In this document: positions 1-32,000 of the stretch, one piece after another
How positions within the stretch are numbered: the first letter of the stretch is position 1
How the letters are laid out: every line of letters starts with the position of its first letter
NCBI RefSeq assembly: GCF_000017845.1
Contig: NC_010546.1
Location: 540,001 to 572,000 of the forward strand
Reading direction: 5' to 3'
DNA: 32,000 nucleotides
DNA from: Crocosphaera subtropica ATCC 51142
Lineage (GTDB): Bacteria > Cyanobacteriota > Cyanobacteriia > Cyanobacteriales > Microcystaceae
Translations under genes and position numbers: made by a program
The notes under the pieces: generated by a model
Databases searched by the model: none
Seen by the model: only the letters and a program-made list of their open reading frames with translations
What the model was told of the DNA's origin: nothing

Positions 1-705
1 ATTCCATTACTTTTGATAGGTCTTTTACTTCTACTAAAAGAAAAAAGCTCGTCTAAGTGGGTATTATATCTTTGGCTAATACTATATCCCATTCCTGCTG
101 CTTTTATCTCTCCAGAGAGTGCTGTTAGAACTTTAGGAAGCACTCCATTATTCGCCATAATTTCTGGTTATGCTGTTGCTGAAATCACCGACTTTTTGAA
201 AGGAATCTGGAAACAGATAATTACATTTTTGCTTATAGTAATTATGTTTGCTAACTTAGTGATATACTGTCAGCGATATGTGTTTGAATATCCCCGTTGG
301 CATACTGATGTTTGGCTATCGACTTTAGGAGAAACCATTAGCTATGCTGATCGAACTTCCAACGAATGTATTATTTATAGTAGTAATGTTTACGGAACTT
401 ATGCCTATATTTTGATTCCATTTTTTACAAAAATGCCTCCGAGTCAATATCATCAGTATGGGGTAGATATTGTTGAGAATAAGTTAGATATGGGAAGATG
501 GAAAATACAAGACTTAAACAATATGGACGAACTTAATACTAATTGTCTATACCTTTTAAGTGGTGATCCTAATGCTAATAAACCCAAAGGAAAGGATGGG
601 GAAATTTTAGAAGCTAAAGGTTATCAAGAAAAGTTTATTCATTCTTTTAAAGATATTAATAATGTTGAATTTTATCGTTTGGTTGAAATTGAGAAGAAGT
701 CATGA
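1..705 (+). CDS. C-terminal part of a polytopic membrane protein, probably GT39/ArnT-like glycosyltransferase (5' end outside window)
   Basis: The frame is open from base 1; the TTG at 13 is only the ORF-caller start. Hydrophobic helices (LYLWLILYPIPAAFI, IITFLLIVIMFANLVIY) are followed by a soluble tail. The family call rests on remembered similarity only. Confidence 0.5.
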   Translation: MPLLLIGLLLLLKEKSSSKWVLYLWLILYPIPAAFISPESAVRTLGSTPLFAIISGYAVAEITDFLKGIWKQIITFLLIVIMFANLVIYCQRYVFEYPRWHTDVWLSTLGETISYADRTSNECIIYSSNVYGTYAYILIPFFTKMPPSQYHQYGVDIVENKLDMGRWKIQDLNNMDELNTNCLYLLSGDPNANKPKGKDGEILEAKGYQEKFIHSFKDINNVEFYRLVEIEKKS

Positions 706-1556
706 AGATATTGATAAGTTTCTTCGGGAGATTCTTCAGGTAAAAAATGTCCACAATTGACAGCTTTTCCTTGAACATTGGTTGCTCTTTTTTGCCAACT
801 TGTAATCACATCATAGGTTTTTTCGATCACCCCTTTGTTTCCCCATAAAACTAACAAAGGACATTCTATTTTTTTGTCCATATCTGTGCGATCATGTTCT
901 AAATCAATGGTTGCAGATGCTCGATAATCTTCACAAGTTCCATGAACTGTATTGGGATCACGAAAACATCTTAAATATTCTGCCATTGCTTCTGAAGAAA
1001 AAGGACGATCCGTTTTACTCCAACTTTGTAAACAATGAGTCAAGAAAAAGTCAGGATTTTGATTAATTAGGGTTTCAGGAAATGGAAACGGTTGAATTAG
1101 AAAAAACCAATGATAATAAACTTTGGCAAATTCTTGGTCTGTTTCGCTGTACATTTGATAGGTTGGTGCAATATCTAATAACGCTAGTTTTTTGACTTTG
1201 TTAGGATAGTCTAGAGTTAAACGATGAGCAACCCTTCCCCCGCGATCGTGTCCTACTAGGTAGAATTGATCATAACCTAATTGTGCCATAACTTCTATTT
1301 GATCCTGTGCCATGACTCGTTTAGAATAGTTATAATGATCCGTCATTCCTATCGGCTTATCACTGTCTCCATAACCCCGTAGATCAGGTATAATTACTGT
1401 GAATTCTTGAGCTAAATTTGGGGCAATTTTATGCCACATAACATGGGTTTGAGGATAACCATGTAATAATAATAGTGGGTATCCTTTTCCTCCTTTAACG
1501 AGATTAATTTTGACTTCTGAGGTTGTTATCGTTAGCTTTTGAAAATTGTTCAACAT
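672..1556 (-). CDS. alpha/beta-fold hydrolase (haloacetate dehalogenase / epoxide hydrolase-like)
   Basis: 294-aa ORF. HGYPQTHVMWHKIAP...DLRGYGDSDKP and the nucleophile elbow GHDRGG are typical of this family. It overlaps the previous gene convergently by 34 nt. Confidence 0.85.
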   Translation of the reverse strand: MLNNFQKLTITTSEVKINLVKGGKGYPLLLLHGYPQTHVMWHKIAPNLAQEFTVIIPDLRGYGDSDKPIGMTDHYNYSKRVMAQDQIEVMAQLGYDQFYLVGHDRGGRVAHRLTLDYPNKVKKLALLDIAPTYQMYSETDQEFAKVYYHWFFLIQPFPFPETLINQNPDFFLTHCLQSWSKTDRPFSSEAMAEYLRCFRDPNTVHGTCEDYRASATIDLEHDRTDMDKKIECPLLVLWGNKGVIEKTYDVITSWQKRATNVQGKAVNCGHFLPEESPEETYQYLHDFFSISTKR

Positions 1557-1651
1557 TTTTACAATATTGATCTAGGTCTTCACTTCATAATAGGTTAGAT
1601 TACCTTAGATAAGTTTAAATAATCAATATTCTTTACTATGAGTTGATAATT

Positions 1652-2119
1652 ATGGCCATTGAAATTGAACGTAAATTTTTAGTAATTAATGATAATTGGC
1701 GTTCTTTAGGAATAGGAAAAGTTTATAAACAAGGCTATATTGCAACAGCTGATAAAATAACAACCATTCGAGTCAGAATTATCGGCAATGAAGCTTATCT
1801 GACGATTAAAAGTAAAACCGAAGGCATTAGTCGTCAGGAATTTGAATATCCTATTCCTTTAGAGGATGCAGAAATTATGTTAAATACGTTGTGCGATCGC
1901 CCTTTAATTGAGAAGGTTCGCTACACAATCAATCAGGAAAAGTTAATTTGGGAAATTGATGAATTTAAAGGGGACAACGAAGGACTTATCTTAGCAGAAA
2001 TTGAATTAAAAAGTGAAGATCAAGTTATTAATTTTCCAGACTGGGTTGGAGAAGAAGTGAGTCACGATCCAAAATACTATAACGTTAACTTGGTTAAACA
2101 TCCCTATAAAATATGGTGA
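1652..2119 (+). CDS. CYTH domain protein (CyaB/ThTPase-like triphosphate tunnel enzyme)
   Basis: N-terminal EIERKFLV signature and about 155 aa length. The ATG at 1652 is preferred over the TTG at 1643 used by the ORF track. Confidence 0.85.
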   Translation: MAIEIERKFLVINDNWRSLGIGKVYKQGYIATADKITTIRVRIIGNEAYLTIKSKTEGISRQEFEYPIPLEDAEIMLNTLCDRPLIEKVRYTINQEKLIWEIDEFKGDNEGLILAEIELKSEDQVINFPDWVGEEVSHDPKYYNVNLVKHPYKIW

Positions 2120-2248
2120 TCAATATTAGTATTGAGAGTCAATATTCTCCGTGATCTCTATCACAGTTAATCATTACAAAACATTAGATAATTTAAGGAA
2201 GTCGATAACAATCGAAATTAAAAGATATTAGATTAAAGTATCTGAATT

Positions 2249-3670
2249 ATGGTTGAAAAATCCCAGCAAAAGCAAAAATTATTACAAGAGTTAGTTGGAA
2301 AGGATCAAGGAAAGAATCAAATTAATTTATTACCAAAAAAAATTGCTGATCCGATTAATAAAAATCTTCAAAATCGTTATCAAGGATTAATTGAACAAGA
2401 AGAATTGGATGGTTTAAATGTTTGGGAATCTAATGAAATTATTAAACAATTAGATGCAGAAAAACCTATTTCAAAAATAGATGTTGATCGAATGGTTGTT
2501 GATAATCCAACCCAAAAAATTATCGGAATATTACCTTCTAACAATCTTAACCTAAGTGCGGAATCTCCCTCTCTCGGTTCTATCATTGTTTCTCCTATTC
2601 CAGTTGCTTTACTAACTTTAGTATCTGGTGTTATTTTGCTTCAAAAAAAAGATACCATTGCTCAATTCTTCTTCGATAAAGATGGAATAGTAGAGCAAAT
2701 TATGGAAAAATTAGGATTAGCTAAACCTAAAGTTTCAGAAACAGCAATTTTTCTTCACAATCGTACCCTAGAAAATGCCAAATTGTTAGCAAAATCTGCT
2801 CAAGCAGTAGATAAAAATAAGTTTAGTAAGCATGAATTTTTATTATTTGCCAAAATTAAATTTTGTCTCCAATATAATCAAGGAGAATATGAGGGATTAG
2901 ACCATAGTATTCAACTTTTTAAGTCTGCGGTAAAAGCTCAAAAAAGTTATGTGATTATCAGTCAGATTGAATCTATGTGTCAAGGCATAAAACAAAAAGA
3001 ATTTTATGATTATGTTAATCGAAAATTACAAAAATTCGATGATTCAGAGACATTCAATGAACAAATAAATGAAAAATTAACGGAAATTTTACCAAAAATT
3101 AAAACAGAAGAAGGAAAAAATAAATTACAGACTTATGCCGAAGAAATAGCCCATTTATCAGAAGATATTTGTAGTTTACAACTCTTTTCGTGGTTCAATC
3201 AACAACAATTAACAGAGTTTTCAGTTCTAAAATCTATCATTGAAATTATAGAGAGTTTAGATGAAACAGATGTTATCAACTTAAAAGCTTTAACTTGTTT
3301 GGTGATGGTTCATTATGATAATTTTGAAGCATTAGGACAGATGATTGGTGTAACTGGTAAAAAAAGTAGTCCTGATACCTATGCACGAATGATTCAATAC
3401 ATTGCCCTTGAAGAAAGACATAAAAAGTCCTATGGGCAATTTGAACAACTTATTAATGTGATGCGTCAATGGTATCCCCTTTACCAAGGGATTAAAGGAA
3501 TTCGTGACGAATATCCCGAAAAAGATTATAGAAAACCCAAAGATTTTCTCCAAGAAATTCCAGGAATAGAGCTATACCATAAATATAGGAATTATTTAAC
3601 CGATCAAAAAACAGGTCATATTTACATTGATTTTGGAGAAGAAACCGAATCAGAGATAGAGGACAATTAG
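2249..3670 (+). CDS. hypothetical protein, single predicted TM helix, helical Lys/Glu/Gln-rich C-terminal region
   Basis: 473-aa uninterrupted ORF. The hydrophobic segment IIVSPIPVALLTLVSGVILL lies near residue 115. I recognise no family motif. Confidence 0.6.
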   Translation: MVEKSQQKQKLLQELVGKDQGKNQINLLPKKIADPINKNLQNRYQGLIEQEELDGLNVWESNEIIKQLDAEKPISKIDVDRMVVDNPTQKIIGILPSNNLNLSAESPSLGSIIVSPIPVALLTLVSGVILLQKKDTIAQFFFDKDGIVEQIMEKLGLAKPKVSETAIFLHNRTLENAKLLAKSAQAVDKNKFSKHEFLLFAKIKFCLQYNQGEYEGLDHSIQLFKSAVKAQKSYVIISQIESMCQGIKQKEFYDYVNRKLQKFDDSETFNEQINEKLTEILPKIKTEEGKNKLQTYAEEIAHLSEDICSLQLFSWFNQQQLTEFSVLKSIIEIIESLDETDVINLKALTCLVMVHYDNFEALGQMIGVTGKKSSPDTYARMIQYIALEERHKKSYGQFEQLINVMRQWYPLYQGIKGIRDEYPEKDYRKPKDFLQEIPGIELYHKYRNYLTDQKTGHIYIDFGEETESEIEDN

Positions 3671-3671
3671 A

Positions 3672-3956
3672 TCAATTTTGATGAGTTAAAAAAAGAACAG
3701 ACACATCTTTGGGTGAAACCCGTTGATATAACTTTTCTTCGGGTAAAATTATAATATTCGGTCCGTTTCCACATTGTCCCAAACAACCACAAGGCATCAC
3801 TTTGATATCTCCAGACGTTTGAGACTCTAATGCTGTTAATATTTTTTTTGAACCATCTTTGCGACAACAACGGCCTTGACAGACTAAAATTGAGCGATCT
3901 CCAAGAGATCCGCCTAGCAGTACGCTTGACATTTGATTAAAGTTATATAACTGCAT
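3672..3956 (-). CDS. thioredoxin-like [2Fe-2S] ferredoxin domain protein
   Basis: 94 aa with the Cys ligand pattern CQGRCC ... CGCLGQCGNGPN, typical of NuoE/thioredoxin-like 2Fe-2S ferredoxins. Confidence 0.8.
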   Translation of the reverse strand: MQLYNFNQMSSVLLGGSLGDRSILVCQGRCCRKDGSKKILTALESQTSGDIKVMPCGCLGQCGNGPNIIILPEEKLYQRVSPKDVSVLFLTHQN

Positions 3957-4030
3957 AGGTAGTAATTTACCTAAAATCTAGTACCTCTGAATTAGTTTAG
4001 CAAAATCTCTTCGCTATTCCCAACACCTCA

Positions 4031-4294
4031 CATCAATTTGAAGTCATTCATCTTTGGGAAATACCCAGCCAACAACTGTTACAGTTCTCAGGCTTATAGC
4101 CCTTAGCTGTGTTAAGTTAAAGCAACAATCCTGTTAATATTTTACAAGAAATTGCCCAAGGGATCGACATCCTAGATGACCCCAGACAACAGAGTAACAT
4201 GGCAGCATCCACCGCCATTCTTGCTGGTTTATTATTAGAAGAATTAGGAGAAGGATTACTGTACTTTCAAGCAGAACAAGACTTAATTAATTGA
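4031..4294 (+). pseudogene. decayed C-terminal remnant of an Rpn-family (PD-(D/E)XK, DUF4351-type) recombination-promoting nuclease / putative transposase
   Basis: One frame reads HQFEVIHLWEIPSQQLLQFSGL*PLAVLS*SNNPVNILQEIAQGIDILDDPRQQSNMAASTAILAGLLLEE...QDLIN*. This resembles the conserved tail of that cyanobacterial family. It has two in-frame stops and no N-terminal nuclease domain. Confidence 0.55.
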
Positions 4295-4369
4295 TTTGAA
4301 AATTAACAAAAATAATGTAGGGCGATACACTCCCCACCCTACCCCAACTCACATATTAAAACAACTAAC

Positions 4370-5983
4370 ATGGATCAAGATATTACAAACAAAATACGAC
4401 AACAAGACACAGAAGAAAAACAAGCACTTACTTTACTTTTAGAACGGTATTTATCTGATCAAGATCAACTATTTGTGCAGAAAACCCAAATGGGAACCAC
4501 TCAAGGTTATTTAAGTTCAGTATCCTTAGAATGGTTAGCTAGGCGAGTACACTTTGCCCTAGAATTACCCTTATTTCGCCGTAAATATGACCCTGAAACT
4601 AATAATATTATCCGAGATTCTGAAACCGTAGAAGAATTACAACAACGTCCCTTAGATTGGTCAAGACAATCCCATTTAGCCCAATATTTAGCGGTTTTAA
4701 ATAATCATAAATTTCCCCCAATTTTAGTAGTCATTAGTCAAGATTGGGTGAACGATCCCACTGCATCAGAATGGGATTTTGAACACCGTGCAAAAGTAAG
4801 CGTAGATAATTTTACTTCCCTAGATAAAAATGATAGTATAGGCTTGTTGAATATCGGAGAAAATTATTCAATTTTTGCCCTAGATGGACAACATCGGTTA
4901 ATGGGGATTCAAGGATTAATGGAGTTATTAAAAACAGGAAAATTAGAAGTTTATAATAAAGTTAAAAAAGCAACAGGAAACCCGATTACGTTAGATGAAT
5001 TAATAGAAGAATATGATCTCGATCCCATTGCTTTACAAAGTTTAGCCAAAGAAAAGATCGGTGTTGAAATTATCCCCGCAGTCATCAAAGGAGAAACCTA
5101 CGAAGAAGCAAGAAGACGGGTAAGATCCGTATTTGTTCATGTTAATCGTATGGCCATGTCTTTGAGTAAAGGACAGTTAGTTTTATTGAACGAAGATGAT
5201 GGGTTTGCTATTGTTTCTAGACGACTTGCAATTACTCACCCATTGCTAAAAGATCGAGATGAAAAAGACTGGAATCCTAGGGTAAATTGGGACAGTGCAA
5301 CCATTTCCAATAAATCCACTGTTTTAAGCACATTACAAGCATTACAAGACATGACAGAGGGATATTTAAAATATAAGTTTCCCCATTGGAAAAGTAAAGA
5401 TAAAAAGAACTTGATTGCGTTACGTCCCGATGATAAAGAAATAGAAGAAGGATTAAAGTTATTATCTGAATTATTCGATGGGTTAGCCAGTTTACCCAGT
5501 TATCGACAATTAGAACATGGGATTAAAACTTACGAATTGAGACGTTTTAATCATGAAAACGGAGGAGGGGAAGGAAACTTTTTATTTCGTCCTGTAGGAC
5601 AAATCGCCTTAGCACAAGCATTAGGTTTTTTAGTATTTCATAAAAACTTTAATTCAAAAAGTATTATAAACAAGCTCATTTATTTTGATGAGATTGGAGG
5701 ATTTAGTTATATGGATACATCTCAATCTGTTTGGTATGGGGTTCTTTATGATCCCATGAAAAAACGAATTCAAGTATCAGGTAAAAAATTAGCAAGTCGA
5801 TTATTAATTTACTTATTAGGTGGACTAAAAGATGATTTAGAAAAAGCAGAAATCCGTCGAGAACTAGCTGAAGCAAGAACCATTAAAGATGCTGCTACGA
5901 ATGAGGAAAAAACCATCGATTTTCAAGGTAACTTTGTTAACCCTAAACAAGTGGGTTTACCTAATATTTTAGTTGATAATTGA
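4370..5983 (+). CDS. DGQHR domain protein (DndB-like, ParB/Srx-fold)
   Basis: 537 aa containing the literal motif FALDGQHRLMGIQGL and a downstream FVHVNRMAMSLSKGQ block, as in DndB/DpdB-type proteins. Confidence 0.8.
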   Translation: MDQDITNKIRQQDTEEKQALTLLLERYLSDQDQLFVQKTQMGTTQGYLSSVSLEWLARRVHFALELPLFRRKYDPETNNIIRDSETVEELQQRPLDWSRQSHLAQYLAVLNNHKFPPILVVISQDWVNDPTASEWDFEHRAKVSVDNFTSLDKNDSIGLLNIGENYSIFALDGQHRLMGIQGLMELLKTGKLEVYNKVKKATGNPITLDELIEEYDLDPIALQSLAKEKIGVEIIPAVIKGETYEEARRRVRSVFVHVNRMAMSLSKGQLVLLNEDDGFAIVSRRLAITHPLLKDRDEKDWNPRVNWDSATISNKSTVLSTLQALQDMTEGYLKYKFPHWKSKDKKNLIALRPDDKEIEEGLKLLSELFDGLASLPSYRQLEHGIKTYELRRFNHENGGGEGNFLFRPVGQIALAQALGFLVFHKNFNSKSIINKLIYFDEIGGFSYMDTSQSVWYGVLYDPMKKRIQVSGKKLASRLLIYLLGGLKDDLEKAEIRRELAEARTIKDAATNEEKTIDFQGNFVNPKQVGLPNILVDN

Positions 5984-6033
5984 TACTGATTATGGCATGA
6001 TCATTTGTAAATATATAATAATATTGCTTTAAC

Positions 6034-6396
6034 ATGAATCCAGATACTATTTTTCAACTTTTACAACAATCTTTTCGAGTTGGGGTAGGTTTCACGGCCG
6101 CTATTTTAGAAACGCTCCAAGATCCCCAAAAACGTAATAAAACCTTATCGGAACTGCAACAAGAAATTGCTCAAAAAATCGAAGAATGGGCAAAAAAAGG
6201 CGAAATAACTGAAAAAGAAGCCCGTGAATTCGTCGATCAATGGTTAAATTCTCAATCATCCCCTAATAGTCCCCAAGGATATCCTTCTTCAACCAACACT
6301 AAAGCTAACGTTAACCAAGAAATTCAACAACTGACTGAAAAAATTATCACCCTCAGACAAGAACTTGAAGACCTACGAGAGAAAAAAAAGTCTTAA
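6034..6396 (+). CDS. hypothetical coiled-coil protein
   Basis: 120-aa ORF starting 50 nt after the DGQHR gene. Gln/Glu/Lys-rich heptad-like C-terminus. No recognised motif. Confidence 0.55.
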   Translation: MNPDTIFQLLQQSFRVGVGFTAAILETLQDPQKRNKTLSELQQEIAQKIEEWAKKGEITEKEAREFVDQWLNSQSSPNSPQGYPSSTNTKANVNQEIQQLTEKIITLRQELEDLREKKKS

Positions 6397-6448
6397 ACCT
6401 CTAGAAATAAATGTTTAAGACCATAAGGGTTAATTATTTATAATTCCT

Positions 6449-6482
6449 GAACTCCGAACTCCGAACTCCGAACTCCGAACTC
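6449..6482. repeat. tandem heptamer array (GAACTCC) x4.8, STRR-type
   Basis: Direct reading of gaactccgaactccgaactccgaactccgaactc, between convergent genes. Confidence 0.95.
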
Positions 6483-6492
6483 AGGGTATGGT

Positions 6493-6735
6493 TTAATCAT
6501 TAGACCAAGTTTCTGAACTAATCAGATCACCAATGCGATCGCGTAATAGATACTCGAATTTTTCTAGTTCGTGTTCAACCCAGATCCATTCCCTAGGGGG
6601 AATATAATCGCATAAGCTAGAAATCGGTTGTTGACGGCTAATCACACCACGATCAACCAGATGACGGGCTTCTTGTTGTATAAAATCGATAGAATAACGG
6701 GAAAAACTAACAGGAAAGTGTGTGGAAAGATTCAT
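6493..6735 (-). CDS. small conserved cyanobacterial protein (possibly DUF4327-like), paralog A
   Basis: 80 aa. The C-terminal roughly 56 residues are about two-thirds identical (hand alignment) to the ORF at 7036-7290. Shared blocks are SRQQP, IPPREW, EYLLRD and IGDL..ETW.ND. Confidence 0.75.
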   Translation of the reverse strand: MNLSTHFPVSFSRYSIDFIQQEARHLVDRGVISRQQPISSLCDYIPPREWIWVEHELEKFEYLLRDRIGDLISSETWSND

Positions 6736-6818
6736 AAGTAGAACACCAAACCAGTGAAAATCAAGACCCTGACCCTTAGAATGATCGAACTTACAGACGA
6801 AAGCTGCAAAGTCTTTTT

Positions 6819-6832
6819 GTATTCTTAATTAC
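6819..6832 (-). promoter_or_regulatory. GTA-N8-TAC (NtcA-type) motif upstream of paralog A
   Basis: GTATTCTTAATTAC lies 84 nt upstream of the ATG at 6735. It is embedded in a 12-mer (TACATTTTCTCC, 6830-6841) identical to the one upstream of paralog B. Confidence 0.4.
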
Positions 6833-7035
6833 ATTTTCTCCCTAATTGTGTCAGGAAGTGGTAAATTTTTTGTTTTCCTTTAGAATTACTTTCTTTGACA
6901 TAATTTAAGTCCTAATCTGGGGACTAGGACTCATTTCATATATTCAAAAAGGTTGATTGATAACAAGATATCGTGGGGTTGTTGATGGAACAATCAGACT
7001 TGCTAAGAGAATAAAAATAATGTTATGATGGTATG

Positions 7036-7290
7036 TTAATCATTCTCCCAAGTTTCACAAGCCATCAAGTCTCCAATTTGATCCCGTAATAAATACTCAC
7101 ATCTTTCTAATTCAGTTTCAATGCAAACCCACTCGCGGGGAGGAATAAACTCACAAAGAACATAAAGAGGTTGCTGACGACTCACGACACCACTCTCTAC
7201 TAGATGACGTACCTCGTCTTTAATCATATTAATGGTGTAAGTCGTAGAAGGGGCTGAACTAGGAGGAGAAGGTAGGGTAATAGAACTCAT
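7036..7290 (-). CDS. small conserved cyanobacterial protein (possibly DUF4327-like), paralog B
   Basis: 84 aa, paralogous to 6493-6735, with a divergent Ser/Pro-rich N-terminus. Confidence 0.75.
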   Translation of the reverse strand: MSSITLPSPPSSAPSTTYTINMIKDEVRHLVESGVVSRQQPLYVLCEFIPPREWVCIETELERCEYLLRDQIGDLMACETWEND

Positions 7291-7368
7291 AGAAATTTAC
7301 CAAGTGACTAGGAAGGCTTACTGTTTACTATAATCTAATTTTGCCTAATAATAAACTGATTTTTTGCT

Positions 7369-7382
7369 GTAACAAAGACTAC
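7369..7382 (-). promoter_or_regulatory. GTA-N8-TAC (NtcA-type) motif upstream of paralog B
   Basis: GTAACAAAGACTAC lies 79 nt upstream of the ATG at 7290, with the identical 12-mer TACATTTTCTCC at 7380-7391. Confidence 0.4.
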
Positions 7383-7447
7383 ATTTTCTCCTTTTCGTTC
7401 TGAAGCCCCTTTATATCATAGTTTACAGGATGTTAAAAAATATTAAT

Positions 7448-8167
7448 TTAGCAGTGACCAGTTATAATCATCAGGGAAAAATAAGAAAGGTCGAGAGTTG
7501 GGTGATCTCTTAGGTTTCGATAGATTTTTTCTTCGGGTTGGTTTGCCCGTTCTACAATGAAGGCATGATCCAATAAGTTTAAACGTTCTAACCTATGCCA
7601 AACTTGAGAATAAACGGAACTCACTTTTAGTAAAACAATGACATCAGCCCAACTTAAAAGCTGATCTAACTCAGCCATATTGTACAAAGCAGGGATAATA
7701 GCTAACTTTTGAGAACCCAGGGTTAAAGGGATGCCTAACACCGAAGCAGTGGCCACAGGAGAACAAACCCCAGGAATGGTTTGTATGGTTACTTGGGGAT
7801 GATCTTCTCTAAGGGTTTGGGCTAGATAAGTAAAGGTACTGTAAAGACTAATATCTCCTTCACAAGCAAAAGCCACATCGAGTCCCTGATAAAGATATTC
7901 CCATACCGTTTCTGTTGCGTCTTTCCACGCTTGTTTTAACTGCTGTTCATCTTGAAGATAGGGAAAATAAAGGGGTAATTTTTTTTGCTGTGGGGTGATC
8001 CAAGGGGTAATAATTTTCTCCGCTAAACCTTGTTTACCATTCACTCCCATCGGAAAAGCAATAATAGAAGTTTCTTGCAATAACCGTTGTCCTTTAATCG
8101 TAATTAATTCTGGATCACCAGTTCCCACACTCACCCCATATAAACTTCCTAATCTTTTTGCCCTCAA
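7448..8167 (-). CDS. cobI: precorrin-2 C20-methyltransferase
   Basis: 239 aa. The N-terminal LYGVSVGTGDPELITIKG tetrapyrrole-methylase signature and overall length fit CobI/CbiL. The start is a TTG, which is uncertain. Confidence 0.8.
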   Translation of the reverse strand: MRAKRLGSLYGVSVGTGDPELITIKGQRLLQETSIIAFPMGVNGKQGLAEKIITPWITPQQKKLPLYFPYLQDEQQLKQAWKDATETVWEYLYQGLDVAFACEGDISLYSTFTYLAQTLREDHPQVTIQTIPGVCSPVATASVLGIPLTLGSQKLAIIPALYNMAELDQLLSWADVIVLLKVSSVYSQVWHRLERLNLLDHAFIVERANQPEEKIYRNLRDHPTLDLSYFSLMIITGHC

Positions 8168-8467
8168 AATTGACTTAACTCCTGATTGAACATCAATATA
8201 TTTTTTTATGGTTGCTTATTTTTAATAACTTTTTTCTAAAAATAAAATTAAGTTTTATAAAGAATGATTAAAAGAATTACAAAATATAAACATAATCTTC
8301 ACATAAAAATCTTTACATAAAGCGTAATTCTACTAACGACAGAAACAGGGTGCCTTATGTTAGCCTATAGTTAGATTTAGTCCATATAAACAATTTAGAT
8401 TCAGAATTGATTCCCTGTTTCAATATTTCCTATCCTTACCATCAATTGTATTAAATATAGGTAGTAC

Positions 8468-10471
8468 ATGAGAAAATCTATGAACAACAGTCCAGAAAAT
8501 ATAAGGGAAGCATTCTCTGAACAAAGGGTTAACTATTATCATCAGTTAGCTTTAGATAATTTAATGGATGTAATTAGTTTTCATACAGTAGAAGGAATTT
8601 ATCTATATATTTCTCCTTCTTGTCAATCTTTTTTAGGCTATGAACCTCAAGTTTTTATTGGACAATCGGCCGAAGTTTTATGTCATCCTGAAGATTGTGA
8701 TGTAATTAGGACATTTTATCAACAATTAAAACAGCAATGGAATAGTGATCCAATTACTTATCGCATCCGTCATGCTGTGGGACATTATGTTTGGTTAGAA
8801 ACCTCAGCCAAAGTCATCCCAAACCAAAAGACAGGAGAGATTCAAGAAATATTATGTATTTCTCGTGAAGTTACTAAACAAAAGCAAAATCAAGAACATT
8901 TCAAAAACTATCAACAACCTCATATTTTCATTTTAGATAACTTACCTGATTTAATAACAACCCATAGTAAAGAGGGAATTTTTCAATACGTTTCTCAAGT
9001 TTCTTATCAGTTATTAGGTTATATTCCTCAAGCTTTGATCGGTCGCACTCTAGCATCATTTTGTCATGGTCAAGATCAGGTCTTAATTAAACAATTTTAT
9101 CAAGAATTAGAACAAAAAAAATCCTTAGCCTCCGTCATTTATCGGATGAGTCATCAAGAGGGTTATTATCTCTGGATAGAAACCCTTGGAAAAGTGATCC
9201 TTCATCCACAAACAGGAGAAATTCAAGAAATATTATGTGTGTCTCGAAATATTACTAAACGGAAGCAGATAGAAGAGGCTTTGATTCAAGCAGAACGACA
9301 ATATTACAAAATTTTTGAAAAGAGTAATCAAGGAATTTTTCAACTGAGTCCTGAAGGTTATTTCATAGATGTTAATCCTGCTTTAGCACAACTTTATGGT
9401 TATAATAATCCCCAAGATTTATTAGAAAGTATTCATAAGCGGACTAATCCAGTTTATGTTGAAGGCAAAAACCATGATAGTCTTTTAGATATTTTAAAAA
9501 CCGATGGAGAGATCATTAATTTTCAATCTCAAATCTATTGTAAAAATGGAGAAATCATCGATATTGAAGAAACAATTTGGGCCGTTTATGATCAGTGTGA
9601 ACAAATTCTTTATTATCAAGGAACTGTTCAAAAAGTTATCAATCCTCAAATTAAAGGCGATACTTTAACCCGTATTCAATTAGAAACGGATCTAAGACAA
9701 GCTATAAAAAATAAACAACTCTCTCTTTATTATCAGCCTATTGTCGAATTAGATACAGGCCATTTAAGTGGATTTGAAGCGTTAATTAGATGGCAACATC
9801 CGATTAAAGGCCCCATTTCTCCTATTGAATTTATCCCCATTGCCGAAGAAAGTGGCCTGATTAATACTCTGGGTTGGTGGGTACTAGAACAAGCTTGTTA
9901 TCAATTACAAACCTGGCAAAATTTAAACACACAAGCCGCTAAATTAGTAATGAATGTTAATGTATCAGCACAACAATTAAAACAAGAAACATGGGTTGAA
10001 AGATTGAATCATTTATTAGAAAAAATGGGAGTTGAAGGAAAACAATTAAAATTAGAAATCACAGAAAGTTGTTTACTTGAAACCGTTCAAAATGAAACCC
10101 AAAGAGTGAGACAATTAAAAAACTTAGGTTTAGGATTATGTATTGATGATTTTGGCACTGGTTATTCCTCCTTAAGTCGCTTACATGAATTTCCCATTGA
10201 TACCTTAAAAATTGATCGTTCTTTTATTAGTAAATTAGGAATTTCTGATAAAGTCATTGTTCCTATGATTATTAACTTAGCCCATACCTTAGGGATGAAT
10301 GTAGTAGCAGAAGGGATTGAAACCCGTGAACAATTTAATCAATTACAGGGTTTAAATTGTGAATTAGGGCAAGGCTTTTTCTTTGCTAAACCCATGACTG
10401 GGGAACAAGCAACCCATTGGGTAATGCAAGAAATCAGAAGCCGTCAGGAGTTTGGGGTTAATACGCCCTAA
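8468..10471 (+). CDS. PAS-PAS-PAS-EAL signalling protein (putative c-di-GMP phosphodiesterase, no GGDEF domain)
   Basis: 667 aa with three PAS-like repeats; two are near-duplicates ending QTGEIQEILC(I/V)SR. The C-terminal EAL domain shows YYQPIV...GFEALIRW, EITE, DDFGTGYSSL and QGF. Confidence 0.9.
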   Translation: MRKSMNNSPENIREAFSEQRVNYYHQLALDNLMDVISFHTVEGIYLYISPSCQSFLGYEPQVFIGQSAEVLCHPEDCDVIRTFYQQLKQQWNSDPITYRIRHAVGHYVWLETSAKVIPNQKTGEIQEILCISREVTKQKQNQEHFKNYQQPHIFILDNLPDLITTHSKEGIFQYVSQVSYQLLGYIPQALIGRTLASFCHGQDQVLIKQFYQELEQKKSLASVIYRMSHQEGYYLWIETLGKVILHPQTGEIQEILCVSRNITKRKQIEEALIQAERQYYKIFEKSNQGIFQLSPEGYFIDVNPALAQLYGYNNPQDLLESIHKRTNPVYVEGKNHDSLLDILKTDGEIINFQSQIYCKNGEIIDIEETIWAVYDQCEQILYYQGTVQKVINPQIKGDTLTRIQLETDLRQAIKNKQLSLYYQPIVELDTGHLSGFEALIRWQHPIKGPISPIEFIPIAEESGLINTLGWWVLEQACYQLQTWQNLNTQAAKLVMNVNVSAQQLKQETWVERLNHLLEKMGVEGKQLKLEITESCLLETVQNETQRVRQLKNLGLGLCIDDFGTGYSSLSRLHEFPIDTLKIDRSFISKLGISDKVIVPMIINLAHTLGMNVVAEGIETREQFNQLQGLNCELGQGFFFAKPMTGEQATHWVMQEIRSRQEFGVNTP

Positions 10472-10540
10472 AAAAACCAGTGTTAAAACCCTTGATTTTC
10501 TGGTCACCATTGAGAAAACTATGTTAAACCCTATTCATAG

Positions 10541-11899
10541 ATGCAACCCACCACAAAAAAAACGAACGCCCGTCAACTAACCTTAGACATTTTACGACAA
10601 ATTGATCGAAAAAATAGTTACACTGATATTGCCTTAGATCGGGCATTCAATCAAACTCATCTCAATCCTAGCGATCGCAGTTTATGCACAGAACTGGTTT
10701 ATGGTATCATTCGGCATCAACGCACCTTAGACACCTTAATCGATCAACTAGGAAAAAAAAAGGCAAAACAACAACCCCCAGACTTACGCCGTATTCTTCA
10801 CATCGGACTTTATCAATTACGATACCTCGATAATATTCCTCCCTCTGCTGCGGTTAATACCAGTGTTAACCTAGCCAAAGAATATAAGCTAAATCGGCTT
10901 TCAGGAGTCGTTAACGGCATTTTACGGCAATATCTTCGTAGCAGTGAAACCGATGGAGATCCTCTAATTCTACCTCCTAACCCCATTGAAAAAATTGCCA
11001 TTCAATATAGCTTTCCCGACTGGATGATCGAAACTTGGGTTCAACAATGGGGAGAAGCAACCACCGAACAATTATGTCATTGGTTCAATCAAACCCCTAC
11101 CATTGATATTCGTATTAACCCCTTAAAAACCACCCTTGAAACCCTACAAACCCAACTCACTGAAGCAGGAATAAACGCCACTCCCTTTCCCCCCTTGCCT
11201 TGTACCTTGAGACTACAGGGAAAAATAGGAAGCATACAAACCTTACCAGGGTTTCACCAAGGCCACTGGACCATACAAGATAGTAGCGCACAACTGGTGA
11301 GTTATTTACTCGATCCCCAACCCGGAGAAACTATTATTGATGCTTGCGCGGCCCCAGGGGGAAAAACCACCCATATGGCTGAGTTGATGGGGGATCAAGG
11401 CACTATTATTGCTTGCGATCGCACCCCTTCCCGTCTCAAAAAAGTGCAACAAAACGCCCAACGGTTACAATTAAACTCCATTCAAACTATTTTAGGAGAT
11501 AGCCGTCATTTACCACAGTTGATTAATACGGCTGATCGGGTCTTAGTGGATGTTCCCTGTTCCGGTTTAGGAACCCTTCACCGACACCCAGACATTCGTT
11601 GGCGACAGACCCCTGAAAAAATTCAAGAATTATCTCGTTTACAACAAGAAATATTAACCCAAGCAGCCCAATGGGTCAAACCGCAAGGAACCCTTGTTTA
11701 TGCGACTTGTACCCTCAACCCAACAGAAAATCAACAAATTATAGAAAGCTTTTTAACCCATCATCCTCAGTGGAATCTAAAACCCCCTTCGGTTCATTGG
11801 CTTTTTTCCCCCTTTATGACATCATCAAAGTGGATACAAATTCTACCCCATGAACATCATACTGACGGTTTTTTTATGGTGAAGTTAAAGAAAGGTTGA
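10541..11899 (+). CDS. rsmB: 16S rRNA (cytosine967-C5)-methyltransferase
   Basis: 452 aa with a NusB-like N-terminus. SAM-MTase motifs DACAAPGGKT and DVPCSGLGT, and the catalytic YATCT motif, are present. Confidence 0.9.
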   Translation: MQPTTKKTNARQLTLDILRQIDRKNSYTDIALDRAFNQTHLNPSDRSLCTELVYGIIRHQRTLDTLIDQLGKKKAKQQPPDLRRILHIGLYQLRYLDNIPPSAAVNTSVNLAKEYKLNRLSGVVNGILRQYLRSSETDGDPLILPPNPIEKIAIQYSFPDWMIETWVQQWGEATTEQLCHWFNQTPTIDIRINPLKTTLETLQTQLTEAGINATPFPPLPCTLRLQGKIGSIQTLPGFHQGHWTIQDSSAQLVSYLLDPQPGETIIDACAAPGGKTTHMAELMGDQGTIIACDRTPSRLKKVQQNAQRLQLNSIQTILGDSRHLPQLINTADRVLVDVPCSGLGTLHRHPDIRWRQTPEKIQELSRLQQEILTQAAQWVKPQGTLVYATCTLNPTENQQIIESFLTHHPQWNLKPPSVHWLFSPFMTSSKWIQILPHEHHTDGFFMVKLKKG

Positions 11900-11964
11900 T
11901 AGAACTTCTATTTCTCTCAAAAATATTTCATCATAAAAATAGAAAAAAACAAGAGTGATTAATA

Positions 11965-12387
11965 ATGGATACTCAAACTCAAAAGAAACAACTGCTCAAA
12001 ATTCTCATCGGTGCAGCTTGGATCGATGGTATTATTCAAGTAGAAGAAAGAGATTATTTAAAACGAATGGCCCAGAGTCATGGGTTATCTGAAGATGTGG
12101 ATCTCAAGTCTCTTTTATCAGAATTAAAACCGGTTCAGCCTAATCAATGTTATCAATGGCTAGAAGAATATTTAGGAGATAATCCCACCATCCATGACTA
12201 TCAAGAATTATTAGAAACTTTGAGTGCTTTAATTTATAGTGATGGGGATGTTCAAATGCAAGAAGCCCAACTTTTAACTAAATTACAATTACTTGATCCC
12301 GCTCAAGAATCTCCTAAATCTGCTTTTGATAAAATTCTTAAAGCGATTCAAAAAGTTTACAAAAAAGCAATTAATCAAAAGCTTTAA
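11965..12387 (+). CDS. TerB-like (tellurite-resistance TerB / DjlA N-terminal type) domain protein
   Basis: 140 aa. LIGAAWIDGIIQVEERDYL and ALIYSDGDVQMQEAQLL resemble the two-helix TerB repeats. Confidence 0.6.
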   Translation: MDTQTQKKQLLKILIGAAWIDGIIQVEERDYLKRMAQSHGLSEDVDLKSLLSELKPVQPNQCYQWLEEYLGDNPTIHDYQELLETLSALIYSDGDVQMQEAQLLTKLQLLDPAQESPKSAFDKILKAIQKVYKKAINQKL

Positions 12388-12529
12388 TCATCAAAAACTG
12401 ACAAAACAGCAATTGCCTAACAACTGAACTAAAATGAAATTTAGAGATTAGAAATACCTAGGATTTTTTTATTTTCATTTTAATCAATATTCATTAATTT
12501 GATAGCCAAACAATTGCTAATCTATTACT

Positions 12530-13237
12530 ATGAAAACCTTAGAGGATGGCTCCAGCAATATACGGTTAGCGGTTTTAATTGATGCTGAAAATGTCAGTGC
12601 AAATATTATTGAAGCTTTATTACAAGAAGTCGCTAAATATGGAACCGCTAATGTCAAAAGAATATATGGAGACTGGACAAGTAATCAATTAAATAGCTGG
12701 AAAGGTAAACTCAATAAATTAGCCCTTCAACCCATCCAACAATTTCGATATACAACCGGGAAAAATGCAACTGACAGTGCTTTAATTATTGATGCAATGG
12801 ATTTACTTTATACGGGAAATTTTGATGGATTTTGTTTAGTTTCCAGCGATAGTGATTTTACTCGTTTAGCTTCTCGAATTAGAGAATCTGGTCTTATTGT
12901 TTATGGCTTTGGAGAAAAAATTAAAACACCAGAAGCTTTTGTTGTTGCTTGTAACAAATTTATTTATACTGATATTTTAGCTCATCAACAACCCTCTGGA
13001 AATGAAAAAATAACAACCAATAAAAAATTGTTGGAGTTATTGAAAAGTGCTTATGATTCTGTAGCAGATGAGGAAGAATGGGTTCACCTTGGGCCTTTTG
13101 GCTCACAATTAACCAAATTATCTCCCTCTTTTGATTCTCGAAACTATGGTTATAAAAAACTGAGTGAATTAGTTCAATCAGTCGATATTTTTACGATCAA
13201 AAAGACTCGATTTCATTTGATGATAAAACTAAAATAG
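12530..13237 (+). CDS. NYN (LabA-like) domain protein with C-terminal OST-HTH/LOTUS domain
   Basis: 235 aa. LAVLIDAENV...VKRIYGDW...ATDSALIIDAM...LVSSDSDF is the NYN nuclease-like core. The C-terminal GYKKLSELV region resembles OST-HTH. Confidence 0.8.
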   Translation: MKTLEDGSSNIRLAVLIDAENVSANIIEALLQEVAKYGTANVKRIYGDWTSNQLNSWKGKLNKLALQPIQQFRYTTGKNATDSALIIDAMDLLYTGNFDGFCLVSSDSDFTRLASRIRESGLIVYGFGEKIKTPEAFVVACNKFIYTDILAHQQPSGNEKITTNKKLLELLKSAYDSVADEEEWVHLGPFGSQLTKLSPSFDSRNYGYKKLSELVQSVDIFTIKKTRFHLMIKLK

Positions 13238-13247
13238 GAATGATAAT

Positions 13248-13760
13248 ATGGAGAAAATAAGATCGGCAACCATAGAAGATTTAGAAGAAATTGTTAACAT
13301 TTATAATGCGAGTATTCCCAGTCGTCTCGCCACAGGAGATTTAGAGAAAATACAAGTAGAAAGTCGCTTAAAATGGTTTCAAGAAAGAGATCATAAACAT
13401 TATCCAATCTGGGTCATGGAAAAGGATAATCAAGTGTTAGGTTGGATCAGTTTACAACATTTTTATGGTCGTCCGGCTTATAAAAGTACAGCAGAAATCA
13501 GTTTATATATTGCTGAAAATCATCGAGGTCAAGGAATTGGCAAAAAATTGTTAGGATATGTCATAGAAGAAAGTCCAAAACTAGGATTAACTAATTTACT
13601 AGGATTTATTTTTGCCCATAATCAACCCAGTTTAAATTTATTCAAAAAATATAACTTTCAACAATGGGGATACTTGCCAAAAGTAGCTCAATTGGATAAT
13701 ATCGAAAGAGATTTGATTATTATGGGACTACATTTAGATTATAAAAAAGATAAAATATAA
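13248..13760 (+). CDS. GNAT family N-acetyltransferase (phosphinothricin acetyltransferase-like)
   Basis: 170 aa with the acetyl-CoA site HRGQGIGKKLL. The start lies 10 nt after the preceding gene. Confidence 0.85.
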   Translation: MEKIRSATIEDLEEIVNIYNASIPSRLATGDLEKIQVESRLKWFQERDHKHYPIWVMEKDNQVLGWISLQHFYGRPAYKSTAEISLYIAENHRGQGIGKKLLGYVIEESPKLGLTNLLGFIFAHNQPSLNLFKKYNFQQWGYLPKVAQLDNIERDLIIMGLHLDYKKDKI

Positions 13761-13773
13761 CTGAAAATAAATT

Positions 13774-14940
13774 ATGACTCAATCACCCATTACCGAACCC
13801 CAAATATTAAACCCAGACGAACTAGAAAAAGAAGAAGAATCTGATTATTTTGATTACTTTTTTGATGAACCGGGTAGTGAACCTGGAACCTTAAATATAG
13901 AACCAGATGCTAAACCTTCCCGTATCGTTTTAATTGATTACGATGAGTCCCATGCCATTCGGAAAGTAGATGTTACCCCTAAAGCATTAACCCCCTATTT
14001 AGGAACGAATACCATTTCCTGGATGGACGTTCAAGGGTTAGGAAGTGAGCGAGTTCTGAAACAAATTGGAGATATTTTTAAGCTCCATCCCTTACTCTTA
14101 GAAGACGTAGTTAATGTTCCCCAACGACCTAAATTAGAAGATTATAACGAACAATTAGTTGTAATTGTTCAGATGGTTCGTCCCAACGCCAACGAAGAAG
14201 GATTTGAAAGCGAACAAGTCAGTTTTGTTTTAGGCAATAGATATTTAGTGACCTTTCAAGAAGAAGAAATCGAAGATTGTTTTGATATTGTTAGAGAAAG
14301 AATTAGGGCAAATCAAGGGAAAGTGAGACAACAAGGGGCCGACTATTTGATGTACTTATTGTTAGATTCTATTATTGATGGCTATTTCCCCGTTTTAGAA
14401 GACTACGGCGATCGCATCGAAGATATAGAAGACGAATTAGCGATCGCTCCAAATACCAATCAATTAAAGGAAATTTATGTAATTAGAAGGGAATTATTGG
14501 CCTTGCGTCGAGCGATTTGGCCTTTAAGAAATGTTACCAATATGTTAGTCCGGGGAGAAAGCTCCTTAATTAGTTCTGAGGCACAAATTTATTTTCGAGA
14601 CTGTTACGATCACGTCATTCAAATCTTAGATATCGTTGAAACCTATCGAGAATTAGCCTCTTCTTTAATGGATGCTTATCTATCTTCCATGAGCAATAAA
14701 ATGAACGAGGTAATGCAAGTTTTAACCGTTGTTTCCACTATTTTTATTCCTTTGACCTTTATTGCCGGAGTTTATGGCATGAACTTTGAATATATGCCAG
14801 AACTTAAGACCCGTTGGGGTTATTTTGGTTCTTTGGGGTTAATGGCTGCGATCGCAGGAGGCTTAATTTATTTCTTTTGGCGCAGAGGTTGGTTTGAACC
14901 TTTTGCTCGTCCTAACATTCCCCTCTCCAAAAAAGACTAA
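13774..14940 (+). CDS. corA: magnesium/cobalt transporter CorA
   Basis: 388 aa. The YGMNFEYMPEL (GMN) motif lies between two C-terminal TM helices. Confidence 0.9.
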   Translation: MTQSPITEPQILNPDELEKEEESDYFDYFFDEPGSEPGTLNIEPDAKPSRIVLIDYDESHAIRKVDVTPKALTPYLGTNTISWMDVQGLGSERVLKQIGDIFKLHPLLLEDVVNVPQRPKLEDYNEQLVVIVQMVRPNANEEGFESEQVSFVLGNRYLVTFQEEEIEDCFDIVRERIRANQGKVRQQGADYLMYLLLDSIIDGYFPVLEDYGDRIEDIEDELAIAPNTNQLKEIYVIRRELLALRRAIWPLRNVTNMLVRGESSLISSEAQIYFRDCYDHVIQILDIVETYRELASSLMDAYLSSMSNKMNEVMQVLTVVSTIFIPLTFIAGVYGMNFEYMPELKTRWGYFGSLGLMAAIAGGLIYFFWRRGWFEPFARPNIPLSKKD

Positions 14941-14950
14941 AATAGAATTA

Positions 14951-15310
14951 GAAAAGAGTTGGCGCGAGAGTTGCGGATGGGTCAAATCAACCCATTCGAG
15001 GAAAGTCCGGACTCCCGAAAGACCAGACTTGCTGGGTAACGCCCAGTGCGCGCGAGCGTGAGGATAGTGCCACAGAAAAATACCGCCTCTAATTTTAGAG
15101 GTAAGGGTGCAAAGGTTTTGCGGTAAGAGCGCACCAGCAGTATCGTGAGGTACTGGCTCGGTAAACCCCGGTTGGGAGCAAGGTCGAAGGGGCAAAGGTT
15201 GGTCTTTTCCCTGTCCCGTTTTAGGTGTACCGCATGAGGCGTTTGGTAACAAACGTCCTAGATAGATAACTCTCCACTGAACAGAATCCGGCTTATGTCC
15301 AACTCTTTTC
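14951..15310 (+). ncRNA. rnpB: RNase P RNA, bacterial type A
   Basis: Universal blocks GAGGAAAGTCCGGACTCC, ACAGAAAAATACCGCC and ACAGAATCCGGCTTAT are present. P1 pairs gaaaagagttgg (14951-14962) with ccaactcttttc (15299-15310). Confidence 0.93.
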
Positions 15311-15438
15311 TTTATAATAATTTTATTTTTGCTGCTTCTTCGATGATGATGTCATGATTAAGAAATAAGGTGGGGAAAGTCTCAGCAAATTCTCAAATCG
15401 TTCAGAATTAATTAGAATTTTGCCCACCCTATCTTTAC

Positions 15439-15867
15439 TTATTGAACCGTTGCACAAGGTTTTGACTCGTGACTACGGGGACAAGTTTCTAAGTCGTCTG
15501 TAATCGGATTTTCTGGGTTTAAACCGATCCAAGCGTCAATGGTTTCAGGATCAAAACCCACCCGATAAACCGCCTCAACTTGAATTAAAGGACGACGAAT
15601 TAATAGAGGATCAGCAATCATTAATTCTAAAGCTTTTTCCTCGCTTAAACTATCAGGAATAACCTCACCCGATTTAATTCTCGGTGCGCTTTTATTGAAC
15701 CATAAACTAACCGGTAAATCCCCAAAAAACGGGCGTAATTTTTCTGCTGTCCAAGGTTCAGTTAAGAGACTTTTTGCCTCTAAATTGTGACCTGCTGCTA
15801 TTAGCAAGTTTTTCTGTTTGGTGTTATTTTTACACCCTGGTTTTTCGTAAAAAGTAACGTTAGCCAT
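15439..15867 (-). CDS. ArsC/Spx-family protein of the nitrogenase-associated type
   Basis: 142 aa. The N-terminal VTFYEKPGCKNN thioredoxin-fold motif and its position inside the nif cluster support the call. Its ATG overlaps the stop of the upstream gene (TAATG). Confidence 0.8.
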   Translation of the reverse strand: MANVTFYEKPGCKNNTKQKNLLIAAGHNLEAKSLLTEPWTAEKLRPFFGDLPVSLWFNKSAPRIKSGEVIPDSLSEEKALELMIADPLLIRRPLIQVEAVYRVGFDPETIDAWIGLNPENPITDDLETCPRSHESKPCATVQ

Positions 15868-16463
15868 TATTTGTTTAAGGAAGTAATATAGTGTTCTTCG
15901 AGCAATTCTGCAATGTTTTTGGGATTAGCTTTACTGTGTTTAGCTTTGCCAGGCATTAAAATTAAATTAGGAGCTTTCCCACAGCGTTTTTGGCAACTGG
16001 TTTTCTCAATGGTTACATGATCTTGAAGTCCTAAATTACATAAGGTTTGTTCAAGCATTTGATGTAATTTTCGTCCTCCTCGTTTCGCACAATCAGATTT
16101 ACCACAGAGTAAAATTTTACCCTTTTTTGGACAAGTCTTCCCTCGTGGGTTGACGGTAGCATCATTTTCTTTTTCCTGGTCACATTCCACATTACAACTG
16201 AGGCGAGTAATCTCATAAGCTTTTAATTTTAATTTAGTAAAATTACCCTTAAATTCCTGTTCTCCTGCTATCGAAATCCACTCTCCAGGTAAGACATTTA
16301 AGGACTTAGTATCCCGCAAACTTTTATCAATTTTAATCTTTAATTCCCGTTCTCCAACTGCTAGAATTAAAGCTTTTGATTGACCATTGGATTTATAAAC
16401 AAAGCCCACAAACTTGCCTTGTAATTGAAAGGGAATGGTTTGACTAGAATTAACTGAACTCAT
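15867..16463 (-). CDS. two-domain protein: unknown N-terminal domain fused to a thioredoxin-like [2Fe-2S] ferredoxin domain
   Basis: 198 aa. The C-terminal half has CGKSDC (C-x4-C) and CQKRCGKAPN (C-x3-C) ligand motifs. The N-terminal roughly 100 aa is unrecognised. Confidence 0.75.
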   Translation of the reverse strand: MSSVNSSQTIPFQLQGKFVGFVYKSNGQSKALILAVGERELKIKIDKSLRDTKSLNVLPGEWISIAGEQEFKGNFTKLKLKAYEITRLSCNVECDQEKENDATVNPRGKTCPKKGKILLCGKSDCAKRGGRKLHQMLEQTLCNLGLQDHVTIEKTSCQKRCGKAPNLILMPGKAKHSKANPKNIAELLEEHYITSLNK

Positions 16464-16496
16464 GGCTAATTTCCTGAAATGAGAAAGTAATTATTA

Positions 16497-16547
16497 GTTG
16501 TCAGTTACCAGTTACCAGTTATTAGTTATCTTTCACTGTTCACTGAT
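16497..16547. repeat. composite STRR module: (AGTTRYY)5 followed by TTTCACT GTTCACT
   Basis: Direct reading of agttgtc agttacc agttacc agttatt agttatc tttcact gttcact. Confidence 0.9.
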
Positions 16548-16709
16548 CCGATTACCATTTTTTTGAATTGATGAGATGTTTTGTCAATTAAAATGACAAT
16601 TAAGTTCCTGTCAGGTTTAGTAAGATAACTTAACCTATACTCAAACTATAAACTTTCTCAATAAGTAAGAAAAATAGTAGTAAAAAACTTGAAGAAAGGG
16701 GCTTAATTC

Positions 16710-16758
16710 AGTTATCAGTTACCAGTTAAATACTAAGATTTAATTTTCACTGTTCACT
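16710..16758. repeat. second copy of the composite module: (AGTTAYC)3 ... TTTCACT GTTCACT
   Basis: agttatc agttacc agttaaa, then 14 nt, then tttcact gttcact. It has the same orientation as 16497-16547, about 210 nt away. Confidence 0.9.
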
Positions 16759-16789
16759 ATTTAATTAAGCCCGAAAAACTGGAGGAAGA

Positions 16790-16990
16790 CTAGAGACGTT
16801 TTGCGTCCAAGGTTTGGGGTAACTTTGTATCGTCATTAAGGTTAGGAAATTGTAATTCCCAACCATTAGCTAAGGTTAAAATTTTGCCGTCTCCTTCAAT
16901 GGTTTCGTTAACCACTGCTTCCTCTAAATCTTTCTTAGGAACATAAACGGATAAATTTCCGGCATCTTCTCTGCTTAAGATCACTTTCAT
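16790..16990 (-). CDS. nifT: NifT/FixU
   Basis: 66 aa. MKVILSR...LSVYVPKKDLEE...LANGWELQFP matches the NifT family. Confidence 0.9.
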   Translation of the reverse strand: MKVILSREDAGNLSVYVPKKDLEEAVVNETIEGDGKILTLANGWELQFPNLNDDTKLPQTLDAKRL

Positions 16991-17052
16991 AGCGTAACTC
17001 CTAAAGTTAGTTAATTGTTGATAAGGAATCGGGAATAGTTGTTATCTGAAAC

Positions 17053-17080
17053 TCCTGACTCCTGACTCCTGACTCCTCAG
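17053..17080. repeat. tandem heptamer array (CTCCTGA) x4
   Basis: ctcctgactcctgactcctgactcctca in the nifZ-nifT spacer. Confidence 0.95.
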
Positions 17081-17081
17081 A

Positions 17082-17426
17082 TTAAACCTGAGACTCTTGT
17101 AGAGAAGGTTCTTCGACAAATTCTTCCATATCTTCGTCATCGCCATCATCGATGAATGTCTCGTCTGCGGGAATTAATTCCTTGCGACGACAACCGACAA
17201 CGTAACCTTTTTCGAGAAAATGAACTGCGTAGATGTAATAACTTTGCAGATAAGTTCCAATACCTACCACATAGCCCACATCGCCTTTTTTCGCTAAGGT
17301 TTCGCCCACTTCTTTACCCGGAAACGTCCCATCATTGCGAATCATTCTCCGAAGACGAACCTTTGCCTCCATTTCAAAAGCTGGGGGATCATTAAGTTCA
17401 ATTTCACCTGGATTATACAATCCCAT
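17082..17426 (-). CDS. nifZ: NifZ
   Basis: 114 aa. FEMEAKVRLRRMIRNDGTFPG...GDVGYVVGIGTYLQSYYIYAVHF is the NifZ domain. It overlaps the nifV 3' end by 14 nt. Confidence 0.9.
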   Translation of the reverse strand: MGLYNPGEIELNDPPAFEMEAKVRLRRMIRNDGTFPGKEVGETLAKKGDVGYVVGIGTYLQSYYIYAVHFLEKGYVVGCRRKELIPADETFIDDGDDEDMEEFVEEPSLQESQV

Positions 17427-18546
17427 GAGACATACTCCTATTGGTTACAACATCAATTAACTCCTCAACCGTTAGACTGCGTTTCATTTGTACCGATAAA
17501 TGACGAACCGAGTCTAACACCACTTGGGACTCTTCATGGTTTAAACTAATGCCATGTTGACTCAATAAATTGGTCAATAAATGTCGTCCCGAATGCTTAC
17601 CCACCACTAAACGGCGTTTCCAACCTACCTCATCTGGGGAAAAGGGTTCGTAGGTTTGGGGGTTTTGTAAGACACCATGAGCATGAATACCAGACTCGTG
17701 GGCAAACACATTGTCCCCAACGATCGCTTTCCAAGGGGGAAGGGGAATACCGGAGGCTTTAACCACCAGTTGAGATAGTTCTCGTAGACGAGAAGTCTCC
17801 ATCCCTAAATCAACCTGATAGAGTCGTTTGAGAGCCATGATCATCTCTTCTAAGGCTGCGTTACCTGCCCTTTCTCCTAACCCATTAACGGTGGTATTCA
17901 CCGAAACCGCACCTGCTTGCAACCCCGCTAAAGCATTGGCGGTGGCTAAGCCAAAATCATTATGGGTGTGCATTTCGATAGGCATCTTGATAGACTTCAC
18001 CAATTTTCCCACTTTTTGAGCCGTGGTTAAAGGGTTAAGAATGCCCACCGTATCGCAGAAACGGAACCGAGAAGCCCCTAAACTTTCGGCAAATTGAGCT
18101 ACTTCCACTAAAAAGGACTCATCTGCCCGTGAAGCATCTTCAGCCCCCACAGAAACGAATAAATCGTGATCTAGCGCAAAATTAATACTATCTCGTAACC
18201 GATCCCAAACAAGATTAGTTTTTCCTTTAAATTTTGCCTTAATTTGTATGTCTGATACAGGAACCGAGATATGAACCCTTCTCAAGCCACAGGCAATGGA
18301 GGCTTCAATATCCGAACGTACCGCACGGTTCCAACCTAAGAGGGCGGTTTTTAATCCTTTTTGGACAATGGCGGTGATGGCTTCGGCTTCAGAGCCTCCC
18401 ATCGCAGGAATACCCACTTCCAACTCAGGAATACCGATGGCATCCATTAAACAAGCGATCGCTATTTTTTCGATGGCACTAAAAACAATACCGGCTGCTT
18501 GTTCTCCATCCCGTAGGGTTGTATCATTAACATGGACATGATTCAT
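17413..18546 (-). CDS. nifV: homocitrate synthase
   Basis: 377 aa. NDTTLRDGEQ, HTHNDFGLATAN and HESGIH are HMGL-like/homocitrate synthase motifs. Nif context supports the call. Confidence 0.93.
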   Translation of the reverse strand: MNHVHVNDTTLRDGEQAAGIVFSAIEKIAIACLMDAIGIPELEVGIPAMGGSEAEAITAIVQKGLKTALLGWNRAVRSDIEASIACGLRRVHISVPVSDIQIKAKFKGKTNLVWDRLRDSINFALDHDLFVSVGAEDASRADESFLVEVAQFAESLGASRFRFCDTVGILNPLTTAQKVGKLVKSIKMPIEMHTHNDFGLATANALAGLQAGAVSVNTTVNGLGERAGNAALEEMIMALKRLYQVDLGMETSRLRELSQLVVKASGIPLPPWKAIVGDNVFAHESGIHAHGVLQNPQTYEPFSPDEVGWKRRLVVGKHSGRHLLTNLLSQHGISLNHEESQVVLDSVRHLSVQMKRSLTVEELIDVVTNRSMSHGIV

Positions 18547-18574
18547 GGCTGAAACTCCTCAGATTAACCAATAA

Positions 18575-18787
18575 TTAGGGAAACTGGAAATAAACTTGAG
18601 CATCTAGCCAATCCCAAATTCTTTGTAATTGGGTTACTGAGATTAAGCCATATTGCCATAGGAGCATCGGGATCGGATCCCCCGGTTGCCGTTGGTTGTT
18701 GATTACAACCGCCAGATCGTCCCGTGATAGGGCCATTTCTTGTTGTAAAAATTGACTGAATTCTGTAGAAATTGAATTGTTTTCCAT
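18575..18787 (-). CDS. small conserved cyanobacterial protein (possibly DUF2949-like)
   Basis: The ATG at 18787 gives 70 aa; the ORF track used an upstream TTG at 18814. The PIPMLLWQYGLISVTQLQRIWDWL block resembles that family from memory. It ends 28 nt before nifV. Confidence 0.6.
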   Translation of the reverse strand: MENNSISTEFSQFLQQEMALSRDDLAVVINNQRQPGDPIPMLLWQYGLISVTQLQRIWDWLDAQVYFQFP

Positions 18788-18826
18788 GACAGCACTGAAA
18801 CGTTCAGTTATCAACAGTGTTAGGTA

Positions 18827-18863
18827 CTATGGCACTCAAGAAGATCGACTTTCTTGGCCATAG
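18827..18863 (-). promoter_or_regulatory. 13-bp interrupted hairpin in the leader/promoter region of the small-ORF-nifV-nifZ-nifT unit
   Basis: CTATGGC pairs with GCCATAG (7 bp) and CAAGAA with TTCTTG (6 bp). There is a 3-nt bulge and an 8-nt loop. Confidence 0.4.
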
Positions 18864-19050
18864 CACGATAACCGAGAAAACCACAAAGAGGCTTAAGAGG
18901 AATAAGAAAGCAAACTTTACGAATAATAATAATTAACCTTAATTGAGGGTAAAACCCCAGATAAGGGCAATTGATTACTAAATTTTCCCAGTATAGTACA
19001 GGTGGTCTAGGCTAAGAGATAAGGCAAAACATCACAGTCCCACTGTTGCT

Positions 19051-19148
19051 TCTCTTGGTGAGCATTTCCTTGCGCCCTTCGAGTCCGCCACTTGGGATAC
19101 CCCAAGACCGCAGTGGACTCACCGTAAGATGGTGCGGGGTTTCACCGC
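19051..19148 (-). repeat. GC-rich hairpin element, long form (98 nt), abutting a stop codon
   Basis: The minus-sense sequence is GCGGTGAAACCCCGC, a 52-nt insert, then CGAAGGGCGCAAGGAAATGCTCACCAAGAGA. The flanks match 24485-24535 at 13/15 and 29/31 positions. Confidence 0.8.
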
Positions 19149-19432
19149 TATTGCCTATTTTGATAAGACTTAATAGACTCAGAATCAACAGTATCCCAAC
19201 ATCGCTCCAGCCAGTCTACCAACTCTTGACGAGGAGCGATCGCCCCATAGATAGCACTGCGGAGTAAAATAGCATGGAGGCCATGTTCTATTTCTACCCA
19301 CAAGGAGCCATCTTCAGGACACCAGCAGGGAATGGTTAATTCTTGGAGACGTTGGTAAACACTCCAACGATCGCAACGAGAAACTTTCTCAACTTGACTG
19401 ATTAGAGCATCAGAATGGTAAGGTTGCATCAT
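19148..19432 (-). CDS. small conserved hypothetical protein (possibly Asr1405/Asl0597-like)
   Basis: A start at the internal ATG (MMQPYHSD...) gives 94 aa and avoids overlapping cysE. The motif is RLQELTIPCWCPEDGSLWVE. The family name is tentative. Confidence 0.6.
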   Translation of the reverse strand: MMQPYHSDALISQVEKVSRCDRWSVYQRLQELTIPCWCPEDGSLWVEIEHGLHAILLRSAIYGAIAPRQELVDWLERCWDTVDSESIKSYQNRQ

Positions 19433-19448
19433 AATTGTAAAGTAAAGG

Positions 19449-20159
19449 TCAAGGTAGTTTTTGTATCTTTTGTTCCAATTCTTCAATTCGGTCTAGTAAA
19501 CTCCGAATGACTTGGCCCTCAACATCGGGTAATTTGCCGTGTTCTAAAGGACAACCCCGACCACTACGGGAGATAATACGACCAGGAACGCCTACTACCG
19601 TGCAATCATGGGGAACATCGCTTAAAACGATTGATCCGGCTCCAATACGGACATGATTGCCAATTTCGATGTTGCCTAATACTTTTGCCCCGGCTCCCAC
19701 AATGACTGAATTGCCTAGAGTGGGATGGCGTTTACCACTTTCTTTACCCGTCCCCCCTAGGGTGACATTTTGGTAAATGAGGCAATAATCACCAATAATC
19801 GCTGTTTCCCCAATGACCACCCCCATACCATGATCGATAAACACCCCTTGGCCAAGAGTCGCCCCTGGATGAATTTCGATTCCCGTAAGAAAACGGGCAA
19901 TATGAGAGAGAAAACGGGGAAAAAAAGGCAAATTGCGATGCCATAATTCGTGGGAAAGACGATGGATCGCCAAAGCGTGTAAACCTGGATAGCAACACAC
20001 CACTTCTAACCAATTACGGGCTGCGGGATCTCTTTCAAAAATGATTTGAAAATCCTTCCGCAAAAAGCTTAATAGGTTAGGTCGAGAAGTGCGCGGTTCA
20101 GAAATAGAGCTTTCTGACGGACTTCCACGACGCTCTCTGACAGGGAGTGATCCAAACAT
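19449..20159 (-). CDS. cysE: serine O-acetyltransferase, nif-cluster copy (NifP-like)
   Basis: 236 aa with the left-handed beta-helix hexapeptide region GIEIHPGATLG...DHGMGVVIGETA...LGGTG. It is divergent from nifB. Confidence 0.9.
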   Translation of the reverse strand: MFGSLPVRERRGSPSESSISEPRTSRPNLLSFLRKDFQIIFERDPAARNWLEVVCCYPGLHALAIHRLSHELWHRNLPFFPRFLSHIARFLTGIEIHPGATLGQGVFIDHGMGVVIGETAIIGDYCLIYQNVTLGGTGKESGKRHPTLGNSVIVGAGAKVLGNIEIGNHVRIGAGSIVLSDVPHDCTVVGVPGRIISRSGRGCPLEHGKLPDVEGQVIRSLLDRIEELEQKIQKLP

Positions 20160-20310
20160 TAAATTCCGTGCTTGCGCATAGACTTAGTTGTTATGCTTAT
20201 ACCAAGTCCCCTCTCTTACCCATGTCCAAAGATGGTGAGTCATATTGATCTAGTTTATTAATGGTTGAAGCCGATTGACCAAAGTTAGATGTATTCAACC
20301 TTTTAGGGGG

Positions 20311-20407
20311 TTTAAAAATTTTTTTTGGGTCGAGGGTCTAGTATTTTTCTATGGGGGATAGAGTATTTTTCAGGTGAGGGGTTTGTATTTCTGTACTCAG
20401 TGGGAAT
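20311..20407 (+). repeat. left arm: T-tract, two G-rich heptamers, then three 22-bp-phased GTATTT...G-run units ending TGTACTCA
   Basis: GTATTT starts at 20341, 20363 and 20385. TGTACTCA is at 20392-20399. Confidence 0.85.
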
Positions 20408-20664
20408 GATGATTCTGCAAGACTTTGACCCTTGTTTTTGCCCAATCATAGCGTAGATAACTGACCACTCAAAATTAAAAAACTATAAAAGGGCTATAAG
20501 TCTCATTAAATCTACACTTGAGCTATATTATCCCTAAAAAACTCGAACAACACAGTTCATAGCAAATCTATCAACGAGAAAATGTTACATTGGATACAGA
20601 ATTGAATTCCGTGACAGCACTGGGGAGGCAAGAGGAAGCTAACTCGGTGTTTCTTTTCCCAAGA

Positions 20665-20686
20665 GGGAACAGGGAATAGGGAATAG
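20665..20686. repeat. tandem heptamer array GGGAACA GGGAATA GGGAATA
   Basis: Direct reading. It is followed at 20701-20728 by partly complementary CCCTATC CCTAAGT CCTAACC CCTATTC, so AGGGAATAGGG can pair with CCCTATCCCT. Confidence 0.85.
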
Positions 20687-20793
20687 TAAAAGTTATTAAG
20701 CCCTATCCCTAAGTCCTAACCCCTATTCTGAGTATAAAACTAGAAGAGGAAAAACAAGAGAATAAGAGAGCCAAAGCCTTATGTAATAAGACT

Positions 20794-20890
20794 TAGACCT
20801 TGAGTACAAAAAAGCCAGAGTCCCCCCGTAAAAATACAGAAGCCTCCCCTCGTAAATACCTGTACCCCGTACCCCTAAAAAAAATTTAAT
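20794..20890 (-). repeat. right arm: inverted copy of the 20311-20407 array
   Basis: On the minus strand GTATTT starts at 20859 and 20837, and a degenerate GCTTTT at 20815, all in 22-nt steps. TGTACTCA is the reverse complement of 20801-20808. Confidence 0.85.
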
Positions 20891-21117
20891 TAGGCTCAAA
20901 CCCTCGCAACATAAAGGTTTTGAGTCTATGAGTACAATTTAAGTAATCCAATGAATCCCAACCCACTCACCCTCACCGCACCCAAAATGAGGGGGGTGGT
21001 ATAAATGACATAACGCCGAAGACATACAGTTCATTGTTTTACCCTTTGCTCTTACTAAGCCTCTGACAATTCCTCTTACAGTCAGGCTTTAGCTCACCCT
21101 CTAACTTACGGAATTCA

Positions 21118-22590
21118 ATGTTACAATCTACAGGTCTCATTAACACTGACGCATCTACGGCTAATCCAACAACTGCGCCGGGAACCTCATTTATTCCCAA
21201 AGCAAAAGGAGATTGTGCTTGTCCCTCAAGTGGGGATAGTACACAAACCATAGATGCAAAGATTCAAGAAAGAATTGCCAAACACCCTTGTTACAGTGAA
21301 GATGCCCATCATCACTATGCACGGATGCACGTCGCCGTCGCCCCTGCTTGTAACATTCAATGCAACTATTGTAACCGCAAATACGACTGTGCCAACGAAA
21401 GTCGGCCAGGAGTGGTTAGTGAAGTTTTAACCCCAGAAGAAGCAGCCCATAAAGCATTAGTAATTGGTGGAAAAATTCCCCAAATGACTGTATTAGGTAT
21501 TGCCGGTCCTGGTGATCCTTTAGCGAACCCCAAACAAACCTTTCGCACCTTTGAATTAGTAGCAGATAAAGCCCCCGATATTAAACTCTGCTTATCCAGT
21601 AACGGATTAATGTTACCGGAATACGTTGATCGCATTAAAGAACTCAACATCGATCATGTCACCCTCACCATTAATATGATCGACCCCGAAATTGGGGAAA
21701 AAATTTATCCTTGGGTTCGGTATAATCGGAAACGATATAAAGGCATAGAAGGGGTTAAGATACTTCATGAGAAACAAATGGAGTCCCTTGATGCCCTCAA
21801 AGAAGCGGATATCCTCTGCAAAGTGAACTCCGTCATGATTCCAGGAATCAACGACGAACACTTAGCCGAAGTTAATGAAGTCATTCGTTCTAAAGGTGCA
21901 TTTCTCCACAATATTATGCCCTTGATTTCTGCCCCTGAACACGGTACTCATTTCGGTTTGACCGGACAAAGAGGCCCCACCCCTAAAGAGCTAAAAGCTT
22001 TACAGGATAAGTGTTCTGGCAACATGAAAATGATGCGTCACTGCCGTCAATGTCGCGCTGATGCTGTTGGGCTACTCGGAGAAGATCGCTCTCAAGAGTT
22101 TACCAAAGATAAATTCTTAGAAATGGCTCCTGAGTATGATGTTGCTCAACGTCAAGAAGTTCACGCCAACATCGAAAAATTCACCGCCGAATTTAAAGCA
22201 ACCAAAGCACAACAAAAAGCCCAAAAGAAAGCCAACGCACCTAAAATTTTAGTGGCAGTAGCAACCAAAGGCAACCGCTTAGTGAACCAGCATTTCGGCC
22301 ACGCCAAAGAATTTCAAATCTTTGAAGTGGATGGCACTGATGTCACCTTTGTCGCACACCGTAAAGTGGATCACTACTGTCAAAGCGGCTACGGCGAAGA
22401 AGCAACCCTCGATAACATTATTAAATCTATCTCCGACTGTAAAGGGGTACTCGCTTCAAAAATCGGTCATTGTCCTCAAGAAGAATTACGCAAAGCCGGT
22501 TTAGAACCTTACGAAGCTTACGATGTCATCGATAACGTTGCCATCAACTTCTACAAAGATTATATGCAAAAACAAGCATTAGGAGCCTAA
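21118..22590 (+). CDS. nifB: FeMo-cofactor biosynthesis radical SAM protein NifB (with C-terminal NifX-like domain)
   Basis: 490 aa. It has the [14 protein letters not shown] radical-SAM cluster motif and a C-terminal [26 protein letters not shown] NifX/NifB-type domain. Confidence 0.95.
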
Positions 22591-22593
22591 TGA

Positions 22594-22794
22594 ATGATTG
22601 ATACCCTTAGCTATCGTCCTCAATCTTCTTTAGTTTCTTCAACCCGAAGTTCTCAAACCACCGTCATCAACCCTTCCGGTTCAAATTCAACCCAAACGGA
22701 AAATAACTGTAATACTTGCGTTGATGACTATTCTATTCCTCCCTGTACCGGGTTTTCTAAAGACTACAGTTGTTTTCCTAGCCTAAACAATTAG
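22594..22794 (+). CDS. hypothetical 66-aa Ser/Thr/Asn-rich protein with four C-terminal cysteines
   Basis: AGGAG at 22581-22585 lies 8 nt upstream of the ATG, inside the nifB 3' end. The ORF fills the nifB-fdxN gap and its codon choice resembles neighbouring nif genes. I know of no homolog. Confidence 0.4.
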   Translation: MIDTLSYRPQSSLVSSTRSSQTTVINPSGSNSTQTENNCNTCVDDYSIPPCTGFSKDYSCFPSLNN

Positions 22795-22812
22795 TATCGG
22801 AGCGATCGCATC

Positions 22813-23175
22813 ATGAGTTACACTATCACCAATGAATGTATTAACTGTTCTCGTTGTCGGAGTGCTTGTCCGACGGGGGCTATTACCATACAGGATAATG
22901 TATTTCTGATCGATGCGACGCTGTGTAATGATTGTCAAGGTTATTATGGAACCCCCCAGTGTGCCTCGGTATGTCCGACCAACTCTGCTTGTTTACCGTC
23001 TTATCAAGTCACTGGGGGCAGTGAAAACCAAATGGCTGACTATTGGGATATTTGGTTTAACCGTTATCACAACTTAGTCAGCAACCTCAAAGGAAAACAA
23101 ACAAGTCCTTACTGGGAACAGTGGTTTGATGCTTACTCCCAAGAAATTTCAACCTTAATGACAGCTAATAGTTAA
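22813..23175 (+). CDS. fdxN: 2[4Fe-4S] ferredoxin FdxN
   Basis: 120 aa with CINCSRCRSACP and CNDCQG...CASVCP cluster motifs. It sits between nifB and nifS, as in other cyanobacteria. Confidence 0.9.
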   Translation: MSYTITNECINCSRCRSACPTGAITIQDNVFLIDATLCNDCQGYYGTPQCASVCPTNSACLPSYQVTGGSENQMADYWDIWFNRYHNLVSNLKGKQTSPYWEQWFDAYSQEISTLMTANS

Positions 23176-23180
23176 GCATA

Positions 23181-23203
23181 AGGCAATAGGCAACAGGCAA
23201 CAG
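23181..23203. repeat. tandem heptamer array AGGCAAT AGGCAAC AGGCAAC
   Basis: Direct reading immediately after the fdxN stop. Confidence 0.9.
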
Positions 23204-23211
23204 CGTTAAAC

Positions 23212-23252
<41 letters not shown>

Positions 23253-23272
23253 AAGACTTCTGGTACAAACTG

Positions 23273-24475
23273 ATGAGAGACTGTATATATCTAGACAATA
23301 ATGCAACCACCCAAATAGACGAGGAAGTGCTGGGCGCAATGATGCCCTATCTTACCCTCTATTATGGCAACCCCTCCAGTATGCACACCTTCGGTGGACA
23401 AGTGGGAAAAGCCGTTAAAACCGCCAGGGAACAAGTCGCATCCTTACTCGGTGCCGAACCTTCAGAAATTATTTTTACCAGTTGCGGAACCGAAGGGGAT
23501 AATGCAGCTATCCGTGCAGCCCTCACCGCTCAACCTAATAAACGTCATATTATTACAACAGAAGTAGAACATCCTGCGGTTTTAAACCTTTGCAGACATT
23601 TAGAAAAACAAGGATATACTGTCACTTATCTAGGGGTAGATAGTCAAGGAAGATTGGATCTCGATGAAGTGCAAGCTTCTATCACTGGTGGCACCGCTCT
23701 TGTTACCATCATGTACGCTAACAATGAAACTGGTGTCGTCTTCCCCATCGAACAAGTGGGAGCTTTAGCCAAAGAATATGGAGCCTTATTCCATGTTGAT
23801 GCAGTGCAAGCTGTAGGGAAAATTCCTCTAGACATGAGCAGTAGCACCATCGATATGCTCACCCTCTCCGGTCATAAAGTTCATGGGCCTAAAGGCATTG
23901 GTGCTTTATATGTGCGTAAAGGAACCCGTTTTCGTCCCTTTATGGTGGGAGGCCATCAAGAAAGGGGCCGCCGCGCCGGAACGGAAAATGTACCTGGTAT
24001 CGTAGCATTAGGGAAAGCTTGTGAATTAGCAGAATCTCACCTCGCTAATATCTCTCACGAAAGACAATTAAGAGATTATTTAGAAACCAGCATTCTCACC
24101 CTAATTCCTGATACAGTAGTAAATGGAAGCACAAAAGAAAGATTACCTAACACCACTAATATTGGTTTTAAATATATCGAAGGCGAAGCCATTTTACTCT
24201 CCATGAATCAGTACGGCATCTGTGCCTCTTCTGGTTCGGCTTGTACCTCTGGTTCCCTTGAACCTTCTCATGTCTTAAGAGCTATGGGACTCCCCTATAG
24301 TGTTCTGCACGGTTCCATTCGCTTTAGTCTCTCTCGCTATACCACCCAGGATGAGATCGACCGTGTCATTGAAGTTTTACCTGATACCATTGCACGTTTG
24401 CGATCGCTGTCTCCCTTTAGTAGCGATGACGCAACCTGGTTACAAGAACAAGAAAAAGCAACTTTAGCTAAGTAG
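23273..24475 (+). CDS. nifS: cysteine desulfurase NifS
   Basis: 400 aa. It has the PLP-lysine motif SGHKVHGPKGIG and the active-site loop SSGSACTSG. Confidence 0.95.
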   Translation: MRDCIYLDNNATTQIDEEVLGAMMPYLTLYYGNPSSMHTFGGQVGKAVKTAREQVASLLGAEPSEIIFTSCGTEGDNAAIRAALTAQPNKRHIITTEVEHPAVLNLCRHLEKQGYTVTYLGVDSQGRLDLDEVQASITGGTALVTIMYANNETGVVFPIEQVGALAKEYGALFHVDAVQAVGKIPLDMSSSTIDMLTLSGHKVHGPKGIGALYVRKGTRFRPFMVGGHQERGRRAGTENVPGIVALGKACELAESHLANISHERQLRDYLETSILTLIPDTVVNGSTKERLPNTTNIGFKYIEGEAILLSMNQYGICASSGSACTSGSLEPSHVLRAMGLPYSVLHGSIRFSLSRYTTQDEIDRVIEVLPDTIARLRSLSPFSSDDATWLQEQEKATLAK

Positions 24476-24484
24476 GAGTCAGGA

Positions 24485-24535
24485 GCGGTCAGACCCCGCG
24501 CCGCCGAAGGGCGCAAGGGAATGCTGACCAAGAGA
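24485..24535 (+). repeat. GC-rich hairpin element, short form (51 nt), inserted in a (GAGTCAG)n array 10 nt after the nifS stop
   Basis: GCGGTCAGACCCCGCGCCGCCGAAGGGCGCAAGGGAATGCTGACCAAGAGA. The outer stem is GGTCAG/CTGACC and the inner stem GCGCC/GGCGC. It could also act as a terminator or RNA stabiliser. Confidence 0.8.
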
Positions 24536-24554
24536 GTCAGGACTCAGGAGTCAG
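24534..24554. repeat. tandem heptamer array GAGTCAG GACTCAG GAGTCAG (reverse-complement family of CTCCTGA)
   Basis: Direct reading. A further AGGAGTCAGGAG lies at 24474-24485. Confidence 0.9.
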
Positions 24555-24648
24555 AATAAATATCTCCCCAGACTCCCCACCCCTCCCACACTTCCTATCT
24601 TTAACCCAACCAATAATTAACTTGACAACTAATATCTGGTAACTGCTC

Positions 24649-25530
24649 ATGTGGGAATATACAGACAAAGTAATGGATCTCTTCTATAATCCTCGTAATC
24701 AAGGAACGATTACGGAGAAAGGAGAAGGACAAGCAATCACAACCGGAGAAGTGGGTAGTATTGCTTGTGGTGATGCCCTAAGATTACATTTAAAAGTGGA
24801 TGAAAAAACAGAGATTATCTTAGATGCACGGTTTCAAACCTTTGGGTGTGCTTCTGCGATCGCTTCTTCTTCTGCTTTAACCGAGTTACTGGTTGGCAAA
24901 ACCTTAGATGAAGCCTTAAGTCTTACCAATAAAGAGATCGCTGACTTCTTAGGGGGTTTACCGGAAGAGAAAATGCACTGTTCGGTTATGGGACAAGAAG
25001 CCTTAGAAGCTGCTATCTTTAACTACAGAGGCATTCCCCTCGATAACCACGAAGATGATGAAGGGGCATTAATCTGTCGTTGCTTCGGAGTTACCGATAG
25101 TCGTATTCGTCGCATTGTCTTAGAAAATAATTTAACCACTGCTGAGCAAGTCACCAACTATGTCAAAGCAGGGGGTGGATGTGGCTCTTGTTTAGCGGAT
25201 ATCGATGATATGATTGCAGATATTCTGCAAGAGAAAGCCACCGCCGTTGCCGTTGCCACCGAAGTGGTTAAGGCAAAATCAGAAACCAAACCCTTAACCA
25301 ACCTACAAAAAATTACCCTTATTCAACAAGTCTTAGAAGAAGAAATCAGACCCTTCTTAGCCAAAGATGGGGGAGACTTAGAATTAATCGATATCGAAGG
25401 AGACTTAGTGAAAGTCACCCTACAAGGAGCCTGTGGTTCCTGTGCCAGTAGTACCGCCACCCTCAAAGGAGGCATTGAAGCCAGACTCAAAGAGCGGGTT
25501 TCCCCAGAATTAACTGTCATTGCAGTGTAA
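24649..25530 (+). CDS. nifU: Fe-S cluster scaffold NifU
   Basis: 293 aa. The N-terminal IscU-like domain has GSIACGD and FGCASAIASS. The central domain is CRCFGV...GGGCGSC and the C-terminal Nfu domain has GACGSC. Confidence 0.95.
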   Translation: MWEYTDKVMDLFYNPRNQGTITEKGEGQAITTGEVGSIACGDALRLHLKVDEKTEIILDARFQTFGCASAIASSSALTELLVGKTLDEALSLTNKEIADFLGGLPEEKMHCSVMGQEALEAAIFNYRGIPLDNHEDDEGALICRCFGVTDSRIRRIVLENNLTTAEQVTNYVKAGGGCGSCLADIDDMIADILQEKATAVAVATEVVKAKSETKPLTNLQKITLIQQVLEEEIRPFLAKDGGDLELIDIEGDLVKVTLQGACGSCASSTATLKGGIEARLKERVSPELTVIAV

Positions 25531-25538
25531 GAGACAAT

Positions 25539-25566
25539 CACTGAACACTGATGACTGAAAACTGAT
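25539..25566. repeat. tandem heptamer array CACTGAA CACTGAT GACTGAA AACTGAT
   Basis: Direct reading 9 nt after the nifU stop. Confidence 0.9.
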
Positions 25567-25766
25567 AACAAGGAGAACACCATGTTAATTCAAAAGAAAG
25601 GTAGAGAGCGATCGCCTCCATAAGCATCGCTTCTCACCGGACGTTAAGAGTTTCAACTCTCTCAACGTCACCTCTTGACCCAATGAGTAAAGTTTCACAG
25701 CCTTTACTCAGGTCTAGAAGCCTTCCCTAACTAATCAAGTTGGCTTCTTACCTCGGAAGACATCTA

Positions 25767-26774
<1,008 letters not shown>

Positions 26775-26809
26775 ACTGAATCTCGCTTAGTAGGATTGAG
26801 GATCATTCT

Positions 26810-26874
26810 AAGGCAAAAGTGAATAGGAAATAGTGACAAACTATCAACTATCAACTTTAAACTCCTTTTGCCTT
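26810..26874 (+). terminator. perfect 10-bp hairpin in the nifH-nifD spacer (partial terminator or RNA-stability element)
   Basis: AAGGCAAAAG (26810-26819) pairs with CTTTTGCCTT (26865-26874). The loop is 45 nt and contains (AACTATC)2. It starts 36 nt after the nifH stop. Confidence 0.45.
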
Positions 26875-26928
26875 CCCCTCTTTCCCTTTCTCTAATTTTT
26901 CTTCTACACCAACTTTGAGAGGAACACC

Positions 26929-28371
26929 ATGGCAACAGTTGAAGACAATAAGAAGCTCATTGCCGACGTTCTGTCGACTTATCCCGAAAAAGCTGCTAAA
27001 AAACGCGCAAAACACTTAGGTGTTTACGAAGAAGGCGAAGCTGATTGTGGCGTAAAATCCAATAAACAATCCTTACCTGGGGTTATGACCGCTCGTGGTT
27101 GTGCCTATGCAGGATCAAAAGGGGTTGTTTGGGGTCCGATTAAGGATATGGTTCACATCTCCCACGGTCCTGTGGGTTGTGGTTACTACTCCTGGTCTGG
27201 TCGTCGTAACTACTACATCGGAACCACAGGGGTTGACTCCTTCGGTACCATGCAGTTTACCTCCGATTTCCAAGAACGGGACATCGTTTTTGGTGGAGAC
27301 AAAAAACTCGCTAAAATCATTGATGAAATCGAAGAATTATTCCCCTTAAACGGTGGTGTTTCTGTTCAGTCAGAATGTCCCGTTGGTTTAATTGGAGATG
27401 ACATCGAATCCGTTGCTCGTACCAAGAGCAAAGAAACCGGCAAATCCGTTGTTCCTGTTCGTTGTGAAGGGTTCCGTGGGGTTTCTCAGTCCTTAGGACA
27501 CCACATCGCTAACGACATGATTCGTGACTGGGTTTTCCCCACTGCGGATAAAGAAAACGCAGAAAAAGGATTTGAAGGCACTCCTTATGACGTAGCCATC
27601 ATTGGTGACTACAACATCGGTGGAGATGCTTGGTCTAGCCGTATCTTACTCGAAGAAATCGGTCTTCGTGTGGTAGCACAATGGTCTGGTGATGGTACCT
27701 TAACCGAGATGAAGGCAACCCCCAACGTTAAGTTGAACCTCATCCACTGTTATCGTTCCATGAACTACATCAGTCGTCACATGGAAGAAAAATATGGTAT
27801 TCCCTGGTTAGAATACAACTTCTTCGGTCCTAGCAAGATTGCTGCTTCTTTAAGAGAAATCGCTTCACGCTTCGATGAAAAAATCCAAGCCAAAGCTGAA
27901 GAAGTCATCGAGAAGTACAGAAAGCAATCTGAAGAGATCATTGCTAAGTACCGTCCTCGTTTAGAAGGCAAAACTGTAATGATGATGGTGGGTGGTTTAC
28001 GTCCCCGTCACGTTGTTCCTGCTTTCAAAGACTTAGGCATGGAAATCATCGGTACCGGATACGAATTCGCTCACGGTGACGACTACAAACGGACCACTGG
28101 CTACGTTGAAGATGCTACCCTCATCTATGATGACGTAACTGGTTATGAGTTTGAAGAGTTCGTTAAAGAACTTAAGCCTGACTTAGTAGCTGCCGGTATT
28201 AAAGAGAAGTATGTCTTCCAAAAGATGGCTCTTCCCTTCCGTCAAATGCACTCTTGGGATTACTCCGGACCTTACCACGGTTATGATGGCTTCGCTATCT
28301 TCGCCCGTGACATGGACTTAGCCCTCAATAGTCCCACCTGGGGATTAATTGGCACCCCTTGGAATAAATAA
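26929..28371 (+). CDS. nifD: nitrogenase MoFe protein alpha chain NifD
   Basis: 480 aa. It has [17 protein letters not shown] and the His-containing [15 protein letters not shown] FeMo-co ligand region. It is uninterrupted. Confidence 0.97.
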
Positions 28372-28398
28372 GAGGGAGGATGATCATGGGGAACCAGG

Positions 28399-28431
28399 GA
28401 AGTCAGAAGTCAGAAGTCAGAAGTCAGAAGT
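28399..28431. repeat. tandem heptamer array (GAAGTCA) x4.7
   Basis: gaagtcagaagtcagaagtcagaagtcagaagt in the nifD-nifK spacer. Confidence 0.95.
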
Positions 28432-28552
28432 ATTAAAGTCATAATATTCTCTACCTTTCTTTTTCGACTTACTCTCTCCAACCTTTCCCCTCTCCCTCTC
28501 CTGTCCAAGTTTGTTTGTCTGAGATATCCATCCTATACTGGAGTTACCACCA

Positions 28553-30088
28553 ATGGCTCAAAACGTAAACAATATTAAGGATCACGTTGATCTATTCCAT
28601 CAGCCTGAATACCAAGAACTGTTTGAGAACAAGAAACAGTTTGAAGGTATGCCCACTGCTGAGAAAGTTCAAGAAGTAGCTGAATGGACCAAAAGCTGGG
28701 AATATCGGGAAAAGAACTTTGCTCGTGAAGCGTTAACCGTTAACCCTGCTAAAGCTTGTCAACCTTTAGGTGCATTATTAGCTGCTATTGGCTTTGAAGG
28801 AACCTTACCCTTCGTTCACGGTTCTCAAGGTTGTGTGGCTTACTTCCGTACCCACTTAACCCGTCACTTCAAAGAGCCTGTAAGTGCTGTTTCTTCTTCC
28901 ATGACTGAAAACGCTGCGGTTTTCGGTGGATTAAAGAACATGGTTGATGGTCTACAAAACTCCTATGCTCTTTACAAGCCCAAAATGATCGCTGTCTGTA
29001 CAACTTGTATGGCTGAGGTTATTGGGGATGACTTAGGTGCTTTCTTAGGAAATGCTCGTCAAGACGGCGTTATTCCTGACGATTTACCTGTTCCTTTCGC
29101 TCATACACCTAGTTTTGTGGGTTCTCACATCACTGGTTATGACAGCATGATGAAATCGATTCTTTCTACCTTAACTGAAGGTAAGAAGAAAGAAACCACC
29201 AACGGTAAAATCAACTTCATCGCTGGATTTGAAACCTACATCGGTAACGTCCGTGCGATAAAAAATATCATCTCTGCGTTTGATTTAGAAGGTACTCTTT
29301 TAAGCGACACCGAAATGTACTTAGATTCTCCCAACTTAGGGGAATTCAAAATGTACCATGAAGGAACTTCCTTAGAAGATGCAGCTGATTCTATCAACGC
29401 TGAAGCGACCGTTACCCTTCAAACCTACACCACTCCTAAAACTCGTGAATACATCGAGAAGAAGTGGGGACAAAAAACCTACACCTATCGTCCTTGGGGT
29501 GTTAAAGGTACTGATGAGTTCTTAATGGGCTTATCTGAGTTAACTGGCAAACCGATTCCTAAAGAGTTTGAAATTGCTCGTGGACGTGCTGTTGACGCAA
29601 TGACCGATACTCAAGCTTGGGTACATGGTAAGCGTGCTGCAGTTTACGGTGATCCTGATCTCGTAATGGGCTTATTACAGTTCATGTTAGAAATGGGTAT
29701 CGAGCCTGTTCACGTCTTGGTTAACAACAGCACCAAGGAATTTGAAGAAGAAGCTAAAGCTCTCTTAGCTGCTAGTCCCTACGGACAACAAGCTACCGTT
29801 TGGGGTGGTAAAGACTTATGGCATATGCGCTCTTTACTCTTCACTGAGCCTGTTGACTTCTTAGTTGGTAATTCCTACGCTAAGTATTTACAGCGTGATA
29901 CCAAGACTCCTTTAATCCGTATTGGATATCCTATCTTTGATCGTCACCACTTACACCGTTACTCTACCATCGGTTATGAAGGGGCTATCAACCTACTCAA
30001 CTGGATCGCCAATGGACTAATGGATGAATTAGATCGCAAGACAGATACTCCTTCTGTAACGGATATTTCTTTTGACTTAGTTCGTTAA
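28553..30088 (+). CDS. nifK: nitrogenase MoFe protein beta chain NifK
   Basis: 511 aa. KACQPLGA, HGSQGCVAYFR and CTTCMAEVIGDD P-cluster motifs are present. Confidence 0.97.
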   Translation: MAQNVNNIKDHVDLFHQPEYQELFENKKQFEGMPTAEKVQEVAEWTKSWEYREKNFAREALTVNPAKACQPLGALLAAIGFEGTLPFVHGSQGCVAYFRTHLTRHFKEPVSAVSSSMTENAAVFGGLKNMVDGLQNSYALYKPKMIAVCTTCMAEVIGDDLGAFLGNARQDGVIPDDLPVPFAHTPSFVGSHITGYDSMMKSILSTLTEGKKKETTNGKINFIAGFETYIGNVRAIKNIISAFDLEGTLLSDTEMYLDSPNLGEFKMYHEGTSLEDAADSINAEATVTLQTYTTPKTREYIEKKWGQKTYTYRPWGVKGTDEFLMGLSELTGKPIPKEFEIARGRAVDAMTDTQAWVHGKRAAVYGDPDLVMGLLQFMLEMGIEPVHVLVNNSTKEFEEEAKALLAASPYGQQATVWGGKDLWHMRSLLFTEPVDFLVGNSYAKYLQRDTKTPLIRIGYPIFDRHHLHRYSTIGYEGAINLLNWIANGLMDELDRKTDTPSVTDISFDLVR

Positions 30089-30128
30089 TCCAAGGAAATC
30101 TGAATACGAGGGAGATTAGGAAGATTCA

Positions 30129-30145
30129 GGGAGTACCTTACTCCC
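30129..30145 (+). terminator. short hairpin after nifK
   Basis: GGGAGTA-CCT-TACTCCC is a 7-bp perfect stem followed by a C/T tract rather than a U-run. Function is uncertain. Confidence 0.3.
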
Positions 30146-30179
30146 CCCTCTCCTCTCCTCTCCCCTCTCTCTTCTTGAA

Positions 30180-30207
30180 GGCAATAGGGAATAGGCAATG
30201 GGCAATA
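30180..30207. repeat. tandem heptamer array GGCAATA GGGAATA GGCAATG GGCAATA
   Basis: Direct reading in the nifK-downstream spacer. Confidence 0.9.
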
Positions 30208-30298
30208 GTCAGATTTCATTCTCCTGCGCTCCTTTCTCCCTGCTCCCCTGCTTCACATAAAACTCTCTGCCACTCTATTTTTAATCAAAGATGAGGAT

Positions 30299-30607
30299 AT
30301 GGTTATGACGAGTCCTACTCCTTATTCTACGGGCAAAAAATTTCAACTCGATCCCCTTTTTCCCCTCAAACGCTGGCTTAATAATATAGAGGTCACAAGT
30401 GCCTCTTTTGCTCATTTAATCTGTCGGGTCATTCCTTGTTCTTGTCCTTTTGAAAGAAAGATAACGGTATTAGGACACACCATGCTCCGTATTCCTCCTC
30501 TATGTAAATTAAATCCTTTTTATCACGAATTTGTAGCTTTACGACTGAAAGCATTAAGTTATCTGGCTGATGTTTGTGGTGAAAATGTCGATCATTATAT
30601 TTGTTAA
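30299..30607 (+). CDS. Mo-dependent nitrogenase C-terminal domain (Mo-nitro_C-type) protein
   Basis: 102 aa. AHLICRVIPCSCPFERKI...IPPLCKLNPFYHEFVALRLKALSYLADVCGE matches my recollection of this small nif-linked family. Confidence 0.75.
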   Translation: MVMTSPTPYSTGKKFQLDPLFPLKRWLNNIEVTSASFAHLICRVIPCSCPFERKITVLGHTMLRIPPLCKLNPFYHEFVALRLKALSYLADVCGENVDHYIC

Positions 30608-30668
30608 GTAATTGACAATTAATTATTGTTAATTCTTCGGTCATTGGTAATTATTAGGGAACTCAGTC

Positions 30669-32000
30669 ATGAAACTAACGAAGAGCAAAATTAACGATCT
30701 ACTGACACAACCAGGATGTGAACATAATCATAATAAAGAAGGTCAAGGTAAAAATAAGTCTTGTACGCAAACCGCTAACCCAGGTTCTGCTCAAGGAGGT
30801 TGCGCTTTTGATGGGGCTTCTATTGCTTTAGTTCCTATCACCGATGCTGCTCATTTAGTCCATGGCCCGATTGGTTGTTCTGGTAATAGTTGGAATAGTC
30901 GCGGAAGTCTCTCCAGTGGACCAATGACTTATAAGATGGGTTTCACTACCGATCTATCAGAAAATGATATTATTTTTGGTGGAGAAAAAAAGCTTTATAA
31001 GGCGATCGCTCAATTAATAAAAAAGTATAATCCGGCTGCCGTTTTTGTTTATTCGACTTGTGTAACTGCTTTAATTGGTGATGATTTAGATGCAGTTTGT
31101 AAGGCAGCGACAAATAAGTATGAAACCCCAATTATCCCTGTTCATTCTCCTGGTTTTGTAGGTAGCAAGAACTTAGGAAATCGTCTCGGTGGCGAAGCTT
31201 TACTCGATCATGTAGTCGGTACAAAAGAACCTGAATATACCACCGCTTACGACATTAATTTAATCGGTGAATATAATGTTGCTGGTGAAATGTGGGGGGT
31301 TCTTCCTCTGTTTAAAAAGGCGGGAATTCGTGTTTTAGCCAAGATTACAGGGGACGCTCGTTACGAAGAGGTTTGCTCTGCTCATCGGGCTAAACTGAAC
31401 GTGATGATCTGCTCGAAGGCTTTAATTAATATGGCCTCTGCCATGAAAGAACGCTACAACATTCCTTATATTGAGGAATCTTTCTATGGTGTCCAAGATA
31501 TGAATCGTTGTTTACGGAATATTGCTCAATTTTTTGGCGATCAAGTATTAATAGAAAGAGTTGAAGAAATAATAGAAGAAGAAACCGCTAAGTTAGACAT
31601 CGCTTTAGCCCCCTATCGGGAACGTCTCAAGGGTAAGCGCATGGTCCTCTACACCGGCGGTGTCAAAAGTTGGTCTATTGTTTCGGCAGCCCAAGACTTA
31701 GGGATGGAAGTGGTCGCCACTAGCACCAAAAAAAGCACAGAAGAGGATAAGGGACGCATTAAGAAACTTTTGGGCAAAGATGGCATTATGCTCGAAAAAG
31801 GCAGTCCAGAAGAGCTTTTACGGGTGGTTCAGAAGACAAAAGCTGACCTCTTGGTGGCCGGAGGACGGAACCAATATACAGCACTGAAAGCAAAAATTCC
31901 TTTCTTAGATATTAACCAGGAACGTCACCATCCTTACGCCGGTTACATTGGGTTAGTGGAAATGGCCAGGGAGTTAAGCGAAGCAGTTTATAGTCCCATT
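30669..32000 (+). CDS. nifE: nitrogenase FeMo-cofactor scaffold NifE (3' end outside window)
   Basis: The frame is open from the ATG at 30669 to the window end (444 codons). GCAFDGA...HLVHGPIGC and STCVTALIGDD are NifE/NifD-family motifs. The ORF track misses it because there is no stop. Confidence 0.93.
   Translation, partial: MKLTKSKINDLLTQPGCEHNHNKEGQGKNKSCTQTANPGSAQGGCAFDGASIALVPITDAAHLVHGPIGCSGNSWNSRGSLSSGPMTYKMGFTTDLSENDIIFGGEKKLYKAIAQLIKKYNPAAVFVYSTCVTALIGDDLDAVCKAATNKYETPIIPVHSPGFVGSKNLGNRLGGEALLDHVVGTKEPEYTTAYDINLIGEYNVAGEMWGVLPLFKKAGIRVLAKITGDARYEEVCSAHRAKLNVMICSKALINMASAMKERYNIPYIEESFYGVQDMNRCLRNIAQFFGDQVLIERVEEIIEEETAKLDIALAPYRERLKGKRMVLYTGGVKSWSIVSAAQDLGMEVVATSTKKSTEEDKGRIKKLLGKDGIMLEKGSPEELLRVVQKTKADLLVAGGRNQYTALKAKIPFLDINQERHHPYAGYIGLVEMARELSEAVYSPI

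Follow-up and report, generated by a model that had tools for sequence, protein, structure and literature searches.

Two divergent nif operons of Crocosphaera subtropica ATCC 51142 are separated by a spacer that carries a pair of mirror-image arrays of 22-nt repeats. What these arrays are, and what lies between them, is the question raised by this locus, which we analysed within a 32,000-nt stretch of its genome (hereafter the window). On the left, the serine O-acetyltransferase gene cysE/nifP opens a leftward operon that continues with an asr1405-family ORF and then nifV. On the right, nifB opens the rightward nifB-fdxN-nifS-nifU... operon, and its product is 98% identical to NifB of Crocosphaera chwakensis. 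Taken together, the arrays very probably serve as upstream activating elements for a divergent pair of CnfR (PatB)-dependent promoters, PnifB and PnifP/cysE, with a putative small RNA (sRNA) gene between them.

Layout of the cysE-nifB spacer

The coordinates given in the original prediction were all correct on rechecking. GTATTT starts at 20341, 20363 and 20385 on the forward strand and at 20859 and 20837 on the reverse strand, where a degenerate unit occupies 20810-20815; TGTACTCA spans 20392-20399 and TGAGTACA spans 20801-20808. Both the T8/A8 tracts and the pairs of G/C-rich heptamers that had been placed at the outer ends are present, and the distances from the outer array ends to the cysE ATG (20159; 152 nt) and the nifB ATG (21118; 228 nt) hold. 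The phased GTATTT arrays are far above chance level, with three matches to GTATTT-N16-GTATTT against 0.01 expected from 100 dinucleotide shuffles, none of which reached three. A repeat search recovered both the threefold 22-nt direct repeat and the inverted arms, the latter as imperfect inverted repeats about 400 bp apart that are 70-75% alike where they can be aligned. The listed items of the earlier inventory stand, but it had overlooked a third TGAGTACA (box 1C of nifB), a degenerate 1A box 72 nt upstream of each 1B, two extended -10 promoters and a conserved block in the spacer. Table 1 collects these features under the box names of the published element.

Table 1. Features of the cysE-nifB region, in window coordinates
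Feature	Position	Strand	Basis or remark
nifV	17413-18546		TIGR02660
cysE/nifP	19449..20159	-	NCBIfam TIGR01172 cysE, 251 bits
cysE translation start region, CACGGAAUUUAAU(G)	20158..20170	-	13 pairs with sRNA 5′ end, one G.U
Extended -10, cysE/nifP promoter (TGgTATAAG)	20196..20204	-	predicted; 195 nt downstream of box 1B′
cysE-side CnfR-type element	20313..20399	-	nhmmer hmm 1-88, E 1.3e-13, 45.6 bits
A8T5 tract, cysE side	20314-20326	-	
Double C-run, cysE side	20327-20338	-	
Three 22-nt units, cysE side	AAATAC 20385-90, 20363-68, 20341-46	-	C-run after each
Box 1B′	20392-20399	-	exact match
Degenerate box 1A′ (TGAGTGGT)	20464..20471	-	72 nt upstream of 1B′; 3 mismatches
Extended -10, sRNA promoter (TG-t-TACATT)	20583..20591	+	predicted; A-run before
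Candidate small RNA, ~60 nt	20598..20659	+	CM R1
Single-stranded 5′ seed, AUUGAAUUCCGUGA	20601-20614	+	unpaired in centroid fold
Terminator stem	20616-20624 / 20643-20651	+	then U-rich tail
Degenerate box 1A, nifB (TGAGTATA)	20729..20736	+	72 nt upstream of 1B; 1 mismatch
nifB-side CnfR-type element	20801..20887	+	nhmmer hmm 1-87, E 1.3e-11, 39.2 bits
Box 1B	20801-08	+	
Three 22-nt units, nifB side	AAAAGC 20810-15; AAATAC 20832-37 and 20854-59	+	with C-runs
GTACCCCGTACCCC	20862-75	+	
A8T3 tract, nifB side	20877-87	+	
Inverted repeat between A/T tract and box 1C	20891..20928	+	14-nt arms, 86% complementary
Box 1C, nifB (TGAGTACA)	20929..20936	+	128 nt past 1B
Extended -10, nifB promoter (TGgTATAAA)	20997..21005	+	predicted; 68-71 nt past 1C
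nifB translation start region, UUACGGAAUUCAAUG	21106..21120	+	14 pairs with sRNA seed, ending at AU of AUG
nifB	21118..22590	+	NCBIfam TIGR01290, 662 bits

Match to the CnfR (PatB) element and its conservation

As later papers describe it, the published element upstream of nifB and nifP comprises three TGAGTACA(A) boxes, 1A, 1B and 1C (alias CS1-3), and two A/C-rich motifs, 2A and 2B (IV-VII in Leptolyngbya boryana). In these descriptions boxes 1A-1C together with 2A/2B are the conserved motifs of the CnfR-activated nifB1, nifB2 and nifP, and CnfR-activated promoters carry an extended -10 and lack a -35. Purified CnfR is described as binding DNA fragments that bear the motif regions, with binding and cnfR dependence documented in L. 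boryana, Anabaena variabilis and Nostoc 7120. The cnfR gene is reported in C. subtropica and is not encoded within the 32-kb window.

Our assignment of motif identity draws on these descriptions and on the alignment made here. An element profile was built solely from the nifB upstream regions of 58 other, non-Crocosphaera cyanobacteria, and both arms match this foreign profile end to end, with no other credible match in 32 kb. A weak match at 11307-11338 (E 0.018) is partial, lies inside rsmB and was attributed to chance. On the nifB side the TGAGTACA boxes recur at 72 and 128 nt, where about 71 and 127 nt were expected, and on the cysE side the pattern is partly kept, with no recognisable 1C box in that promoter. 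As a candidate for the latter, TGAATACA at 20291-20298 was rejected, being at the wrong offset and not conserved in loci L001-L003. Box 1A′ is kept in an alignment of four Crocosphaera sequences, and the 1A-1B gap in other loci is 71-72 nt. The A/C-rich motifs 2A/2B fall between 1B and 1C, within the stretch from 1B to the A/T tract that is covered by the profile. Downstream of each arm, at a conserved offset, lies a predicted extended -10, and no sigma-70 -35/-10 pair was found at either site. That of cysE occupies the position of TGnTATAAGCAG in other nifP promoters, and 26 of 31 nifP-side elements, the window counted in, have an extended -10 between +182 and +196 from 1B′. The nifB transcription start would be expected near 21012 and that of cysE near 20189; mapped nifB 5′ ends lie at -282 in PCC 7120 and -296 in Nodularia. 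In addition, the inverted repeat ahead of box 1C has a fold z of -3.6, with a mean z of -1.27 over 66 distinct loci of differing sequence. Each arm is placed upstream of its gene, nifB or nifP (cysE), and points at it. By sequence, the arrays are full-length copies of the element that published work assigns to the CnfR (PatB)-dependent promoters of nifB and nifP, that is, a rediscovery of something already known.

The comparison set of 80 nifB loci, of about 7 kb each, places the element upstream of nifB in 74 loci across the phylum and repeats the nifB-side architecture in 63-74. A mirrored copy occurs in 30 loci, in 27 of them opposite a cysE homologue, and is found in every locus that has cysE within 3 kb. 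Spacing is strictly held: 87 of 97 elements have exactly 22 nt from box 2 to box 3, and the 1A-1B distance elsewhere is 70-74 nt, mostly 71. The 1B-1C distance is bimodal (114-117 or 124-129 nt; 63 loci), the two classes lying roughly one helical turn apart. In nearly all of 68 nifB loci, CTGnTATAA stands at the same offset and is followed by ATAaCGCC. The conserved phased motif that the original prediction required of orthologous nifB upstream regions is thus present, and its reading of the arrays as CnfR/PatB activator sites for both divergent nif operons is supported by the match to the published element, the profile, the 22-nt step and the mirrored layout.

Imperfect inverted repeats some 400 bp apart would also suit a mobile element such as a MITE, bounded by long terminal inverted repeats, the 580-bp unit having come by chance to lie between cysE and nifB. 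Such an origin predicts many near-identical copies, presence/absence polymorphism and a target-site duplication, a pattern that the 32-kb window and the orthologous loci scanned do not fit. In the original prediction, many further copies in the genome would have pointed to a MITE; within the DNA scanned the outcome favours that prediction, as the window holds the two arms and no third copy, and the ~7-kb nifB loci hold only the nifB and mirrored nifP copies to be expected there. The arms are only 70-75% alike, yet each fits the phylum-wide consensus end to end and is oriented to a promoter at a fixed distance, and the spacer holds a conserved candidate gene of its own. Moreover, from Nostocales to Trichodesmium the element sits at the orthologous nifB position, and often no partner arm accompanies it. 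Because it occurs in 74 of 80 loci, with 30 mirrored copies of which 27 face cysE, the mobile-element explanation is excluded, and effectively refuted, within the scanned DNA; we regard it as almost certainly wrong.

Read towards its gene, each promoter runs from a degenerate 1A through 72 nt and 1B (TGAGTACA) into three 22-nt units (AAATACTnGtACCCC), in which motifs 2A and 2B lie. A double C-run and an A/T tract come next, then a variable segment, followed in nifB alone by 1C, and finally, about 68 nt further on, a predicted extended -10 (TGnTATAA) that has no -35. When oxygen is low and nitrogen limiting, CnfR, an Fe-S/HTH activator, would occupy the phased units, which should lie on one face of the helix since 22 bp is about two helical turns. 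An intrinsically bent A/T tract and the fixed helical phasing may then bring the complex to RNA polymerase, located at the extended -10 promoter 150-200 bp downstream. In this way CnfR, as a single regulator, could turn on both nif operons.

The literature leaves more than one motif as the possible CnfR contact, since 1B and 2A/2B do not act alike in L. boryana, nifB1 and nifP. It is conceivable that the control element is real but that the 22-nt units bind an architectural or second regulatory protein other than CnfR, with CnfR on the TGAGTACA boxes only, or the reverse. In the published accounts motif effects do vary: 1B is dispensable in an L. boryana reporter but matters for nifB1, whose expression falls by half when 1A or 1B is lost, and 1A/1B lower the expression of nifP. 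The EMSA fragments cited carry all motifs together, and DevH and NtcA are also needed for nif expression in other species. On the other hand, mutation of 2A/2B in the L. boryana element is described as abolishing CnfR activation, and does so in Synechocystis with cnfR as the only added factor, while DevH showed no specific binding to the nifB promoter. We consider a division of labour of this kind improbable and keep CnfR as the presumed occupant of the phased units.

The arrays bring no new principle; they place the CnfR enhancer architecture of filamentous model strains in a unicellular, Crocosphaera-type diazotroph. The strict 22-nt step and the two 1B-1C spacing classes do sharpen the face-of-helix model of CnfR action at a distance, and the exact boundaries now set for both promoters are useful for engineering nif clusters into non-diazotrophs.

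A candidate small RNA in the spacer

Between the arms, CM R1 has its single match in the window (50.2 bits, E 2e-11), over a predicted short non-coding transcript bounded by a promoter and a Rho-independent terminator of its own. On the promoter side, 42-43 of 44 distinct homologues have TGnTAnnnT at one and the same position. Across homologues the terminator helix is 91% paired, compared with 20-50% in slid controls, and six of its nine pairs have changed on both sides; for this count the helix was given by hand and the CM alignment used, as RNAalifold on A1, where the Crocosphaera rows are one column off, returned no structure. The candidate is near 100% identical in four Crocosphaera species while its flanks diverge, and it lies upstream of nifB in 51 of the 80 loci. 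Its homologues are not confined to nif loci: some that share an identical 5′ half sit in other surroundings with no nifB nearby, and therefore nifB cannot be the sole role of this sRNA.

Other readings of the same letters were set aside. A seven-codon mini-ORF (MLHWIQN) across the sRNA promoter is conserved in two clades only and is absent in L023, L040, L051 and L055, and was rejected as a gene. An NtcA box over the sRNA -10 was judged too weak (GTT-N8-TAC here, GAT-N8-TAC in 37 of 44, and a perfect GTA-N8-TAC in L051 only). In Rfam, cmscan of 19900-21400 at E <= 1 gave no relevant match, only a spurious snoRNA. Identity with NsrR1 was rejected, as NsrR1 sits at another locus. In the papers searched we found no description of the spacer sRNA and no printed copy of its sequence; it is a conserved, apparently uncharacterised sRNA candidate and the new item of this locus.

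The predicted accessible seed at its 5′ end is complementary to the 12-15 nt that end at the nifB AUG, and from lineage to lineage the two sides have changed in a compensatory way. In the window, the duplex with the nifB start has a predicted energy of -18.7 kcal/mol, second best of 35 start regions; the best is the cysE start at -21.8 kcal/mol (shuffled-seed p = 0.000 of 200). In 34 of 48 loci the duplex at the nifB start scores 12 or more, equal to about 12 contiguous pairs, compared with 0.17% of shuffled seeds. Cognate pairs outscore non-cognate ones in 5000 of 5000 permutations, a figure inflated by relatedness. Outside Crocosphaera, pairing with nifP starts was seen in L051 only. In loci lacking the sRNA, a search for diverged copies with the reverse complement of each locus's own nifB start returned only HIP1 (GCGATCGC) noise.

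Could the block be something other than an sRNA? The 12-mer and its start-codon copies might be DNA sites for a protein, or the block might belong to a long, cis-pairing nifB leader, as its 5′ end. The GAATTC core is a palindrome and three exact or near-exact 12-mers lie within 1 kb, and a predicted sRNA of PCC 7120 that is possibly a homologue, 1795979r (Brenes-Alvarez Table S3), has only 8 dRNA-seq reads. Against this stand the fixed-position extended -10, the covarying hairpin with a U-tail directly after it, and the identical 5′ half in homologues that have no nifB nearby. The duplex length and its variable positions also shift jointly between sRNA and nifB start, and in L059 a 1-nt indel is compensated; such joint changes lead us to expect RNA pairing rather than a protein site. 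We hold both variants of this alternative to be rather unlikely. For the whole claim, that the spacer encodes a phylum-wide, previously uncharacterised sRNA, co-located with nifB and pairing over the nifB start (in Crocosphaera also that of cysE/nifP), we lean slightly in favour.

Base pairing with the nifB and cysE start codons would add a post-transcriptional layer, the simplest effect of which may be repression or thresholding of translation. If true, this would be a conserved post-transcriptional gate on cyanobacterial nitrogenase-cofactor biosynthesis, acting in addition to CnfR, and it might account for the requirement of nifB2 and nifP reporter fusions for the 5′ coding region to be properly regulated. 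A riboregulator adjoining, and complementary to, the opening nif operon gene in most diazotrophic cyanobacteria would, if real, outweigh the array result.

Comparison with known systems

The closest parallel is the nifB-nifP region of L. boryana (Tsujimoto et al. 2016), where, as described, the nifP and nifB operons diverge from a common intergenic region and the same motif set (I-VII = 1B, 2A, 2B...) precedes each promoter in mirror orientation. The leftward operon here is cysE-asr1405-family ORF-nifV, in contrast to nifPENXW there, and the cysE side here is without box 1C. The spacer here also carries an sRNA candidate, whereas the available descriptions of the L. boryana region do not mention one. 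For nifB1, nifB2 and nifP of A. variabilis (Vernon et al. 2017; bioRxiv 10.1101/2025.04.01.646610), boxes 1A/1B/1C and 2A/2B are described in the same order, with a 1A-1B distance of about 71 nt, a 1B-1C distance of about 127 nt, and an extended -10 without a -35. By those accounts 1A is exact there and degenerate here, and the 5′ UTR is about 300 nt there versus a predicted length of about 106 nt here. In Nostocales, unlike here, nifP is usually unlinked and there is no mirror pair.

Among proteobacteria, the oxygen- and nitrogen-responsive master nif activator is NifA, a sigma-54 enhancer-binding protein whose upstream activator sequences (TGT-N10-ACA) lie 100-200 bp from the promoter, depend on the face of the helix and need DNA bending. 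The arrays would resemble these as distant, face-of-helix upstream sites for a master nif activator. They differ in that CnfR belongs to an unrelated protein family, being a ferredoxin-HTH protein that works at sigma-70-type promoters with an extended -10, and in that the sequences are unrelated.

For the sRNA candidate, the nearest counterparts are NsrR1 and NsiR4 of cyanobacteria and NfiS and NfiR of Pseudomonas stutzeri, which pair with nifK and nifD mRNA. Like them, it is short, with a predicted Rho-independent terminator and a single-stranded seed directed to the 5′ region of nitrogen-metabolism mRNAs. It differs from them in sequence and locus, NsrR1 lying at 2050703f between alr1709 and all1710, and it is syntenic with its presumed target, nifB, and is predicted to pair directly over the start codon.

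Mirror-image arrays and the CnfR element

Two arrays of GTATTT units face each other in the divergent cysE (nifP)-nifB spacer, and all array coordinates of the original prediction proved correct when the sequence was re-checked (see table). At its outer end each array has two G/C-rich heptamers and a homopolymer tract of 8 nt. GTATTT-N16-GTATTT has three occurrences in the window where 0.01 would be expected, a number that none of 100 dinucleotide shuffles attains, and a repeat search of the window recovers the direct repeat (3 x 22 nt) as well as the inverted arms. Farther left of cysE lies nifV, and farther right of nifB lie an fdxN-like gene, nifS and nifU; the NifB protein shares 98% identity with its counterpart in Crocosphaera chwakensis CCY0110, which assigns the window to a unicellular diazotroph of the Crocosphaera/Cyanothece type.

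According to the Anabaena variabilis and Leptolyngbya boryana papers, promoters activated by CnfR (PatB) carry three repeated TGAGTACA(A) boxes (1A, 1B and 1C, or CS1-3). Between 1B and 1C they also have two motifs rich in A and C, 2A and 2B (in L. boryana, IV-V and VI-VII). This motif set precedes nifB1, nifB2 and nifP, and it also occurs in the common nifB-nifP intergenic region of L. boryana. Alongside these descriptions, the element was rebuilt from 80 nifB loci across the cyanobacterial phylum. A pair of TGAGTACA boxes is spaced 114-117 or 124-129 nt in 63 of them, enclosing AAATAC boxes at 22 nt, each followed by a C-run, then GTACCCCTACCC and an A/T tract. The nifB arm of the window fits this element exactly, from 1B through three units, GTACCCCGTACCCC and A8 to 1C. 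An nhmmer profile of 58 distinct non-Crocosphaera nifB elements, spanning box 1B through the A/T tract, has two full-length matches in the window, at 20399-20313 on the minus strand (E 1.3e-13) and 20801-20887 on the plus strand (E 1.3e-11), bearing out the reading of the arrays as candidate CnfR/PatB sites for both divergent nif operons. The third-best match, a partial one within rsmB (E 0.018), was rejected as a further element.

In 74 of the 80 loci the profile finds an element that precedes nifB and lies on the same strand as the gene, and in 87 of 97 elements the third AAATAC follows the second at a distance of exactly 22 nt, so that the phased motif looked for upstream of orthologous nifB genes is indeed conserved. 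A second copy, on the opposite strand and farther upstream, is found in 30 of the 80 loci (such copies were outside the training set). In 27 of these 30 the copy points at a cysE homologue, and such a copy is present at every locus where cysE lies within 3 kb; the mirror layout is thus the normal state where nifP diverges from nifB. A MITE, whose extra copies the original prediction had proposed to look for, is excluded as the identity of the whole unit by this orthologous conservation and by the finding of only two credible profile matches, with no extra copies, within the 32-kb window.

Features of the window (positions in window coordinates)
Feature	Position	Strand	Remark
DGQHR-domain protein (TIGR03187)	4370-5983	+	left of nif cluster
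PAS-EAL c-di-GMP phosphodiesterase	8468-10471	+	left of nif cluster
cysE	19449-20159	-	left flank of arrays
Predicted cysE extended -10, TGgTATAAGCAT	20204-20193	-	+195 from 1B'
First array, GTATTT	20341, 20363, 20385	+	then TGTACTCA at 20392-20399
Degenerate 1A', TGAGTGGT	20464-20471		cysE side, 72 nt outside 1B'
Conserved spacer block	about 20574-20655
Candidate sRNA gene	20583-20659	+	about 60 nt
NtcA-like box	20584-20597		overlaps sRNA -10 and TSS
sRNA ATTGAATTCCGT	20601-20612
Purine-rich stretch, GGGAACAGGGAATAGGGAATAG	20659-20728		between sRNA terminator and 1A
Degenerate 1A, TGAGTATA	20729-20736		nifB side, 72 nt outside 1B
Second array, GTATTT	20859, 20837	-	degenerate unit 20810-20815; TGAGTACA at 20801-20808
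nifB element, 1B and units	20801; 20810, 20832, 20854	+	1B; three units
Inverted repeat	20891-20928		between A/T tract and 1C
Box 1C	20929	+
Predicted nifB extended -10, TGgTATAAA	20997-21005	+	68-71 nt after 1C
ACGGAATTCAAT	21108-21119		over nifB ATG
nifB	21118-22590	+	right flank of arrays
66-aa ORF, without family match	22594-22794	+	between nifB and fdxN-like gene

Promoters, phasing and a possible mode of activation

CnfR-activated promoters are described in the literature as having an extended -10 without a -35. Downstream of 1C, nifB regions have in common TAATnAATCCAATAAAT, a variable 30 nt, CTGnTATAA and then ATAaCGCC; the extended -10 of the window places the predicted nifB TSS near 21012, which would leave some 106 nt of 5' UTR. 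In 26 of 31 nifP-side elements, TGnTATAAGCAG follows 1B' at 182-196 nt, and its counterpart in the window puts the predicted cysE TSS near 20189. Degenerate 1A boxes are present on both sides, and the alignment indicates that box 1C was lost from Crocosphaera cysE promoters.

The two 1B-1C spacing classes lie about one helical turn apart; this difference, combined with the strict 22-nt step, points to a face-of-helix constraint. The inverted repeat of the window has counterparts at the same position in other nifB loci, variable in sequence and often ending in GGGTTT; the z-score of its fold is -3.6 in the window and averages -1.27 over 66 distinct loci (26% below -2). The two spacing classes, some 11 nt apart, are explained by how long this repeat is.

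CnfR protomers would sit on phased units along one helix face, with the A/T tract, and perhaps also the inverted repeat, bending the DNA; on each side, the CnfR complex would then activate RNA polymerase at an extended -10 promoter at a distance of 150-200 bp. The contacts of CnfR may fall in the 22-nt units, in the TGAGTACA boxes or in both, as motif effects differ between systems. Published work reports that changing 2A or 2B abolished CnfR activation in a Synechocystis reporter and that loss of 1A or 1B halved nifB1 expression. The same sources describe binding of purified CnfR to motif-bearing fragments of nifB, nifP and alr2522. An NtcA-CnfR cascade has been reported for C. subtropica; cnfR itself is absent from the window. 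Our comparison establishes the sequence homology, architecture, orientation and phasing of both elements, with CnfR dependence and binding taken from other species.

A candidate small RNA gene in the spacer

When the cysE-nifB intergenic region was aligned with those of three other Crocosphaera species, one block was almost invariant, exceeding the arms in conservation, with hypervariable, indel-rich flanks. Its core GGATACAGAATTGAATT (at most two mismatches) is found again in 44 of 81 sequences, always on the strand of nifB and as a rule 100-140 nt ahead of 1A. The anatomy of the block suggests a candidate small-RNA gene: an extended -10 (TGnTAnnnT) at an identical position after an A-run in 42-43 of 44 distinct sequences, then ~20 conserved unstructured nt, a hairpin and a U-run. 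Its covariance model, R1, has a single match in the window (20595-20653, 50 bits) and one plus-strand match upstream of nifB in 51 of 80 loci, ten of them not used in model building. The terminator helix is 91% paired, versus 20-50% in slid controls, and six of nine pairs are changed on both sides, in a model-fitted alignment that favours structure. No Rfam family matched the sRNA, no printed occurrence of its sequence was found in the literature searched and, to our knowledge, it is uncharacterised so far. NsrR1 was rejected as its identity, since NsrR1 sits at a different locus.

The NtcA-like box is GTT-N8-TAC with one mismatch; the site is a perfect GTA-N8-TAC in one comparison locus (L051) and GAT-N8-TAC in 37 of 44 homologues. 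Its position might conceivably suit repression, as for NsrR1. The purine-rich stretch is hypervariable, being expanded into tandem AGAAGGC/AGGAGGC-type repeats in one Crocosphaera (L002) and partly deleted in another (L003).

The sRNA ATTGAATTCCGT is the exact reverse complement of ACGGAATTCAAT, and the cysE ATG carries ACGGAATTTAAT. Among 35 start regions in the window, the strongest predicted duplexes are those of cysE (-21.8 kcal/mol) and nifB (-18.7; mean -9.4, sd 3.8), and the seed is unpaired in the centroid fold. In most loci, no other site on either strand of the roughly 7.4-kb locus gives as good a duplex as the nifB start, leaving aside the antisense strand of the sRNA gene itself; pairing there extends over 12-15 contiguous positions up to the AU of AUG. 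Variable positions of the two partners change together: CCGUG/CACGG in Crocosphaera and comparison loci L023 and L040, UCGCA/UGCGA in most Nostocales, UCGCU/AGCGA in L028 and L047, UCGGA/UCCGA in L020 and UCGGU/ACCGA in L051, with a compensated 1-nt indel in L059, a shifted 12-mer in L060 and a duplex lengthened to 15 pairs in L014. Duplex scores of at least 12 (about 12 contiguous pairs) were reached in 34 of 48 loci versus 0.17% of shuffled seeds. Cognate pairs outscored permuted ones in all 5000 trials, and again when each seed variant had a single representative, in a type of test that shared ancestry inflates. Where no sRNA was detectable, the GAAATTCAATG start context is mostly missing, and pairing with the divergent gene's start was seen in Crocosphaera and L051 only. 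On comparative sequence grounds, a conserved candidate sRNA complementary to the nifB start codon is a well-supported lead.

In one Nostoc clade (L012, L013, L016-L019, L021, L024, L035) the nifB start reads GCGAAACUCAAUG, giving one internal A.C mismatch with an otherwise unchanged seed, and L019 and L024 have G to C within the seed itself (AUUCAAUU); pairing may be relaxed or altered there. Nostocales loci also have a recurrent second site, GCGGAGUUCGGUUC, at roughly +2.6 to +2.9 kb relative to the nifB start (for example L006 5703, L014 5863, L018 5648), probably inside nifS or nifU coding sequence, at which 14 contiguous pairs, many G.U, are possible with the seed; its recurrence may be chance conservation.

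A metagenome scan with the sRNA 19-mer returned 81 contigs, 49 of which have a CnfR element or nifB just downstream. About 23 contigs carry a complete sRNA, with identical 5' half (5' 30 nt) and strong terminator, in a non-nif context (L081 3171-3229; L101 10926-10984; L152, L141, L131; about 18 more). Upstream are GT2 glycosyltransferase and sterol-desaturase/SDR genes; downstream are IS630 or RTX-like genes, in three alternative flanks that include an IS630 transposase. These contigs, of 40-42% GC, probably come from a non-diazotrophic freshwater cyanobacterium, and no site complementary to the sRNA was found on them. Such copies make the family wider than nif, and it probably has other targets besides nif.

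Relation to known systems

Table S3 of Brenes-Alvarez et al. (2016) lists an uncharacterised predicted sRNA (TSS 1795979, reverse strand, 99 nt, 8 reads) with 30 homologues in 89 genomes, including 22 of 27 heterocystous strains; nif is nowhere mentioned in the main text of that paper. The listed sRNA may represent the homologue of the spacer sRNA in PCC 7120. Thiel's group reports that nifB2 and nifP reporters require the 5' coding region for proper regulation, which, speculatively, would fit a start-codon control element.

The arrays were real and correctly read, and finding them rediscovers the published CnfR cis element. The analysis adds a map that precisely locates the two promoters in a genome of Crocosphaera type, along with quantitative phasing rules and the sRNA lead. 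The predicted nifB promoter architecture agrees with the mapped nifB 5' ends of Nostocales, at -282 in PCC 7120 and -296 in Nodularia.
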